DNA of 59,849 bases from a bacterium. GTDB lineage: Bacteria; UBA6262; WVXT01. The notes under the pieces were generated by a model. The model was not told where the DNA came from. It searched no databases and worked only from the letters and a program-made list of their open reading frames with translations. Positions 1 through 59,849 of the stretch are shown one piece after another. Numbering within the stretch: position 1 is the first letter of the stretch; the number at the start of each line of letters is the position of its first letter. The position numbers and the translations under genes are program-made. The stretch is from contig JBHIBS010000002.1 in the NCBI GenBank assembly GCA_046759165.1, positions 1 to 59,849 on the forward strand. Reading direction: 5' to 3'.

Positions 1-143
1 GTATTTTCAGTTTATTGATTTTCCGACGAGAAAATAGTTTTGTGACAGGCACAACCCGTAATTAAAAGGAGGTTATACTAATTAGGAAACTTAAAGAGAC
101 GGAATATTACAAAAAGGAGAGAGCTCTTCTGGTAGGGGTAGAA

Positions 144-1397
144 GTGGTGGGCAAGGATACCAGGTCTGTTGAGGAAAGCTTGGAGGAATTGGCCCTGCTG
201 ACGAGTTCAGCCGACGCTGAGGTTGCTTGCCAAACAATCCAGAGAAGAGAGCGAATCGATCCAGGCTGCTTTATCGGGAGAGGAAAGGCTTTTGAAATAA
301 GGAATCTCTGTAGTGAACAGGAAATCACCACAGTCATTTTTGATGACGATCTCTCACCTGCGCAGCAGAGGAATTTAGAGGAAATTATTGAGCGCAAGGT
401 CATCGATCGCACTCGTTTAATTTTAGACATATTTGCCAGAAGAGCTCGCAGCCAGGAAGGGAAATTGCAGGTAGAGTTAGCTCAGTTAACTTACCTTTTG
501 CCTCGCCTGAGTGGAAAAGGAGTAACTCTTGCTCAGCAGGTAGGTGGCATTGGAGTGCGTGGGCCGGGTGAGAAGAAGCTCGAATATGATAGAAGGAGAG
601 TAAAGGAACGTATAACCAAACTGCAAAAGGAGATAGGTAAAGTAAGTGAGCACCGCCAGCAACAAAGGCGGAAAAGGCGAGGAGTTCCCCTGCCAATTAT
701 TGCCCTTGTGGGTTACACCAATTCAGGCAAAACAACTTTGTTGAATACCTTAACTTCTTCCGATGTCTTCGTAGAGGATAAACTATTCTCAACTCTCGAC
801 CCCACCATACGCAGGTTGATTTTGCCCAATAAAGAGAAAGTGCTAATTGTAGATACAGTAGGTTTTATTCATAAATTGCCCCTTCAATTAGTGGCTGCCT
901 TCAGAGCGACCCTGGAAGAGGTTACTTCCAGTGATTTGCTTCTTCACATCGTGGATGTCAGCCATCCCGAGTTTCAAAAACAGATTATTGCAGTGGAGAA
1001 GGTACTTCAGGAACTTAATGCTCTTGGCAAGCCGACGATAACTCTTTTTAATAAAACAGACATGGTCAAAAACAGTCCACTCCTGCCCCGTCTCGAAAGG
1101 AAGTACAAAGATAGCATAAATATTTCCGCCAAGAGGGGCTGGGGAATGGATAGGTTGCATAATAGGATAATTGAGCACTTCGGAAAGGAGAGGGCCGTCA
1201 TAAATCTCGTAATTCCTCAGGCTCGTAACGACCTGGTGAGCTTGGTCTACGAAAAGGGGACAGTCCTTTCCCGTAAGTATAATGGTAAAGACATAATAGT
1301 TCAGGCTGAACTTGACCAGAAGACGGCTCAGAGCTTAAAGGAGTTTATTAAGAAGAAACGCCGGCGCCCAGTCCATTCTGCTGTTGCGGGGAAATAA
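144..1397 (+). CDS. hflX: GTPase HflX
   Basis: G1 GYTNSGKTTLLN, G3 DTVGF, G4 NKTD, plus the HflX N-domain. The frame is open back to 66 and the conserved ERALLVGV segment lies upstream of 144. The true start is probably a non-ATG codon about 75-81, after AAGGAGG at 66-72. Confidence 0.9.
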   Translation: MVGKDTRSVEESLEELALLTSSADAEVACQTIQRRERIDPGCFIGRGKAFEIRNLCSEQEITTVIFDDDLSPAQQRNLEEIIERKVIDRTRLILDIFARRARSQEGKLQVELAQLTYLLPRLSGKGVTLAQQVGGIGVRGPGEKKLEYDRRRVKERITKLQKEIGKVSEHRQQQRRKRRGVPLPIIALVGYTNSGKTTLLNTLTSSDVFVEDKLFSTLDPTIRRLILPNKEKVLIVDTVGFIHKLPLQLVAAFRATLEEVTSSDLLLHIVDVSHPEFQKQIIAVEKVLQELNALGKPTITLFNKTDMVKNSPLLPRLERKYKDSINISAKRGWGMDRLHNRIIEHFGKERAVINLVIPQARNDLVSLVYEKGTVLSRKYNGKDIIVQAELDQKTAQSLKEFIKKKRRRPVHSAVAGK

Positions 1398-1398
1398 C

Positions 1399-1947
1399 TT
1401 GAACTTGGCCAATTCTATTACTCTTTTTCGTATAGTCATAATCCCAGTTTTTGTGTTTCTCTTACTCAAACACCACCCTTATTTGCCTTTCCTTCTCTTC
1501 TCATTGGCAATTGTCACAGATGGACTGGATGGTATGGCTGCCCGTATTCAAAAACAGAAGACAAAATTGGGAAGTATCCTAGATCCACTGGCAGATAAAC
1601 TCTTATTGGCCGCTGCGTATGTAACCTTAGCCCTTCTGGAGCTCGTTCCCCTGTGGGTAGTGATTGTTGTTTTCAGTCGAGACTTGGTTCTCATCTTAGG
1701 CTGGTTGATAATCTATTTTTCCACAAACATATCTACAGCCATGCCTACTATATTGGGGAAGGCGACTTCGGTTTTGCAGATGACTGTGGTATTTTTAGTC
1801 CTTCTCTCTAGCAGTGGCTATTTGGCAGAAGGAAAGTGGTTGGCAATTAAGCCGCTTATCCTCTCTGTTATGATTCTATTTACAGTAATTTCAGGAATGG
1901 AATATAGCTTTCGCGGAATTCGTCTAATAAGCAAGAAGACTGCGTAA
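1399..1947 (+). CDS. pgsA: CDP-diacylglycerol--glycerol-3-phosphate 3-phosphatidyltransferase (CDP-alcohol phosphatidyltransferase family)
   Basis: Motif DGLDGMAAR...G...DPLADK and a multi-TM profile. TTG at 1399 gives the N-terminus (M)NLANSITLFRI and sits just after the hflX stop; the ORF track starts at 1384. Confidence 0.85.
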   Translation: MNLANSITLFRIVIIPVFVFLLLKHHPYLPFLLFSLAIVTDGLDGMAARIQKQKTKLGSILDPLADKLLLAAAYVTLALLELVPLWVVIVVFSRDLVLILGWLIIYFSTNISTAMPTILGKATSVLQMTVVFLVLLSSSGYLAEGKWLAIKPLILSVMILFTVISGMEYSFRGIRLISKKTA

Positions 1948-2025
1948 GATAAGAAATGTACTCTGCAGTCCCCGATGAAATCTGGGGACTCTAGTCGCTC
2001 GATTAAGGGCGTTGAGCGTCCCGAA

Positions 2026-2697
2026 ATGAATATATTCAAATTTATTCTAATTCTATTGAGCGCATATTTAATCGGTTCTCTTCCCTTCGGTTACTTGGCC
2101 GGAAAGTTAATTAAGCATATCGACCTTCGGCAAGAGGGAAGCAGAAATGTGGGAGCAACCAATGTCTTTCGAGTGGTGGGAATTTTGCCGGGCATCGTCA
2201 TTCTCCTTCTTGATATTTCAAAAGGTTTCCTCTCTATCCATCTGGCCAGTTTATACAATTTGGGTGGAAGTATGAGTATATCGCCACAAGCTTTTAACTT
2301 GATCAGGATGAGCGCTGGATTAGCTGCAGTCGCAGGACACAATTGGACTATATTTTTGAAGTTCCATGGAGGAAAAGGCGTAGCTACCGGTTTCGGGGTC
2401 GCCCTCGGGTTGGTTCCGCTCCCTGCTTTGATGAGTCTGGCAATTTTTGCAGTGGCAACAGGTTTAACTCGCTATGTATCTTTAGGCTCAATCCTTGCGG
2501 TTCTGGCGTTTCCCTTAAATTGTCTATTATTTAAGGAACCGTTGATGTTGGTCTTTTTCGGCAGTATTGCCGCCTTGGTTGTACTGGCCAGGCACCAGGC
2601 GAATATAAAAAGGTTAATTGCTGGCACAGAAAACAGAATTAAATGGGTAAGGGGAAGGAAAGGATTCCAACTTTTAAGAGGAAATGAGAAGTGGTGA
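2026..2697 (+). CDS. plsY: glycerol-3-phosphate acyltransferase PlsY
   Basis: AYLIGSLPFGY, GSRNVGATN and HNWTIFLKFHGGKGVATG. The internal ATG at 2026 gives the canonical PlsY N-terminus; the ORF track starts at 1975. Confidence 0.9.
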   Translation: MNIFKFILILLSAYLIGSLPFGYLAGKLIKHIDLRQEGSRNVGATNVFRVVGILPGIVILLLDISKGFLSIHLASLYNLGGSMSISPQAFNLIRMSAGLAAVAGHNWTIFLKFHGGKGVATGFGVALGLVPLPALMSLAIFAVATGLTRYVSLGSILAVLAFPLNCLLFKEPLMLVFFGSIAALVVLARHQANIKRLIAGTENRIKWVRGRKGFQLLRGNEKW

Positions 2698-3716
2698 AAA
2701 ACGTCGCTGTACTGGGTGCTGGGAGCTGGGGTATAACGCTTGCTATACTGCTCTTTGAAAAAGGATTTTTCGTCAAAGTCTGGGAATTTGAGAGGGAACA
2801 GGCTGAAATACTTAGGAAGAAGCGCAAGTTAAGATTCTTGCCCTGGGTCGATATTCCCCGGGAAATTGAAATCACTTCCAGCATTTCCCATGCCCTGGAA
2901 GGAGTCCGGTTAGTTGTGATAGCCCTCCCCTCCCATGTAGTTAGAAGAGTAGGGAAAAAGATGGCCGAAGTATCTTTACCAGAAGATATAATAATTGTCA
3001 ACGTATCCAAGGGGCTCGAAGATAAAAGTCTTCTCAGAATGTCCCAAGTCCTATCTGAGGAGTTGCCCGAGAAATTACGAGACCAAATTGTAGTTCTCTC
3101 AGGTCCTTCCCATGCAGAGGAGGTCAGTAGAAAGATTCCCACTACAGTTGTCGTAGCCTCCGTAAACGAAAAGTTGAACTGGGAAGTTCAGAAATTTTTT
3201 TTTACGCCATACTTTCGGGTATATACAAATCCGGACATTATTGGAGTAGAAATGGGTGGAGCATTAAAGAATATTATTGCTATAGCTGTTGGGATTGGCG
3301 ATGGGTTGGGTTTTGGCGATAATAGCAAGGCAGCCTTAATTACCAGAGGGTTAGTAGAAATTACGCGGTTAGGCAAAGCTCTGGGAGCAAAACCTGCAAC
3401 ATTTTCAGGACTTTCCGGAATGGGAGACCTAATTGTGACCTGCACAAGTCGCTACAGTCGGAATAGAAATTTTGGAGAGAAGATCGGTCAGGGCAAAACC
3501 TTAAAGAAAGCACTCTCCGAGATAAAGATGGTTGTCGAGGGAATTCGCACTACAAAAGCAGCCTATCAACTGGCAAAGAACTACAAAGTTTCTATGCCCA
3601 TCACTGAGGAAGTGTATAAAGTTCTTTTTAAGAACAAGAAACCATCCGAGGCAGTGACAGATCTGATGCTTCGAGAAGCAAAGCCAGAGTTAGAAGAAGA
3701 TTTTCTAAAAATGTGA
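2691..3716 (+). CDS. gpsA: NAD(P)H-dependent glycerol-3-phosphate dehydrogenase
   Basis: Rossmann VLGAGSWGITLA and GALKNIIAIAVG. Lies in the conserved plsY-gpsA pairing. Confidence 0.92.
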   Translation: MVKNVAVLGAGSWGITLAILLFEKGFFVKVWEFEREQAEILRKKRKLRFLPWVDIPREIEITSSISHALEGVRLVVIALPSHVVRRVGKKMAEVSLPEDIIIVNVSKGLEDKSLLRMSQVLSEELPEKLRDQIVVLSGPSHAEEVSRKIPTTVVVASVNEKLNWEVQKFFFTPYFRVYTNPDIIGVEMGGALKNIIAIAVGIGDGLGFGDNSKAALITRGLVEITRLGKALGAKPATFSGLSGMGDLIVTCTSRYSRNRNFGEKIGQGKTLKKALSEIKMVVEGIRTTKAAYQLAKNYKVSMPITEEVYKVLFKNKKPSEAVTDLMLREAKPELEEDFLKM

Positions 3717-3744
3717 AGTTATACAATTTTGAAGGAGAAACCAA

Positions 3745-4008
3745 ATGAACAAGTCTGATCTGATTGAAGAGGTTGCCAGGGTCACCTGTGCTAAGAAGGA
3801 AGCGAAGGATGCTGTCAATGCCCTGATTTCTGCTATCAAGCAGGCCTTGGGGAAGAATGACAGAGTAGGAATTTCAGGATTTGGAACTTTCAGTGTCCGG
3901 GCAAGAAAACCAAGGGCGGGTCGGAATCCCAGGACGGGACAGCCAATAAAAATTTCACCAAAAAGGGTAGTCAGGTTTAAGCCGGCCAAGGATATTTTGG
4001 GGAGATAG
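3745..4008 (+). CDS. hup: HU family DNA-binding protein
   Basis: 87 aa, MNKSDLIEEVA...GFGTFSVRARKPRAGRNPRTGQPIKI (HU arm motif). SD GAAGGAGA lies upstream. Confidence 0.9.
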   Translation: MNKSDLIEEVARVTCAKKEAKDAVNALISAIKQALGKNDRVGISGFGTFSVRARKPRAGRNPRTGQPIKISPKRVVRFKPAKDILGR

Positions 4009-4038
4009 TAAAATTCTTAACGGTAAACAAGAACGCCT

Positions 4039-4395
4039 ATGCAAATTCCAGAGAAGAATTTCTTTTCAATAGGAGAGGCGAGCAAAATCACTGGTGTAAA
4101 GCCTTATGTCTTGAGGTACTGGGAATCGGAATTTAGGCTACTCCGTCCAGCCAGAAGGGAAAGCGGGCATCGGAAATATACTCCTAAAGACTTAGAGCTC
4201 ATCGGTGAGATAAAAGAACTGCTTTACGAGAACAAATTCAGCATAGCCGGCGCAAAGAAATATTTACTTGAGGAGAGAAAAAACAAGAAACAGCAGCTGA
4301 GACTCGACCTGGAAAAGGATAGCGCTGCTATAAGCGTCCTAAGGGAGACAAAAAAAACGATAAAAGAAATACTCAAGATGTTAGAAAAAGAATAA
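4039..4395 (+). CDS. MerR family transcriptional regulator
   Basis: N-terminal HTH FSIGEASKITGVKPYVLRYWESEF followed by a coiled-coil tail. Confidence 0.8.
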   Translation: MQIPEKNFFSIGEASKITGVKPYVLRYWESEFRLLRPARRESGHRKYTPKDLELIGEIKELLYENKFSIAGAKKYLLEERKNKKQQLRLDLEKDSAAISVLRETKKTIKEILKMLEKE

Positions 4396-4434
4396 AATGT
4401 GGAGTCCGCTGTTTACATTCGGCAACTGAAGAAT

Positions 4435-4511
4435 CGGGGCGTAGCGCAGTTGGTTAGCGCACCAGCATGGGGGGCTGGGGGTCGGCGGTTCGAGTCCGCT
4501 CGCCCCGACCA
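4435..4511 (+). tRNA. tRNA-Pro (anticodon GGG)
   Basis: Hand-folded cloverleaf: acceptor CGGGGCG/CGCCCCG, D arm GCGC-AGTTGGTTA-GCGC, anticodon arm CCAGC-AUGGGGG-GCTGG, T arm GGCGG-TTCGAGT-CCGCT. CCA is encoded. Confidence 0.93.
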
Positions 4512-4515
4512 AGCC

Positions 4516-4717
4516 AAACTTTGCGAATTGCTGGGGAAAAAATGAAGCTCGCTCAGCCTTGTTTTCGCTCAGCTTCGCTTTTTATAAGTCCTTTTATAAT
4601 AAAGAATTAAGTCAAATGGTTTTTGAAAATCTAAAAATATTTTTTTGTCCAGCAGGCGACGGTTTGTTCCAATTTTTTTCACAAAAGATTTTATTTCATA
4701 AAAATCACATAAGGAGG
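4516..4717 (+). repeat. leader-like repeat, copy 1 (3' module only)
   Basis: Starts AAACTTTGCGAATT 5 nt after the tRNA CCA and ends TCACATAAGGAGG. Aligns along its length with 7836-8026 and 10699-10876. Confidence 0.85.
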
Positions 4718-4786
4718 TAGAATGAAAGCATAGTGCACCTCAAGCAAGATAGTATATAATGGTGAAAAACGGAAAGGAGGTGCGCA

Positions 4787-5841
4787 ATGCAGTACATGGG
4801 AGTGGATAATCACAAGAGGTTCAGCTACATTGTAGTCACAAACAGAAAGGGCAATGTAGTAAAGGAAGACAAGGTACCAAATACCAGAGAGGCGCTGGGT
4901 AGATTTTTAAATAACCCACACCAGGACAGAAACTCTTATGCGGTCTTAGAGACGGGAAGGAACTGGACAGCACAGTAATGTATGATTGGCTGGAAGAAGA
5001 GGTAAAAGACGCGAAGTTAGCTCATCCTCTCAAGGTGAAGGCTATAGCTGAGGCCAGAATAAAGACAGACAAAATTGATGCCAAGACCTTGGCCGATCTA
5101 TTAAGGGCAGATCTAATTCCTGAGGCCTATGTTCCTTCACAAAAGGCAAGAGCGGCCAAAAACATCCTTAGACAGCGTATGTTCTTCGTCAAGGTAAGGA
5201 CTATGGTGAAAAATAGGATTCAAGCTATCCTTGACCACTATCCAGATATCTCTAACCAATGGTCTGGCACGGACCTATTTGGTAAACAAGGCAAGAGCTG
5301 GTTGAATTCTATCACCTTACCCGAACCGGATAATAAACTGCTCAAAGAACAAATCAAATTCTTCGATTCTTTAACTGAACGCATCAAGGCCTCTGATTAT
5401 CTGGTTAGTATACTAGCTAAGACTGATAACAGAGTAGCCCACTTAAGAACCATTCCTGGTATAGGGCTATTCTTCGCCACTTTGATAGCTTATGAGATAG
5501 ATGAGATAAAAAGATTCAGAATAGAGAAAAAGTTCAGAAGTTATATTGGTATTATACCTTCTACCTTTCAGACCTCTGAGACGCTCTATCATGGCCGAAT
5601 CACGAGAGAAGGTAACAAATACATAAGATGGGCCCTTATTGAGGCAGTATGGCCAGCTATGAATAAAGATTATTTCCTAAGAGCCTGCTATAACAAAATA
5701 AGACAGCGTAGAGGTGTAAATATAGCTAAGGTAGCTACAGCAAGACGCTTAGCGACAATAGTTTATCGAGTTCTATCTCAAAGTAGACCCTATATAGTCA
5801 ATTACCCCGGTCGCCCTCATGTTTTCCTGACGAATCCTTAG
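4787..5841 (+). pseudogene. IS110-family (DEDD) transposase, split into two ORFs by a frame change at TAATG (4976-4980)
   Basis: ORF1 (4787-4978) carries GVDNHK and LETGRNW. ORF2 (4978-5841) carries KTDKIDAKTLADL and the Transposase_20-like LRTIPGIGLFFATLIAYEI...GNKYIRWALIEA. The catalytic residues are divided between two frames. Confidence 0.8.
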
Positions 5842-6015
5842 TAATTTGGGATTGCGTCCTTTAAGGAGGTTGGGGGACCGGGGATCGAACTCTATAATGT
5901 GTTCCGATAAGGGGACGAATGGGAGGCTGATCATAAGATCACCCCATAAGCGATAGAAGTAATTAAAAACTTTTTAACCTGCATAGTGTAAAAAATACTT
6001 GCACTATGCTTTCAT
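5842..6015 (+). ncRNA. candidate IS1111-type bridge/seek RNA region (3' non-coding end of the IS)
   Basis: 174 nt of non-coding sequence after the transposase stop, against only about 50 nt before it. Contains hairpins TGATC-ATAA-GATCA and GCATAGTG-N13-CACTATGC. Inferred from family knowledge only. Confidence 0.3.
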
Positions 6016-6026
6016 GGAGGGTAATC

Positions 6027-7316
6027 ATGCAAAGTAAGAACATGAAACGCTGGTTCAAAGGAATTCTTTCTGGGGGAGGCATTGTGGTCTATTTTATCAT
6101 GGCTTTTGAAGTCATGATTATGATTAGTCCCTTTGCTTTCTTTTTCTATTCTGTTTTCAACCCGATTTTTCATCTTCTCGGAAAGTATTCCGCGACCCGG
6201 TGGCTAACCGGATTCTTTCTCCCCCATACGGTCTTTCCACCTGGTGTCTTTCTGCAGGGCATTAGAGTCCTTGGGTCTGTTTTGTTCATTTTAGGTCTCG
6301 GCTTCTTTCTTATTTGTGCGTCACAGGTATACTTGGGCAAGATTCTCAAGCGCGGCGTCGCCACCAAAGGTTTATACCAGGTGATTAGACATCCGCAATA
6401 TTTAGGCCTTGCGATTTGCGGCGCTGGCATGGCGATTCTATGGCCAAGGTTCCTAGTACTGGTGACACTCTCGCTGATGCTGATCCTTTACTACTTTCTA
6501 GCCAGAGACGAGGAACGCCGAATGACGAACGAGTATGGAGATGCCTATCAGAGATATATGGAGCAGACGGGTATGTTCCTTCCTCGATGGATTGAACGAC
6601 CAGTTACTTCTAATGCCCTCAGTAATAGGCTGAAGCCTTACCAATCAATAGTTTTTCCACTCGTTACAGTTGTCACTATTTTAGTCTTGGGCTTTGCCTT
6701 ACGCACATTAACCGTGGCTGAATTACCAGTAAAAATTGAAGGAAACATAGCGGTAGTTTCTATGCTTCCTGAGGATAATGGTTTTCTAAAGGGAGCGGCA
6801 AGCAACTTAAGCGGAGCAGAAGGAAAGTTGCCAAATAATCTCATTCTGAATCAAAATGAAGCATACCTTGGCTATCTCATGCCCGTGGATTACGTTATGC
6901 AGGGAATGATTGCTAATACCGGAAAGCGCTGGCAATTGTACAAGCGGCACCATGCTCTTCAAATGATAAGTGATTGGGTGTTTCACCCGTTCCGTCATCT
7001 TCGACAGCCACCGATGCATACAATGCAACACATGCCTACAGGACACACCATAGCCATGGCTCGCCGGCATCTATGTCCTTTGAACATCAACGACCCCACT
7101 TTGGAATGTAACAATTGCCCATATCGGAGAGTTGTGATAGTGCAAGTGGACAAGAAAAAGAAAAGGCCGTTGACAAAGGCGCTATTGTTCGCCCTTCGTG
7201 CTGAGAGAACAGCAGTTGCTTATCTTGACATGGACGTCCGTTCTGGCAAAATTATTGATGTAGTCAGAGTGCAAGGAAAAACGTTGTGGGAGGAGGTGCC
7301 AACCCCCATTTTTTAA
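6027..7316 (+). CDS. ICMT/PEMT-like membrane methyltransferase fused to an uncharacterised C-terminal domain of about 200 aa
   Basis: GLYQVIRHPQYLG...ARDEERRMTNEYGDAYQRY, multiple TM helices, then one more TM and a His/Cys-containing tail. ATG at 6027 follows GGAGGG (6016-6021); the ORF track starts at 6006, inside the IS inverted repeat. Confidence 0.8.
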   Translation: MQSKNMKRWFKGILSGGGIVVYFIMAFEVMIMISPFAFFFYSVFNPIFHLLGKYSATRWLTGFFLPHTVFPPGVFLQGIRVLGSVLFILGLGFFLICASQVYLGKILKRGVATKGLYQVIRHPQYLGLAICGAGMAILWPRFLVLVTLSLMLILYYFLARDEERRMTNEYGDAYQRYMEQTGMFLPRWIERPVTSNALSNRLKPYQSIVFPLVTVVTILVLGFALRTLTVAELPVKIEGNIAVVSMLPEDNGFLKGAASNLSGAEGKLPNNLILNQNEAYLGYLMPVDYVMQGMIANTGKRWQLYKRHHALQMISDWVFHPFRHLRQPPMHTMQHMPTGHTIAMARRHLCPLNINDPTLECNNCPYRRVVIVQVDKKKKRPLTKALLFALRAERTAVAYLDMDVRSGKIIDVVRVQGKTLWEEVPTPIF

Positions 7317-7517
7317 AGTCAGTATGGAAGCGACTTCGGCTAATTTAAGTTAGGCGCAGTAGGAATTTTTGGAAAGATAGTTTTTTTTGATACCAGTTTA
7401 AAATTGATGGGCAAATTTTGCCCCCATCCAAAATTTGCTCAAAAAGAAAGTGGCGAAAAAAAGCAATTTTGTCTTTTCTTCCTGCTTCGCCCGAGAAAGG
7501 GAAAGCAGGCTCGGAGC

Positions 7518-8026
7518 GCAGGCAACGGAAGACAGTCGTAGGCTGGCTGAAGTCCGAGCACCGAGACTGCTGGGTGTGTGGGGAGAAGATTTGGCTTCTC
7601 TGCCCGACAGGAGCATTTAACTACTTTGATTAAGGGCACAGGCGGACAAGCCCGAGCAAAATAGTTTCTTTTTAAGAATTTTGTTCGGCGCACACTTAAA
7701 AAAATAGAATTTTCCACAATGGCGTGGACGCAAGCCCGAAGTGTTAGCGAAGGGCAGGCCGAATCGCAGGACTAAGCTTTTGTTATTGATTTTTCAAAAT
7801 AGGTTCGCACTTCGTTTAATAACAGCGACCAAATGAAACTTTGCGAATTCTGGGGGAAAAATGAGGTCGATTGAGCCTCGACTTCGCTTTTTATAAAGTC
7901 TTTTATATTCAGGAATTAAATGAAATGGTTTTTCAAAATCTAAAAAGACTTTTCTATCCAGGAGGTGACGGTTCGTTCCAATTTTTTTCACAAAAGATTT
8001 TATTTCATAAAAATCATATAAGGAGG
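7518..8026 (+). repeat. leader-like repeat, copy 2 (5' module 7518-7835 + 3' module 7836-8026)
   Basis: Collinear with 10382-10876. The first 93 nt differ at only 2 positions. Ends in AAGGAGG 4 nt before the ATG at 8031. Confidence 0.9.
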
Positions 8027-8030
8027 AATT

Positions 8031-8588
8031 ATGAAGATATTTAGACTGATTGGCTCTCTAGCTTTCGTGCTCGGGATTTTCACTGCAATATTTGCTGGGA
8101 TACCTTGGTACGTGATCGTTGCCGACGACCCGGTTATACCTTGGTGGCTTAGGATAGCAGTTTTTTTCCTTCTAGGTGGTATCCTACTAGTCCTTCTGAC
8201 AGTGGCTCTCGAACAAAGGAAAAGCAAGACATCAGGAAAGGAGTTTCCGCTTGCTGAGTCCCAACCCGGGGTTTTGCTACTGAATTCTACAGATATCCCT
8301 GGCCGCGAGATCACCGAGATTCTTGATTTAGTCAAAGGACACACTATTTTTGCCATCTGGCTTGGAAAGGACCTCTCTGCCTTGGTGCGACTGGTTCTTG
8401 GCGGTGAGCTGACTGAGTACACGGAGATGATGGGACGGGCTCGCAAGGTAGCTACTGATCGGATGATCGCCCAGGCTGAGGAGCTGGGGGCTGACGCGAT
8501 TATCAACATCCGCTATATGACCACTAGCGTCATCGGCAGTGCCGCTGAACTTTTGGCCTACGGCACAGCCGTCAAGCTGAGCAAATAG
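8031..8588 (+). CDS. YbjQ/UPF0145-domain protein with N-terminal TM helices
   Basis: C-terminal ...TEYTEMMGRARKVATDRMIAQAEELGADAIINIRYMTT...AYGTAVKL, typical of the YbjQ family. Confidence 0.8.
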   Translation: MKIFRLIGSLAFVLGIFTAIFAGIPWYVIVADDPVIPWWLRIAVFFLLGGILLVLLTVALEQRKSKTSGKEFPLAESQPGVLLLNSTDIPGREITEILDLVKGHTIFAIWLGKDLSALVRLVLGGELTEYTEMMGRARKVATDRMIAQAEELGADAIINIRYMTTSVIGSAAELLAYGTAVKLSK

Positions 8589-8769
8589 ATCATCTTACGG
8601 AAGGATATTTGCTGATATGCATGTAATTGCAATCTTATACGGTCCAAAAGGTCAGCTAACATAAGACTGGCGGCTCACTATGTTCGCCCAAACCGCTTCG
8701 CGGCTTCGCCAATCTTAGGAACGTTAGCCGAAACTTTTTGTCGCTTTTCAAAGAAAGCATGAGGATAGT

Positions 8770-10248
8770 ATGAAAATGCTTCTTGTTTATCCAGAGTATC
8801 CAGACACCTTCTGGAGTTTTAAGCACGCCCTAAAATTCATCTCTAAAAAGGCAAGTTTTCCGCCTTTAGGGTTGTTGACTATGGCCGCAATGCTTCCCAA
8901 AGAGTGGGAGAAAAAACTCGCAGATATGACAGTATCTGCATTACCTGATGAAGATATAAAATGGGCTGATTATGTATTTATTAGTGCTATGTCTATTCAA
9001 AGGGAATCTGTGAAAAAGGTAATTGCTAAATGCAAAAGGTTAGGAACTAAGATTGTTGCCGGTGGCCCCCTGTTTACGACTGGATATGAAGATTTCGAGA
9101 ATGTGGATCATCTTGTGCTCAATGAGGCTGAGGTTACACTGCCACCATTTTTGGAAGATTTAAAAGAGGGACACCCTAAACATATCTACACTTCAGATCA
9201 GTGGCCAGATATAGAAAAGACACCTACCCCTCTTTGGGAATTGGTCGATATGAAAAAATATGCCTTTATGTGTATTCAATATTCACGAGGTTGTCCATTT
9301 AATTGTGAATTCTGTGATGTCACCTTACTTTTTGGGCACAAGATGCGAATAAAAACTAAAGACCAGATATTAGCAGAATTAGAGAGCCTATATTCACAGG
9401 CCTGGAGGGGTGGAGTATTTATTGTTGATGACAACTTTATTGGAAATAAGGGAAAGTTAAAAAAGGAAGTTCTCCCTACTATGATTGACTGGATGGAGAA
9501 AAGAAAATATCCTTTCTCCTTTAACACACAGGCATCAATAAATCTCTCTGATGATGAGGAACTTATGAAAATGATGATTCAGGCAAGGTTTGATTCAGTG
9601 TTTATTGGTATCGAAACTCCTGATGAGGAGAGTTTAGCCGAATGCGGTAAGATTCAAAACAAAAACCGTGATTTAATATCTTGTATTAAAAAAATCCAAA
9701 AGTTTGGTTTACAAGTTCAAGGAGGATTTATTGTGGGCTTTGATAGCGATCCACCCTCAATTTTTGAAAGACTAATTGCGTTTATTCAAAAAAGCGGAAT
9801 TGTTACAGCGATGGTCGGATTATTAAATGCTCCTCGTGGCACCAAACTTTACCACCGCCTTGTAAAGGAGAATAGATTGTTGAAGAATATTTCTGGTGAC
9901 AACACAGACCTTTCGACCAACTTTATTCCAAAAATGAACTATAAATTGCTTATCAAGGGCTATAAAAAAATTCTTCGTACAATCTATTCCCCTAAGTATT
10001 ATTATGAACGGGTTCTGACACTTTTCAGAAATTTTGAGCCTTTGGAAAAAAAGAAATTTCAATTTCGTCTTTCCCATCTTGGGGCATTTCTTAAATCTAC
10101 GTGGCTTTTGGGCATAAGAGGAAAAGGAAGAATTTATTATTGGAAACTTCTTTTCTGGACTTTGTTTTGGCGTCAAGAACTTCTTCCATTGGCAGTAACC
10201 TATAGCATTTACGGATTCCATTTTCGTAAGATTTTTAGGGATTATTAA
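8770..10248 (+). CDS. B12-binding radical SAM protein (DUF4070-type C-terminus)
   Basis: N-terminal cobalamin-binding-like fold (LLVYPEYPD...PPLGLL), a CPFNCEFC CxxxCxxC cluster, and a long C-terminal extension. Confidence 0.88.
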   Translation: MKMLLVYPEYPDTFWSFKHALKFISKKASFPPLGLLTMAAMLPKEWEKKLADMTVSALPDEDIKWADYVFISAMSIQRESVKKVIAKCKRLGTKIVAGGPLFTTGYEDFENVDHLVLNEAEVTLPPFLEDLKEGHPKHIYTSDQWPDIEKTPTPLWELVDMKKYAFMCIQYSRGCPFNCEFCDVTLLFGHKMRIKTKDQILAELESLYSQAWRGGVFIVDDNFIGNKGKLKKEVLPTMIDWMEKRKYPFSFNTQASINLSDDEELMKMMIQARFDSVFIGIETPDEESLAECGKIQNKNRDLISCIKKIQKFGLQVQGGFIVGFDSDPPSIFERLIAFIQKSGIVTAMVGLLNAPRGTKLYHRLVKENRLLKNISGDNTDLSTNFIPKMNYKLLIKGYKKILRTIYSPKYYYERVLTLFRNFEPLEKKKFQFRLSHLGAFLKSTWLLGIRGKGRIYYWKLLFWTLFWRQELLPLAVTYSIYGFHFRKIFRDY

Positions 10249-10381
10249 AATATATAATGACAAAAAGCTTCATCTAACATAGCATAAAAGGTTCGTGCCT
10301 AACGCTAATCACCCAAATTTTTGCTTCGCAAAAACTTCTTTTATGCTGAAAGCATTATATGAAGTGGAAATTTTTGATTTT

Positions 10382-10876
10382 GCAGGCAACGGAAGACAGT
10401 CGAAGGCTGGCTGAAGTCCGAGCACCGAGACTGCTGGGTGGGTGGGGAGAAGATTTGGCTTCTCTGCCCGACAGAAGTGTTTGCTTTCTTGATTAAGGGC
10501 AGAGGCGGATGAGCCCGAGCAAAAAATAATGCCTTTTTTAAAAAATTTGTTCGGCACATCCCTAAAAACAGATTTTTTTGCGAGGGCGAGAACGCAAGCC
10601 CTGAGCGGAGCGAAGGGCAAGCCGAATCGCAAGATTAAGTTTTTATTAATGATTTTTCAAAATAGGTTCGCACTTCGTTTAATAACTGCGACCAGATGAA
10701 ACTTTGCGAATTGCTGGGGGAAAAATGAGGTCGATTGAGCCTCACTTTCGCTCGACTTCGCTTGTCATAAATCCTTTTATATTAAGGAATTAAATCAAAA
10801 GGTTTTTCAAAATCTAAAAAGACTTTTCTATCCAGGGGGTGACGGTTCGTTCCAATTTTTTTCACATAGGAGGAGG
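10382..10876 (+). repeat. leader-like repeat, copy 3 (5' module 10382-10698 + 3' module 10699-10876)
   Basis: Same order and orientation as copy 2. Has a 25-nt deletion near the 3' end and ends in AGGAGGAGG before the ATG at 10885. Confidence 0.9.
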
Positions 10877-10884
10877 TGAAACAA

Positions 10885-11136
10885 ATGGAAAAACTAAATG
10901 TAAAAGCATTGACTGTTGGATTAGGCGTTTCATGGGCAGTTTGCATGCTATTTGCTGGTTGGGTGTCCATATTCGGCTGGGGCACAAAATTCGTCGAGGT
11001 AATGGCATCAGTTTATATTGGTTTTAAGCCGACGTTTTTAGGTGGTGTCATTGGCGCAATATGGGGATTTATTGATGGTGCAATCGGTGGAGCAATAATT
11101 GCTTTTGTTTATAATGCTATTGTTAGGAAGAAATAA
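10885..11136 (+). CDS. small Gly-rich two-TM membrane protein
   Basis: 83 aa from the ATG 8 nt after AGGAGG. Two hydrophobic helices with GxxxG-like runs (GGVIGAIWGFIDGAIGGAI). The ORF track starts at GTG 10876. Confidence 0.6.
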   Translation: MEKLNVKALTVGLGVSWAVCMLFAGWVSIFGWGTKFVEVMASVYIGFKPTFLGGVIGAIWGFIDGAIGGAIIAFVYNAIVRKK

Positions 11137-11240
11137 TGGCTCACGTGCCAACCCTTCGGGCTGCGGGTCGTCCCGATGAATCGGGATTGCCCCGATTTTA
11201 AAAGTTTTCATTGTTGCTGACTAAACGGTAGAGGTGAAAT

Positions 11241-11720
11241 ATGGTTAAGACAGGCAAAAGTTGGCGGCAAAAATTGGAGAAAATAGAGGGATTGCCAAAA
11301 ATAGTCAATATCCCAAAAAAGATGGAAAAGAGATTGGGAAAAGGAAAAATGCTCATCCCCAAGCCCTTAGACGTTGATGCACTAATTCGTAAAGTTAAAA
11401 CGGGAAAGCTTGTCACGCAGGAGAAAATTAGACAGAAATTGGCAAAAGATTTCAAAGTTAATGTTACCTGCCCGATAACAACGGGAATTTTTATTCGTAT
11501 TGCTGCTGAAACCGCAGAAGAAGATTTAAGAAATGGAAAGAAACAAATAACGCCTTATTGGCGGGTGATTAAGGGAGACGGTCGTTTAAACGAAAAATTC
11601 CCTGGAGGCGTGAAAGTTCAGGCGGGACGGTTGAAAGAAGAGGGGCATCGTATCCAGCCGAGTGAATACAGAAACCCGCCCCGAGTAAAAGACTTTGGGA
11701 AATACCTACAGAAACTATAG
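11241..11720 (+). CDS. MGMT-family / alkyltransferase-like DNA-binding protein
   Basis: TCPITTGIFIRIAAE and PYWRVIKGDGRL resemble the Cys-less PxxRVV motif of COG3695-type proteins. SD GAGGTGAAA lies upstream. Confidence 0.6.
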   Translation: MVKTGKSWRQKLEKIEGLPKIVNIPKKMEKRLGKGKMLIPKPLDVDALIRKVKTGKLVTQEKIRQKLAKDFKVNVTCPITTGIFIRIAAETAEEDLRNGKKQITPYWRVIKGDGRLNEKFPGGVKVQAGRLKEEGHRIQPSEYRNPPRVKDFGKYLQKL

Positions 11721-11739
11721 TTGGAAATAGGAGTAGTCT

Positions 11740-12423
11740 ATGAGCTATATTGGCTCCTGGAGTGGTGGTAAAGATAGTTGTTTCGCCTGTTATAAGGCAA
11801 TGTGTAGGGGATACAATGTTTCTTATCTGGTAAACTTTATTTCTAAAGAATACAAAAGAGTAAGTTTTCATGGCACAGAAGCTGGATTGATTCAATTACA
11901 AGCCGAAGCATTAGGTATACCCCTATTGCAGAAAGAGACTACCGGGAATGGATATGAGCAAGAATTTAAAGAAGCAGTAGGAAGTCTAATTCCTAATGGC
12001 ATAAGAGGGATGATTTTCGGCGACATTTATTTGCAGGAACACAAGGATTGGGTAGAGAGGGTTTGCAGAGAGTTAGGAATTGAGGCAGTTGAGCTACTCT
12101 GGGGACAAGAACCAGAAAGAATTCTGTTCGACTTTATAGATGCAGGTTTTGAGGCGATAATAGTTAGTGCCAAATCGGAACTATTTGGCAAAGAATGGAT
12201 TGGTCAGAAGGTAGATAAAGAGTTTCTCAAATACCTAAAAGAAAATAGTATTGATATTTGTGGGGAGAATGGTGAATACCATACCCTTGTAGTCGACGGC
12301 CCGATGTTCAAGAAGAAAATAAGAATAACTGAAAGCCAGTCGATTTCACGAGAAGGTTACTGGTTCTTAGATACTCTCCAATATAAATTACAGGATTCTG
12401 CCGAGTCCGCTGTGCTTCATTAG
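11740..12423 (+). CDS. PP-loop ATP-binding protein, Dph6/MJ0570-like (diphthine-ammonia ligase family)
   Basis: N-terminal SWSGGKDS PP-loop; the length and the C-terminal GENGEYHTLV motif fit the family. Confidence 0.75.
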   Translation: MSYIGSWSGGKDSCFACYKAMCRGYNVSYLVNFISKEYKRVSFHGTEAGLIQLQAEALGIPLLQKETTGNGYEQEFKEAVGSLIPNGIRGMIFGDIYLQEHKDWVERVCRELGIEAVELLWGQEPERILFDFIDAGFEAIIVSAKSELFGKEWIGQKVDKEFLKYLKENSIDICGENGEYHTLVVDGPMFKKKIRITESQSISREGYWFLDTLQYKLQDSAESAVLH

Positions 12424-12482
12424 GCTTGTTTGAAATTATACCATACCAGCACTTAAGATTATGCTTTCGGAGGTGAAAAAAG

Positions 12483-12983
12483 ATGGCTGAAGAAAAACAA
12501 CCCAGCGTGATGGAATTGCAAGAAAAAGTGGCACGGTATTTTTGTAACAGACCAAGCAACTTCCCCACCGGACGACCATTCAATTGTTGTGAGAGTGTTC
12601 TCCTAACTTTAGCGGAGTATCTCCACATGGACTCCGAGCTGATTCCCAGGATTGGCACGGCAATAGGTGCGGGTGTGGGCTTAAATGGATTGCTTTGCGG
12701 TTCTGTTTCAAGTGTAGCCATGGCAATAGGCATTAAACATGGAAGAAATAAGTCAGAGGGAAGTCCGCAGCCGGCATGGGGATTAATCGATAAATATATA
12801 ACCTCTTTCAAGGAAAAATTTGGAGCAGTTAACTGCAGGCAACTTACCGGCCTCAACTTAAAGACCCCGGAGGGATTGAAGGAATATTTTACAAGAGTTC
12901 ATGACTATGCATGCGCTGAGAGGTTGAAATTTGCAGTAGAGAAGGCAGTGGAAATCTTGTCAAAGACTCCACCTAAGAAATAA
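12483..12983 (+). CDS. C_GCAxxG_C_C family redox-like protein
   Basis: Cys pattern NCCESVL ... LLCGSVSS ... VNCRQLTG ... YACAE. SD GGAGGTGAAAAA lies upstream. Confidence 0.8.
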   Translation: MAEEKQPSVMELQEKVARYFCNRPSNFPTGRPFNCCESVLLTLAEYLHMDSELIPRIGTAIGAGVGLNGLLCGSVSSVAMAIGIKHGRNKSEGSPQPAWGLIDKYITSFKEKFGAVNCRQLTGLNLKTPEGLKEYFTRVHDYACAERLKFAVEKAVEILSKTPPKK

Positions 12984-13011
12984 GCCTTGAGGCAATTACA
13001 TAGAGGAAAAG

Positions 13012-13527
13012 ATGAGATATTTATGGTTAGTGCCTAGTATATTTTTAATTCATTTTTTTTTCGGGCGACTCGTTTCTATTCCCTACGCTTTGGCCATATT
13101 CCACAAGTGGTATTGGGCAGTCTTTGCGACCTGGCCAATAGATATTATTACTGTTCCTTTCTGGCTTCGTATCTTCGATAAGGTTACAGGCTCAAGAAAT
13201 TTTGTCGCTCGGGAGAAATTATTTATTCGGTATCTCCGAAGAGAAATTGAGAAGTTTACTAAGAAAAAAATCTTTAGGAGAGAGCGAAAACTTCATTCCA
13301 GAATTCTGCGGCGTGCTCAGAGGTGGGGACAGTTTGGGGTTATACTTGTTGCTGCGCTACCATTTGTCGGGGGAGGAATATGGTCTGGCGTTCTTCTGGC
13401 ACGCTTTCTCAGGTTGAAAGTAACAAGGGGATATCTTTTAATTTGTTTGGGCAGTGCTTTGGGTGCTTCATTTATATCCTTGGGTATTCATGGGATTAAA
13501 GAGTTGATCCTTAAACTTTTTGCATAG
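13012..13527 (+). CDS. membrane protein, possibly Sm_multidrug_ex (COG2426)-like
   Basis: TM pair, a very basic loop, then RWGQFGVILVAALPFVGGGIWSGVLLA. Same architecture as 14188-14682 and 26832-27542. Confidence 0.6.
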   Translation: MRYLWLVPSIFLIHFFFGRLVSIPYALAIFHKWYWAVFATWPIDIITVPFWLRIFDKVTGSRNFVAREKLFIRYLRREIEKFTKKKIFRRERKLHSRILRRAQRWGQFGVILVAALPFVGGGIWSGVLLARFLRLKVTRGYLLICLGSALGASFISLGIHGIKELILKLFA

Positions 13528-14185
13528 GGGAAACGTGACTGATTTCAAAAGTTTACAGGAAGAGATGGTTACTCAGCAAATAATGCGTCGAGGAGTAGTC
13601 ACTCCCAGGGTAATTGAAGCCTTCGGAAAGGTTCCCCGCCATCTCTTTGTTCCAGAACAGTTCCAGAGCCACTCCTACAACGACCACCCTCTTCCCATAG
13701 GTGAGGGGCAGACGATCTCACAGCCTTATATGGTTGCCCTGATGACAGACCTTCTCAATCTATCAGGGGAAGAGAAAGTTCTGGAAATCGGTACTGGCTC
13801 TGGTTATCAGGCAGCAATTCTCGCTGAACTGGGAAAGGAAGTCTATACAGTAGAGAGGCATAAATTGTTAGCCGAAAGGGCAGAAAGGCTACTCGAAGAG
13901 TTAAACTACCAGAATGTGAAGGTTCTCGTTGGTGACGGGACAAAAGGTTGGAAGGAATTCTCTCCTTATCAGAGAATTGTTGTTACTGCTAGCGCTCCCG
14001 ATGTCCCTCAACCCCTGTTTGAACAATTAGATGAAATGGGTAAACTTGTAATTCCCATAGGTGGAAGGTGGTCACAGGATTTAGCCTTAATCGAAAAGAG
14101 AAAAGGAAAGATGATAAGAAAGTCTATTTGCGGTTGTGTCTTCGTGCCTTTAATCGGAGAGTATGGCTATGGCAATATTGAATAA
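13520..14185 (+). CDS. pcm: protein-L-isoaspartate O-methyltransferase
   Basis: GQTISQPYMVA, SAM motif VLEIGTGSGYQAA and VTASAP. The start may be GTG 13535. Confidence 0.9.
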   Translation: MHRGNVTDFKSLQEEMVTQQIMRRGVVTPRVIEAFGKVPRHLFVPEQFQSHSYNDHPLPIGEGQTISQPYMVALMTDLLNLSGEEKVLEIGTGSGYQAAILAELGKEVYTVERHKLLAERAERLLEELNYQNVKVLVGDGTKGWKEFSPYQRIVVTASAPDVPQPLFEQLDEMGKLVIPIGGRWSQDLALIEKRKGKMIRKSICGCVFVPLIGEYGYGNIE

Positions 14186-14187
14186 GA

Positions 14188-14682
14188 ATGGCTCAGGAAA
14201 TAATTAAATTTTTGAATCGGCTATTCGCCCCAGAGCTTGTAACAGTAATTGTGGCTGCTTTGCCTATTTCAGAGCTTCGCGGGTCCATTCCGCTGGCCCT
14301 GGGTGTTTTTCACTTCTCTATTGAAAAGGCATATTTTTTATCTATAATTGGAAATCTAATTCCAGTGATACCGCTACTTCTTTTTCTTGAATCTCTGTCT
14401 AAATGGCTGAGCATGAGGTTCAACTGGGCTGAGAAATTTTTCAGCTGGTTATTTGCTCGCACTAAGAAAAGAAGTAAGCTTGTAGAGAAGTACGGAGCTA
14501 TCGGTCTTATCTTTTTTGTGGCCATTCCTCTGCCGGTGACAGGAGCGTGGACTGGATGCGTGGCGGCATTTCTTTTTGGCATCAGAAGAGTGTGGGCAAC
14601 TTTGTGTATAGGAAATGGTGTGTTGATTGCTGGAATAATTGTTACTCTTGCCAGTCTCGGTGTAATTGAGATATTCTGGTAA
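14188..14682 (+). CDS. small multidrug export-like membrane protein (COG2426)
   Basis: ISELRGSIPLALG motif and KYGAIGLIFFVAIPLPVTGAWTG. Confidence 0.75.
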   Translation: MAQEIIKFLNRLFAPELVTVIVAALPISELRGSIPLALGVFHFSIEKAYFLSIIGNLIPVIPLLLFLESLSKWLSMRFNWAEKFFSWLFARTKKRSKLVEKYGAIGLIFFVAIPLPVTGAWTGCVAAFLFGIRRVWATLCIGNGVLIAGIIVTLASLGVIEIFW

Positions 14683-14727
14683 ACCTGTTAGAAGCCGTAG
14701 ATTTCTAACCGGGTAAAGAAGAGAGAC

Positions 14728-14802
14728 CGGGGCGTAGCTCAGTTGGTCTAGAGCGCACGGTTCGGGACCGTGAGGTCGGCCGTTCAAATCGGCTCGCCCC
14801 GA
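14728..14802 (+). tRNA. tRNA-Pro (anticodon CGG)
   Basis: Acceptor CGGGGCG/CGCCCCG, anticodon arm CACGG-UUCGGGA-CCGTG, T arm GGCCG-TTCAAAT-CGGCT. CCA is not encoded. Confidence 0.93.
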
Positions 14803-14812
14803 CCCGGAGGCT

Positions 14813-15520
14813 TTGGTCTTGACAGCAAAGCTAAATTTTGCGTATAATAAATTGACCAAAATTATTTTCACAAAGCTCTTTGTTCTAATTCTACTTTCTG
14901 GGTGTGCGCTTTTCCCACCAGGAATTTACCATAGAGTGCGGAAGGGCGAGACTCTCTGGAGAATTTCTAAGGCCTATCAGGTCGACTTAGAGGAGTTGGC
15001 AAGAATAAACCATTTGTCTGACACTACCAGAATTAAAGTGGGCCAATTGATCTTTGTCCCGGGCGCTGAAGAGAGAAAAGATACTTTGGCCTATTCTGGA
15101 AGGCCGACTTCTCCAGCAACAGAAAAAAGAGAGAAAGAACCACCTGAAATCCTCGATTTCTGCTGGCCTCTAAGAGGAAGGATATTGGTCGGATTTGGAA
15201 AACGGAGTGGTAAACGCCACCAGGGCCTGGACATCGAAGGCAGGGAAGGAGCGCCTATAGTGGCTATTTACGACGGTATTGTAACTTATAGTAATAATAA
15301 ACTTCGGGGATATGGGAACATGGTAATAATTAAGCACAATGAGGACTATTCGAGCGTCTACGCTCATAATCGGATAAATCTAGTCAGAGAGGGAGAAAGG
15401 GTAAAGAAAGGACAGGTGATCGCTCAGGTGGGAGCAAGCGGCTGGGCAGATGTACTACACGTACATTTTGAAATAAGAGAGAGGGGTAAGGCGGTCAATC
15501 CTGTGTTCTATTTACCTTAG
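14813..15520 (+). CDS. LysM-domain M23 metallopeptidase lipoprotein (NlpD-like)
   Basis: Lipobox LLSGC, LysM YHRVRKGETLWRISKAYQVDLEELARINHL, and M23 motifs HQGLDI, YAHN, VHFEIR. The start is uncertain; TTG 14852 would give a classic signal peptide. Confidence 0.85.
   Translation: MVLTAKLNFAYNKLTKIIFTKLFVLILLSGCALFPPGIYHRVRKGETLWRISKAYQVDLEELARINHLSDTTRIKVGQLIFVPGAEERKDTLAYSGRPTSPATEKREKEPPEILDFCWPLRGRILVGFGKRSGKRHQGLDIEGREGAPIVAIYDGIVTYSNNKLRGYGNMVIIKHNEDYSSVYAHNRINLVREGERVKKGQVIAQVGASGWADVLHVHFEIRERGKAVNPVFYLP
14819..14848 (+). promoter_or_regulatory. sigma-70-like promoter (TTGACA-N18-TATAAT)
   Basis: Consensus hexamers at 14819-14824 and 14843-14848. It lies inside the 5' end of the 14813 ORF, which argues that the real start of that gene is further downstream. 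Confidence 0.45.
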
Positions 15521-15549
15521 AATCGCACGTTATCCTTAAATTAAACTAG

Positions 15550-16389
15550 ATGGTACAAAGTTTAGATTCAGTAAAATTATATATGCAAGAGCTCCGGACA
15601 ATTCCTCAAATCACTGAACAGGAGATGGCTGAGCTATTTCCCAAAATAAAAAAGAAAGATGAACAGGCAAAAAAGCGAATAATAGAGGGGAACTTGAGGT
15701 TAGTTATTAACATTGCCAAACGATACTCTTGCTATGGTCTCGACTTTTTGGATTTAATCGAGGAGGGAAATGTAGGTCTTATAAAAGCGATTGAGAAATA
15801 CGATTCCAAGATGGGTTACAACTTTTCTACTTACGCTTTCTGGTGGATTAGACAATATATTCAGCGGGCGATCTTAAACCAGACTAAGACCATCCATATT
15901 CCGCTTTACGCCTATGAGTCAATAAAGAAGCTTATTAATGTCTCTGAAAAGATGCGGGAGGGGTTAGAGAGACAACCAACTACCGCAGAATTGGCAAAGA
16001 AACTGCGCCTTTCCATAAAGAAAACTCAGAAGTTTTTGCAGGAGATCCGGGTCTTTGAAAAGGTCGGTTCTCTGGATAGTCCTCTGGGAGATAAATTCGA
16101 TATTTTTCTGAAAGATTTAATTCGAGAGAGAGAGGATAAGTCACCAGAGCATGTTCTAGATTTGATAAAGTCTCACGAAGAGCTGGCACGGATTTTGAAG
16201 AAGCTAACCCCTCAGGAATTAAAAGTCATTAAATTGAGGTACGGAATAGTTGACGGGAAAGGATATAATCTCAGGGAAGTCGGCGAGAAAATGCGCCTGT
16301 CTCGAGAGAGAATAAGACAAATAGAAAAGAGAGCAGTAGAGAGATTAAAAAAGATTGTTCTTAGAACGCAACTCCTCGGAATAGAATAG
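15550..16389 (+). CDS. sigma-70 family RNA polymerase sigma factor (RpoS/RpoD-like)
   Basis: Region 2 LDLIEEGNVGLIKAIEKYD...YAFWWIRQ, region 4 EVGEKMRLSRERIRQIEKRAVERLK. Lies directly after the NlpD-like gene. Confidence 0.88.
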   Translation: MVQSLDSVKLYMQELRTIPQITEQEMAELFPKIKKKDEQAKKRIIEGNLRLVINIAKRYSCYGLDFLDLIEEGNVGLIKAIEKYDSKMGYNFSTYAFWWIRQYIQRAILNQTKTIHIPLYAYESIKKLINVSEKMREGLERQPTTAELAKKLRLSIKKTQKFLQEIRVFEKVGSLDSPLGDKFDIFLKDLIREREDKSPEHVLDLIKSHEELARILKKLTPQELKVIKLRYGIVDGKGYNLREVGEKMRLSRERIRQIEKRAVERLKKIVLRTQLLGIE

Positions 16390-16916
16390 TGGACTTTAAG
16401 ATGAGGGACCTCAAGGAATTAATTCGTAGCATTCCAGATTTCCCCAAGAAGGGAATCCTTTTTAGAGATATTACCACCCTCCTTCAGAACGGCCCGCAGT
16501 TTCGCCGTGCAATCGATATTATAGCCAAGCATTATCAAGGGAAAAAGATTGATAAGATTGTCGCTGTCGAATCGCGCGGCTTTATTATTGCCTCCCCATT
16601 AGCCTATAAATTGAAGGCTGGCATTGTCCCTGTGCGGAAGAAAGGCAAATTGCCCTATAAGACTGTCGAGACAACCTATGAGCTTGAATATGGAACCGAT
16701 ACCCTCCAGATGCATGCCGACGCTTTCCAGCCGGGCGCCAATATCCTAATTGTTGATGACCTCTTGGCCACGGGCGGCACAGCTAAGGCCACAATTAACC
16801 TGATAAAGAAATTGAAGGGAAAAATTGTGGCTATTTGTTTCCTGATAGAGCTAACCGCCTTGAAGGGCAGAGAGAAACTAAAAGGATACAGAGTCCTTTC
16901 CATAATAAAATATTAA
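16389..16916 (+). CDS. apt: adenine phosphoribosyltransferase
   Basis: IPDFPKKGILFRDIT and PRPP loop ILIVDDLLATGGTA. The start may be ATG 16401. Confidence 0.92.
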   Translation: MDFKMRDLKELIRSIPDFPKKGILFRDITTLLQNGPQFRRAIDIIAKHYQGKKIDKIVAVESRGFIIASPLAYKLKAGIVPVRKKGKLPYKTVETTYELEYGTDTLQMHADAFQPGANILIVDDLLATGGTAKATINLIKKLKGKIVAICFLIELTALKGREKLKGYRVLSIIKY

Positions 16917-16932
16917 AGAATCCAGGAGAAAC

Positions 16933-16971
16933 ACCCTCGCAGCTCAGTTGGACAGAGCAGCAGTTTTCCAA
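16933..16971 (+). pseudogene. tRNA 5'-half remnant
   Basis: ACCCTCG-CA-GCTC-AGTTGGACA-GAGC-A-GCAGT-TTTCCAA matches the 5' half of tRNA-Arg(CCT) at 27827 almost base for base, up to the anticodon loop. There is no 3' anticodon stem or T arm. Confidence 0.45.
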
Positions 16972-16998
16972 CCTCCAAAGACAGAAAGTAAATCCGAA

Positions 16999-17065
16999 AA
17001 AGATAAACAAATAGACGAGAATCCTAAATTTCCTTGAAAAATCAAAACAATTTAGGGTTTTTGTT
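16999..17065 (+). repeat. diverged copy of the AATCCTAAAT hairpin repeat (terminator-like)
   Basis: AAGATAAAC...AATCCTAAATT-N20-AATTTAGGG followed by TTTTTG. Related to 23865-23932 and 26462-26529. Confidence 0.5.
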
Positions 17066-17084
17066 CTGAAAGGGGGTGAAAAAT

Positions 17085-17186
17085 ATGTGCAAAACTTGCG
17101 GTTGCACACCCTGTAAGTGTGGAAGAAAGATAGTAAATGGAGTCTGCGAGGGATGCGGTAAACCCTACGATGAGTGTACCTGTTAG
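17085..17186 (+). CDS. 33-aa cysteine-rich micro-protein (metallothionein-like?)
   Basis: MCKTCGCTPCKCGRKIVNGVCEGCGKPYDECTC, 10 Cys in 33 residues. Preceded by GGGGGTGAAAAAT-ATG, the strong SD context of this genome. Below the ORF-track size cutoff. Confidence 0.5.
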   Translation: MCKTCGCTPCKCGRKIVNGVCEGCGKPYDECTC

Positions 17187-17323
17187 AAAAAATAGCCTTC
17201 AAGTCACAAGTCAATCCTGTAAGAAAGGCTGGGGTACAATTCGGGGCTGTTGTCGTTCAAAAGAGGTATAAATACGGGCACTGAAATGCGGGTGAGAATT
17301 CTACTCTTTCCAAGAGGCTTCGT

Positions 17324-18067
17324 ATGCGTAGATTATCTTTATTGGTCAGTGTATTCTTTTTCTTTACGGTTCTTGCGTCCGCAGCGGTTGCGCAAGAAAC
17401 GTTTGAAAAGGATGTCATCCAAACATCCGCTGGCGAGCTGGAGATTACGTTTATTGGCCATGGTTCGCTGATATTTAGCTTTGGCGGGAAAGTTATCCAT
17501 GTGGATCCAGTAAGCCAGATGGCCGATTATACAAAGTTTCCGAAAGCCGACATCATCCTCGTAACCCACGAACACTTTGACCACTTCGACCTGAAAACGC
17601 TGGAGATTCTACGCACTGATAAAACTGTGCTGGTGTTGACCGAAACCTGCGCAAAGTGGGTCGAAGATGGTATCGTCATGAGGAATGGTGACGTCAAAAT
17701 CGTTGAAGGGTTGAAAATAGAGGCTGTGCCTGCATACAATATTGTTCACAAGGGCAGCAACGGGCGTCCCTTCCATCCAAAAGGAGTCGGCAATGGTTAC
17801 GTGATTATTTTCGGCGACAAGAGAGTCTATGTTGCGGGTGACACAGAAAATACTACGGAAATGAAAAAACTAACAGGAATTGACGTCGCTTTTTTACCGA
17901 TGAATTTGCCCTACACTATGACCCCGGAGATGGTAGCCGACGCCGCAAATGCTTTCAAGCCAAAAATCCTCTACCCGTATCACTACGGGAAGACCGATAC
18001 GTCCAAACTTGTGGACTTATTGAAGGATACCAGCGAGATCGAAGTGCGCGTCCGCGATATGAGGTAG
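17324..18067 (+). CDS. secreted MBL-fold metallo-hydrolase
   Basis: Signal peptide LLVSVFFFFTVLASAAVA and HxHxDH motif THEHFDHFD. Confidence 0.85.
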   Translation: MRRLSLLVSVFFFFTVLASAAVAQETFEKDVIQTSAGELEITFIGHGSLIFSFGGKVIHVDPVSQMADYTKFPKADIILVTHEHFDHFDLKTLEILRTDKTVLVLTETCAKWVEDGIVMRNGDVKIVEGLKIEAVPAYNIVHKGSNGRPFHPKGVGNGYVIIFGDKRVYVAGDTENTTEMKKLTGIDVAFLPMNLPYTMTPEMVADAANAFKPKILYPYHYGKTDTSKLVDLLKDTSEIEVRVRDMR

Positions 18068-18269
18068 GGATGATTGGATTTTCTTTCTCGATAGGGAAGT
18101 GAAGTTTTTTTCAACCCTTTTTGCCCACTACGTTTCCTCAGTTTTGACGAGTGTCGTCTCTTTCTAAAGAGTGACGGATTCCTTAGCGACTAATTCCAGA
18201 ATATGGTGATGGGAAGCTTTAGATATGAATAAGTGAGGCGACATAGCGCTTAGGAAAGGAGGAAGGATC

Positions 18270-19244
18270 GTGCAAACAAGAAAGTTAGGCTGGACAGGCC
18301 TTAACTTGTCGACTATTGGACTCGGCACCTGGGCAATGGGAGGTGGTGGTTGGAAGTTCAGTTGGGGTCCCCAGGATGACAGAGAGTCGATTTCTACCAT
18401 CCAGCACGCTCTTGAACTGGGAATCAACTGGATAGACACAGCAGCAGTTTACGGACTTGGCCACTCTGAAGAAGTTGTAGGAAAAGCTATCAGAGAATTA
18501 CGCGATAAGCCCATCATTGCTACCAAATGCGAACGGGTTTGGGATAAGGATGGGAATATATTCGGACGCCTGAAGAAGGAGAGTATCCGTGCTGAAGTTG
18601 AAGCAAGTCTGAGAAGACTCAAAATAGAAGTTATTGACCTCTACCAGATTCACTGGCCAGAGCCTGACGAAGACATTGAGGAAGCCTGGGGCGCTATAGC
18701 AGATTTGATAAAAGAAGGTAAGATTCGTTATTCTGGGGTGTCCAATTTTAGTTTAGAACAACTCAAGCGTATCCAACCGATTCATCCTGTAGCTTCTCTT
18801 CAATCACCTTACAGTATGCTCGAGCGTCTTATCGAAGAAGAACTCCTCGAATACTGTTCGGTAAACAATATGGGAGTAATTGTATATAGTCCCATGCAGA
18901 AAGGCCTTCTAACAGGGAAATTTACCAGAGAACGCGTGCAGAATTTGCCCGAAGATGACCACCGACGGAGAGACCTACGCTTTCAGGAACCCGAGTTGGG
19001 CGCCAATCTTAAATTGGTCGAAGAGCTCAGCTCTATTGCCGAAAAGAGCGGTAGAACCGTAGCGCAGTTAGCAATAGCGTGGGTCCTATGGCGTCCTGAG
19101 GTAACTGCAGCCATTGTCGGTGCAAGACGCCCATCTCAGATTGAGGAAACCGTTGTTGCTGGAGAGTCGGTGCTTTCTAAGGGACATATTGCAGCCATTG
19201 AGGCGTTACTTGACAAACGTCAAAAGGCACTGAACCAGAGTTGA
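18270..19244 (+). CDS. aldo/keto reductase
   Basis: GLGTWAMGG, IDTAAVYG, LYQIHWP and SGVSNF. Confidence 0.9.
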   Translation: MQTRKLGWTGLNLSTIGLGTWAMGGGGWKFSWGPQDDRESISTIQHALELGINWIDTAAVYGLGHSEEVVGKAIRELRDKPIIATKCERVWDKDGNIFGRLKKESIRAEVEASLRRLKIEVIDLYQIHWPEPDEDIEEAWGAIADLIKEGKIRYSGVSNFSLEQLKRIQPIHPVASLQSPYSMLERLIEEELLEYCSVNNMGVIVYSPMQKGLLTGKFTRERVQNLPEDDHRRRDLRFQEPELGANLKLVEELSSIAEKSGRTVAQLAIAWVLWRPEVTAAIVGARRPSQIEETVVAGESVLSKGHIAAIEALLDKRQKALNQS

Positions 19245-19798
19245 TCGGCTCGGACCCTCAGCTACCCGCAAACGGTCAGGCGAAATTGAGTCTGGAGGAA
19301 CTGAAATTGAAACAGAAATTCAATGTCAGACTTTCTTTACAGATTGGCTTTTTTGTCATTTTAGTGGGTTTTGTTCTAATTCTATCAATTATCAATCTCA
19401 ATTATAGAAGTGAATTGCAAGAGGCTCAAAAGCATAATAATGAACTTATCAATCAGATTAAGATTTTAGAATCTTCAATATGGCGATACGAGAGGTTATT
19501 GAGAAATCGGCCAAGACTATGGAGCTGGGACATTGAGAGGTTTAAAAAGAAGGGACTAAAACAGCCCCAGAAAGATATAATTGCGGACCTTAGAAAACAT
19601 AATGAGTTGATACCCTATGAAGGTGTCCGGGGTGGTAGAATGGGATTTTATTTCGAAGATAATATATGGGTGTTAACAAAGAAGTGGGTTCTTGCTTATT
19701 TTGAAGACGGACACATAGATGGATACATGCTGCTCGAATATCAAGTCTCAGATGATGGAAAAATTTCATGGAAAGTCATAAAATCATATTTGGATTAA
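19241..19798 (+). CDS. hypothetical membrane-anchored protein
   Basis: One TM helix (IGFFVILVGFVLILSII) then a soluble domain. There is no ATG near the 5' end; TTG 19307 after GGAGG is a plausible start. Confidence 0.55.
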   Translation: MIGSDPQLPANGQAKLSLEELKLKQKFNVRLSLQIGFFVILVGFVLILSIINLNYRSELQEAQKHNNELINQIKILESSIWRYERLLRNRPRLWSWDIERFKKKGLKQPQKDIIADLRKHNELIPYEGVRGGRMGFYFEDNIWVLTKKWVLAYFEDGHIDGYMLLEYQVSDDGKISWKVIKSYLD

Positions 19799-19937
19799 AT
19801 TGATAAAATATCTTAAGACCGGTATTTTTTATCTCCTGCTTACCCAAATCCTTCGCTACGTTCAGGGCTTGTTTTATGCTGGAAACGTTATTGGAAATGG
19901 TCAATAAAAAGCCATAAATATAGAGGAGAAAATAAAT

Positions 19938-20342
19938 ATGATTGGAAAATTATCTGAAAATATGTTAAGCGTGGTCCTTGAAACAGTACCTATTGAATTT
20001 TCAGTTATTGATGGCAAGGATAAGGTATCGGCCTGGAATAAACACGACTCACGAATATTCAAGAGACCAATTGGTGTTATAGGTAAGGATGTTCGTAACT
20101 GCCACCCCAAGAAGAGTCTTCACAAGGTGGAACAACTCTTACGAGAAATGAAAGAAGGATCCAGAGATAAAGCTCGCTTTTGGATTGATCTCCCTATCGG
20201 CCCAAGTGGTGAGAAGCAAAAGGTTCTCATTGAATATTATGCCTTAAGGGACTCTGATGGAAAATACATAGGTTGTCTCGAGGCGACCCAAAATATTACA
20301 GAAATACAATCAATTACTGGTGAAAAACGATTGCTCGATTAG
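19938..20342 (+). CDS. stand-alone PAS domain protein (as in DUF438-type sensors)
   Basis: VPIEFSVIDGKDKVSAWNK...GKDVRNCHPKKS...YIGCLEATQNITE. SD GAGGAGAA lies upstream. Confidence 0.7.
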   Translation: MIGKLSENMLSVVLETVPIEFSVIDGKDKVSAWNKHDSRIFKRPIGVIGKDVRNCHPKKSLHKVEQLLREMKEGSRDKARFWIDLPIGPSGEKQKVLIEYYALRDSDGKYIGCLEATQNITEIQSITGEKRLLD

Positions 20343-20382
20343 AATAGATGTCCAATTTAGTTTTATTGCACATGTCCGATAA

Positions 20383-20568
20383 CAGCACATTTTTAATCAT
20401 CTTGTCAGTAATGGACGACTAGGTTTGTTTTCGGCTCAAGGTGAAATTGCCTCTACGTTTGAAACGAAAGGCGAAATCATGAAAAATCTTAAGTCGGCGG
20501 GTTTACAAAAAATTGAAATAAATGATGTATCTGATATTTATAGAATCACAAGAGCTGAGAAACCGTGA
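20383..20568 (+). pseudogene. C-terminal remnant of a class I SAM-dependent methyltransferase
   Basis: Open frame with no start codon: ...HLVSNGRLGLFSAQGE...EIMKNLKSAGLQKIEINDVSDIYRITRAEKP*, resembling methyltransferase C-termini. Confidence 0.35.
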
Positions 20569-20742
20569 AAACGACATCGTATAACACAGCATATGAACTG
20601 TGCTCCTTCGTTCCTCGGCCTTCGCCAAATTGCTCCCTTCAGTCGGGACATCGCAAACATGGGATACCTTACCTGAAATTTTAACAGGTAGCTTGAAGGG
20701 AATATTATTTTTTGAACTTTTGAATAAATTTAGGAGGAGACA

Positions 20743-21276
20743 ATGGCTATTTTTAAGGATCGTATTATTCGCGCTGCTAAGCTAGATGTCCGTCTGTATG
20801 AAGAGGTTGAGGCTGACACAGGGGCAATGGGTCAGGCCATGGGGGTTGTTGTTCTCTCCAGTATAGCAGCTGGAGTAGGAAGCATTGCAAGAGCAGGTCT
20901 TGGCGGGATTTTTACAGGGACGATCGTAGCCCTTATTGGGTGGTATGTCTGGGCCTATCTCACTTACTTTATTGGCACGAAATTCCTTCCAGAGCCACAG
21001 ACTAAAGCAAACCCCGGTGAATTGTTGCGCACCATTGGCTTTTCGAGCTCCCCTGGACTGATTCGAGTATTAGGTATCATCCCTGGGCTGGCAGGAATGG
21101 TTTTTCTAGTAGCCTCAATTTGGATGCTTATGGCAATGGTGATCGCGGTCAGACAAGCTCTTGATTATAAGAGCACATTACGCGCCGTAGGGGTTTGCGC
21201 GATCGGCTGGATCATTCAAACGTTAATCCTTGTATTATTGTTTACTATTTTTGGTGGTGCAGCAAAACCAGTGTAA
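20743..21276 (+). CDS. Yip1-domain membrane protein
   Basis: N-terminal RAAKLDVRLYEEVEAD then 4-5 TM helices. SD AGGAGGAGA lies upstream. Confidence 0.75.
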   Translation: MAIFKDRIIRAAKLDVRLYEEVEADTGAMGQAMGVVVLSSIAAGVGSIARAGLGGIFTGTIVALIGWYVWAYLTYFIGTKFLPEPQTKANPGELLRTIGFSSSPGLIRVLGIIPGLAGMVFLVASIWMLMAMVIAVRQALDYKSTLRAVGVCAIGWIIQTLILVLLFTIFGGAAKPV

Positions 21277-21434
21277 TCCTTTTTCGTATAGCCGTCAAAA
21301 CAGTAGATAACAAAGCATTTGCGACTTCGTTTCACTTGGCCTAATTTGCTTGACAAGTTCGTAAATGCTCAATTGTTATATGAACGAACTGTCAACTACT
21401 ACCCAGTTCCCAAGCGGGCATTTAAATAATGTAC

Positions 21435-21463
21435 TTGACAAATTTAGTTTCCTATGGCATTAT
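21435..21463 (+). promoter_or_regulatory. sigma-70-like promoter (TTGACA-N17-CATTAT)
   Basis: Hexamers at 21435-21440 and 21458-21463, about 30 nt upstream of the ATG at 21495. Confidence 0.5.
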
Positions 21464-21494
21464 TTGAATTAAAAAACGGAGGGACAAAGAGGCT

Positions 21495-21779
21495 ATGGGA
21501 CAAAGAGGCTATCGTAGGGCCAGGGATTACAAGCGTTTTAGATCAGAGGTAGAAAAGGGTTTACATAAGGTTACCATAACCATTTCCGATGAAGTCCTTG
21601 ATTGGTTTTACCAGATGAGTAGGAGGATGAAAAAGAGCAAAGGTTATAAACTGCCTCGCTCTTACATAATAAGGGCCTTGATTAATGTCTCTATGAAATT
21701 GGACATTAATGTCAAAGGCGTTAAAACGGAGAAGGACCTGGAAGAAAGGATATTAGAGGCTGTCAAAAAGCACCAATAG
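21495..21779 (+). CDS. putative ribbon-helix-helix (CopG/Arc-like) protein X
   Basis: Basic N-tail, beta-strand KVTITISDEVLDWF, two helices and an acidic tail. Its ATG spans the junction of a 16-bp tandem duplication. Confidence 0.6.
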   Translation: MGQRGYRRARDYKRFRSEVEKGLHKVTITISDEVLDWFYQMSRRMKKSKGYKLPRSYIIRALINVSMKLDINVKGVKTEKDLEERILEAVKKHQ

Positions 21780-21834
21780 CTTGAAGCGATTGCTATTTTT
21801 TTTGTTTTCTTGAAGTATAAACCTCAATATTATA

Positions 21835-22104
21835 ATGAGGGCAAGGAGTATGATGTCGAGTAGAACGAAACGGACATCCGTATTGCTGAGACAAAAACAG
21901 ATCGATTTTCTGAATAGCTTGGCTAAAAAGATAGAAAAGGAAGGCCATAAGAAGATGTCGTGCTGCAAGATTATGAAGGTGTTAACCAAAACTCTGACAT
22001 GTATAAAAAAGCGGGACATTCCCAAGTGGAGAAGAGAAGAGGAGATTGAGAGAGAGCTTCTCAAGTGCCTTAAAAAGGGAGTGAAGGAACTGAAAGGGCC
22101 TTGA
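21835..22104 (+). CDS. putative RHH-like protein Y, copy 1
   Basis: 89 aa, RTSVLLRQKQIDFLNSLAKKIEKEG...; a paralogue of X in layout. AAGGAG precedes the internal ATGATG at 21850/21853, so the start may be there. Confidence 0.6.
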   Translation: MRARSMMSSRTKRTSVLLRQKQIDFLNSLAKKIEKEGHKKMSCCKIMKVLTKTLTCIKKRDIPKWRREEEIERELLKCLKKGVKELKGP

Positions 22105-22257
22105 TTAATGTCTGTATGAAATTGGACATTAATGTCGAAGGCGTCAAAACGGAGAAGGACCTGGAAGAAAGGATATTAGAGGCTGTCAGAAAGCAGCGAT
22201 AGCTTGAACCGATTGCTATTTTTTTTCTTTTCTTGAAGTATAAACCTCAATATTATA

Positions 22258-22527
22258 ATGAGGGCAAGGAGTATGATGTCGAGTAGAACGAAACGGACAT
22301 CCGTATTGCTGAGACAAAAACAGATCGATTTTCTGAATAGCTTGGCTAAAAAGATAGAAAAGGAAGGCCATAAGAAGATGTCGTGCTGCAAGATTATGAA
22401 GGTGTTAACCAAAACTCTGACATGTATAAAAAAGCGGGACATTCCCAAGTGGAGAAGAGAAGAGGAGATTGAGAGAGAGCTTCTCAAGTGCCTTAAAAAG
22501 GGAGTGAAGGAACTGAAAGGGCCTTGA
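22258..22527 (+). CDS. putative RHH-like protein Y, copy 2 (nucleotide-identical to copy 1 by eye)
   Basis: The same 270-nt ORF, 423 nt downstream. Confidence 0.6.
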   Translation: MRARSMMSSRTKRTSVLLRQKQIDFLNSLAKKIEKEGHKKMSCCKIMKVLTKTLTCIKKRDIPKWRREEEIERELLKCLKKGVKELKGP

Positions 22528-22970
22528 TTAATGTCTGTATGAAATTGGACATTAATGTCGAAGGCGTCAAAACGGAGAAGGACCTGGAAGAAAGGATTAT
22601 TAGAAGTTGTCAAAAACCAGCAATAGCTTGAAGCGATTGCTAATTTTTTTTCTTGCCTTGAAGTAAAGACCTCAAGATTATAAATCACCCCAACGAGCAT
22701 CATCTCCAGCAGAACGAAACAAACATCCCTATTGCTGGAAGAAAATCCTAAATAAGTAGAAAGAATTTACTCACGCTGCTCCATATCCATGCCATAGTCC
22801 CTTATTGTCATAGGACTCTATGTCTCTGCCCGCTGATTGTCGCTTTTTTTATCTCAAGGATATGGAAAGAGAATCCCGAGCGCTTTATCGACTAGTTGGG
22901 AGAAAGGGAGGCAAATGCAAGAAAGGAGGTGAAACAAAATCAAGAGCGGACTCAGACATGTGCTGAGTCT

Positions 22971-23085
22971 AGATTCACACAAGGAGGGTCGCTGTTCCGA
23001 CGAATAAGGAGGAACGGGCCAGCGACGCCTGCGAGTCGGTGAGCAGGCAGGTCACCGACTGAAGCGAAACGAAAGGAGGTGAAAC
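22971..23085 (+). repeat. mosaic leader repeat (L3)
   Basis: AGATTCACACAAGGAGG + GTCGCTG...AGCGACG...GCGAGTCGGTGAGC modules, shared with the minus-strand spacers 49537-49673 and 56881-56993. Ends AAGGAGGTGAAAC-ATG. Confidence 0.6.
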
Positions 23086-23604
23086 ATGCGTAAAATTGGA
23101 CAAATCTTCAGATTCTTAATCCCTGTCATTGCCTTGGCGGCCTTGGTGGTATTTATGACTGGAGCAGGGAGACGGAGAAGGGCAGCAGAAGAAAAGAAGG
23201 CGAAGTTCGACCAGTTTGTCCGTGACGCCTGGAACACAGGCAACGTGGACCCAATCGACGAAGTATTCGCTCCCAACGTTGTCTATCACGACTATCCCAA
23301 TCCTGATCTTGAAGGCCTCGAGGCCTACAAACAAAACCTTACAAATGTCCGCGGCGCCTTGCCGGACTTTCAAGTCACGATTCTCGAGAGATTCGTCGAA
23401 GGGGACACACTTATTTCACATTGGACCTGGCGGGGCACACACACAGGTGAAGCGTGGGGCCCTCCCAGTGGCAATGAGCTGTCAGGGACGGGATGCGACA
23501 TAGCCCGTTGGGTGGACGGCAAAGTCGTCGAGATATGGAATTATGCGGATAAACTGGCCTTCATGCAACAGCTTGGCCTTAAGTTAGTTCCTGCGGAGGA
23601 GTAG
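23086..23604 (+). CDS. SnoaL-like ester cyclase with an N-terminal signal/anchor
   Basis: FAPNVVYHDYP...GLEAYKQNL...FVEGDTLISHWTWRGTHTGE...VEIWNYAD. Confidence 0.8.
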   Translation: MRKIGQIFRFLIPVIALAALVVFMTGAGRRRRAAEEKKAKFDQFVRDAWNTGNVDPIDEVFAPNVVYHDYPNPDLEGLEAYKQNLTNVRGALPDFQVTILERFVEGDTLISHWTWRGTHTGEAWGPPSGNELSGTGCDIARWVDGKVVEIWNYADKLAFMQQLGLKLVPAEE

Positions 23605-23835
23605 GGCAGTAAGTAACCCCTGTAGCCTACCTTTCCGTTGAGGTAGGTTAGGAAATAGGTCAAAGATAATTGCCACCACATCGCCTAACACGGGGTTGCC
23701 GACTTCGCTTGGCCACGTCCGAATCGCCTCCTTTCTGCCGGCGACTTCGGCAACCCCGGAACCATTACGTAACCAATAATTCTTACTTCACTTTCGTGAA
23801 TATTTAAGATTACAATCTAACCTCGGTTTCGTAAG

Positions 23836-23932
23836 GCGAAACGTAGGAAAAAAGCAGACCCAAAAAGATAGACAAAAATCCTAAATCTACTTGAGCTTGC
23901 AAGTAGGCTTGGGATTTTTTATTTTATGGGAA
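23836..23932 (+). repeat. AATCCTAAAT hairpin repeat, copy b (terminator-like)
   Basis: 17-bp imperfect stem, 23877-23893 with 23900-23916, followed by TTTT. About 100 nt align with 26432-26529. Confidence 0.75.
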
Positions 23933-24346
23933 TTTATCGGGTTTCATGGGTTTTAGGGGAGTAGTATGTCCTCCCTTTAAATGGGTGGGATCAACACTTC
24001 TCAGGCCCAAGCTATACCCGATACCATAAATCAGCAAAAGCTATAGATTTAGCCTAAAAACCAAGGCTTTAGAGCAATATTTTCAATATCAGGCATTCTC
24101 TTTGGCGTGCTAAATGCCAATATTCAGGTCGGAAAAGTGCGATCCCGGTCGCCATGTCGCATCCAAGACTCACATATATCGATTTATTCAGTTCTCGTCA
24201 AGTTTATGAAAATAGAATCGAGTTTATTGACCTTGCCTGGGGATTCGTTTCTCAAAATTCAGCTCACAGGTGCAAATGAGACTCCGTGCCGAAGAATTGG
24301 GAAGGGAGAAATCGTCGGGTCTAGTCTGGACTGGAGAGGAAAATAG

Positions 24347-24376
24347 TTGACCTACAGAAATCTTTTTTGCTATGAT
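24347..24376 (+). promoter_or_regulatory. sigma-70-like promoter (TTGACC-N18-TATGAT)
   Basis: Hexamers at 24347-24352 and 24371-24376, about 30 nt before the ATG at 24405. Confidence 0.45.
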
Positions 24377-24404
24377 TTCAAAGGTTTCTTTAGAGGACCG
24401 CTAA

Positions 24405-24578
24405 ATGAGCATGAAATTAAGCAAAAGAATAAAAATACTGCTTTTGGTTGTTGGCCTTTTAGCTTCGGTAATTTTAGCCTGTTGGGGCCTTAAGCCCGCT
24501 GCCCAACCACGGCTATTCTTAAATGTTGTCTTACCAACTCTGATTCTTATAGGTGTCTTCTTTATCGTCATACAATAA
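24405..24578 (+). CDS. 57-aa two-TM membrane micro-protein
   Basis: MSMKLSKRIKILLLVVGLLASVILACWGL...VVLPTLILIGVFFIVIQ. Below the ORF-track cutoff; a promoter lies just upstream. Confidence 0.45.
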   Translation: MSMKLSKRIKILLLVVGLLASVILACWGLKPAAQPRLFLNVVLPTLILIGVFFIVIQ

Positions 24579-24683
24579 AATGGGACTCCTGCGGAAATGC
24601 GGAAAGGGTAAGAACCAGATGAAGGAGACAGGGCAATTAAGATTAAAAGAATCATAGCGAGGGAATGGCCAATTCTCCTTATA

Positions 24684-25019
24684 TTGTTACTTGTTGGTTT
24701 AGCCGATTATATTTTAGATGATTACTTGAAGTGGAAAGAAGCATCTTTTCTAAAAGAAGAACGGGGAAAAGAAGAATGGGGAGTAGTCGATTTAGAAGAA
24801 CTGATGAGAAGATTAAAAGAAATATATGAGCCAGAAGGCAGGATAACCATCTCGAAATTACGGATAAAATCTGAACCAAAGTATAGACCTTTTGTGGGAG
24901 GGTCGACGCGCTTCTTTCTTTTAGCGATTCCTTACCTTTTATTTTTATGTTTTCGTTATATAGTCCTGTCAATAAAGCAATTAGTGAAGGAAGAACCCAA
25001 AAAATTGAAAAAACTATGA
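24684..25019 (+). CDS. hypothetical membrane protein
   Basis: Hydrophobic N- and C-terminal segments. The start codon is unclear (the frame is open from 24658) and there is no family match. Confidence 0.35.
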   Translation: MLLVGLADYILDDYLKWKEASFLKEERGKEEWGVVDLEELMRRLKEIYEPEGRITISKLRIKSEPKYRPFVGGSTRFFLLAIPYLLFLCFRYIVLSIKQLVKEEPKKLKKL

Positions 25020-25057
25020 TGAACAAACAGGATTGAAATTAATGGGATTTTAAGAAA

Positions 25058-26011
25058 ATGAGAATTAAATTTATTATCAACCCGTGGGCTGGAAAAGGAA
25101 ATACTCAAAGGGTAAGTCAAGCAGTAACTAAATTTTGTAATGAAATTTGGCGAGCTAACCGCACCGAAACAAGTATCAGTTTTACCGACACTCAAGGAGA
25201 AGAAAGCGGCACAAATTTAGCCAGGCAAGCCGCTGAAGATAAATTTAACCGAATTGTCTTTGTGGGCGGAGATGGGCTTTTATACGAAGGGACAAATGGA
25301 ATAATGGAAGCTTACCAGGGCAAGATTTCATCTGGCTTTGCCATAGGAATTGTTCCTACTGGAACCGGTAATAATTTTGCTAAGGGACTAAAAATTCCCC
25401 AAAATGTTCGAAAAGCTCTTGATATAATAAAGGAAGATAAAACCATCTTAGTAGATTTGGGAAAGGCAAATAATAAATTTTTTGTTAATGTAATTAGCTT
25501 TGGTTTTGATGCTCGGGTGGCTGAATTTTTTCAAAAGGTTAAAGAAAAACTCCAGATTTTCCCAAAAGAGGCAGCGTATTTGTTGGGGGCTTTGAAAGAA
25601 ATAGCTTCTGGAATTCAATTTCCACAAGTTAGACTGGAGGGAGAAGAGATAAATTTTGAAAGCAGGGTACTTTTAGTAGCAGTTACTAACAGTCCCTGTT
25701 ACGGAGGAATTTTCAAAATTGCTCCCGGAGCTAAGATGCAAGATGGAATGCTTAATATCTGCTGGATTCAAAAAACAGGAAGATTAAGAATCTTGTTGAA
25801 TCTATATCGGCCTATTCAGGGAACCCATATTTACCTTCCAGAAGTCAAGATGTTCAAAGCCTCCTCTTTTACAATTTCTTCCCCAGAAAAACTTTGTTGC
25901 GAAATAGATGGAGAAACCATGGAAGCTGAGAAGGAATACAAAATTAAGACCTTCCCAGGAGCATTAAGGGTTATCGTTCCTAATTTTAGACAATATGGCA
26001 GAAAAGATTAG
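25058..26011 (+). CDS. diacylglycerol/lipid kinase family protein (YegS-like)
   Basis: VFVGGDGLLYEG and VPTGTGNNFAKG catalytic-domain motifs. Confidence 0.88.
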   Translation: MRIKFIINPWAGKGNTQRVSQAVTKFCNEIWRANRTETSISFTDTQGEESGTNLARQAAEDKFNRIVFVGGDGLLYEGTNGIMEAYQGKISSGFAIGIVPTGTGNNFAKGLKIPQNVRKALDIIKEDKTILVDLGKANNKFFVNVISFGFDARVAEFFQKVKEKLQIFPKEAAYLLGALKEIASGIQFPQVRLEGEEINFESRVLLVAVTNSPCYGGIFKIAPGAKMQDGMLNICWIQKTGRLRILLNLYRPIQGTHIYLPEVKMFKASSFTISSPEKLCCEIDGETMEAEKEYKIKTFPGALRVIVPNFRQYGRKD

Positions 26012-26130
26012 AGAAGGGCTGAAATTCCTGTTAAGGCAGAAGATATTCATGTTTGATTTTAAAAGGTTTTTCCACCGCCAGAAATAGCTAAAAGGAAGTA
26101 AGTATAAACAGACTCTTAAAAGGGGTAATC

Positions 26131-26358
26131 ATGAGAAAGCCCCTTTTGCCAGTTCTGGTTCTTATATTTCTCCTGGTCTTATCTGGTGGGTGCAGGATGG
26201 AGAAAGCTCACCTTATTGTAACTATTGACTGGTATGAATACGATTCCTCTACTGGTGTTATTAATGTGGATATTCGGGTAAGAAACGACGGAGAAAAAGA
26301 TATCGCCTCGGGGCTCTCCTTCTGGACGAGCTTCCTGAATTTTACCGTAACGTCCTAG
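26131..26358 (+). CDS. small putative lipoprotein (possibly truncated)
   Basis: Signal peptide with lipobox LVLSGGC, only 75 aa. Confidence 0.4.
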   Translation: MRKPLLPVLVLIFLLVLSGGCRMEKAHLIVTIDWYEYDSSTGVINVDIRVRNDGEKDIASGLSFWTSFLNFTVTS

Positions 26359-26431
26359 GAATAATACCACAAATTGACCTTATAAGAACCATTCTACATA
26401 TCAGTTCGTGCTACAAGGCAGACTCGTAGCC

Positions 26432-26529
26432 TAGGGTGAAACGCCGAGAAAAAACAGGCCTAAGATAGAGGAAAATCCTAAATTTACTTGAGTTTGCAAG
26501 TGGGTTTGGGATTTCTTATTTTATGGGAA
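26432..26529 (+). repeat. AATCCTAAAT hairpin repeat, copy c (terminator-like)
   Basis: Stem 26474-26490 with 26497-26513, then a T-rich tract. Shares the flanking GTGAAACG...AAAAAAC and ATTTTATGGGAA with copy b. Confidence 0.75.
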
Positions 26530-26831
26530 CTTAAAAGCTGGAATGGTAGATTTTTCTTGCATCGGACAGGTTTCATTTACTATAATATTCGCCCACATAA
26601 AAGCGAGACTCAAATCTATATAATTAAGCGGAGGTCGTCAACATATCCTTGGTTCCCTGCGGGCTCATGACTTACAGGTTAACAAAGGATTTACGGCTTG
26701 TACAGAATCAATTAGCCACCGCAGGACTCAGATAACATGAGGTTTTCAGGAACTGTTTACAGAATAATTGGATATACATGGAATAAAATAGGAATTGGCT
26801 GAATGGAGGGATTGCGGAGGAAAACTTTACA

Positions 26832-27542
26832 ATGAAAAATAAGGATCCTTCTTTTTTTAAAACCACAGAAGGATTTGTCTTTTTGCTTGGCTGTGGCTTT
26901 CTTATAACTGAAATAATCCTTTTTATTCTATTTGGACCCTATATTCCTCAATTAAAAGAGCATTTGCTCCCAGTTATCCTTGCTGACCTGTTAGGAGGAA
27001 GAGGTGCTAGTATCTCCTTAGGACTGCAACTGGGATTGTCCCAATTCCAGGTTGCTTTTATCTCGGTCGTCTTTAACTTGACTTATCTTTTTATTCTTTA
27101 TCCATTGATAATGTATTTTTATGAACAAATAATAGAGCTAAAATTTATTGGAAAAGTATTCAGCCTAACCGAAAGGACCGCTGAGAAACATCAGTCTAAA
27201 ATAGAAAAATGGGGTGCTCTGGGAATAGCAGTTTTTGTCTGGGTTCCTCTGTTTTCTACGGGTTCTCTGGTTGGGGCAATTATCGGAACATTGATCGGTA
27301 TGCGTACAAGTGTTGTAATCTGTGTAGTAATTTTAGCGATGGTTACTAGCGCCGTATCCTGGGCATTTGCTTTTGATCATCTGTTTGAATTCGCTGCAGG
27401 AGCAGGGAAAATCATCCCTTCGATATTCGTTGGTTTAATTTTAGGGATAGTGGTCTTTCACCGCTTGTATCAACTTTACCATTTAGCTAAACAGAAGATA
27501 AAATCAAAAAAGGATTCTCCTTCGGATATTCATGGAAAGTAG
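26832..27542 (+). CDS. multi-TM membrane protein, Sm_multidrug_ex-like
   Basis: KWGALGIAVFVWVPLFSTGSLVGAIIG motif; third paralogue of this architecture in the window. Confidence 0.65.
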   Translation: MKNKDPSFFKTTEGFVFLLGCGFLITEIILFILFGPYIPQLKEHLLPVILADLLGGRGASISLGLQLGLSQFQVAFISVVFNLTYLFILYPLIMYFYEQIIELKFIGKVFSLTERTAEKHQSKIEKWGALGIAVFVWVPLFSTGSLVGAIIGTLIGMRTSVVICVVILAMVTSAVSWAFAFDHLFEFAAGAGKIIPSIFVGLILGIVVFHRLYQLYHLAKQKIKSKKDSPSDIHGK

Positions 27543-27727
27543 CTTCTATATTTTGAAGAATAAACTTTATGCTTGAGTTAATTATTGTGATTTTTCTTCT
27601 TTTCCCGAAGTCAAAGAAGCTGGTATAGAGATTAAGGTAGCCAGGAGAAAAGACACCACTTATTTATTATGTAGATAATGAGGAATATTCTAGTGGGAAA
27701 AGAGGAGATATCCCAATGAATACTTTA

Positions 27728-27757
27728 TTGACAGAAACCTTGAAAATGTGGTATAAA
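27728..27757 (+). promoter_or_regulatory. extended -10 promoter upstream of tRNA-Arg (TTGACA-N18-TATAAA preceded by TGG)
   Basis: TTGACA at 27728-27733 and TG-G-TATAAA at 27749-27757, about 70 nt before the tRNA. Confidence 0.5.
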
Positions 27758-27826
27758 AAATCAGGAACAGAAACCCACGTCTTGCTTTTTAAAAAAGGCG
27801 CTTCGAGGAGTATAATAAAATCAAAT

Positions 27827-27900
27827 GCCCTCGTAGCTCAGCAGGACAGAGCAGCGGTTTCCTAAACCGCGTGTCGGACGTTCGAGTCGTCCCGGGGGCA
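27827..27900 (+). tRNA. tRNA-Arg (anticodon CCT)
   Basis: Acceptor GCCCTCG/CGGGGGC, anticodon arm GCGGT-UUCCUAA-ACCGC, T arm GGACG-TTCGAGT-CGTCC. Confidence 0.93.
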
Positions 27901-27986
27901 TTTATTTTCAAGGTTTTTTCTGAAACACAATTCGGGCAAATTTGGGGTGGTAGAAATGAGGGTTTCATGAGAAAAGGGGGAGGAAA

Positions 27987-28193
27987 ATGTTATTTTATTT
28001 ATGTTGCAACTGTCAGTACTTTGTGGCAGTAGACACAGAAGAAAAAAAGGACTACAGTCATTGTCCTAAATGTGGCTCTTTTCTCTTAAAGGAATGCACA
28101 AAATGTAAAAAACCAATATTAGAAGCAGTACGCTTTTGTCCGTTTTGTGGGAAACTAATCAGCGAGGCGCTGGAGAGAAGGAGATCGTCTTAG
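27987..28193 (+). CDS. double zinc-ribbon protein
   Basis: CCNC...CPKCG...CTKC...CPFCG in 68 aa. SD GGGGGAGGAAA lies upstream. Confidence 0.65.
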   Translation: MLFYLCCNCQYFVAVDTEEKKDYSHCPKCGSFLLKECTKCKKPILEAVRFCPFCGKLISEALERRRSS

Positions 28194-28387
28194 AAAAGAT
28201 GGATAAATTGAAGGTTTGGCCCCATAAAATTTGCAGTTTAAGAGAGGTTTTTGATGCGATAATGGAATAAAAAGCATCACTTCTCGGAATCAGTAGAATA
28301 TCCCATTTAAACAGTTTTCTCTCTATGGATTTTATTTTTTGATGAAATCCAAAGACCCCCAAAAAATTTGTAAAATAAAGAATCAGG

Positions 28388-29113
28388 ATGATAAAAATGA
28401 AAATTAGTGACAGAATGGTGAGCAGTGTGCCGTCTCAATCAACATCAAATGTGAATTTCAGACTGTTAAGACAATATGTCAAGGTCTCATTCATTGATGA
28501 AAAAATCAACGCAGTGAAAAAGCAGAAAGAACAATGGCTTTCTGCTGAAAAGACTCCCAAGAAGATTGCAGAAGTAAAAAGAGACCTTCGAAAGTGTGTG
28601 GAAGGATATGTTGCAAAAGCAAAAAAGGATTTGGAAACTGCAATTGGGCTGGTTCAAAAAGGAGCGGAGAGAATTGACGTAGTGGCAGAAGCACTCCAAC
28701 AGTATACTTCAATAAAGCATTTATTAAAAGAAATTCACCTTCCGAAATCCACTAAACAAAAAGGAGTTTCGCAAGAAAAGAGGGAAGCGGAAATAAAGAG
28801 ATGTGAAGCGAAATTAGAAAAATTAAATAAGCAGAAGGGAAGACTCTTTCCATTAGGAATGATGGATTGGGTGGACAAGATGGCTGAGTTCGTTGAGGAA
28901 TGGAAGAAGATTGCCCCATACTTCGTGAACCCTGTGGACGCTGGAGGAAGATATTTGAGCAAGAAAGACCCCAGTGACAAGGAATGGCTCGAAATATATG
29001 ACAAGCTCAAGTTGGGAAATATCCCAAAATATCGGCTTATGAGGCCTATCTATATTGATGGGGAAGAATTTCAAATCCATCCTGGCTATGAGTTTGAGCG
29101 AAAGAAAAAATAG
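28388..29113 (+). CDS. hypothetical coiled-coil protein (orphan)
   Basis: 241 aa, Lys/Glu-rich helical middle, C-terminal YIDGEEFQIHPGYEF. No family recognised. Confidence 0.6.
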   Translation: MIKMKISDRMVSSVPSQSTSNVNFRLLRQYVKVSFIDEKINAVKKQKEQWLSAEKTPKKIAEVKRDLRKCVEGYVAKAKKDLETAIGLVQKGAERIDVVAEALQQYTSIKHLLKEIHLPKSTKQKGVSQEKREAEIKRCEAKLEKLNKQKGRLFPLGMMDWVDKMAEFVEEWKKIAPYFVNPVDAGGRYLSKKDPSDKEWLEIYDKLKLGNIPKYRLMRPIYIDGEEFQIHPGYEFERKKK

Positions 29114-29305
29114 AATGAATTGGGAAGACGATAGGACTAAAAGATATCTGTTAAAAGCTACATTTTGGCTGTCCATGGCATTAGTCAATAGAAATGGCTT
29201 TCCGCTATGCCCATAAATGGCCAAAAATTGCCGTAATTTACCAAAAGATAATTTTGCCAAATATAGAAAATACTATAAAATTATCGATTTTGCCTGTCAT
29301 TTTGG

Positions 29306-29962
29306 ATGATTGACCTTCACACACACTCCTTCTTTTCTGATGGTTCATTGGTCCCTTCGGAACTTGTTTTTCGGGCGAAGAATAAGGGTTACGATGGAAT
29401 AGCCATTACCGACCATATTGACATGTCTAATCTCGATTTCGTAATTCCGCGCATCGTTAAGATTTCTTCTATTCTCACTTCTGAGTATAAAATAGAAGTC
29501 ATTCCCGGTGCAGAACTGACCTATGTTCCTCCTGAATTAATCTTCCGGGTTGCTGAGCAATGTAGAGAGTTGGGAGCAAAAATTATTTTGGTGCACGGAG
29601 AAACCACAGTTGAACCTGTGCCTCCTGGCACTAATCGGGCTGCCTTATCCAGCAAGATAGACATACTTTCTCATCCCGGAAAAATAAGTGGTGAACAGGT
29701 AGAATTGGCAAAAGAGAACAGTATATTTCTTGAGATTACTTCCCGGAAGGGACATTCTCTAACCAATCAACACGTCGGGACTTTAGCGAAAGAGAGGGGA
29801 GGGAAGCTGCTTTTTAACACGGATGCGCATGAACCAGAAGACTTGATTAATGACCAGGAGGCCTTGGAAGTCGTTAAGAGAGCAGGAATGAGGAAAGAAG
29901 ACCTGGATGAGATGTTCGAAAACGCCAGGTCATTAATTCGTAAAGCACTAAAAGGAGCTTGA
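29306..29962 (+). CDS. PHP-domain phosphoesterase
   Basis: IDLHTHSFFSDG, ITDH, VHGE and NTDAH metal-ligand motifs. Confidence 0.8.
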   Translation: MIDLHTHSFFSDGSLVPSELVFRAKNKGYDGIAITDHIDMSNLDFVIPRIVKISSILTSEYKIEVIPGAELTYVPPELIFRVAEQCRELGAKIILVHGETTVEPVPPGTNRAALSSKIDILSHPGKISGEQVELAKENSIFLEITSRKGHSLTNQHVGTLAKERGGKLLFNTDAHEPEDLINDQEALEVVKRAGMRKEDLDEMFENARSLIRKALKGA

Positions 29963-30628
29963 ATGCCTCGTAAATGGGTAAAGGAAGAGCTTAAAAAGGA
30001 TCGTTTGGTGAACTGGGTGGAAAGGTCCGTTACCTGGGTCAACCGGAATAGGGAGAATGCTATAATCGGCGGAATAGTTATCCTCGCTGTTGCGATTTTT
30101 ATTCCCTTCTCATTGTCCCATCGTGCCAAGTTGAATGAACAGGCATTTAGCCTTTTGGCGAGAGGACAACAGGAATATTTTGAGAATCGGCTGGATAAAG
30201 CTATCTCTTTCTATGACCAAGTGTTGACTCGCTCTGGCTCAAAGGCTATTCCATTCGTCCTCTTCTATAAAGGTAATGTCCTCTATGAAATGGGGAAGTA
30301 CAGCGAAGCCGCCTCTATCTATAGAAGGTATCTGGATAAATATGAAACCAGAAAGTTCACACCTGAAGTTCTAATAGGCCTTGGTAATAGTCTTGAACAA
30401 CAAGGAAAATTCGACGAAGCTAAGGAAATTTACCAGAAATTTCTGGATAAGTTCCCCCAGCACTATCTTTTGCCTGGCGTTTACCAGGGCTTGGGAAGGT
30501 GCTATGAGAAACTGGGACAGAAAGATGAAGCAATTAAAATCTATCAACAGATGTCCCGTTTCTACTCAGGTTGGGTCTGGCAAGATATGGCCGAGGCGAA
30601 AATAGAAACATTATCGCCTAAGCCATGA
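29963..30628 (+). CDS. membrane-anchored tetratricopeptide repeat protein
   Basis: One TM then TPR-like repeats (YYKGNVLYEMGKYSEAASIYRRY..., LGNSLEQQGKFDEAKEIYQKF...). Confidence 0.75.
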   Translation: MPRKWVKEELKKDRLVNWVERSVTWVNRNRENAIIGGIVILAVAIFIPFSLSHRAKLNEQAFSLLARGQQEYFENRLDKAISFYDQVLTRSGSKAIPFVLFYKGNVLYEMGKYSEAASIYRRYLDKYETRKFTPEVLIGLGNSLEQQGKFDEAKEIYQKFLDKFPQHYLLPGVYQGLGRCYEKLGQKDEAIKIYQQMSRFYSGWVWQDMAEAKIETLSPKP

Positions 30629-30743
30629 ACTGAATATAGGTTAGATTCTCTCAAGAGGAAAATTCGAGTTTTTTCTTGACTTTTTCCTCTTTTTTTTGAT
30701 AACGTATTTTTTAATATAACCTCCATAAATAAGGAGAGATTAT

Positions 30744-31922
30744 TTGAAACGAACCATTCTATTTCTTCTTCTACTTTCTATCCTTCAGATTTCTGTTCAA
30801 GTTTCTCTGGCGGGCGTGAGAGTGGGAGAAGAGGTCAGGATAAGGTGGGTCCCGATAAGCAATGGAGATAACAGCTACTTCTATCAAAGAACGAGATTCT
30901 TTATACAAGGACTTTTAGCAGAGGGAGTTATAATTGGGGTAAAGTTACAATCGAGAGGTTTCTGGGGCGTTGACACTTCGACAGTAACCATTGAGGGATT
31001 GACTCGCAGGAATATGCTGCCCTGGATTGAGAATGCCTATGTGAAAGTTGATGAATTTTTTGGACTTCCCTTGTATTTAGCTTTTGGAAGGCAACCTCTC
31101 CGATACGGAGATGGGCTATTGGTCGATGATAATGCGTCAGGTTATGATGCCATTAAATTATCCGCCTTTTTGCCCTGGCGTATCGATTCCGAGCTAATAA
31201 TCTTAAAGCCTACTGAAGCAAATGGAGTTAGCCCTAATAACTGGAAACAGAAGAACGCTTATGGACTATTCTTTAGGAGAAGATGGAAAAGGATTACTCC
31301 CCAAATTTCTGGTTTCTGGCAAAGAGACCGAATTATCGGTGTTGATAAGAACTTTCTGGGTCTCTATTTGAGCGGAAAACTCCGAAAGGGAGTGGACTGT
31401 CGGGGTGGCATAGTCACCCAGTCGGGAAAGGGGGGAGGAAGAGACTATAAAGGTCTAGCTTATATGTTAGCTGCAAACTTTAAAGCTGATACCAGATTTG
31501 GTAAAGGTATGGTAGTCTGTGAATACTTCGTTGGTAGTGGAGAAGAGGTCCCAATTACAGGAAAGGATGAAAATTTCTTTTCAGACTACGGTCATTTATC
31601 AGAACAAGAGTATGGTGAATATTATATCCAAAATAGAAGCAAGGTCAGGGACGGAGATCCAGATTATGGAATTGCTAACTTGAAGATATTTAAATTGGGA
31701 GCCTCCATCTTGCCAATTCCTAAATTAAGAGCCGGGCTTAATTATTTCATCTACAATTCTCAGACTCCTAAAGGAGACATAGGAGATGAAGTAGACCTCT
31801 TCGTTAAATACAAGTATTCAGGAAATCTTTCGCTTCGCCTGGTGTACGGCGCCTTTATGGCAGGAAAGATTGCTGAGAATAGTGCAGATAAAGTTCTGGG
31901 GGAGGTGATGGTGAAATTCTGA
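30744..31922 (+). CDS. putative outer-membrane beta-barrel (porin-like) protein
   Basis: Signal peptide ending SLA, alternating beta-strand pattern, C-terminal ...VMVKF. TTG start after AAGGAGAG. Confidence 0.7.
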   Translation: MKRTILFLLLLSILQISVQVSLAGVRVGEEVRIRWVPISNGDNSYFYQRTRFFIQGLLAEGVIIGVKLQSRGFWGVDTSTVTIEGLTRRNMLPWIENAYVKVDEFFGLPLYLAFGRQPLRYGDGLLVDDNASGYDAIKLSAFLPWRIDSELIILKPTEANGVSPNNWKQKNAYGLFFRRRWKRITPQISGFWQRDRIIGVDKNFLGLYLSGKLRKGVDCRGGIVTQSGKGGGRDYKGLAYMLAANFKADTRFGKGMVVCEYFVGSGEEVPITGKDENFFSDYGHLSEQEYGEYYIQNRSKVRDGDPDYGIANLKIFKLGASILPIPKLRAGLNYFIYNSQTPKGDIGDEVDLFVKYKYSGNLSLRLVYGAFMAGKIAENSADKVLGEVMVKF

Positions 31923-31994
31923 TGCCCACTACAGGGATTAATCCTGTGAATACAGCTGCACAATTAAGACAAAATTCTGGAGGAAGGAGGCAAA

Positions 31995-32519
31995 ATGAAA
32001 AAAGTAGTAGCGGGTTTGGTAACGGTAAGTATTCTCCTCAGTTTGCCACTCAAGGGGGAAGCGGTCAATCTGAAAAGGAGAGTGGGAGTGGGTTATTCTG
32101 CTCTTTCACCTCTGTCCGGCTGGTCTATCAGGTATTGGTTGACTGGAGATCTTGCTGTAAATGGAATCATTGATTTCCATTTCGAGACGGATAGAAACGA
32201 ATTTCTTTTAGGTGGCAGAATAATCTATAAGGCTAAGGACGAGAGGAACCTGAATTTGTATCTGGGTGGAGAAATTGGTGTAGACTTAAGACAGAACAGG
32301 AATGATAATTTTTCCGTAGGTCCATTTGCCGGAGTAGAGTACTTCATGATGCGGCTTCCCAATTTGGGCCTCGGAGCAGAAATCGGCGCCTATTATCAGA
32401 GCGCCGATTCGGCCTTTGCAACAGCTTTTAGTCGGGTTGTTATGCATTACTACTTTGGTGCCCCGAAAGAAGTTGAAAAGCCGAAAAAGGAGAAAGAGAA
32501 GCCTGCTAAGAAGAAGTAA
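31995..32519 (+). CDS. small outer-membrane beta-barrel protein with a Lys-rich tail
   Basis: Signal peptide, Gly/aromatic-rich strands, tail PKKEKEKPAKKK. Confidence 0.6.
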   Translation: MKKVVAGLVTVSILLSLPLKGEAVNLKRRVGVGYSALSPLSGWSIRYWLTGDLAVNGIIDFHFETDRNEFLLGGRIIYKAKDERNLNLYLGGEIGVDLRQNRNDNFSVGPFAGVEYFMMRLPNLGLGAEIGAYYQSADSAFATAFSRVVMHYYFGAPKEVEKPKKEKEKPAKKK

Positions 32520-32683
32520 GAACGCCTCAAAATAAGAATTTATATTTCATTTCTATGACACGGTGGCCTGCTTAGACGACCTTCCTAAGATTTATGTAAA
32601 TCTCAATTTAGGGAGGACTTTTCGCTCGAGTATTGGTCAGTCTGAGAACTTCCCGGAATTTTCGTTATAAGGAGGTGAGAAAA

Positions 32684-32881
32684 ATGGTGGCTTGGGCGTT
32701 CTGGCTTCTTATGATCCTTTTGGCACTACTTCTGATCCTGGGTGCGCTATTTGCTCTCAGCGAGTTCCGAAAAAGTGGCAAATTTGGCAGTATCGTCGTT
32801 CATTACATTCTTTTGGTAGTTCTCACGATACTTGTCCTAAGGCTGGTTTTTGCGGTTTTTGCCCTGGCAGTGCCTCTTTGA
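32684..32881 (+). CDS. 65-aa two-TM membrane protein
   Basis: The ATG follows AAGGAGGTGAGAAAA; the sequence is almost entirely hydrophobic. The ORF track starts at 32633. Confidence 0.55.
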   Translation: MVAWAFWLLMILLALLLILGALFALSEFRKSGKFGSIVVHYILLVVLTILVLRLVFAVFALAVPL

Positions 32882-33194
32882 GAAAAAATGGCCATTTATC
32901 GGGTATCCACCATAAAACAGGCTCATATTTGCGTTTTAAGGCACTTTTTCCCAGAAAACGGATAAAGATGCCTTTTGATTGATTTCATGCCCTATTTTCA
33001 AGCAGACCCGTCAAAACGGGGTTCATAACGGTCTTGTTCTCGTGACGACCCCTAAGTGACTCGCATATCGCTATTTTGACTAACCACAAATTCAATTTGT
33101 GCCTATCCCGATTCATCCGGACTGGGCTCCTTTCAGTTGCTGGCAATCACATCCGTGGGCACCATCTCAAATTGCGCGCAGGATATTGACTCTT

Positions 33195-33473
33195 ATGGAA
33201 AAAGAAATTCAAGAACTCAAGAAACTCCACCAATTCTACATGTATCACGATTATAAGACCGGTGAGATAGCGAGGTACCTGAAAGTGAGTAGAAGGACAG
33301 TGCAGCGCTGGTTAACCGGGAAAACTAGACCCAGCGAGGAAAAATTAAAGGAGATAAAGAAACTACTCGACGAGAAAAAGCCACAGATAGATAGGAATTT
33401 TTATCAAAATTTTTTCAATTTCCCTGTCGCACCTGTATATATAATCTTTATTATGTTAACTTTTAACCTCTAA
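33195..33473 (+). CDS. small HTH-domain protein
   Basis: TGEIARYLKVSRRTVQRWLTG helix-turn-helix. An orphan gene in a repeat-rich spacer. The ORF track starts at 33099. Confidence 0.5.
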   Translation: MEKEIQELKKLHQFYMYHDYKTGEIARYLKVSRRTVQRWLTGKTRPSEEKLKEIKKLLDEKKPQIDRNFYQNFFNFPVAPVYIIFIMLTFNL

Positions 33474-33738
33474 AATAACTTCAAGCAAATTGTAAGTTTT
33501 TATTTAAATAGCAAATAATTTCAAATTGAAGTAGATAGATATTTATGAGCTACTTTAAATTTTGCAGCTAAACGGGAGAAATCTCTCTTTTTTGTGAACT
33601 TTTGATGATGGTGGGAATTCTTCCTTTTTTGCCGGTTCTCAATTTGGTTGATTTCCTGGGGTAGGGTCGCCAAGGTTTACCTTTTTAAGGAAGGAGAAAA
33701 ATCGCCCAGTGCAGGGCAAAGGTCCGTGTATTGAAGAA

Positions 33739-33870
33739 TTAAACTTCTTCCCTCTCTTCTCGGTCGTTTTTTCTCTTCAACTCCTCAGCTATACGTTCTA
33801 AAGCTTTTGAAAAACGGTCGAGCATATTCTTGAGGACCTCAAGCTGTTTTGGATCAAGGTTGATTTTCAT
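33739..33870 (-). CDS. possible 43-aa charged helical peptide
   Basis: MKINLDPKQLEVLKNMLDRFSKALERIAEELKRKNDREEREEV, 48 nt downstream of the 71-aa gene. The SD is weak. Confidence 0.25.
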   Translation of the reverse strand: MKINLDPKQLEVLKNMLDRFSKALERIAEELKRKNDREEREEV

Positions 33871-33918
33871 TTTGAACCTTTCGGAAGGTGGAAAAGGGCT
33901 TGAGTACTGGCAGGTCAA

Positions 33919-34134
33919 TTATTGACCTAATCCTCCAGCCTTTTCCAGACAACTACTGCATGCCTTGAGGATCTCTTCCTTTTGAAGGCTGTGCTCTTTT
34001 CTTATCCTCTGGATCATATCGGCTCTCCCGGAGGATAGGGCAAAGCAACAGGAAAGGCAAATAACCTTATTTATCATTGGACACATGGCTGTTTTCTGTA
34101 CCTCTTTCTCGCAGATGGCACACACTTGTCGCAT
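33919..34134 (-). CDS. 71-aa cysteine-rich protein downstream of cstA
   Basis: CAIC...CP...CLSCC...CSSC pattern. SD AAGGGGA lies upstream. Confidence 0.55.
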   Translation of the reverse strand: MRQVCAICEKEVQKTAMCPMINKVICLSCCFALSSGRADMIQRIRKEHSLQKEEILKACSSCLEKAGGLGQ

Positions 34135-34271
34135 AGATTCCCCTTTTCAGGCTCATTTTATCTTCTTTCAAATAGCCACATTTCTATTCCTACAGTAAAA
34201 AGGGCCAAAATTGAGCCAGAACACGCCAGCTAAGCAAATAAGTGGCTCAGACCTTCAAAGAATCGACTTTC

Positions 34272-35930
34272 CTATGTTGAAATATCCCTTTTTAGGGTCC
34301 GTTTTACTTTCCGAACGGTTATTCCCCCCTCCCTGACCATAAAAACGGCCAAAATAAGCAGAATTACGCCAATTATGGCCAACAAGTAATTTTCATTTCT
34401 AATGAAGCCACCTATCTGATATATTAGGGCTCCTGTGGTGGTAAGTAGAACAAAAATTCCTGGGTATATTGTATATTTTGTTGGCTTCTTCATTGCCCAG
34501 AGGTAGATGGTAACTACCAGAAGAGCCAATGCTGCTACCAGTTGATTTGAAGCCCCAAAAATTGGCCAGATTGCTTTCCAATTGCCAAATGCTAAGTATC
34601 CCGCGAAGAAAGTAATAACTGCTGTGGAAAAATAACGGTTCTGGAATATTTTCAAGTTCAATCCCTTACCAAATAACTCCTCTGTTAAATAGCGAGTAAT
34701 TCTTGTACCACTATCTAAAGTGGTCATTACAAAAGTTTTCAACATGAATATGGCAACTAATGGACCGAAAGTTGTTCCCAAAAGAGGCGCTGCTATCTGA
34801 CCAAAACCTTTGCCAAAGGTGACAATCCAGTTTCCTCCCTTAATTAATTCTGGATAGACCAATCCTTCTCGTCCAGCTCCTCCTGTCCAATAGAGACCAG
34901 CTGCTACAGCAAGAAGAGCCAGGCTGGCCAGAACCCCTTCCATAAGCATTCCTCCATAGGCAATCTTGTTCGCATCTCTCTCATTTGCCAATTGCTTGGA
35001 TGTTGTTCCGCTGGCAATTAGTGAATGGAATCCTGAAATTGCCCCACAGGCAATGATTACAAATAGCATTGGCCAGAGATTTCCTTGACTGCCAGACCAC
35101 TGAACAAAGGCAGGAGTATGCATCCTGGGATGCGAAAACACAAGTCCCAAATAGCCAAGAATTAGTCCGAAAAATAGGATAAAAGTGGCAAGATAGTCTC
35201 GTGGTTGGAGAAGGATATTTACAGGAGTAATAGAAGCAACAAATGCATATGTTAATAATATAACAATCCAGATTTTTATGCTTTCTTTCACTCCAAAAGA
35301 TATTGGAAAGTAGTAGCCCAGAACTATAAGGCCTCCCAGTAAAGCCAGACCTATGAGCGTTGCAACTCCACGGTTTACCCTCCATTTGTAAATCATCACC
35401 CCGGTAGAGATCGCTACCAGGATCAGACCAAAAGTAGGTATCACTATCCTCGGTTGGTTCACCAGAGTTTTGCTGGCAACCGCGGCAAAGACTGCTACCA
35501 CCAGAATAAGGGTCAGCCACAAGAAAGTAGCAAATATCATTTTTGCACGATGACTCAATGCAGACTCAGCAACATCGCCAATCGACCTCCCTTTATGTCT
35601 TATAGAGCCCACCAAACAGGAAAAGTCGTGAACTCCACCTATAAATATGGAACCTATTACTATCCAGATGAGAGCTGGCACCCATCCCCAGATAGCTACT
35701 GCAATCACCGGTCCAATAATTGGTCCAGCCCCGGCAATGCTAGCAAAATGGTGCCCGAAGAGAATTGTCCAATGCCTTGCCGGTATATAATCTACTCCAT
35801 CCGTCATTTCCACTGCTGGGGTCTTTCTCTGTGGGTTAATGTCCCAAAGCTTCTCCATGATCTTTCCATAAAATTTAAATCCACACCCCAGAAGCAGAAC
35901 CGCAAAAATAGCTACTATTAGAGAGTTCAT
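34272..35930 (-). CDS. cstA: carbon starvation protein A family transporter
   Basis: 552 aa, more than 14 TM, N-terminal ...PARHWTILFGHHFASIAGAGPIIGPV... typical of CstA. Confidence 0.92.
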   Translation of the reverse strand: MNSLIVAIFAVLLLGCGFKFYGKIMEKLWDINPQRKTPAVEMTDGVDYIPARHWTILFGHHFASIAGAGPIIGPVIAVAIWGWVPALIWIVIGSIFIGGVHDFSCLVGSIRHKGRSIGDVAESALSHRAKMIFATFLWLTLILVVAVFAAVASKTLVNQPRIVIPTFGLILVAISTGVMIYKWRVNRGVATLIGLALLGGLIVLGYYFPISFGVKESIKIWIVILLTYAFVASITPVNILLQPRDYLATFILFFGLILGYLGLVFSHPRMHTPAFVQWSGSQGNLWPMLFVIIACGAISGFHSLIASGTTSKQLANERDANKIAYGGMLMEGVLASLALLAVAAGLYWTGGAGREGLVYPELIKGGNWIVTFGKGFGQIAAPLLGTTFGPLVAIFMLKTFVMTTLDSGTRITRYLTEELFGKGLNLKIFQNRYFSTAVITFFAGYLAFGNWKAIWPIFGASNQLVAALALLVVTIYLWAMKKPTKYTIYPGIFVLLTTTGALIYQIGGFIRNENYLLAIIGVILLILAVFMVREGGITVRKVKRTLKRDIST

Positions 35931-36119
35931 TTATATACCATCCAAAATTGGTATATTTATACTAAATTTTTGAACTATTGTCAATTATTTAGATATAACC
36001 CACCAAAGCACCAGAAAACTTTTTGAAGAAGATAGTTTGTGAGGAACATTACAATTTTTAGTGAGGAAGCCATCTGGGCTATATCTCTAAATAAGCAAAA
36101 GCTTGTCCGAGTTCCGACT

Positions 36120-38966
36120 CTAAAAAGCGGGCCCCAGGGAAAAATAGAATTTTCCACTGAATCTATCCGTCCGCCAACCATAATCTAACCTGAGTGTAAA
36201 GGGGAACATCTGGATGAGGAAAGTGTTTATTCTTAACCCTATCCCAATTGTATTTCTTATATCTGAAATTGTCCTTATTTCCTCAGGCTCGTTCCAAGCT
36301 GCTCCTGAGTCGGTGAAAAGAGCAAGTTGCAGGCTTTTCAGATATATCTCCGGCCACAGAAGCCTTACCCTCCAATTTATCTCTGGAAACACCATAAACC
36401 TCCACTCGGCGTTAACCAGGGCCAACCTGCTCCCTGAGAAGGCCCCTTTAGAAAGACCCCGTAACTTCCTCTCTCCCCCTAAAGAGAACTCTTCTCTATC
36501 TCTTCCCTGGCTCAGCGTTCCCAGAAATCGAAATGCTAAGATATTGCGTTCAGATAATTTGAAATATTTCCTCGTATCGAGGATATAGTTTGTATAGTCA
36601 AAGTCTCCACCAAGCCCTTTAAAGGCTTGATAGACCGTGAAATTGGTCCGGCTACCGCTCATTATGTCAAGGATCTTTCCCGCGGTCGTATCCCTTATTA
36701 AAGAAAGAGCAACACCATTCTCTCGGCTACTGGTAGTATCTCCATTCCACTCTCGCTTCTTTTCGGTAATAAGTCCTAACTCTATTCTCCGAAAACGGTC
36801 GAAAGGATAACCAACTACCATTTCTTCGCCAAATTTAGTGGTATGGACCGTACTGTTATCACCGTTCTCAGATTTGCGTCTCATCTTTCCATAAGCGAAA
36901 AAGCCTAAAGTTGGCCGCCACCTTTGATAAATATAACCTATTCCATAGTTCAACCAGTCATATGTGGAAGCATACTCTGCCTGAACGGTTACCCTGTGGT
37001 TTCCCAGCATATCGCTTGCCTGCCAGTATCCAGCTGTATACAAACCCTCTGTTGTGGAATAGAACAGGAAAGGAAAGATGAGATCTGTCGATGCCTTGAA
37101 TCTATAGGGATGAATCCTAGTGACCGGAGAGGGATAGGGGTTTATTATGGGTCCAGCTGGCTTGTAAGGCCATTGGGCTACGGATATTTCCTTTTTCTCT
37201 TCTCTTCCCCTCAATCTTTTTAGAAACACCTGCTCTTGGGGAAATTCTCCACGGTGAATATTCATCTCTTCATACCGATAAGAAGCGAAAAGTAGATGCC
37301 TTCCATCTGGAGAAATCTCTGGAGTAAATACTCCTACTTTGACATCGGTTAATTGGAAAATGTCTAATTCCAGATTATCTTCCTGGACATCTTCTCCAAG
37401 ACAGCTCACGTCCATGCGATAAATGTTGTAAATCCCTGCATAATCACCAATGTAGATGATACTATCACCATCGGGTGACCAGGAAGGATCAATCTCATCA
37501 CTGGGGGTGGAAGTCAATCGCGTAGTCTCAAGAGTTTCCAGATCCAAAAGGAAGAGGTCTTTCTGCTTCTCTCTTTCAGAAACATAGGCAATCTTTTTAT
37601 CATCAGGAGAAAAGACAGGATAATCTTCATCGGACTCATCACTCGTTAACTTTACCAGGTTCTTCCCATTGGCGTCCACTAAGTAGAGGTCGTTTATACC
37701 CCCTCCCATCCCCACAAAAACGATCCTATCCCCTTTATGCGAAAAGCAGGGGGACCTTAGAACTTCCAGCGGCAGACGAAGCCTGTTCAGCTTATGTTTT
37801 CTGAGATTAATTATGTAAAGATAATTCTTTTCTTTTTTCTCTCCCACAAAAGCAATTTTTTCTCCATCCGGGGACCAGGAAAGGGCATGTCCTTCAGAGT
37901 GGATTACATCCAGACTTCTACCAATACGACAATGGAGAATCGATTTTTGACTTGTTCCATCAGCATTCATCACAAACAGGTCATTGTAACCATTGCGGTC
38001 GGAAATAAAAGCTATTTTCTTCCCATCGGGAGAGAAGACTGGATTGGTATTAAATTCGGCATCTTCTGTAAGTTTCTCCCCGTAAATTTCAGCTTCCTCC
38101 TTTCGTTCTGCTTCTCTGGTGTATTTTTCCTTTATATATTTTTGCCATTTTTTGTCAAAGCTATATAAGTGAGTACCAATCGTCCGCGCAAAAACCCTGC
38201 TTACATCTAGACTCTCCCGCAAATTTTTTATTAATTTAGGAACTTTATCTTCCCCGTACTCTCCTGCTAAAAAACTAATTGCACTGTGTCCTTCCTTATA
38301 TGCTAAATAGACCTGGTGACTTTTCAAATGATTGAAACTATGTAACTTACCCAGGGGAATTAGCATGTTGGAAATAGCAGCATCCCTTAAAAACATATGG
38401 TCATAAGCTTCCCATTCTTTGCTTTCATACTCTGCCAGCCCTTCGGTTATCCACAAGGGATAGAAGACAAATCTCATCAGACTAGCCGATTTCCAGAGTC
38501 CACCATACCAGATATTGAAATTTGCAATATGGGTGAACTCATGAGTAATCACATGCTCCAATTCTTTATCTGAACCTGTCACAGGAATGACAAATCTGTT
38601 CTTGTAGGGCTCAGAGAAACCGCCTACACCTTCTCCGATATTCGCAATGTTATTCTGCTCAAAGTGGTTATGGGTCAAGTATAAGAAGAAAGGCATTTTC
38701 TCCTCTATGCTAAAATCTAAGTCACTTGTAACCTTTTCGTAAGCTTTTTCCAAGAGCTTACTTACTTTGGGAATCAGATGGCTCTCCTCAGGATAATGGT
38801 AGATTTCGAAATGTTCGGTCTCTGCAATATACCAGGCGTGTTGATTAACGATTACCTTATTCTTACCAAAGGAGACTTCCGAATAGGATAGAGAATTCCC
38901 CAGATACAGGAGGGAAAACGAAAGGCAAACAAAAAAAGGAAGTTTTTTTTCCAAGTTATTTTTCAT
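36120..38966 (-). CDS. peptidase-MA-like / TolB-type beta-propeller / Omp85 (surface antigen D15) barrel fusion protein
   Basis: Signal peptide; HEFTH zinc motif plus WITEGLAEYE; six PD40-like repeats (FSPDGKKIAF..., WSPDGEKIAF..., FSPDDKKIAY...); C-terminal LGGERKLRGL...NAEWRF...LRLDYGW ending in F. Start taken at the internal ATG 38966. Confidence 0.88.
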   Translation of the reverse strand: MKNNLEKKLPFFVCLSFSLLYLGNSLSYSEVSFGKNKVIVNQHAWYIAETEHFEIYHYPEESHLIPKVSKLLEKAYEKVTSDLDFSIEEKMPFFLYLTHNHFEQNNIANIGEGVGGFSEPYKNRFVIPVTGSDKELEHVITHEFTHIANFNIWYGGLWKSASLMRFVFYPLWITEGLAEYESKEWEAYDHMFLRDAAISNMLIPLGKLHSFNHLKSHQVYLAYKEGHSAISFLAGEYGEDKVPKLIKNLRESLDVSRVFARTIGTHLYSFDKKWQKYIKEKYTREAERKEEAEIYGEKLTEDAEFNTNPVFSPDGKKIAFISDRNGYNDLFVMNADGTSQKSILHCRIGRSLDVIHSEGHALSWSPDGEKIAFVGEKKEKNYLYIINLRKHKLNRLRLPLEVLRSPCFSHKGDRIVFVGMGGGINDLYLVDANGKNLVKLTSDESDEDYPVFSPDDKKIAYVSEREKQKDLFLLDLETLETTRLTSTPSDEIDPSWSPDGDSIIYIGDYAGIYNIYRMDVSCLGEDVQEDNLELDIFQLTDVKVGVFTPEISPDGRHLLFASYRYEEMNIHRGEFPQEQVFLKRLRGREEKKEISVAQWPYKPAGPIINPYPSPVTRIHPYRFKASTDLIFPFLFYSTTEGLYTAGYWQASDMLGNHRVTVQAEYASTYDWLNYGIGYIYQRWRPTLGFFAYGKMRRKSENGDNSTVHTTKFGEEMVVGYPFDRFRRIELGLITEKKREWNGDTTSSRENGVALSLIRDTTAGKILDIMSGSRTNFTVYQAFKGLGGDFDYTNYILDTRKYFKLSERNILAFRFLGTLSQGRDREEFSLGGERKLRGLSKGAFSGSRLALVNAEWRFMVFPEINWRVRLLWPEIYLKSLQLALFTDSGAAWNEPEEIRTISDIRNTIGIGLRINTFLIQMFPFTLRLDYGWRTDRFSGKFYFSLGPAF

Positions 38967-40683
38967 TTTCTGGATTGTCCAATTTCTCACTGATTATTTC
39001 GCCCAGAGTGGCTTCCGGAATTTCCTGTTCAATATACTTTTCCATCTCAACTCTTTCCTGTGTCTTGATATACTCCTTAATGCTCAAATTGATTATCATC
39101 TGCCGGGGATCGGCTTTGGTAATCTTTGCCCAAACCTTATCCCCTACCTTCAGAACATCCCTTATATCTTTGACTCGTCTCTTAGCAACCTGCGAAATAT
39201 GAATCAGTCCTTCAATGCCCGGTTCCAATTCCACAAAAGCTCCAAAATTGGTGAGATGGACAACTTTCCCCTGAACATTGCTCCCCACTAAATACTTATC
39301 ATATGGGTTCTTCGATTTCTGTTTCAATCCCAGAGATATTTTTTCAGCCTCAACATTTATATCGAGGACTACTGCTTCGACTCGATCGCCCTCTTTGAGC
39401 ACCTGTCCAGGGTGTTTCAGTCTCATTGTCCAGGAAATATCTGAAACATGAATCATCCCCTCGATTCCCTCTTCTAATCTGACAAAAGCACCAAAAGGCG
39501 CTAGATGCGTAACAGTTCCGGTGAGTCTTGTCCCGGGTGGGTACTTCTCTTTTGCCTGAGCCCAGGGATTAGCCTGTACCTGTTTCAGTCCAAGAGATAA
39601 TCTCCTATTTTCTTCATCTATATTGAGTACTCTAACTTTGACCATGTCTCCTGCCTTCAGCACTTCACAGGGATGCTTTATTTTCCCCGTCCAGGACATC
39701 TCGGAGACGTGAATCAATCCTTCTATCCCGGGTTCCAGTTCAACAAAGGCACCGTAAGGAAGAATCCCTGTTACTTTTCCAGTAGGAGTTGAATCAACAG
39801 CGTATTTCTCTCCAATATTTTCCCAGGGATGGGGCTCTAACTGTTTCAATCCCAATGAAATCTGCTCTTTCTCCTGGTTAAAAGAGAGAACTTTGACGTC
39901 CAACTGTTCGCCAACCTTCAGAGCATCTTCTACCTTCTCCAGGCGCCCCCAAGTTATGTCGCCTATGTGGAGGAGTCCGTCTATTCCGCCCAGGTCAATG
40001 AATGCACCAAACTTCGTGATATTCTTTACAGTACCCTTTAATACATCTCCTACATTTATTCTGTTCAAGAGTTCTTCCCTCTTTTTCTTTACTTCATCCT
40101 CAATTACTAATCTCCAAGAGACAACGATATTCTTCTTCGCTTTGAATTCGATTATTCTTAGAGGCACAACTTGGCCAATAATGCTGTCAAGGTCCTTTAC
40201 CGGAGGATAACCAACTTGAGAGGCAGGCATGAATGCCTCAGCAAGACCTTTCCCCTCTTTCGGAATGGAAACGGGCCCTCCCAGATCCACCCTCATACCC
40301 CCCTTAACCTTCTTAACTATTTTACCCGGTATTTCCTTCTGTGTGGTGTAAGCATCGCGAATTCTATCCCAGGTCTTTACCATTTCGGCCTTCTTAAAGG
40401 AGATGACAGGTCGTCCGAAGGCATCTCCTCTCTTTTCCAGAAAGACTTCAAGTTCATCGCCGACTTTTACCTTTAATTTCCCAGAAGGATCAGTTACTTC
40501 CCCCTTCTTAAGAACTCCCTCAGTCTTCAATCCCACATCAACCAATACAGTTTCACCCTTTATCTGGACAACCTTTCCAGTAACGACATTCCCTTCCCTG
40601 ATTTTGTCAAGGTTGTTTAATAACTCCTTCATTTTAGAGTTAGATTTAGAATTATGGGAATTTTTATCTTTTTGTGTAGCCAT
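38956..40683 (-). CDS. rpsA: 30S ribosomal protein S1
   Basis: Six S1 OB-fold repeats (G.V..I..FGAFV.L..GIEGL.H.S). Confidence 0.93.
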   Translation of the reverse strand: MATQKDKNSHNSKSNSKMKELLNNLDKIREGNVVTGKVVQIKGETVLVDVGLKTEGVLKKGEVTDPSGKLKVKVGDELEVFLEKRGDAFGRPVISFKKAEMVKTWDRIRDAYTTQKEIPGKIVKKVKGGMRVDLGGPVSIPKEGKGLAEAFMPASQVGYPPVKDLDSIIGQVVPLRIIEFKAKKNIVVSWRLVIEDEVKKKREELLNRINVGDVLKGTVKNITKFGAFIDLGGIDGLLHIGDITWGRLEKVEDALKVGEQLDVKVLSFNQEKEQISLGLKQLEPHPWENIGEKYAVDSTPTGKVTGILPYGAFVELEPGIEGLIHVSEMSWTGKIKHPCEVLKAGDMVKVRVLNIDEENRRLSLGLKQVQANPWAQAKEKYPPGTRLTGTVTHLAPFGAFVRLEEGIEGMIHVSDISWTMRLKHPGQVLKEGDRVEAVVLDINVEAEKISLGLKQKSKNPYDKYLVGSNVQGKVVHLTNFGAFVELEPGIEGLIHISQVAKRRVKDIRDVLKVGDKVWAKITKADPRQMIINLSIKEYIKTQERVEMEKYIEQEIPEATLGEIISEKLDNPENEK

Positions 40684-41561
40684 TATCTGGGTTTAGTTTT
40701 GCGCAGACTCTTAGCTACGCTTCTAATTATCCAATCGGGAGTGGAAGTGCCTGCAGTTATTCCTACCACTCCTCTTTTGCTAAACCAATCGGGTCTCAAT
40801 TCCTCTGGCGATTCCACATGGTGAGCACGGGTAACCTTGTTACAGATGTTGTAAAGTCTGGTAGTATTGGCACTATTTTTACCGCCAATCACAATCATGA
40901 GATCCGACTTTTCGGCCAATCCTTTCGCCTCCCTCTGACGCTGAGAAGTCTCTTTGCAAATAGTGTTGTAAGTTTTGGATCCTTTGCTCTTTATCTTTAA
41001 TCTCCTCACAATCTTGTCGAAGTTTTCCACCGATTGTGTAGTCTGGCTGATGATTCCTATTCTCTTGCTTGTCTTGATCTTTTCCGCATCTCTAGGAATC
41101 TCCACCACAGAGGCTTTGCCGTTGGCAAAGGAAAGCAAGGAAATTACTTCGGGATGAGACTTCTGTCCAACTATTATTACATGGTAACCTTTCTCATGTA
41201 AGCCTTTTGCCAATAATTGAGCCCGTTTAACGAATGGACAGGTGGCATCTATCAACTTAACTTGCATTTTGTCTATTTTGTTCAAGATAGATTGAGGTAA
41301 CCCATGAGAGGGTACAATGAGAGTTCCTGTCTTAATTTGGCTTAGACTTGAGATGGTTTTTACTCCCAGCCTTTCAAGGCGCTTGACTTCCTGAGGATTG
41401 TGAATTAATGGCCCTAGGGTATAGACCTGTTTAGCGACATTCCTGTTCTTATTATGTCTGGTTAGTATACTTTGAGCCAAAGAGATAGACCTCCTGACTC
41501 CCGAACAAAACCCCAGTTTCTTAGCAAAAACAAGTCGCATTTCCTTAATTTCCAATTTCAT
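40683..41561 (-). CDS. ispH: 4-hydroxy-3-methylbut-2-enyl diphosphate reductase
   Basis: FCSGVRR, IHNP, ATCPFV, SHPE and SANT motifs. Adjacent to rpsA, as in many bacteria. Confidence 0.92.
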   Translation of the reverse strand: MKLEIKEMRLVFAKKLGFCSGVRRSISLAQSILTRHNKNRNVAKQVYTLGPLIHNPQEVKRLERLGVKTISSLSQIKTGTLIVPSHGLPQSILNKIDKMQVKLIDATCPFVKRAQLLAKGLHEKGYHVIIVGQKSHPEVISLLSFANGKASVVEIPRDAEKIKTSKRIGIISQTTQSVENFDKIVRRLKIKSKGSKTYNTICKETSQRQREAKGLAEKSDLMIVIGGKNSANTTRLYNICNKVTRAHHVESPEELRPDWFSKRGVVGITAGTSTPDWIIRSVAKSLRKTKPR

Positions 41562-42166
41562 ATTTCATATTGGTATTGCCCTTCTCGGTCTAGCTTTATT
41601 ATTCCCTCCATTACTTGGCGGGCGAAATTGCGGTAGCGAGATTTTTCACCTTCCCCTCTTTGGGCAGTTTCAAAATATATAGCTGATCCAAAGCGAACAG
41701 TTACTTTGGGAAAAGCCCTTATCCTGTGACTGTTCACAATCAAGGTCGGAACGACAGGGAATTTGGTTTTGTGCGCTAGCCAGGCAATCCCGGGTTGAGG
41801 AGGTTTCAGGCGCCCTTCCTTTCCCCGACCACCTTCAGGGAAGACCACCAGAGTCTTCCCCCCATTCAAAAGTCTAAGTGCCTTTCTGGAGGCAGCTATA
41901 TCTTGCTTCGCCCTATCCACAGGAAAAGCATGTATCATCTGGAGGATTATTCCGAAAATCGGGAACGTGAAGAGTTCTCTTTTCGCCATATAGTACACTC
42001 CGTATCGACTAATTGCTGCACCAACCAAAGGAGGATCCCAATAACTGACATGATTGGGAGCAATTATAGTTCCTCCTTTGACAAGATTTCTCTTTCCTTC
42101 AACTCGAAAACGGAAAAGAAATTTGGCTGTCAGCCAAACCAGACAATAACCGAAAACATACAGCAT
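41558..42166 (-). CDS. plsC: 1-acyl-sn-glycerol-3-phosphate acyltransferase
   Basis: NHVSYWDP (HX4D) and FPEGGR motifs. Confidence 0.88.
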   Translation of the reverse strand: MLYVFGYCLVWLTAKFLFRFRVEGKRNLVKGGTIIAPNHVSYWDPPLVGAAISRYGVYYMAKRELFTFPIFGIILQMIHAFPVDRAKQDIAASRKALRLLNGGKTLVVFPEGGRGKEGRLKPPQPGIAWLAHKTKFPVVPTLIVNSHRIRAFPKVTVRFGSAIYFETAQRGEGEKSRYRNFARQVMEGIIKLDREGQYQYEI

Positions 42167-42175
42167 GGAAAAGCC

Positions 42176-42847
42176 TTACTTCTTTTGGATTCTTTTGAGA
42201 ATAAATTCCACAACCTCTTTCTTACTCATATGCGTAGAGTCTATGACTACAGCATCAGGAGCTATCTTCAAGGGAGCCACTCCTCTGGCGCGGTCTCGCC
42301 TATCTCGAAAGCGAATCGCCTTTTCCAGTTCAGCCAGTTCCACTTCCTCCCCTTTCGCTTTCAGTTCTCGATACCTCCTCAAAGCCCTCTGTTTAACGGA
42401 TGCATCCATGTAGAACTTATAATCGGCCTTGGGAAAGACTACGGTGCCTATATCCCTGCCTTCCACTACAATTCTCCCCGAAGAACCGAGTCTCCTCTGA
42501 ATTTTCACGAGCTGCTCCCGTACTTCAGGGATTGTGCCTAAGATGCTGGCACCCTCTGCCAATCTTTTACTTCTTATCTTATTAGTGACATCTCTTCCGT
42601 CTAAATAGACCCTCACCATTCCAGCTCTGTTCTTTAACTCGATCTTGGTATGTCTTACCATGTTAATTAAGTTCTCTTTAGCTTTTAAATCTATCTCTTC
42701 TCTAAATGCCTTCCAGGTGATTGCTCTATACATGGCACCCGTATCAATATAATTATAACCCAGCTTTCTACTGACAATTTTGGCAATTGAGGTTTTTCCT
42801 GCCCCTGCAGGTCCATCGATAGTAATGACGGCTCTCTTCTTCACCAA
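42176..42847 (-). CDS. cmk: cytidylate kinase
   Basis: ITIDGPAGAGKTS P-loop and DTGAMYR. Confidence 0.93.
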   Translation of the reverse strand: MVKKRAVITIDGPAGAGKTSIAKIVSRKLGYNYIDTGAMYRAITWKAFREEIDLKAKENLINMVRHTKIELKNRAGMVRVYLDGRDVTNKIRSKRLAEGASILGTIPEVREQLVKIQRRLGSSGRIVVEGRDIGTVVFPKADYKFYMDASVKQRALRRYRELKAKGEEVELAELEKAIRFRDRRDRARGVAPLKIAPDAVVIDSTHMSKKEVVEFILKRIQKK

Positions 42848-42860
42848 ATTTCCACCATGT

Positions 42861-44147
42861 CTATTCTACCATTTTATCCAGAGTATCCATAAATTGAGGG
42901 AAGGAGGTATCAATACAGGCAACATCGTTTATAATAGTTTCACCATCAGCGATCAGCCCGGCAACGGTTAGTGCCATGGCCATACGGTGGTCACCAAAAC
43001 TATTAACCGAAGTACCTACCAACCTCTTCCCTCCGGAAATTACCATCCCGTCTTTCTTCTCCTTTATCGTGCCCCCCATTTTAGAAAGTTCGGAAACCAG
43101 ATTGCCTATGCGATCACTCTCCTTTACTCTCAATTCCTGAGCGTCACTGATTTCAGTTACACCTTGAGCTTGAGTTGCAGCCACAGCCAAGACAGGTATC
43201 TCATCTATGATTCTGGGGATCAACTCCCCTGTTATTTTAGTAGCTCTTAGACTGCTACTTTTGACAATAAGCTCGGCTACTGGCTCGTCACTTAGCTGCT
43301 GGACATTCTCAATTACAATGTCGGCTCCCATCTTTTTAAGGACATCTATAATGCCAGTCCGCCTGGGATTGATTCCAACTCCTTTTATTCTGATTTCGGA
43401 ATTCCTTAAAAGAAGGCAAACAATGATAAAGAACGCTGCTGAAGAGATATCCCCGGGAATGGTAATCGGTCTTGCCTCTAATTCCCAGAGTCCTTCAATG
43501 GATATAGTCGTTCCTTTGACCTGTACAGGAGCACCTAAATATCTTAACATCCGTTCCGTATGGTCCCTCGATTGTGAAGGTTCGGTAAGGCTCGTCCTTC
43601 CCCTGGCATATAGTCCAGCCAGAAGAATACAGGATTTTACCTGGGCACTAGCAACAGGAGAAAGGTAATCGATCGGATGTAGCTTTTGTCCCACAATGGT
43701 TATTGGTGGATGGTTATCGTCAGGGCTACTTATCTTTGCCCCCATCTCCCTCAGGGGAAGGATAATTCTTCTCATAGGTCTCCTCTGGAGATACTCATCA
43801 CCAGTAATCGTGGAAGAGAAGTCCTGTCCAGCAAGAATTCCGCTGAGCAGTCTCATGGTAGTTGCCGAATTGCCAACATCTATAATCTGCCTGGCACAAG
43901 TCAATCCCTTCAATCCTTGCCCATGAATAGTCAATTCTCCCTCAGAGTGGTCTTCTATTTTTATTCCCAGTTTTAGGAAAGCGTTCAATGTGTTTCGGCA
44001 ATCAGCACAATCTGAAAATCCCTTGACTCTAGTTTCCCCCTGGGCGATACTACCCAACATAACAACCCGGTGAGAAATAGATTTATCCCCTGGGACAGAA
44101 ATCTCTCCCCTGATCCTCGTCTTTTTCTGCACTGCCAGATTTTTCAT
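42861..44147 (-). CDS. aroA: 3-phosphoshikimate 1-carboxyvinyltransferase
   Basis: PGDKSISHR, GNSATTMRLL and KESDR motifs. Confidence 0.93.
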   Translation of the reverse strand: MKNLAVQKKTRIRGEISVPGDKSISHRVVMLGSIAQGETRVKGFSDCADCRNTLNAFLKLGIKIEDHSEGELTIHGQGLKGLTCARQIIDVGNSATTMRLLSGILAGQDFSSTITGDEYLQRRPMRRIILPLREMGAKISSPDDNHPPITIVGQKLHPIDYLSPVASAQVKSCILLAGLYARGRTSLTEPSQSRDHTERMLRYLGAPVQVKGTTISIEGLWELEARPITIPGDISSAAFFIIVCLLLRNSEIRIKGVGINPRRTGIIDVLKKMGADIVIENVQQLSDEPVAELIVKSSSLRATKITGELIPRIIDEIPVLAVAATQAQGVTEISDAQELRVKESDRIGNLVSELSKMGGTIKEKKDGMVISGGKRLVGTSVNSFGDHRMAMALTVAGLIADGETIINDVACIDTSFPQFMDTLDKMVE

Positions 44148-45040
44148 ATTTCCGACCTGATTAATTTCCTCCGGGCAAGCCTACCTTTTTGAAATATATC
44201 TGCAAGTTCCTTCTTTTTTCTCTTTTCAATTGACCTTTTGAATTTTTCCAGATATTTTACCGTCACCTTGATACTTTCTGAAATTGCCTTGCTATTAGAT
44301 AGACAAATGTCTGTCCACATTTCAGGATTGCTGGCTGCAATTCTGGTCATATCCGAGATGCTTCCAGCAATGATTTTCCTCGCTCGAGGATGTTCCTTAC
44401 GAACCTTGCCCATCAGATTAGCCAATGAGGTGGCTAGGACATGGGGTAAGTGGCTTGTATAAGCTACAAGATAGTCATGTTCCTCCGGCTCAAGCAAAAG
44501 GATTCTCGCTCCAATATGATTCCAAAGGTCTCCAACTACCTTTACCGCTCTACGACTATGCCTACTTACCGGAGTCAGAATGCAAGTTGTGCCTGAGAAG
44601 ATATCGGCTCTAGCACTTCTGACACCTTCCTTCTCTGAGCCCGCCATCGGGTGGCCACCAATGAAAGACACCTTTTGCCTTCTTCCCTTGCCAGAAGATT
44701 TTGAGAGAATCTCCTGAACCTTCTTAACTACCCATCCCTTTGTACTCCCTACATCAGTTATAATACAGCCATCTTTTAAATGGGGTAATATCCTCTTAAC
44801 GATGGGAGGAATTCTGCTCACAGGCGTGGCAATCATAACTATGTTTGAATCCTTAACTCCTCGTCCCAAGTCCATAGTGTACCTATCGATAGCGCCCAGT
44901 CTTTTCGCCTCTTTTAACTTATGGATATGGCGACCGATCCCTACCACTTGCCCAACGAGTCTCTTCTTTCTTAAAGCCAAACCGAAAGAACCCCCAATCA
45001 AGCCCACACCAATTATACTCACCACTCCTATTCTCTCCAT
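44144..45040 (-). CDS. tyrA: prephenate dehydrogenase
   Basis: IIGVGLIGGSFG Rossmann motif and GGHPMAG. Start set to ATG 45040, because the longer ORF overlaps the aroF 3' end. Confidence 0.88.
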   Translation of the reverse strand: MERIGVVSIIGVGLIGGSFGLALRKKRLVGQVVGIGRHIHKLKEAKRLGAIDRYTMDLGRGVKDSNIVMIATPVSRIPPIVKRILPHLKDGCIITDVGSTKGWVVKKVQEILSKSSGKGRRQKVSFIGGHPMAGSEKEGVRSARADIFSGTTCILTPVSRHSRRAVKVVGDLWNHIGARILLLEPEEHDYLVAYTSHLPHVLATSLANLMGKVRKEHPRARKIIAGSISDMTRIAASNPEMWTDICLSNSKAISESIKVTVKYLEKFKRSIEKRKKKELADIFQKGRLARRKLIRSEI

Positions 45041-45084
45041 TTTTTCCTTTCCCACTTTGAAGCAGCGCTCCGCTCTGCCACTCC

Positions 45085-46098
45085 TTACAAATTCCTGCCC
45101 ACAGCACGGGCAACTTTTTTCAGTTCCTGCATTAAGCTGGCAAAATTTTCCGGCAGGAGAGACTGTACTCCATCGGATAGGGCGTGTTCCGGGTCGGAAT
45201 GTACTTCGATAATCAGGCCATCGGCCCCGCAAGCAATTACTGCCTTAGACATCGAGCCCACAAAATTGCGCACGCCAGTGCCGTGCGAAGGGTCTACAAT
45301 TATCGGTAGATGGCTCCACGCCTTTATAGCCGGGATTGCGTTCAAATCTAAGGTAAACCTAGTCGCGCTTTCGAAAGTTCTAATCCCTCGTTCGCAGAGG
45401 ATCACGTTTGGATTTCCCCTGGACACAATGTACTCAGCAGACATCAGCCACTCTTCGATTGTTGTAGCTATACCTCGCTTAAGCAGTATTGGCTTTTTGC
45501 TTTTACCAGCTTCTTTCAAAAGGTCGAAATTCTGAACATTGCGAGCTCCAATCTGGATGATGTCTGCATAGCGGGAAACTAACTCTATCTGCTCGATATT
45601 CATAGCCTCTGTAACTACTAAGAGCCCGGTTGCCCTTTTGGCCTTGGCTAAATACTTTAGTCCCTTCTCCCCCAATCCCTGAAAAGAATATGGGGAAGTT
45701 CTCGGTTTGAAAGCCCCCCCGCGAAGAACCTTTGCTCCAGCCCTCTTCACGTTACTGGCAATAGAGAGAAGGAGGTCTTCCTTCTCCACTGAGCAGGGTC
45801 CTGCCATAACCACTATATCTTTTCCACCTATGGAAACATTGCCAATCTTAACTATTGTATCTTCTCTCTTAAATTCCCTGCTAACCAGCTTATAAGGTTT
45901 CGATATCGGAGTGATCGACTCAACAGTAAAGAATCCCTCAAACACCTCTTTGGCAGCAATAGCATTCTCACCAATCACTCCAATTACTGTTCTCTTAGCA
46001 CCCTTTGAAATGTGGGCTTGAAATCCCAATTCTTCTATCTTCTTAACCAGCTCTTCAATTCCTTGCTTTGTGGTCCCTGGCTTCAATGTTAAGAACAT
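45085..46098 (-). CDS. aroF: 3-deoxy-7-phosphoheptulonate synthase (type I-beta with N-terminal regulatory domain)
   Basis: [19 protein letters not shown] and DPSH motifs. About 337 aa, like the Thermotoga-type enzyme. Confidence 0.9.
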
Positions 46099-47207
46099 CT
46101 ACCCATAACCTCCCTCAGGGCATTGATGAATCTCCTGTTCTGCTGGGGCAAACCTATGGTTACCCTGATAAATTCTGGTAAATCGTATTCACCCATAGGT
46201 CTCACAATTATTCCCTTCTCCAATAGTCTCTCAAATACATTATGACCGTTACCTACCTTGAGTAGAATATGGTTAGTCACCGAGGGAATGAATTCAATAG
46301 CCATCTTCTCCAGATTCTTCTCCAGATACTTCATCTCCCTACCAACCAACCTACGACTGCGCTTTAGGTGAGTTTCATCGGAAAGGCTAGCCAGAGCTGC
46401 TATCTGAGCCAGCGAATTGGTATTGAATGGAGGTCTAATCCTATCCATAAACTCAATCAATTCAGACTTCCCGATTCCATAGCCAATCCGCAAGCCAGCC
46501 AGACCGTAAATTTTGGAAAAGGTACGTAAGACAATTACCGGCTGCCCCTGCTTAACATAGGGAAGCGTCTTAGGATAATCTTTTCTGGTCACATACTCCC
46601 GGTAAGCCTCATCAAATACCACCATCATGTCTTCTGGCAAATCCTTTATAAATTTCTGCACTTGCTCTTCTGTAACATAAGTTCCTGTGGGATTGTTAGG
46701 GTTAGCTATAAACACTATTTTGGTCCTCCGAGTTATTGCCATCTTCATTGCCTCCAGATCATGGGTAAAATTTTTCATGGGGGCCTTTTTCACCTGACAA
46801 CCCATCAGTTCTCCGGCCATCTCATAGCGAATGAAGGCATGCTCAGACACTACGATTTCGTCAGTCGGGTTCAAGAAAGTTTTCCCGATGATTTCGATTA
46901 TCTCATCCGTTCCGCTACCAAGGATGATATTTTTTGGCTTGATTTTTAGCCTTTTGGCTAAGACCTTCTTTAAATAGAAACCGCTCCCGTCTGGATAGAG
47001 GTTCACTCGATTGAGGAACCTTTTCATGGCACTGACTGCCCGGGGTGAAGGCCCCAGGGGATTCTCATTTGAAGCTAATTTATCGACCCTGGCAAGGCCC
47101 AATTCTCTCTTTACTTCCTCGATTGGCTTACCAGGAAGGTAGGGTTGGAAATCTAATACACTTTTTCTCACAAGTTTTTCAATTCTCAAGATAACCTCCG
47201 TAATCAC
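46089..47207 (-). CDS. hisC: histidinol-phosphate/aromatic aminotransferase
   Basis: [26 protein letters not shown] (PLP Lys). Confidence 0.9.
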
Positions 47208-48268
47208 TCGCTCCTTGGATAAGAGCCCAATATCTTAAGAAGTAGACACTCTCTTTCTAGTTGCCTCAAAGCCCGCTTCACATTTTCGTCCTCGACGTGT
47301 CCTACCAAGTCGACAAAGAATATATACTCCCAGGCTCGGAGCTTGGTCGGTCTGGATTCGATCTTAGTCAGGTTAATATTATTCTTACGGAAAGGAGTAA
47401 GCATATCATGGAGCGCTCCTACTCTATCTTTTATGGAGAAAAGAATGGATGTTTTGTCTTGTCCACTTTTCGCTGGGAAACTCTTGCCTATAACCAGAAA
47501 GCGTGTGAAATTTTGCACATTATCCTCAATGCCTTCAGCGATTATCTTCAGATCATACAAGGAGGCTGCGAGCCTCGAAGCTATTGCTCCGCCGTCGGGG
47601 TCTTTCTCAGCCATCTCCGCTGCCTTGGCAGTGGAAGATGTCTCCACCAGTTCAGCATTGGGCAGGTTATCTTCAATCCAATTTCTAGATTGAGCAATTG
47701 CCTGGGGATGAGAATAGAGTCTTTTTATTTCCCTGATTTCACCCGCATTGGAAAGGAGATTATGAGAGATTTCCAGAAGTAATTCAGAACAAATCTTTAA
47801 TTCCGAAGTGACGAACATATCCAATGTATGATTGATGACGCCTTCAGTCGAGTTCTCAATGGGCACAACTCCGTAGTTAGAACGGCCCTTTTCCACCTCT
47901 GAGAAAACATCGGCTATACTCTTGACAGGAGTAAAAATAGCATACTTACCGAAATTCTTAACTGCTGCTAGGTGAGTGAAAGTGGCCTCGGGCCCCAGAT
48001 AAGCTACCCTCAACTTCTTCTGGATAGACCTGGAAGCATTCAATATTTCTTGGAAGATCCCTCTCAATGCTTCATTGGGAAGCGGTCCCTTATTCTTCTT
48101 GAGTAGTCTTTCCACGATTTTCTTTTCCCGATGCGGAGCATAGAATTCCTGCTTTGCCTTTGCTTTCAATTTTGCAATCCCCCGGACTGCTCTGGTTCTC
48201 TGGTTCAACAATCTCAAAATGTGGTTATCTATCTTATCAATTTTTTCACGCAAACTTCTTAAATTCAT
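47204..48268 (-). CDS. pheA: bifunctional chorismate mutase / prephenate dehydratase
   Basis: CM_2 helix LREKIDKIDNHILRLLNQR, PDT TRF motif (NFTRFLVIG), ACT ESRP (IESRPTK). Confidence 0.92.
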   Translation of the reverse strand: MNLRSLREKIDKIDNHILRLLNQRTRAVRGIAKLKAKAKQEFYAPHREKKIVERLLKKNKGPLPNEALRGIFQEILNASRSIQKKLRVAYLGPEATFTHLAAVKNFGKYAIFTPVKSIADVFSEVEKGRSNYGVVPIENSTEGVINHTLDMFVTSELKICSELLLEISHNLLSNAGEIREIKRLYSHPQAIAQSRNWIEDNLPNAELVETSSTAKAAEMAEKDPDGGAIASRLAASLYDLKIIAEGIEDNVQNFTRFLVIGKSFPAKSGQDKTSILFSIKDRVGALHDMLTPFRKNNINLTKIESRPTKLRAWEYIFFVDLVGHVEDENVKRALRQLERECLLLKILGSYPRSE

Positions 48269-48286
48269 CTACTGTCCCTCCAATCT

Positions 48287-48823
48287 CTATCCACTAACCG
48301 GTGGTTTTATCTCCACCAGGCTCGGGATTTCAGATAGATCCTTTAACCCGAAGTAGCGCAGGAATTCTTGAGTCGTTCCGTATAGAATTGGGCGACCCGG
48401 TACTTTTTTTCTCCCTGAAATTCTAATCAGTTTCCTTTCTAAAAGTGTCCTCAAAACGCAGGAAGCGTCGACTCCTCTTATCTTCTCTATTTCAGCCCGG
48501 GTGACGGGCTGTTTATAAGCGATAATTGAGAGCGTCTCTAAAGCAGGGAGTGAGAGTTGAAAAGTAGTTTGTGATTTATAAAGTTTCCTCAACCAGCTTG
48601 AGAATTCGCCCCTGGTACAGATCTGGTATCCCTGGGCAATGTTTAGAACTTGAAGCCCGCTATTTCTTAGCTCGTATTCCTTTTTCAATTTTTCAACAGC
48701 CCCTTTTATCTCGTCAGGGTTGTCAATTTTTATGATTTTAGCCAATTTGTCTATACCCAAAGGTTTATTGGAGAAAAATAGGAAGCACTCAATTATATTC
48801 TTTAATTTTTCTCTCTCCATCAC
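48287..48823 (-). CDS. scpB: segregation and condensation protein B
   Basis: IIECFLFFSNKPL...LSLPALETLSIIAYKQPVTRAEIEKIRGV. Confidence 0.9.
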   Translation of the reverse strand: MMEREKLKNIIECFLFFSNKPLGIDKLAKIIKIDNPDEIKGAVEKLKKEYELRNSGLQVLNIAQGYQICTRGEFSSWLRKLYKSQTTFQLSLPALETLSIIAYKQPVTRAEIEKIRGVDASCVLRTLLERKLIRISGRKKVPGRPILYGTTQEFLRYFGLKDLSEIPSLVEIKPPVSG

Positions 48824-49536
48824 CCTTGTGCTACCAGTTCCTGTTTTGCTCTGTAGACCCTTATATCTCCAAACGGTTTTGCCTGACGAGCAAAGACCAT
48901 TCTCAATCGGATCAGTTCTAACAGAGCTAAAAGAGTCACTATTAGAAGTTTCTTCGTCCTCTGTCCAGAAAATATGGTCTCAAAATTGATAAATCTTCTA
49001 TTTTCCAGAAAGTCCAGTATTTCTCGAATTCGGTCTTCAACACTGAGCTCTTCTTGAATTATTTCTCGGACTTCTTTTTCAGCCCGAAATGCCACTCTCT
49101 GGAAGGCATCCAGGAGGTCAAAAAGTGTAGCTTCGATGGTATAATCTTCATCCTCAGGAATTAGAGGAAGACGTCCATAGACGTTCCTTTGAATCGCCTC
49201 TCTCTCCTTCAAGATACTGGCTGCTTCTTTGAATTTCTGATACTCCATAAGTCTGGCTGCCAATTCTGCTTGGAGGTCTTCAGCTTCTTCCTCTTCAACT
49301 GTTTCCACGGATGGAAGTAACATTCTCGATTTTACGTAGATTAGAGTAGAAGCCATTACCAGAAACTCTCCTGCAAAATCTAGGTTAAGTCTCCTGAAGA
49401 GTTTTATGTACTTCAAATAGTCGGCTGTAATCTGTGCTATGGGTATATTGAAGATATCGAGCTTCTCTTTCTTAATCAAATGGAGCAATAAATCGAGCGG
49501 ACCTTCAAATACCTCCAATCTCACCCTATAATCCAT
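48820..49536 (-). CDS. scpA: segregation and condensation protein A
   Basis: FEGPLDLLLHLIKKEKLDIFNIPIAQIT. Confidence 0.9.
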   Translation of the reverse strand: MDYRVRLEVFEGPLDLLLHLIKKEKLDIFNIPIAQITADYLKYIKLFRRLNLDFAGEFLVMASTLIYVKSRMLLPSVETVEEEEAEDLQAELAARLMEYQKFKEAASILKEREAIQRNVYGRLPLIPEDEDYTIEATLFDLLDAFQRVAFRAEKEVREIIQEELSVEDRIREILDFLENRRFINFETIFSGQRTKKLLIVTLLALLELIRLRMVFARQAKPFGDIRVYRAKQELVAQG

Positions 49537-49673
49537 CCCACCCTCCTTATGTGAATCAGCCTGTGCTCAATAGGGGAAACCTCAATCCAGGGCGCTCACC
49601 GACTCGCGCCCGTCGCTAACACGGAGCTCCTTATGCGTCGCTCCAGCGACCCCTTCCATAAAGGTTCCATATT
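49537..49673 (-). repeat. mosaic leader repeat (L1) between trpS and scpA
   Basis: A 45-nt core at 49542-49586 matches 56885-56929 with one mismatch. On the gene strand it ends TTCACATAAGGAGGG before the scpA ATG. Confidence 0.7.
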
Positions 49674-50654
49674 CTATAATCCAATCGCTTCTCTCACTTC
49701 CTTAAGGGTTCCCTGGGTAATTTTCTGAGCTCTGAGACGCCCCTGTTTAAGAATCTTAACGATCTCCTCAGGATTCGCCTCCAAATCTCTCCTCTTTGCC
49801 TGAATCGATTTTAATCTCTCTATTAGAGCTTCGCTCAAAATCTCCTTACAGACTACACAGCCTATTTTTCCACCTTTACAATCAGTAGTTATTGAATCTA
49901 ACTTCAGGGAACTAAAAATCTTATGGAGCCCGTATACTGTGCAGACATCGGGATGTCCGGGGTCGTTCGCTCTAATCCGGCTGGGGTCAGTAATCATAAG
50001 GCCCACTTTCTCCCGAATAACCTGTGGGGGGTCTGACAGGAAAATGCAATTATTGTAACTCTTACTCATCTTCCGGCCATCGGTTCCTAAAAGTTTTGGC
50101 ACTTTGGTAAGAAGAGCTTGTGGTTCCGGAAAGATATTTCTATATAATAAATTGAAACGCCGAGCAATCTCCCGGCAAAGTTCCACATGGGGAAGTTGGT
50201 CCTCCCCCACAGGCACAGCCTCTGCCTTGTACACCAAAATGTCTGCTGCCTGCAGGACAGGGTAACCTAGAAACCCGTAGGTGGAAAGGTTACGGTCTTT
50301 CAATTCCTGTTGCTGCTGCTTATAAGTGGGACACCTTTCCAGCCAGCTTAGAGGAATGAACATGGACAGCAGAAGATGTAGTTCCGCATGCTCCACAACT
50401 TGGGACTGGACAAACATTGTAGACTTTTCGGGGTCGAGACCTGAGGAGATCCAGTCAATAACCATTTCTCTGATATTGGCCTTGATTTCTGAAGGGTTTT
50501 CGTATTCTGTTGTCAGAGCATGCCAATCTGCCACCATGTAGAAACATTCGTATTCGCCCTGTAAGCCTGCCCAATTGCTGAGTGCTCCCAAAAGGTGTCC
50601 CACGTGTAGCTTTCCGCTGGGACGCATTCCACTCAAAATTCTTTTTTTTGCCAT
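49674..50654 (-). CDS. trpS: tryptophan--tRNA ligase
   Basis: HIGH-type GKLHVGH and KMSKS. Start set to ATG 50654, 2 nt after the upstream stop. Confidence 0.93.
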   Translation of the reverse strand: MAKKRILSGMRPSGKLHVGHLLGALSNWAGLQGEYECFYMVADWHALTTEYENPSEIKANIREMVIDWISSGLDPEKSTMFVQSQVVEHAELHLLLSMFIPLSWLERCPTYKQQQQELKDRNLSTYGFLGYPVLQAADILVYKAEAVPVGEDQLPHVELCREIARRFNLLYRNIFPEPQALLTKVPKLLGTDGRKMSKSYNNCIFLSDPPQVIREKVGLMITDPSRIRANDPGHPDVCTVYGLHKIFSSLKLDSITTDCKGGKIGCVVCKEILSEALIERLKSIQAKRRDLEANPEEIVKILKQGRLRAQKITQGTLKEVREAIGL

Positions 50655-50656
50655 TT

Positions 50657-51343
50657 CTAAAAGCCCCTTCCTATCCACAAAAAGAGTAGACTGTAAAGGA
50701 ACTGAACGATAGGTAAAATTATAGCCCAGAGTAAACCTGTCAAGAGAAAGAAAAAGATGATAACAAAACCGAAAGGAGAGATCATCTCATAGCTCATAGC
50801 CATACGGGGTGGCAATAATCCCGAGAGAATTCGCGAACCATCCAGTGGTGGAACGGGAATAAGATTGAACACTGCAAGCAAAAGATTAATCAGAACGCTG
50901 AAAAGGAGAATTACTAATAAGGAATTTCTTAACTGTGTCATAGGCAAGTAGCTGAATATCCAGACCAGAAAGGAAGAGACAATTGCCAGTCCAATATTGG
51001 AGAGAGGACCCGAGGCTCCCACTCTCACCAGGTCTACCCGCGGATTGTTAAAATTGTATGGATTGATGGGAACAGGCTTGGCCCAACCGATAACAAATGA
51101 GGAACGGGAAAGGATTAAAAGGAGAGGAAATATTATCGTCCCGATTAAATCGATATGTGGTAGAGGATTCAACGTTATCCTCCCAGCGTATCTTGCCGTA
51201 TTGTCTCCGCATCGGGAGGCCATCCACCCATGGGCACATTCATGGATAACAATTGCAAAAAAGAAAATAACCAAAGCTACTGGCAGAGGAATCATTCGGA
51301 AAACAATAAAAGGATTCCTAACCATGTATCGAAGCGTAAACAT
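50657..51343 (-). CDS. site-2 protease family (M50) membrane metalloprotease
   Basis: HECAHG zinc motif in a TM helix, with a downstream PPLDG. Confidence 0.85.
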   Translation of the reverse strand: MFTLRYMVRNPFIVFRMIPLPVALVIFFFAIVIHECAHGWMASRCGDNTARYAGRITLNPLPHIDLIGTIIFPLLLILSRSSFVIGWAKPVPINPYNFNNPRVDLVRVGASGPLSNIGLAIVSSFLVWIFSYLPMTQLRNSLLVILLFSVLINLLLAVFNLIPVPPLDGSRILSGLLPPRMAMSYEMISPFGFVIIFFFLLTGLLWAIILPIVQFLYSLLFLWIGRGF

Positions 51344-51514
51344 GCGATGATCGGTGAGCTAAATTCCACTCACTCGGTCTTTTTCACCTCCTTCAAGATG
51401 TTCCCTTGGGGATGTTCACCACCATTTCTTTATAAGGGAAAGTTTCGCTCTGCCACTGCTAAGTGACATTTAGAAGACTAATGGGCATCTCGATTGTTTA
51501 AATTTAAAATTTTA

Positions 51515-53746
51515 TCAATGTTTAGGGAAATTGTCAACCACAAACCTCGTCTCAGAAAGGGGGCTTTTAACAATTCCATCAAGTTTAGCCCAGAGCAATT
51601 CCTCCAATATTTTCTTAAAAATGGGACCCTCTTTATACCCCATCTTTTTAAGCTTATCGCCTGTAGTATGAATCCTCACCTTACGCATTCTGGTGAGGTA
51701 TTGATAGGCCCTTCTTTCAACTAATCTGCTCCGCGCTTTTAAGACAATAAATAGAAGCGCCTCAATAGGTAACCCTTTCAATGTTCGGTAGATGGAGCTC
51801 GGCTTCAACTCTGATTCTTTGAGCTTCCCTACGATTTCTGATGGTATTTCTCTTCTCCTGTTTATCCTTTTACCCTGTTCCCTTGAAAATCTAAAATTCT
51901 TGCAGAGATTTTTCACTTCTCGTGTGCTTAATTTCTGTACCAATATCAAAAAATGGACTATCCAGCGTTCCACAGTATCTTCCCTAAGATGAGGTGCGAA
52001 TTTAAAAAAGATGGCTTTAACTCTTTCTAAGTCCTTTTCCATCTCCTGGCTTAATCTAATTTTTGGATGGATTGACTTGAGAATCCCGAATTTGCCCAGT
52101 CTCAAAATTGCCTTCCTGGGTTCGGGTTCGCTCAGGATAGCAATGATTTCCTCTCTTATTCTTTCTTTACTTAAGCGCCTAAAAATTTGCAATCTAAGCG
52201 CATCCCTCATAAGTCGCTCAGTGTTTCTGTCCATCGAGAAGCCATATCTCCCTTCGAAACGAATTGCTCGAAAGATGCGAGTGGGATCTTCGATAAGGCT
52301 CCTGTTATGTAAGACCTTAACTATTCTCTCTTTCAAATCTCTCCATCCGCCGAAGAAGTCGACCAATTCTCCATAGCGCTCAGGATTTAATCTTACAGCC
52401 ATAGCGTTAATGGTAAAGTCTCGCCTATACAAATCTTCCTTCACCGAACTTCTCTCTACAGTAGGCAAAGCAGCGGGAAATTCGTAAAATTCCTTTCTTG
52501 CACTGGCAATATCTATCTTAATTCCACTTGGCAAAATAACTATCGCGGTCGCAAACCTCTTGTGGGCAGTAACCTTGCCTCCCAGTCTTTTGACCAGATG
52601 TCGGGCAAAGGATATGCTATCTCCCTCAACGACTAAATCTACATCAAAGTTTTGTACGCCAAGCAGAACGTCGCGCACGAAGCCACCAACCGCGTAGATT
52701 GAGAATTTCTTCTGTTCAGCTATTCTACCCACTTTCGCCAGCAAACTTGTTATTTTAGAAGGAAGATTCCTTTTCAGAAGGGGAGTTACATTCTTTTTAG
52801 ACAGGAGGCTTTCATCAGGTGCGATTTTGGATGTGACTTTGGTCTTCAGGACTTCTATCAATTTTTTCTCTGCATCTCCAAGCTCCATTCCCCTTATTGT
52901 GGCCGAAGCCGCAGTGGCATGGCCACCTCCTCCAAAAGTCTCGGCAATTTTACCCACATTTACAGCCTTAATTCTACTGCGGGCAACTATGCGAATTTTC
53001 CCTTTCGTCTCCAACAATACGAAAATGGTATCCAGATTTTCGATATCGCATAATCTATGAACAATTGTCGTCAGATCAGTGACATAGTCTGAAGACTTCA
53101 GCTTAATAATGGTAGTTTCTTTTCCGTTAATCTTAATTTTCTTCTCCAATCTAAGAAGTCTATCTAATAATTTAATTTGGTCTTTAGTTAATTCCCTGCG
53201 TAGGAAGTCAGAAACGGTGTTCAAATTTGCTCCTCTGGTCACTAGAAAAGAGGCTGCCTTTAAGTCTGAAGGGGTGGTGGAAGAAAATGTAAAAGACCCT
53301 GTATCCTCATAAATTCCCAGAGCAAGAAGGGTTGCCTCTTGCGGAGAAATTTTGATTCTTCTCTTCTTTATGAATTCTACCAGAATAGTTGTAGTGGCTC
53401 CATAGTCTCCTTCCATGTCAACTGTTCCAGAGAGATCCCCTTTGGTGCGGGGATGATGATCATACAGGTGAAGGATTAATCTAGGATTGCCAAGAGCTTT
53501 CTTTGCCTCTCCAATTCTTCTAGCAAGTCGTGTATCTACAACTATAAGTCTTTTGACTTTTCTAAAATTGATCTCTTTCTCTCGCTTCAGGTCTACTAGA
53601 TGGGGGTTTTTGTCCAAATATTCTCTCACATCCTTACCAGCTGAGCCGGGCAAGGTAACTAAAGCATTAGGATATATTTTCTTTGCTGCTACAAGAGAAG
53701 CTAAAGCATCAAAATCTGCACCAATATGAGTCACGATCAAATCCAT
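51515..53746 (-). CDS. DHH/DHHA1 phosphoesterase fused to CCA-adding / poly(A) polymerase-family nucleotidyltransferase
   Basis: N-terminal HIGADFDALAS, LYDHHP and GGGGHATAA. C-terminal YAVGGFVRDVLLG..DVDLVVEGD, RDFTINAM and FRAIRF. Confidence 0.88.
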   Translation of the reverse strand: MDLIVTHIGADFDALASLVAAKKIYPNALVTLPGSAGKDVREYLDKNPHLVDLKREKEINFRKVKRLIVVDTRLARRIGEAKKALGNPRLILHLYDHHPRTKGDLSGTVDMEGDYGATTTILVEFIKKRRIKISPQEATLLALGIYEDTGSFTFSSTTPSDLKAASFLVTRGANLNTVSDFLRRELTKDQIKLLDRLLRLEKKIKINGKETTIIKLKSSDYVTDLTTIVHRLCDIENLDTIFVLLETKGKIRIVARSRIKAVNVGKIAETFGGGGHATAASATIRGMELGDAEKKLIEVLKTKVTSKIAPDESLLSKKNVTPLLKRNLPSKITSLLAKVGRIAEQKKFSIYAVGGFVRDVLLGVQNFDVDLVVEGDSISFARHLVKRLGGKVTAHKRFATAIVILPSGIKIDIASARKEFYEFPAALPTVERSSVKEDLYRRDFTINAMAVRLNPERYGELVDFFGGWRDLKERIVKVLHNRSLIEDPTRIFRAIRFEGRYGFSMDRNTERLMRDALRLQIFRRLSKERIREEIIAILSEPEPRKAILRLGKFGILKSIHPKIRLSQEMEKDLERVKAIFFKFAPHLREDTVERWIVHFLILVQKLSTREVKNLCKNFRFSREQGKRINRRREIPSEIVGKLKESELKPSSIYRTLKGLPIEALLFIVLKARSRLVERRAYQYLTRMRKVRIHTTGDKLKKMGYKEGPIFKKILEELLWAKLDGIVKSPLSETRFVVDNFPKH

Positions 53747-54151
53747 CTAGATACGCTCCATTCCATTGGGCAAAACCTTGAATTGACCCGAAGAGTCATT
53801 GCCAGTCCCGATGAAAATCGGAGGGGCAATCTCCTGCACAATTACGAGATTGCTTCACTTCGTTCGCAATGACACTCCCTAATCCCATTGTAGACACAAA
53901 TTCAATTTGTGCATAATTTAAAACACCAATTATAGACTTTCTTTTCTTAATTTAACCTATTTTAACCAAAAAGTCAATCCAATTTTTGAGGGAATATCGA
54001 AAAGTCTGTAGTCGACTCATACAGGGGGATGTATTAAGCTACCCGAGAGAATCAGGAGATTGCCTGTAGGGGATAATGGCAGGTGTGGTATTGAAGGAGC
54101 GGCGGAAAAATAGTATAGCGCTTTGGTAGAAAGTTAGAGCACACCACCTTT

Positions 54152-55291
54152 TTACGCAGTAAGTAACTTTAATATATAATGCTTTTTTATTATTATGGCT
54201 CCTTGAGGACAGAATTCTTGACAACAGAAGCATCTGACACAGTTTGAATAATCAATTAAAACTTTACCCTTTCCATTCTTCTCCACGCATTTAACAGGAC
54301 AGTTTTCCAGGCAAGAGTAGCAACGGTCACAAAGCTCGTCAATTATTTTGGGTTTTGGTGAGAGCAAGCTTTTTAGCCAGTTCAGGAGAAATTTGGGAAT
54401 TTTCTGGGAAACATCCTGCGGAATTCGTTTGAAATTTTTTACTTTCAAATTTTCAATTTTTTCCCCTAAGACTTCTATGTTTTCGGGGAGAAAAATTCTT
54501 CTTTTCACAGCTATCCTGTTGGTAGGAATATCAAGTGGGTTTTTATAACCGATGAGCCGGCAGGCAACAAAATCTAAAGCTACGGGATTTCTGCTTGCAA
54601 GAATTGCTCCTACTTTCCGAGGAACCCCACTATATGGGCCATTTCCCTCCATTGCCACAATTCCATCTAGAATTACTAAATTAATCTTTATAGTACCTAG
54701 AAGGTCGAGAAGCATCTCCGAGAAGGACTCCCTGTCAGACAATTTCAGATGGAATTCGCACTTTCTCAGTCCCGGGATGAAACCGAAATTATTCTTCACC
54801 GCTGCGGTAACGTAAGTTAAAGGGTGAGTTTTTAATTTTGGAACCGAGATTATTACATCAAAATCTCTTATGCGTTTAGTAACTGTAAACTTCTTATAGA
54901 GATATCCTTTGCTATTCGCCATTTCCATAATATCATCCTCAAAAGATAGAAGAGAAACACCCGTTTTATGGCTAACCTCCTCGAGTCCTGCAGTTCGATA
55001 TGCTCGGGCTAATCCTGTAAGAGTTGCCCTCTCCCCAGGACTGTCTCCAATTGCTGGAATTCCTCCAGTTTCTTTCACTAAATTGATAACTGCCTCGACT
55101 ACATTGGGATGAGTGGTTACTGCCTTTTCCGGAGGGCTGCCTGAAAGAAGGTTTGTTTTGATCAGAACTCTCTGTCCGCTTTTGACAAACTCGCCAATTC
55201 CACCAAGCAAACCTAATAATTTCTTTAAAGAATTCTCTAAAACTGGAAGCTCATAACTCTCACATCTTACTAATGCCACTCTATCAGCCAT
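54152..55291 (-). CDS. DUF362-domain protein with C-terminal 2x[4Fe-4S] ferredoxin domain
   Basis: The N-terminal two-thirds are DUF362-like. C-terminus has CDRCYSCLENCP and CVRCFCCQEFCP. Start set to ATG 55291. Confidence 0.8.
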   Translation of the reverse strand: MADRVALVRCESYELPVLENSLKKLLGLLGGIGEFVKSGQRVLIKTNLLSGSPPEKAVTTHPNVVEAVINLVKETGGIPAIGDSPGERATLTGLARAYRTAGLEEVSHKTGVSLLSFEDDIMEMANSKGYLYKKFTVTKRIRDFDVIISVPKLKTHPLTYVTAAVKNNFGFIPGLRKCEFHLKLSDRESFSEMLLDLLGTIKINLVILDGIVAMEGNGPYSGVPRKVGAILASRNPVALDFVACRLIGYKNPLDIPTNRIAVKRRIFLPENIEVLGEKIENLKVKNFKRIPQDVSQKIPKFLLNWLKSLLSPKPKIIDELCDRCYSCLENCPVKCVEKNGKGKVLIDYSNCVRCFCCQEFCPQGAIIIKKHYILKLLTA

Positions 55292-55317
55292 CTTCTCTCT
55301 CCGCTCTCTTCTCCATT

Positions 55318-55653
55318 TCAAAGGCTGATTTTGTCCTCAGGTTTATAAGGGCACTTGATAAACACTGCCCGAACGGGAGATTTGGAGTCGTTCAGGATAT
55401 TATGTTTTTCGCCCGGCTCCAGCCGGAAAGCGTCGCCTGCTCCCGCCAGGTACTCAGTCCCATCGATCAATAATTTAGCTTTTCCTTCCAGTAAATAGAA
55501 TGTCTCTTCAACTTCTTTATGGTAGTGGGCTCCTAACGACCCTCCGGGATTCAGGATTAAAATCCCCCACTCTATCCTGGGTCCTCTGAAAAGATACTTG
55601 GGACCCGAATCGCCAAATCGAAACTCTCTCTCCCTTTCATTAATTCTTTCCAT
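55318..55653 (-). CDS. cupin domain protein
   Basis: GGSLGAHYHKEVEETFYLLEG...GDAFRLEPGEKHNI. Confidence 0.8.
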   Translation of the reverse strand: MERINEREREFRFGDSGPKYLFRGPRIEWGILILNPGGSLGAHYHKEVEETFYLLEGKAKLLIDGTEYLAGAGDAFRLEPGEKHNILNDSKSPVRAVFIKCPYKPEDKISL

Positions 55654-55719
55654 AACTCCTCCTCTCTTAGTCTTTTAAGCTCTTAAGCTTTTAGTCTCTT
55701 AAGCTCTTAGTCTCTTATC

Positions 55720-56880
55720 CTACACTATCTTTTTCAACAATGATAAGAGATCCTCATAACTGACTTCGCGAGGATTTCCTCTTGTCGAGCTTGAGGTGAG
55801 AGATTTCTCCACAAGTTCAGGCAAGTCCTCTGACTTTACACCAAATTCTCTTAAATTTTGGGGAATTCTGAGCTCCCTGGCTATCTTGTCCACTGCCACA
55901 AGAGCCTTACGGCCAACCTCTTCTTCTGTTAAACCCTCTATCTTCTCTCTCAGAACACAGGCAATAGATTTGAATTTCTGAATGGTTGAGGGTAAATTAA
56001 ATTCTATTGCATGGGGGAGAAGTATGCCGTTTGCCACACCATGAGGAACTCCATATAATGACCCCAAAAAAGCTGCCACTCCATGAGCAATACCCAAGCC
56101 AGAATTTGTTAGGACAACGCCGCCCAGAAGACTGGCCAGACACATCTTCTCCCTTGCTTCCAAGTCAGAGCCATTAGTGTATGCAGAAATTAGTGCTTCT
56201 CCCACAAGACTAATACCCTTAATTCCCAAAATGTCTGTTAGAAGATTTGATTTTCGGGAAACGTATCCCTCGATGAGATGACTCAAAGTATCCATCCCGG
56301 TTGAGGCAGTTATTTCTTTGGGAAGGTTTAGGGTCAAGGCGGGGTCGATGATGGATACCCTAGCAAAAAGATAGTTGCTGCGAAAACTCCTTTTACTTTT
56401 CGTGTGCCTATTGATAATCACAGCATTCCTGGTAACTTCCGCTCCGGTTCCAGCTGTAGTGGGAATGGCAATAAAAGGAAGACCGTATGAATTTAACCTT
56501 TTACTCCCTTCCCCCTCCAGATATTCGGCTACCGAATCGAAATCCTGCTCAAGCCCCAGCCCGGCAATTGCTTTAGCCACGTCAATAGCGCTTCCGCCAC
56601 CAATTCCTGCTACGGCCTTGCATCTATTCTGACGGGCTAAGATTACACCCCTATCCACCACCTCAGTATCAGGTTCTGGAGAAACCTGGTCATAAAGGAA
56701 GAAGGCAATATTCTCTTTATTTAATGTTCGATTGACCCTATCTAGGATGCCACTCTCACGAATAGCCCTCTTTCCAGTGACAAGAAGAATAGGATCTCCC
56801 AAGGGCTTAACTTCTATACCCAGTCTATTCAAACTCCCTCTGCCGAATATTACTCTTGTGGGCAAGTAAAATTCCCACAT
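55720..56880 (-). CDS. iron-containing alcohol dehydrogenase
   Basis: GIGGGSAIDVAK, PTTAGTGAE and His-rich metal site HGVA...HG. Confidence 0.9.
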   Translation of the reverse strand: MWEFYLPTRVIFGRGSLNRLGIEVKPLGDPILLVTGKRAIRESGILDRVNRTLNKENIAFFLYDQVSPEPDTEVVDRGVILARQNRCKAVAGIGGGSAIDVAKAIAGLGLEQDFDSVAEYLEGEGSKRLNSYGLPFIAIPTTAGTGAEVTRNAVIINRHTKSKRSFRSNYLFARVSIIDPALTLNLPKEITASTGMDTLSHLIEGYVSRKSNLLTDILGIKGISLVGEALISAYTNGSDLEAREKMCLASLLGGVVLTNSGLGIAHGVAAFLGSLYGVPHGVANGILLPHAIEFNLPSTIQKFKSIACVLREKIEGLTEEEVGRKALVAVDKIARELRIPQNLREFGVKSEDLPELVEKSLTSSSTRGNPREVSYEDLLSLLKKIV

Positions 56881-56993
56881 TCTTCCTCCTTATGTGAATC
56901 TGCCTGTGCTCAATAGGGGAAACCTCAATAGGTTTCCCCTTATTGCGTTCGCTCCGCTCTCTGTCACCCCTTCCACAAAGGTTATCATCTGAG
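56881..56993 (-). repeat. mosaic leader repeat (L2) upstream of the Fe-ADH gene
   Basis: Core at 56885-56929 and a perfect 11-bp hairpin AGGGGAAACCT-CAAT-AGGTTTCCCCT (56915-56940). On the gene strand it ends TTCACATAAGGAGGAAGA-ATG. Confidence 0.7.
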
Positions 56994-58673
56994 TTAAGGC
57001 TTCTTTCTTTCCATCTCTCGAAGCCAGGAATCCACCTCTATATCGCCCTGAACGAGCCTCTGGGCAACTATCCATTCTCTCTTCGCTTTAACTTCTTCTC
57101 CGAGCCTGTAGTGAATAAGGCCCATATATTTATGAATAAGAGGATTGAAAGGGTTAATCTGATTAGACTCCTCGTAATTTCGGAGTGCGAGTTTTAACCT
57201 CCCCTGAGTAAAGTAGAGAGTGGCGAGATTTGTATAGGTTGCTCCGTAGTTAGGGTTAACCTGTAAGGATTTTTTGAATGATTCCTCTGCTTCTCTAAAT
57301 TTTCCCAGTGCCATGCAGGTTTTACCCATCTTATTGAGAATGACATGGCTATTGGGTTCTTCTCTCAAACCTTTCTCATATTCGATAAGAGCAACATCAA
57401 ACCTTCTTCTCTGGCGATAGATATCTCCCAGTCGGATATGTCCATGAGCTCCTATTCCCACATACTCTTCCAGTTCATCGACCTCCTCTGCCCCTTTCTT
57501 TAACTTAAAGCTATCCACTGCTATTCCCGGAGTCTCCTCGAGATTCATCACCTCCAGAAACTCTCTCAAAACGCTCTGAAACTCTTCCTGGTCTATCCCG
57601 AAGAATTGGTGGAAAATCCTGTCCCAATGCTCCTCGATTTTCTCAAAGTTTCCCTCCCTTCCTTTCCAGGCAGCTCTGCCAAGCCTCTTAAAGAAATGGA
57701 TTAACTTTTTCTTTCCATGATACTGGAGTAGGTAGTCTACTGCCAGAGAGACTTCGGCAAAGGCCAAGATTACCTCCTCCCGGGTTTCCAAAGTGGGCAT
57801 GCCCTTGCGCATTTTCCGGAAATCGATCCATCTTCCCTCTTTCGATGCCCGCGAAAGGGAGTTTCTGTAAAGGGGAATTAGATAGTTTGGTTCTTGAACT
57901 CTCCACCTTGTCTCATGGTACTTAGCAAGACCTTCGTTTAACCACAAAGGGATATTGAGCCCTGTTATTTTGGCAATAAGATAATGGATAAATTCGTGAG
58001 CTAAAGCATCGAGCCAGCGATAACCATATACCAGGCAGCGAGGAGAGATAATCATAATTCGGTTAAATTTGCAGATTCCGATCGCCCCGGATATTTCAAT
58101 CTGCCTCTGCGAAAGACTGGAAGCATGGGTGAATCCCTCAATTGTAGGATATACTTCCACTAGAACTTTCTCTTGAGGAAAATAGCCCAGATCATCCCCT
58201 ATTTCTTCATATGCTTTCTCCAAAGCATGGAGGGCATAGTCTACGAGAAGACTGTCTCTATTGGCCAGGCGGAGTATAAAATGTTCGCTTGAATAATTAT
58301 TAAATTCCTCTGTGATTTCCTTAGTGGCTTGGACAAAGGAGAAGAGTCTTTTTCGTTCCTCATTCCATGGTTCCATGAAGGAAGCAGTCTGGAGATACTC
58401 CAATGCTTTGTCATAACTCCCATGGTAAAAATAGCATAATCCGAGTAACCTCAAGGAGTCGGGCCTCCCCGGTTTCTCAAGCACGGCCTTCCTAGCAAGC
58501 TCCATTGCTTTCTCCACATTCCATTGATTTAAGTACCTTTCACCATCAACGATTATATCCCCGGCATGAAGAAAAGCAGGAGAAGTTAATAAGAAAATAC
58601 AAACCAGTAATTTCATCAGACTAATCTTGATTCCCATGGCTATTTTTGAGACTGTAGGGTTCCCACACCTCAA
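56994..58673 (-). CDS. secreted peptidase-MA-like protein with TPR repeats
   Basis: Signal peptide, HEFIH plus WLNEGLAKYHE (the same module as in the 36120 protein), with N- and C-terminal TPRs. The start is uncertain (TTG 58673, ATG 58637 or 58616). Confidence 0.8.
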   Translation of the reverse strand: MRCGNPTVSKIAMGIKISLMKLLVCIFLLTSPAFLHAGDIIVDGERYLNQWNVEKAMELARKAVLEKPGRPDSLRLLGLCYFYHGSYDKALEYLQTASFMEPWNEERKRLFSFVQATKEITEEFNNYSSEHFILRLANRDSLLVDYALHALEKAYEEIGDDLGYFPQEKVLVEVYPTIEGFTHASSLSQRQIEISGAIGICKFNRIMIISPRCLVYGYRWLDALAHEFIHYLIAKITGLNIPLWLNEGLAKYHETRWRVQEPNYLIPLYRNSLSRASKEGRWIDFRKMRKGMPTLETREEVILAFAEVSLAVDYLLQYHGKKKLIHFFKRLGRAAWKGREGNFEKIEEHWDRIFHQFFGIDQEEFQSVLREFLEVMNLEETPGIAVDSFKLKKGAEEVDELEEYVGIGAHGHIRLGDIYRQRRRFDVALIEYEKGLREEPNSHVILNKMGKTCMALGKFREAEESFKKSLQVNPNYGATYTNLATLYFTQGRLKLALRNYEESNQINPFNPLIHKYMGLIHYRLGEEVKAKREWIVAQRLVQGDIEVDSWLREMERKKP

Positions 58674-59605
58674 ATATACTCTATGGTGCTTGGAGGTTTG
58701 GGAGTAATATCGAAAAGGATCTTGGTCACGGAAGGTATCTCCTCAGCAATCCTCTTTTGAATCTTCTCCAGGACTTCCCACGGGATTCTACTCACAGAAG
58801 CAGTCATTGCGTTCTTAGACTCAACGCTCCGGACCACTATTATGTTCCCAAAGACTCTCTTGCCCCCAACCATTCCTGTGGCTCTATCTTTCATAAGAAC
58901 TGCAAATGCCTGGAAAGGCCTTAACTCTTTTGTTTCTTCCTCTATGATCCTATTTGCTTTCCTGACTATCTCCACTCTCTGGGGATTAACTTCTCCTATG
59001 ACCCTTGTTGCCAGACCAGGCCCAGGGAACGGCATTTTCTGGTAAATTTCTTCGGGCAGCCCCAATTCTCTCGCCACATCCCTTACCTCGGGTTTATAGA
59101 TTTCTCTCAGAGGCTCGATAACTTGAAATCCATAATCTTTGGGATCGATTCCTATCTGTTCGAGAACGTTGTGCTGAGTCTTAATACCTCTTTCAGTTTC
59201 TGAGATGTCCGCAGCTATCGTGCCTTGGATAAGGTAGGCAGCTCTATTTTCCTTTACTACTTTTCCCAGTACTCTATAGAAAGTATCTCTGAACTTTTTC
59301 CTCTTCTGTTCAGGGTCTTCGATTCCTCTAAGCGCTTCGAAGAATTCATCTCTTTCATCCACTACTTTAACTTTTATACCTAAATTTCCTAACTCCTCGG
59401 ACACCTTAGTCGGTTCGTCTTGTCTCATCAGCCCGTCGTCAATAAAAATAACGGTTAGTTTTTCTCCCAGTACCTTGTATGCCAGAAATGCACAAGTTGT
59501 GCTGTCCACTCCTCCTGAAGTAGCCACCACAGCACTCTTATCTCCTACAATTTTCTTTACCTCCAGGAGTTTCTCTTCGATAAATTTCTTCACCTCCCAT
59601 GCCAT
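58670..59605 (-). CDS. guaA: GMP synthase ATP-pyrophosphatase subunit (stand-alone subunit-B type)
   Basis: SGGVDS PP-loop, the GMP-synthase C-terminal dimerisation region, and a ...PPSTIEYI tail. About 311 aa with no GATase domain. Confidence 0.88.
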   Translation of the reverse strand: MAWEVKKFIEEKLLEVKKIVGDKSAVVATSGGVDSTTCAFLAYKVLGEKLTVIFIDDGLMRQDEPTKVSEELGNLGIKVKVVDERDEFFEALRGIEDPEQKRKKFRDTFYRVLGKVVKENRAAYLIQGTIAADISETERGIKTQHNVLEQIGIDPKDYGFQVIEPLREIYKPEVRDVARELGLPEEIYQKMPFPGPGLATRVIGEVNPQRVEIVRKANRIIEEETKELRPFQAFAVLMKDRATGMVGGKRVFGNIIVVRSVESKNAMTASVSRIPWEVLEKIQKRIAEEIPSVTKILFDITPKPPSTIEYI

Positions 59606-59768
59606 TTAGACATCCTCCTTTCTTCAGAAATCGACAATAATTCGCTATTCTGATTAGAATTGCTCCGATGGATCGGAGTGGCTACCTTAAGAATAAATAT
59701 ATTTAGAAGACAGTAAAAGATAGTTTGTGAAAACTTTCGGGAATTTTAGCCAAAAATCGAAGAAAAAT

Positions 59769-59849
59769 TGTTATTGCGAGGAAGCGAAGCAACCTGATAC
59801 GAATTGTCATTGCGAACGAAGTGAAGCAATCTGACACGCAGTGTCATTC
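59769..59849 (+). repeat. tandem 36-37-nt repeat TGT(C/T)ATTGCGA..GAAG.GAAGCAA.CTGA.ACG... (2.2 copies, cut by the window end)
   Basis: Units at 59769-59804, 59805-59841 and 59842-59849. An inverted copy of the core lies at 53848-53876. Confidence 0.8.

What the first reader, a model, noticed from the sequence alone, without database searches (positions are those of the whole stretch)
4435..10887. Three leader-like direct repeats anchored at tRNA-Pro, each giving its SD and start context to a different cargo gene
A roughly 200-nt module starts AAACTTTGCGAATT and ends TCA(C/T)ATA(A)GGAGG. It occurs three times in the same orientation: 4516-4717, 7836-8026 and 10699-10876.

Copy 1 begins 5 nt after the CCA of tRNA-Pro(GGG). 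Copies 2 and 3 carry an extra shared module of about 320 nt upstream (7518-7835, 10382-10698).

By eye most aligned positions are identical (not computed). The differences include a 10-nt indel in copy 2 and a 25-nt deletion near the 3' end of copy 3.

Each copy stops 4-9 nt before the start codon of an unrelated gene:
- the ICMT-like methyltransferase, once the IS is mentally removed;
- the YbjQ-like protein plus B12 radical SAM;
- the small Gly-rich membrane protein.

The repeat therefore supplies the ribosome-binding site and probably the 5' UTR or promoter. The intervening segments are bounded like cassettes next to a tRNA gene, yet no integrase is present.

I cannot match this layout to a described element. 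It could be a shared cis-regulatory leader, a mobile promoter-bearing repeat, or scars of serial insertions at the tRNA.
Basis: partly seen in the sequence, partly recalled or inferred. Interest (0 to 1): 0.7.

Follow-up and report, generated by a model that had tools for sequence, protein, structure and literature searches.

The report
Integrase-gene stubs marking tandem tRNA islands
The three repeats are worn-down ends of mobile DNA islands that inserted one after another beside a proline tRNA gene; each holds the recombination site plus the last ~40 codons of a lost serine-integrase gene, so this is a decayed island array, not a new regulatory leader.

Summary
There are three direct copies of a ~200-nt module at 82-89% identity. 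Copies 2 and 3 are preceded by a shared ~320-nt module (85%).

The module is not a leader by origin. On the minus strand each copy matches the C-terminal 40-80 residues of a large serine recombinase (LSR) (tblastn E 4e-20 to 3e-10). In other genomes this LSR sits intact next to tRNA genes and reads towards the tRNA. One case is the same tRNA-Pro(GGG)/gpsA locus of an Omnitrophota MAG.

All homology borders fall on one 6-nt core, CGACCA, which is the tRNA 3' end:
- tRNA|repeat behaves as attL;
- 320-module|repeat behaves as attP;
- a close relative has 320-module|unrelated flank, which behaves as attR.

Close relatives carry different cargo between these arms.

The window therefore holds a tandem array of three integrase-less island remnants, like the cis-mobilizable islands known at the Dehalococcoides tmRNA gene.

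The repeats do end in a Shine-Dalgarno sequence shared by all copies. A promoter or leader role is untested and has no support: no Rfam hit and no fold signal.

In the parent LSR family the crossover lies inside the integrase ORF. I found no paper describing this.

The parts
4435..4511 (+). tRNA-Pro(GGG). Its last 6 nt, CGACCA (4506-4511), are the shared core or crossover region; this is the B arm of an attL-type junction.
   Evidence: ARAGORN and Rfam tRNA at 59.8 bits. Homology among the copies begins at CGACCA.
4506..4717 (+). Repeat copy 1 (arm R1): core, P'-type arm, hairpin spacer and integrase 3' stub, followed by the shared 11 nt ACATAAGGAGG (4707-4717).
   Evidence: blastn. Aligns to the intact-integrase locus L025 at 83.7% over 276 nt.
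4506..4706 (-). Remnant of the large serine recombinase ORF (DFYEIKSFVKKIGTNRRLLDKKIFLDFQKPFDLI...), interrupted by a stop. It then runs across the core into the antisense tRNA (WS-GRADSNRRP).
   Evidence: tblastn with the L013 integrase, aa 444-526, E 4e-20. Antisense translation.
4722..6015 (+). IS110-family insertion sequence with perfect 16-nt terminal inverted repeats ATGAAAGCATAGTGCA. The transposase is split into 4787-4978 and 4978-5841. It is a secondary insertion between R1 and its cargo gene.
   Evidence: Sequence. Pfam DEDD_Tnp_IS110 + Transposase_20. Single copy in the window.
6027..7316 (+). Cargo of unit A: PEMT/ICMT-like membrane methyltransferase with its own GGAGGG SD.
   Evidence: Pfam PF04191 at 1.3e-9 and PF04140.
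7518..7831 (+). 320-nt module, copy A (arm M, the P-type arm), ending in the core CGACCA at 7826-7831. The looser match to the L015 M arm starts near 7384.
   Evidence: blastn 84.7% to copy B. Alignment with L015. Arm consensus ..AAAA[AT]AGGTTCG..GCGACCA shared with L020, L024, L026 and L027.
7772..7831 (-). Antisense of the M-arm tip, encoding the attP-state integrase tail WS-LLLNEVRTYFEKSITKA*.
   Evidence: The same tail ends at least 20 of the 120 family proteins.
7826..8026 (+). Repeat copy 2 (arm R2). The integrase-derived part runs to 8015, followed by the shared ATATAAGGAGG. It includes a terminator-like hairpin at 7862-7886 followed by a T-run.
   Evidence: tblastn E 1e-13.
8031..10248 (+). 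Cargo of unit B: YbjQ-like gene (8031-8588) and B12-binding radical SAM/DUF4070 gene (8770-10248).
   Evidence: Pfam. The relative L011 has the YbjQ gene but lacks 8725-11207.
10382..10694 (+). 320-nt module, copy B (arm M), ending in the core at 10689-10694. The antisense of 10635-10694 encodes WS-QLLNEVRTYFEKSLIKT*.
10689..10876 (+). Repeat copy 3 (arm R3). The integrase-derived part runs to about 10866 and has an in-frame stop after PFDLIP. It is 25 nt shorter at its 3' end and is followed by GGAGGAGG.
   Evidence: (tblastn E 3e-10).
10885..11136 (+). Cargo of unit C: 83-aa Gly-rich membrane protein with no family. The right end of unit C is undefined because there is no third M arm.
   Evidence: Absent from relatives L011 and L015.

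Best explanation
**What it is.** The repeats are the integrase-side arms of a family of integrative elements that target the 3' end of tRNA genes using a large serine recombinase (LSR).

**Anatomy of one copy:**
- the 6-nt core CGACCA, which doubles as the tRNA's 3' end;
- about 25 nt of recombinase-binding arm;
- a spacer of roughly 40-65 nt with a hairpin;
- the last 35-45 codons of the LSR gene on the minus strand, now pseudogenised;
- 11 shared nt (A[C/T]ATAAGGAGG) that mark one ancestral deletion which removed the rest of the integrase.

The 320-nt module is the element's other arm. The antisense of its tip encodes the C-terminal tail that the integrase carries in its attP (unintegrated or arm-to-arm) junction state.

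**Layout of the window.** It reads tRNA|R1-cargoA-M|R2-cargoB-M|R3-cargoC. This is an attL-type junction followed by two attP-type junctions, that is, three integrase-less islands stacked in tandem.

**Shown:** homology to the integrase, the common core at every border, and presence/absence and cargo differences in close relatives.

**Inferred:**
- Units are gained and lost either by an integrase supplied in trans or by homologous recombination between the 200-500-nt arms.
- The hairpin plus T-run insulates each unit.
- The cargo genes now use the SD, and perhaps an AT-rich promoter, left at the truncation point.
For: 1. **Integrase homology.** tblastn of a 541-aa LSR (L013; Pfam Resolvase + Recombinase + Zn_ribbon_recom) against the window gives its only significant matches apart from the antisense of tRNA-Pro(CGG) at the three repeats. 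They lie on the minus strand, cover aa 440-526, and score E 4e-20, 1e-13 and 3e-10.
2. **Intact counterpart.** L025 (Omnitrophota GCA_043821025.1) has the full-length gene at the same pgsA-plsY-gpsA-tRNA-Pro(GGG) locus. It aligns to R1, R2 and R3 at 83-87%. Homology stops exactly at ...TTTCATAAAAATC, after which the window copies share A[C/T]ATAAGGAGG.
3. **Opposite-strand coding constraint.** In intact genes the stretch homologous to the repeat varies mostly at third codon positions. Pairwise differences are 92/56/187 at positions 1/2/3.
4. **One core for all junction types.**
   - tRNA|R is seen in the window and in L011.
   - M|R is seen twice in the window and upstream of the integrase in L020, L024, L026 and L027.
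   - M|unrelated flank is seen in L015 and at the far end of L024, where homology ends at GCGACCA(A).
5. **Strain polymorphism at 94-95% flank identity**.
   - L011 reads tRNA-R-YbjQ and then continues at window 11208.
   - L015 reads R-YbjQ-GIY-YIG/Metallophos/AAA_15-M-DUF4145.
6. **Antisense tails.** The antisense of both M|R junctions encodes WS-(Q/L)LLNEVRTYFEKS..*. This is the tail that ends at least 20 of the 120 family integrases; 74 of 120 end in a tRNA-antisense WSG.. tail.
7. **Published precedent for the layout.** Dehalococcoides ssrA islands are tandem islands with a 540-aa serine recombinase on the reverse strand next to attL. Fifteen of them lack an integration module and were read as cis-mobilizable elements (PMC3146451).
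Against: - No LSR homologue was found in the window (tblastn). None of the ORFs scanned with Pfam in about 1-32 kb is a recombinase. I could not search the rest of the genome, so mobility today is unproven.
- Unit C has no M arm, so its right border is undefined.
- I found no empty tRNA-Pro(GGG) site (attB).
- Canonical LSR rules allow attP x attB but not attP x attL. How the tandem order arose is therefore unclear; homologous recombination is the fallback.
- All three copies share the same truncation point and SD, yet they precede unrelated genes. This needs an extra step (spread of one deletion derivative with cargo turnover, or SD-microhomology deletions) that I did not show.
- The tandem order rests on one assembly. 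Independent Logan contigs all break inside the repeats.
Confidence: 0.82

Rival explanations
1. The ~200-nt module is primarily a shared cis-regulatory leader (riboswitch, attenuator or promoter-UTR cassette). It is conserved because it controls the three downstream genes.
For: - Each copy ends in GGAGG just upstream of a start codon.
- Weak sigma-70-like matches TTCACA-16-AAAAAT occur in copies 1 and 2.
- A hairpin plus T-run near the 5' end would make each unit need its own promoter.
Against: - There is no Rfam family at the gathering threshold or at E<=1.
- Fold z-scores are only -0.1 to -1.7.
- Promoter-like hits are no more frequent than in shuffles (18 found against 13.6 +/- 4.4), and the candidate is deleted in copy 3.
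- In distant genomes the conserved part is the coding 3' end of an intact minus-strand gene, and there is no plus-strand gene downstream.
- After removal of the IS, copy 1's SD lies 15 nt from a gene that has its own SD.
Confidence: 0.07
2. Local segmental duplication. One ancestral tRNA-proximal region (R, then M+R) was copied in place by unequal or homologous recombination, and genes were later swapped. No site-specific recombination of separate elements was involved.
For: - All three copies share one integrase truncation point and the same 11 nt after it.
- The L011 repeat is a mosaic: 98% identical to R3 over its first 168 nt, then R2-like. This shows homologous exchange between copies.
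- Unit C lacks an M arm.
Against: - The copies differ by 11-18%, whereas orthologous flanks of relatives differ by about 5%. The copies therefore predate these strains or came from different donors.
- Borders coincide to the nucleotide with the core used by intact elements in unrelated genomes, including an M|flank junction in L015.
- M|R junctions preserve the attP-state integrase tail.
Confidence: 0.1
3. Assembly chimera. Co-existing strains each carry one island (tRNA|R...M|flank), possibly with circular forms, and the assembler chained them into a false tandem array.
For: Independent Logan contigs from three runs all stop inside R or M and never span a junction between units. Relatives with a single unit exist (L011, L015).
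Against: - The copies are only 82-89% identical, so long k-mers should separate them.
- The observed junctions pair the M arm of one unit with the R arm of the next, as expected for a true tandem array rather than for single-unit circles.
- This rival changes only the arrangement, not what the repeats are.
Confidence: 0.1

Closest known systems
Dehalococcoides ssrA-specific genomic islands (ssrA-GIs; McMurdie et al. 2011, PMC3146451)
   Same: - Tandem islands lie downstream of a tRNA-like gene.
- In intact relatives of the window element, as in the ssrA-GIs, a ~540-aa large serine recombinase lies on the reverse strand directly next to attL (the window itself retains only 3' stubs).
- Many islands lack the integration module and were read as cis-mobilizable elements added by accretion.
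   Different: - The target here is tRNA-Pro; other family members sit at tRNA-Gln and tRNA-Val.
- Only 6 nt of the target are repeated, rather than a 20-bp direct repeat.
- The repeated unit here is 200-520 nt of element arms that include an integrase stub.
- No DsiA/ParB/Mom-type integration module was seen next to the integrase in L024, L026 or L027.
- I did not test sequence relatedness to DsiB.
Cis-mobilizable elements (CIMEs) and site-specific accretion of ICE/IME relatives in Streptococcus (reviewed in PMC5704250; concept cited in PMC3146451)
   Same: These are integrase-less elements that keep both att arms. They derive from autonomous elements by deletion and sit in tandem at the parental integration site.
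   Different: - The classic CIMEs depend on tyrosine integrases, which can use the identical core in attL or attR for accretion. An LSR is not expected to do this.
- No autonomous partner element is present in the window.
- Mobilisation has not been shown.
Tycheposon islands of Prochlorococcus (Hackl et al., bioRxiv 10.1101/2020.12.28.424599)
   Same: tRNA-adjacent hypervariable islands are built by successive integrations. Fragmented integrases and partial tRNAs are left behind as older elements are pushed inwards.
   Different: Tycheposons mostly encode tyrosine recombinases (910 of 937) and leave partial tRNAs. Here the scars are LSR 3' ends and long element arms, with only CGACCA of the tRNA repeated.
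Integron gene-cassette arrays
   Same: A row of same-direction, unrelated small cargo units is separated by a recurring recombination-site-bearing repeat. No recombinase lies inside the units.
   Different: - There is no IntI tyrosine recombinase, attI or Pc.
- The repeat is 520 nt of LSR attP-type arms, not a 60-140-nt attC hairpin.
- The array is anchored at a tRNA.
SSV1-type archaeal integrases and mycobacteriophage integration-dependent immunity
   Same: The attachment site lies inside a coding sequence of the element, so integration rewrites a protein. In SSV1 the int gene is split. In the BPs/Brujita phages the repressor loses its C-terminal tag.
   Different: - Those systems use tyrosine integrases.
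- Here the crossover (TGG TCG, encoding Trp-Ser) sits about 17-19 codons before the stop of a serine integrase, so only its C-terminal tail is swapped.
- This applies to the parent family. In the window it survives only as pseudogene stubs.

Membership tests
tRNA-targeting integrative element / genomic island (att-bounded) | Lies at the 3' end of a tRNA gene, and the element restores the tRNA end. | tested here: met
   R1 starts at CGACCA, the last 6 nt of tRNA-Pro(GGG). The unoccupied tRNA-Pro(CGG) in the window ends ...CCCCGACCCGG, with no encoded CCA.
tRNA-targeting integrative element / genomic island (att-bounded) | Has a cognate site-specific recombinase gene next to one att site. | tested here: not met
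   Only 3' stubs with stops or frameshifts remain. An intact gene is present at the same locus in L025 and at tRNAs in L013, L016, L024, L026 and L001.
tRNA-targeting integrative element / genomic island (att-bounded) | Shows the junction quartet attL, attR, attP and attB sharing one crossover core. | tested here: inconclusive
   tRNA|R, M|R and M|flank all share CGACCA. No empty tRNA-Pro(GGG)|flank site was found.
tRNA-targeting integrative element / genomic island (att-bounded) | Shows presence/absence or cargo polymorphism between close relatives at the arm borders. | tested here: met
   L011 and L015 compared with the window at 94-95% flank identity.
Cis-mobilizable element (CIME) | Keeps both att arms but has no integrase or transfer genes, and derives from an autonomous element by deletion. 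| tested here: met
   Units A and B are bounded by R and M arms. The integrase is reduced to its last ~40 codons, with one shared deletion endpoint. Cargo Pfam hits show no mobility genes except the secondary IS.
Cis-mobilizable element (CIME) | Is excised or transferred together with, or by, a related autonomous element. | not testable with these tools
   This needs read-level junction data or experiments. No autonomous partner is present in the window.
Large serine recombinase (integrase) gene | Has the Resolvase catalytic domain, Recombinase domain and zinc ribbon. | tested here: not met
   In the window only aa ~440 to the end are represented. The parent protein from L013 has all three domains. 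Its best solved relatives are SPbeta YokA and A118 integrase.
Integron cassette array | Has an IntI tyrosine recombinase with attI/Pc, and attC sites (imperfect palindromes with a GTTRRRY core) after each cassette. | tested here: not met
   No such gene is found among the ORFs of 1-16 kb. The recurring unit is 520 nt, is homologous to LSR arms, and shows no significant fold.
Riboswitch / structured cis-regulatory RNA leader | Matches a known RNA family or shows a conserved, covarying secondary structure on the sense strand upstream of the regulated genes. | tested here: not met
   Rfam gave only the tRNA and two chance-level hits. Fold z-scores are no stronger than -1.7. Conservation is explained by opposite-strand coding. 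Covariation could not be tested because the sense-strand copies are too few and too similar.
MITE / IS-derived mobile repeat | Has terminal inverted repeats and target-site duplications, and occurs as many dispersed copies. | tested here: not met
   No inverted-repeat pair bounding the repeat copies is among those reported for 3500-12500. Only three copies exist, all in one array. Homologues elsewhere lie only at tRNAs or M arms.

The most novel reading that the evidence does not exclude
The repeats may be the visible remains of an undescribed, cross-phylum family of tRNA-targeting serine-integrase elements with three unusual properties.

1. **The crossover lies inside the integrase ORF.** The core CGACCA is the antisense of the Trp-Ser codons TGG TCG. 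Integration or excision therefore swaps the enzyme's C-terminal tail. One state carries a conserved 17-19-aa tail, QLLNEVRTYFE.. . The other carries an antisense-tRNA tail. The swap could act as a built-in directionality or stability switch.
2. **The integrase gene is flanked by two inverted attP-type junctions.**
3. **Integrase-less R-cargo-M units may be minicassettes mobilised in trans.** They would stack at the tRNA like an integron array. The truncated integrase end would then serve as terminator, promoter and SD for whatever cargo follows.
Probability: 0.2. Interest if true: 0.75.

Novelty: new variant of a known kind. Interest (0 to 1): 0.42.

Why it matters
For annotating this window, the result turns an apparent "orphan leader repeat" into an ordinary and useful landmark. 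Positions 4506-11200 are a hypervariable island hotspot. Its cargo genes (PEMT-like, YbjQ-like plus radical SAM, small membrane protein) are accessory and horizontally acquired.

More broadly, the analysis exposes a very large serine-integrase family:
- More than 7,500 database proteins match it.
- The best 120 hits are 66-87% identical to the L013 integrase; the few that carry source names come from Omnitrophota, Patescibacteria, Acidobacteriota, Elusimicrobia and Marinimicrobia.
- It carries restriction-modification and defence-type cargo into tRNA genes of poorly studied phyla.

If the tail-swap and double-attP architecture is functional, it would be a new way for a serine integrase to sense its own integration state. 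It would also offer compact tRNA-specific integrases as candidate tools.

Tried and rejected
- **Rfam.** Scans at the gathering threshold (whole window) and at E<=1 (4400-11200) found only the tRNA plus two chance-level hits.
- **Folding.** Single-strand folds of the 5' halves of all copies, on both strands, gave no significant stability.
- **Promoter/terminator scan.** Counts were not above shuffles. One good hairpin plus T-run appears in copy 2 only.
- **Genome-contig scan** with the 21-nt core returned mostly chance hits. It did return two distant family members, L001 and L005.
- **Logan look-ups** of four window proteins returned only short contigs from the same organism that break at the repeats. 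This gave no strain comparison and no IS-free PEMT junction.
- **Far end of the L013/L027 element.** It was not reached within the contig, so I could not compare an occupied with an empty tRNA-Pro(CGG) site.
- **Viral collections.** There was no relative of the integrase and no copy of the truncation junction.
- **Literature.** Four searches found the Dehalococcoides and tycheposon analogues. None described this integrase family or a serine-integrase ORF that spans attP.
- **Integron and MITE readings** were considered and rejected; see the membership rows.
- **Codon-position test on the M-arm tail** showed only a mild third-position excess (208/167/256). Protein-level selection on that tail is suggested but not proven.

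Full report
**1.

The window (42.6% G+C) has tRNA-Pro(GGG) at 4435-4511. It carries three same-strand copies of a ~200-nt module at 4516-4717, 7836-8026 and 10699-10866/76.
- Pairwise blastn identities are 82.3%, 84.0% and 88.7%, with E 1e-47 to 1e-60.
- No other copy exists in the 59.8 kb.
- Copies 2 and 3 are preceded by a second shared module, 7518-7835 and 10382-10698, at 84.7% over 321 nt.

Two corrections matter.
- The homology does not begin 5 nt after the tRNA. It begins at CGACCA: 4506-4511 (the last six bases of the tRNA), 7826-7831 and 10689-10694.
- The IS110-family element spans 4722-6015. It has perfect 16-nt terminal inverted repeats and a split transposase. With the IS removed, copy 1's GGAGG lies 15 nt from the PEMT/ICMT-like start codon, and that gene has its own GGAGGG.

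**2. What the repeat is**

I scanned metagenome contigs for the most conserved 21-mer, GGTTYGTTCCAATTTTTTTCA. The scan returned close relatives of the window (L011, L012, L015). It also returned distant loci in which the motif lies about 150 nt downstream of a tRNA 3' end (tRNA-Pro, -Gln, -Val).

In those loci the motif is coding sequence on the opposite strand.
- L013 has a 541-aa ORF that reads towards the tRNA.
- Its Pfam domains are Resolvase, Recombinase and Zn_ribbon_recom, so it is a large serine recombinase (LSR).
- Its nearest solved relatives are the SPbeta and A118 integrases.

tblastn of this protein against the window gives its only significant matches apart from the antisense of tRNA-Pro(CGG) at the three repeats. 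They are on the minus strand, cover aa 440-526, and score E 4e-20, 1e-13 and 3e-10. There is no full-length recombinase elsewhere in the window.

The best intact counterpart is L025, an Omnitrophota MAG (GCA_043821025.1).
- It has the same pgsA-plsY-gpsA-tRNA-Pro(GGG) synteny as the window.
- The complete integrase abuts the tRNA.
- Its tRNA-proximal 200-276 nt align with R1-R3 at 83-87%, whereas gpsA is only 69% identical.
- Homology ends exactly at ...TTTCATAAAAATC. The intact genes then continue coding, while all window copies and L011/L015 share A[C/T]ATAAGGAGG.

In intact genes this stretch varies mainly at third codon positions. Pairwise differences are 92/56/187 at positions 1/2/3. Opposite-strand protein coding therefore explains its conservation. 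The window stubs carry stops or a frameshift.

**3. What the 320-nt module is, and the junction logic**

I call the arms T (tRNA), R (repeat), M (320-nt module) and F (unrelated flank).
- The window has T|R1, M|R2 and M|R3.
- In L015, a relative with 94-95% identical flanks, the M arm is followed by unrelated DNA. Homology stops at ...GCGACCAA.
- Unrelated full-length elements have the same M-type arm tip (AAAA[AT]AGGTTCG...GCGACCA) joined to an R-type arm (L020/L027, L024, L026). L024 also has an M|F junction at the far end of its cargo.

Three of the four junction types expected for site-specific integration are thus seen, all with one core. T|R corresponds to attL, M|R to attP and M|F to attR. 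I did not find the empty attB for tRNA-Pro(GGG).

The unoccupied tRNA-Pro(CGG) in the window ends ...CCCCGACCCGG. Its orthologues in L013 and L024 are occupied by the element.

**4. The locus is a hotspot**

- L011 reads tRNA-R-YbjQ and then jumps to window 11208. It lacks the PEMT gene, the radical SAM gene, both M arms and the small membrane protein.
- L015 has R-YbjQ followed by GIY-YIG, metallophosphatase and AAA_15 genes, then M and a DUF4145 gene.
- The L011 repeat is 98% identical to R3 over its first 168 nt and R2-like afterwards. Homologous exchange between copies therefore occurs.
- The copies within the window differ more (11-18%) than orthologous flanks do between strains (~5%). 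The three units are not recent in-place duplicates.

**5. Best explanation**

Positions 4506-11200 are a tandem array of three integrase-less derivatives of this LSR element: unit A 4506-7831, unit B 7826-10694, and unit C from 10689 with an undefined right end.

The full-length integrated element reads T|R - integrase (reverse) - R'|M' - cargo - M|F. A deletion from integrase codon ~443 into the cargo yields exactly R*-cargo-M.

All copies share that endpoint and the next 11 nt, so the deletion probably happened once. The derivative then diversified in cargo.

How the units were stacked is inferred, not shown. Canonical LSR chemistry pairs attP with attB, not with attL. Homologous recombination through the 200-500-nt arms, or integration of multimers, is at least as likely as true site-specific accretion.

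The published parallel is the Dehalococcoides ssrA islands (PMC3146451).
- They are tandem islands.
- A 540-aa serine recombinase lies on the reverse strand next to attL.
- Fifteen islands lack an integration module and were read as cis-mobilizable elements.

Tycheposon islands likewise accumulate fragmented integrases.

**6. The leader idea**

At sequence level the repeat does end in the SD used by the YbjQ-like gene (4-nt spacing) and precedes the small membrane gene by 8 nt. A hairpin plus T-run near its 5' end (7862-7886) could terminate tRNA or upstream transcripts. That would force each unit to start transcription within the AT-rich integrase stub.

Nothing positive supports regulation, however.
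- There is no Rfam family.
- Fold z-scores range from -0.1 to -1.7.
- Promoter-like matches are at shuffle level. The one candidate, TTCACA-16-AAAAAT, is simply the antisense of the conserved DFYEIK.FVKK codons and is missing in copy 3.

I rate co-option as possible and origin as a leader as unlikely.

**7. Family-level observations outside the window**

*(a) Size and spread.* The LSR family is very large (more than 7,500 hits at E<1e-20). The best 120 hits are 66-87% identical to the L013 integrase. The few that carry source names come from Omnitrophota, Patescibacteria, Acidobacteriota, Elusimicrobia and Marinimicrobia. Cargo includes restriction-modification and other defence-type genes.

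*(b) The core is coding.* It is the antisense of TGG TCG, the Trp-Ser codons inside the integrase ORF. Of the 120 best homologues:
- 74 end in WSG..., the antisense of a tRNA;
- at least 20 (about 28 with a looser motif) end in WS-QLLN(A/E)(A/V)RT(Y/F/H)FE... and stop 17-19 residues later.

The window's two M|R junctions encode the same tail. Recombination therefore swaps the integrase C-terminus. Codon-position evidence for selection on the tail is only mild.

*(c) Inverted repeats.*
- The integrase is flanked by 94-158-nt inverted repeats of 94-100% identity in L001, L013/L020/L027, L016, L017, L024 and L026; in L025 the contig ends 72 nt upstream of the integrase start, so no upstream copy could be seen.
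- L024's cargo is flanked by inverted M arms at 99.5% identity.
- L029 (8.1 kb, no tRNA) ends in inverted copies of its own internal arms, as expected for a circle with two inverted attP-type junctions.
- In all eight integrated loci the integrase 3' end faces the tRNA.

I found no paper describing this architecture in the held library. That is not proof of novelty.

**8. Verdict**

The finding is real and its third suggested reading is right. As a window feature it is a decayed tandem island array at a tRNA, a new variant of a known kind. Moderate interest comes mainly from the parent integrase family.

Noticed in passing
Loci L013, L024, L025, L026, L029, L030; proteins P0001-P0120; window 7772-7831 and 10635-10694 (minus strand): In the parent LSR family the crossover core is the Trp-Ser codon pair inside the integrase ORF. 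Of 120 homologues, 74 end in an antisense-tRNA tail (WSG...). At least 20 end in a conserved 17-19-aa tail (WS-QLLNEVRTYFE...). Integration state therefore rewrites the integrase C-terminus.
   Followed up: partly
L024 6773-6959 / 9559-9745 and 9739-9896 / 11370-11527; L026 9709-9866 / 11370-11527; L020 1245-1365 / 2857-2977; L029 ends: The integrase gene is flanked by 94-158-nt inverted repeats of 94-100% identity. In L024 the cargo is flanked by 187-nt inverted M arms at 99.5%. Contig L029 looks like an ~8.3-kb circle with two inverted attP-type junctions. In all 8 integrated loci the integrase 3' end faces the tRNA.
   Followed up: partly
L015 126-690 (also L012 344-1007): In close relatives a separate ~535-660-nt insert sits inside the same tRNA-Pro(GGG). 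In L015 it carries one 153-aa membrane ORF with no family and is bounded by a 38-nt direct duplication of the tRNA 3' half. This tRNA therefore appears to be used by a second, different integration system.
   Followed up: partly
window 4722-6015: An IS110-family element with perfect 16-nt terminal inverted repeats is inserted just after the repeat's SD (4 nt downstream). Its transposase is split at a TAATG overlap (4787-4978 / 4978-5841), so it is either inactivated or frameshift-dependent. It is single-copy in the window.
   Followed up: partly
L018 1955-2313 and 287-508: This locus carries a scrambled integrase pseudogene. The reverse-strand 3' end is fused to a forward-strand internal segment at a short sequence that reads SFWGVVS on one strand and AHHAEKL on the other. 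A central gene is flanked by inverted M arms, each abutting an integrase stub.
   Followed up: no
window 14728-14830: tRNA-Pro(CGG) has no encoded CCA (...CCCCGACCCGG) and is unoccupied here. Its orthologue downstream of pcm and a PF06695 gene carries the full LSR element in L013/L027. The orthologue in L024 is also occupied.
   Followed up: partly
window 13012-13527, 14188-14682, 26832-27542: The window has three paralogous PF06695 (Sm_multidrug_ex) genes. Two of them lie upstream of a tRNA gene: one immediately upstream of tRNA-Pro(CGG), the other ~280 nt upstream of tRNA-Arg(CCT).
   Followed up: no
window 7518-7620, 10382-10485 (and M arms of L024, L027, L029): The distal part of the M arm is a G+C-rich (~60%) stretch with hairpin-forming runs, set in a 42% G+C genome. 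It is loosely conserved in the family and partly deleted in L015. Its function is unknown; it could be an accessory-factor site or a terminator.
   Followed up: no

Follow-up and report, generated by a model that had tools for sequence, protein, structure and literature searches.

IS1111-type members of the IS110 family excise as a circle whose joined ends form a promoter, and a DEDD recombinase with an RNA from the 3′ non-coding end joins the circle junction to a base-paired target (PMC11187229, PMC11208160). Their sub-terminal inverted repeats, 7–17 bp long (PMC11208160) and usually 11–13 bp (PMC11187229), are flanked by terminal extensions, 7 (or 6) nt long at the left end and 3 nt long at the right (PMC11187229). 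The named elements ISEc11, ISKpn4, ISPst6 and ISPa11 (Siddiquee et al., 2024, PMC11187229), likened here by their published descriptions, share a DEDD transposase and perfect sub-terminal inverted repeats with the element we describe. Like the seekRNA-encoding IS1111 elements of that study, ours has short asymmetric terminal extensions (compatible with a 7/3 or a 6/3 rule) and a long non-coding region downstream of the gene encoding a structured RNA of ~85 nt, and its clade shows natural re-targeting among relatives and, as predicted here, a promoter created by end-joining. In IS621 (Durrant et al., 2024, PMC11208160), the bridge RNA comes from the left end, ahead of the gene, the sub-terminal repeats are only 2–3 bp long, the core dinucleotide is CT, and the guides occupy two internal loops, each with its left guide on the 5′ side. 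Our element resembles IS621 in that its guides would pair with opposite strands flanking a shared core, one RNA reading both donor and target, but its RNA lies in the right end and the order within its donor loop is reversed.

The window that we analyzed is a stretch of 59,849 nt, and all features below are on its forward strand. Positions 4715–6018 (1304 bp, with ends uncertain by a few bases) very probably represent a single IS1111-type copy of the IS110 family, now probably dead, whose target is specified by RNA and is a Shine-Dalgarno sequence. The original prediction had placed an IS110/IS1111-type element here, and this assignment is supported by the protein domains, the inverted repeats and the 3′ non-coding end. 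The anatomy is conserved across the family, with the same architecture at 1240–1340 bp in about 60 relatives. The predicted ATGAAAGCATAGTGC at 4722–4736 and its exact reverse complement at 6001–6015 were both found, but the perfect pairing extends to 16 nt rather than 15, between the left repeat ATGAAAGCATAGTGCA (4722–4737) and the right repeat TGCACTATGCTTTCAT (6000–6015), and is thus longer than the 11–13 nt usual in IS1111 elements. No further occurrence of the repeat's 14-mer was found within the window. In the relatives, which come from metagenomes and metagenome-assembled genomes (MAGs), inverted repeats occupy the same positions with covarying arms and unrelated flanks, and one of two plasmid copies examined also carries them; the repeats therefore belong to the element and not to a host hairpin, in agreement with the sub-terminal reading offered originally. 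The expected asymmetry of the non-coding ends is also present, with 65 nt ahead of the transposase ATG, counted from the first base of the left repeat, as against 174 nt for 5842–6015, and the 3′ end is the larger one in the relatives as well.

We set the ends by the published IS1111 convention, which gives a left extension AGGTAGA (4715–4721) and a right extension GGA (6016–6018). The left extension is lineage-specific (TAGA, ATACA, TTACA, TAAC or AATTAG), while the right one is GGG in most relatives and AGG or TGG in others, followed in each by AGG. Since GGAGG occurs at both junctions (4714–4718 and 6016–6020), the two ends may be shifted jointly by as much as 4 nt. Outside the repeats there is a total of 9–10 nt with a shared GGAG(G), compatible with 7/3 extensions. 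Precisely where the element ends and how large the shared core is are inferred: no empty site was found, either by a DNA search of 60 related genomes or by looking for orthologues of the downstream gene in the 8 other genomes of the family, none of which has a true orthologue. The predicted empty site would join CATAAGGAGG directly to GTAATCATG. The window fits the 7/3 rule only if one G is missing, and it is the only one of 45 reconstructed targets with a base other than A at position +1. One G thus appears to be missing at its right junction, relative both to its own guide and to all relatives.

The transposase is split into ORFs of 63 aa (4787–4978) and 287 aa (4978–5841) that overlap at TAATG (4976–4980), as originally described, and the domain assignment holds in profile searches. 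Against Pfam, the short ORF matches DEDD_Tnp_IS110 at positions 2–52 (E 2.6e-4, under the gathering score when alone), and the long ORF matches DEDD positions 64–153 (E 1e-10) and Transposase_20 (E 3.3e-19), so that PF01548 is split across both ORFs and PF02371 lies on the long one. The long ORF also scores 187.8 bits against NF033542, the NCBIfam model "IS110 family RNA-guided transposase" (cutoff 140), compared with 234.7 bits for the intact relative P0003, to residues 1–63 of which the short ORF is 75% identical. The DEDD residues are divided between the frames as had been predicted: visual inspection of alignment A1 places the first D and the E (in GVD and LETG) in the short ORF and the KTDKID pair in the long one, which carries the remainder of the DEDD domain.

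The frame is broken by a 5-nt insertion, ACAGC at 4967–4971 (equivalently CACAG at 4971–4975), opposite which a DNA alignment shows a 5-column gap in both relatives L015 and L016. Without these 5 nt the frame encodes 349 aa that align without gaps, at 80.5–80.8% identity, to P0003 and P0004. To the question raised earlier of whether the frame change is fixed, the answer is no, as the insertion is unique to this copy and absent from both 81%-identical relatives; judged from this sequence comparison, the split is not a programmed one. As to L015 and L016, their contigs end at shared runs of exactly 30 bases, which we read as assembly-graph branch points, not as element ends.

No further copy of the element was found in the MAG or by a DNA search of 60 related genomes. 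A protein search of the MAG turned up nothing closer than a distant member of the IS110 family on contig C5 (37% identity), beside which our RNA model gives no match, and the closest plasmid-borne relatives, annotated merely as IS110 family, are at most 49% identical. The broken transposase, the right junction that is one G short and the lack of a second copy in the MAG together suggest that this copy can probably no longer move. An artefact, either of assembly or of the population, could account for the 5-nt insertion, and a broader version of this idea is that the frameshift, and perhaps the missing G as well, are assembly or consensus errors of the MAG, in which case the real element would be intact and mobile. 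Assemblies often collapse multi-copy insertion sequences, this 165-contig MAG shows one copy only, and the rest of the element is intact, all of which would fit such errors. A 5-nt near-duplication (ACAG-C-ACAG) is, however, atypical for errors of short-read consensus, and the element lies deep within a contig of 59.8 kb, bordered on either side by unique sequence, and so we consider an intact, mobile element improbable, though it is the alternative that survives best.

The proposal that the 3′ non-coding end is a guide RNA was supported in that it contains a conserved structured RNA (5852–5937) with segments that covary with both junctions. The covariance model R1 of this seekRNA/bridge-RNA-type core scores the window at 83.2 bits (E 1e-14) and matches just 3′ of the transposase in 31 loci outside its training set, as well as in two alphaproteobacterial plasmids, while giving no match elsewhere in the 1.88-Mb MAG. 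An Rfam scan of 4300–6400 with E up to 1 returned nothing in 5842–6015, only a tRNA-Pro and a weak overlapping antisense match. When the window is compared with its 81% relatives, conservation is higher in the 3′ non-coding region than in the coding sequence. The structure was read from conserved blocks and then tested, as RNAalifold on the raw MAFFT alignment of the whole tail gave almost no structure (−1.4 kcal/mol). In alignment A4, 89.2% of cells are paired, compared with 79.0 ± 0.9% in shuffles (0/500) and 28–53% when partners are slid, and 8 of the 13 pairs in the structure model show changes on both sides. Hairpin H1 (5856–5878; stem 5856–5860/5874–5878, loop 5861–5873) shows 86% pairing and double-sided changes at two pairs; it has weak spots, namely one pair that is unpaired in 12 of 39 cells and changes that are mostly one-sided. 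Stem S2 (5883–5886/5929–5932) is 93.6% paired, three of its four pairs having changed on both sides (AU 18, GC 13, GU 6; UA 24, CG 12), and it encloses an internal loop and a further hairpin, g (5901–5904/5913–5916), which is 88% paired. A single-sequence fold (z −3.3) instead pairs 5871–5877 with 5941–5947, but the partner is absent in many lineages, and we therefore prefer the H1 pairing.

Three segments of this RNA, taken by extracting alignment columns, covary with the junctions. The kinship of the loci inflates all of the statistics that follow, an effect that permutation within lineages reduces but does not fully remove. The first segment is the left-target guide TAAGGAGGT at 5862–5870 (RNA UAAGGAGGU) in the H1 loop; its sense is that of the left junction (4710–4718), so that it would pair with the bottom strand. 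Its mean exact run against the left junction is 7.4 nt, which none of 5000 permutations reaches, including those within lineages; at positions belonging to the host only, 108 of 188 match, against 88 ± 4.7 expected, a value reached by 1 of 5000 within-lineage shuffles. In the column analysis, 5865/5866 carry the same base as left position −9 in 94–96% of loci. The second segment is TCTA at 5891–5894, on the 5′ side of the internal loop (5887–5900), which is the reverse complement of TAGA at 4718–4721 and acts like a right-donor guide, with predicted pairing to the top strand. Complementarity to the left junction holds in 98% of loci for 5892 and position −2 (33% expected, MI 1.61), in 88% for 5891 and −1 and in 100% for 5893 and −3, and the permutation test gives 236 against 192 ± 6.9 within lineages (0/3000). 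The third segment, 5918–5926, lies in GAATGGGAGGCT on the 3′ side of the loop (5917–5928), runs in the sense of the right junction of the family (CAT GGG AGG), and from its sequence acts like a left-donor guide. Here, the mean exact run is 8.4 nt, with 410 against 369 ± 7 within lineages (0/3000), and 5921 has the same base as right position +1 in 98% of loci. The window's right junction matches its own guide in a run of only 4 nt, the poorest among the nine loci listed and well under the family mean.

A guide for the right half of the target was not found: right-flank positions +2 to +12 show no covariation with any column of the RNA, and the region after S2, also checked, yielded none. A candidate at 5854–5860 was set aside, as it is constant within lineages whose right flanks differ. 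We thus found three of the four guides that the IS621 scheme places in two internal loops, and since the right-target guide is missing and the first guide lies in a hairpin loop, the RNA does not correspond one-to-one to that scheme. As in the IS1111 seekRNAs (PMC11187229), the segment complementary to the top strand (5891–5894) precedes the bottom-strand one (5918–5926); unlike in the named IS1111 elements, an extra bottom-strand guide, directed at the left half of the target, occupies the loop of a hairpin of its own that precedes the internal loop on the 5′ side, and this copy is broken.

The guide-like segments could in principle be ordinary ribosome-binding sites or chance G/A-rich motifs, with the Shine-Dalgarno preference determined by the protein or by selection after insertion. 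AGGAGG is a common motif, and the missing covariation for the right half of the target would agree with such an origin, but the loops that are not Shine-Dalgarno-like (AAAAAGAU, CUUAAGGU, UCCAGGU, UUCAGGAG, CACAGGAG and CGGAG) match their own left flanks. Seven loci (L010, L017, L038, L054, L062, L076 and L079) combine a left-target loop that departs from AAGGAG with a matching left flank. Moreover, the host-only positions upstream of the core exceed the within-lineage shuffles (1/5000), the segments occupy the loops of a covarying structure, and the mechanism is experimentally established for IS1111 members (PMC11187229), leaving this reading very unlikely.

We conclude that the RNA of this clade specifies as target the Shine-Dalgarno motif AAGGAGG, situated a few bases ahead of a start codon and used in the orientation of the gene, a target that sets the clade apart from the named IS1111 elements. 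The reconstructed family target logo is AAAGG|AGG (7/3 rule, 45 loci), and in 29 of the 45 loci the first 30 nt beyond the right end include the start of an ORF of 40 or more codons, mostly 9–13 nt from that end. On the plasmids, the two copies are each placed 6 nt ahead of an annotated gene start, in one case that of a CoA-transferase and in the other that of an antitoxin. In the window, the element is preceded by copy 1 of a host leader repeat (4600–4718), which is collinear at 89% identity with copy 2 (7913–8030) and partly collinear with 10783–10866 as well. Copy 1 ends in the Shine-Dalgarno sequence TAAGGAGG (4710–4717), its last bases overlapping the ambiguous left boundary of the element, and the two copies diverge right after ATAAGGAGG. 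On the other side, GGAGGG (6016–6021) sits 5 nt ahead of the ATG of a gene for a PEMT/ICMT-like membrane methyltransferase (6027–7316; Pfam PEMT, E 1.3e-9). The element had been predicted to separate a leader from its cargo gene; the leader repeat is real, but the insertion lies more precisely inside the Shine-Dalgarno sequence, with GGAGG regained on the right. The element entered the site of the PEMT-like gene at the reconstructed target ATAAGG^AGGGTAATCATG, splitting the gene from the repeated leader and yet leaving GGAGG in front of it.

We weighed two further alternatives. In the first, the element would be active because its transposase works from the two frames, whether through a programmed −1 frameshift or through coupled translation at TAATG. 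The stop and start codons do overlap there, and decay is otherwise minimal, given perfect repeats and an RNA that ranks third-best of 34 matches in the model search. However, such a split would cut the RuvC-like DEDD domain between the E and the second D, and the ATG of the second frame encodes a conserved internal Met (in NWTVMYDW). Moreover, the 5 nt that cause the shift are absent from the two closest relatives. Among the 2363 homologues of the long ORF, the near-full-length ones among the matches listed are all single ORFs of ~350 aa, and we regard a functional split as exceedingly unlikely. The second alternative concerns the direct repetition of GCATAGTG at 4728–4735 and 5981–5988, which is present as described. 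The internal, third copy of this repeat core (5981–5988) pairs with 6002–6009 in a right-end hairpin (5981–6009) whose counterparts (GTAGCG-N13/14-CGCTAC, with covarying sequence) occur in 19 of 50 relatives, in certain lineages only, and the extra copy is thus a lineage-conserved feature of the right end. The notion that a repeat-less IS110-type element inserted into a pre-existing host hairpin, ATGAAAGCATAGTG-N13-CACTATGCTTTCAT, with an 8-bp duplication of GCATAGTG, accounts for the direct repeat and for the ability of 5981–5991 and 5999–6009 to pair, but it is barely credible and we reject it, because the covarying repeat keeps a constant distance to the transposase gene in ~60 relatives and accompanies the element into dozens of unrelated flanks, the internal counterparts in the 19 relatives covary with those elements' own repeats, TAG-ATGAAAGCATAGTGCACC is common to L015, L016 and the window, and the paralogous leader copy 2 runs from AAGGAGG directly into its gene without any such hairpin.

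By analogy with the family, from which we take circle formation, RNA loading, the strand pairing of each segment and the junction promoter, the RNA core at 5852–5937 would guide the reaction through its H1 loop (5862–5870), corresponding to the left half of the target, and through the internal loop, in which 5891–5894 would pair with the first bases of the element and 5918–5926 resembles its last bases plus the shared GGAGG. The predicted circle junction is GCTTTCAT-GG(G)-AGGTAGA-ATGAAAGC. It would bring a −35-like TTGCAC (5999–6004) to the −10-like hexamer TAGAAT (4718–4723), which consists of TAGA from the left extension and AT from the left repeat. Joining the ends by the 7/3 rule yields TTGnnn-17/18-TAnnnT in 39 of 48 loci, among them the window, with a 17-nt spacing.

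We also considered that the clade might be specialized to exploit host expression signals, the integrated element being expressed from the host promoter and leader, and the choice of target thereby being coupled to expression. As part of this idea, insertion may always be gene-oriented and regenerate GGAGG for the host gene, and the −10 box of the element can, from its sequence, combine with −35-like sequences of the host (TTCATA-17-TAGAAT, 4695–4723). We consider this rather unlikely. Three further observations bear on this idea: the guide loop is itself a Shine-Dalgarno mimic, insertion puts the host ribosome-binding site 4–5 nt before the ATG that opens the left repeat, and the left repeat reads ATG-NNN-NNN-TAG, a 3-codon ORF, in most lineages.

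IS900 and IS901 are mycobacterial elements, usually grouped with IS110 proper, and their insertion is orientation-specific. Both elements, from Mycobacterium avium, are described in PMC2942039 (citing Doran, 1997; Inglis, 2003) as inserting after the Shine-Dalgarno sequence of host genes but ahead of their start codon, and they are likened to our clade by insertion site alone. Our literature search for Shine-Dalgarno targeting by IS1111 or bridge-RNA elements returned this older statement and no dedicated paper, and in the literature searched no RNA guide was linked to the preference of IS900 and IS901.

The element adds a member to the already known IS1111 seekRNA/bridge-RNA elements, and it belongs to a widespread clade that homes to ribosome-binding sites. 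IS110/IS1111 recombinases and their guide RNAs are under development as programmable tools for genome insertion, and the clade adds about 60 natural RNA-target pairs in which re-targeting is visible and which show the programmable loop positions of an IS1111-type scaffold. In addition, the clade offers an RNA-based account of why some members of the IS110 family, as has long been noted, prefer ribosome-binding sites just before start codons. For this genome, it means that one membrane methyltransferase gene has been severed from a shared leader by a probably immobile element.

The split transposase and the flanking repeats of the original prediction were both found. The repeat ATGAAAGCATAGTGC(A) at 4722-4737 is the exact complement of 6000-6015, perfect over 16 nt, with a 14-mer that is unique within the window, and the claimed direct repeat of GCATAGTG is present at 4728-4735 and 5981-5988. 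Between the repeat arms lie a short frame of 63 aa (4787-4978) and a long frame of 287 aa (4978-5841), overlapping at TAATG. The proposed domain assignment held in a Pfam HMM search: the first third of DEDD_Tnp_IS110 is in the short frame and the remainder in the long frame, which also contains Transposase_20 and by itself passes the NCBIfam equivalog 'IS110 family RNA-guided transposase'. The non-coding ends measure 174 nt on the 3' side vs 65 nt on the 5' side. All defining features open to testing assign the element to the IS110 family, and its repeats, the position of its non-coding region and its RNA layout indicate that it belongs to the IS1111 group, as had been proposed.

A metagenome scan with P0003, the intact transposase of a close relative, as reference protein yielded 80 loci whose transposases share 52-65% identity with it, and scanning reference genomes gave five more. 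In approximately 60 loci with enough flank, a 13-20-nt inverted repeat occupies equivalent positions, with 30-60 nt in most cases between the left arm and the start codon, and 120-240 nt between the stop and the right arm. The arms covary, ATGAAAGCATAGTGCA, ATGATAATGTAGCGCA and ATGAACGCACAGTGC each being matched by its own complement, and the DNA beyond them is unrelated between loci. Two boundary readings had been offered. Insertion with an 8-bp duplication into a pre-existing host hairpin is ruled out, because the repeats covary in some 60 loci with unrelated flanks; the reading as sub-terminal inverted repeats stands, and by this comparison they are part of the element itself. The repeat core occurs a third time as the extra GCATAGTG, which pairs with the right arm in a hairpin, and an equivalent third copy, with its own sequence, occurs in 19 of 50 relatives. 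In most lineages the left repeat reads ATG-NNN-NNN-TAG, a three-codon ORF (MKA* in the window) whose ATG and TAG are constant and whose six intervening bases vary. After insertion, the host Shine-Dalgarno (SD) sequence lies 4-5 nt upstream of this ATG in the window (4714-4733) and most related loci, an arrangement that may have arisen by chance, serve in recognition or act in translation.

The first 50 nt past the stop codon are more conserved than the coding sequence between the window and its 81%-identical relatives. From an alignment of 39 loci (A4), we read a hairpin, H1 (5856-5860 pairing with 5874-5878), and a stem, S2 (5883-5886 with 5929-5932), enclosing an internal loop that contains a further hairpin (5901-5904 with 5913-5916). 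On A4, 89.2% of cells are paired vs 79.0 ± 0.9 in column shuffles (0/500) and 28-53% in a slid-partner control, and 8 of the 13 pairs change on both sides. The best-supported helix is S2, where one pair is AU 18, GC 13 and GU 6 times, and the next UA 24 and CG 12 times. The covariance model built from A4 (R1) detects the RNA directly 3' of the transposase in 31 loci outside its training set, and gives a single match in the whole MAG, at 5852-5937. No Rfam family matches this RNA. Covarying structure and segments that track the junctions support the reading of the 3' non-coding end as a guide RNA.

In the window, the H1 loop (5862-5870, TAAGGAGGT) equals the left junction (4710-4718), and over 47 loci the mean exact run between the two is 7.4 nt. 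The summed runs amount to 346, vs 223 ± 11 with loops shuffled over all loci and 292 ± 7 within lineages (0/5000 each), and four host-only positions upstream of the core give 108 matches out of 188 vs 88 ± 4.7 (1/5000). Even unusual loops match their own flank: UUAAAAAGAU in L017, CUUAAGGU in L076, UCCAGGU in L079, UUCAGGAG in L010, CACAGGAGAAU in L054 and CGGAGAU in L038. On its 5' side, the internal loop complements the first bases of the element (0/3000 permutations): in 98% of loci (33% expected, MI 1.61), position 5892 is complementary to the base that lies two positions before the repeat, and its neighbours continue in antiparallel register. The 3' side (5918-5926, AAUGGGAGG) has the same sense as the right junction CAT-GGG-AGG, with a mean run of 8.4 nt that 0/3000 permutations reached. 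Three segments in all covary with the junctions. The order of the two in the internal loop, opposite to that of IS621 (PMC11208160), is that reported for the IS1111-family seekRNAs, in which the top-strand-complementary segment lies 5' of the bottom-strand-complementary one (PMC11187229). Column analysis of the loci revealed no segment covarying with the right half of the target past its first base, so the segments match the four-guide IS621 scheme only in part; this absence fits the weak conservation of that half.

On the left of the element, ...aaaGGAG precedes 4-6 lineage-specific bases and the repeat; on the right, (G)GGAGG or AGGAGG is followed by a few bases and then ATG. With the IS1111 convention of terminal extensions of 7 nt left and 3 nt right (PMC11187229), 45 reconstructed targets gave the logo AAAGG|AGG, with A at +1 in 44 and G at +2 in all 45. 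In 29/45 loci, an ORF of 40 or more codons begins no further than 30 nt from the right end, mostly 9-13 nt past it and in the orientation of the element; several others are interrupted by the contig end. Judged from these flanks, the target is a Shine-Dalgarno site. Relatives with 48-49% protein identity in cultured Alphaproteobacteria, on plasmids pEP1 of Sphingobium sp. EP60837 (L110) and pHCG3B of Afipia carboxidovorans OM4 (L111), are located 6 nt upstream of the annotated starts of CoA-transferase subunit A and MbcA/ParS/Xre antitoxin genes, and R1 matches the same RNA in both, with a AAGGAGAAU loop (44.6 and 49.9 bits). The left end of L110 appears degenerate.

Upstream of the element lies a leader of ~120 nt, present in three copies directly upstream of different genes: a PEMT-like methyltransferase at 6027 (copy 1, 4600-4718), a YbjQ-domain protein at 8031 (copy 2, 7913-8030; Pfam E 2.9e-29) and an 86-aa hydrophobic ORF at 10876 (copy 3, 10783-10866). 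Copies 1 and 2 are collinear as far as the AAGGAGG of each. Their collinearity extends through ATAAGGAGG, after which copy 2 enters its own gene. The most likely pre-insertion site is accordingly ATAAGG^AGGGTAATCATG, where the PEMT/ICMT-like gene at 6027 would have had its ribosome-binding site. A weak Rfam match to HPnc0260 (4476-4638, minus strand; 38 bits vs a gathering score of 59) lies antisense to, and overlaps, tRNA-Pro(GGG) (4435-4511); it is most likely spurious.

Joining the ends by the same 7/3 rule creates TTGnnn, a spacer and TAnnnT in 39 of 48 loci (spacer 17 nt in 35, 18 nt in 4), with the AT of the repeat's ATG as the last two bases of the -10 hexamer. The window has TTGCAC (5999-6004, -35-like) and TAGAAT (4718-4723). 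On sequence grounds, the joined ends would form a junction promoter, matching that of ISEc11 as cited in PMC11187229. One lineage (L036, L049, L051, L054, L055, L061, L068, L071), with left extension AATTAG and repeat ATGAACGCACAGTGC, carries a perfect TTGACA directly inside the right repeat; under the 7/3 rule it has no junction promoter with 16-18-nt spacing, which may reflect an end geometry that is one or two bases different. A consensus scan also gave TTCATA-17-TAGAAT at 4695-4723, with its -35 in the host leader and its -10 in the left end of the element; the five promoter-like sites of that region are not above the shuffle expectation of 3.1 ± 1.6.

Near-full-length members of the 2363 transposase homologues are single proteins of ~350 aa. 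The two closest, P0003 and P0004 (81% identical, contigs L015 and L016), have NWTVMYDW in place of the NWTAQ-stop/MYDW of the window, and DNA alignment with both contigs places five extra bases, ACAGC, at 4967-4971. Removing them in silico gives a frame of 349 aa that aligns gap-free to both proteins (80.5-80.8% identity). The overlapping TAATG thus arises, as a by-product, from reading the native GTAATG out of frame; neither the single-ORF homologues nor the two closest relatives gave any sign of programmed frameshifting. The five bases could, though less probably, be an assembly error. The frame change is not a fixed trait, being absent from both relatives, and by this comparison the frameshift is a lesion.

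A search of the MAG (1.88 Mb, 165 contigs, 92% complete) for intact copies found no second copy of the element. The present copy has perfect repeats, and its RNA ranks third by score among 34 R1 matches. The right junction reads CATGGAGGG, its own guide AUGGGAGG and most relatives CATGGGAGG; the run between guide and right junction is 4 nt, the lowest among nine loci listed, vs the family mean of 8.4 nt, and the window alone among the 45 targets has a non-A at +1. Given the split transposase, the deviant right junction and the lack of a second copy, we judge that this copy was probably inactivated recently and is probably immobile. Apart from this element, the MAG has a single IS110-family gene, at C5:16194-17210 (L098), with an apparently intact 381-aa frame, 37% identical to P0003; the R1 search found no match beside it.

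IS900 and IS901 are reported in PMC2942039 to insert between the Shine-Dalgarno sequence and the start codon, and our literature search found no paper on an SD-homing IS1111-type clade with its guide. What is new here is the member and the target class; the mechanism is already known.
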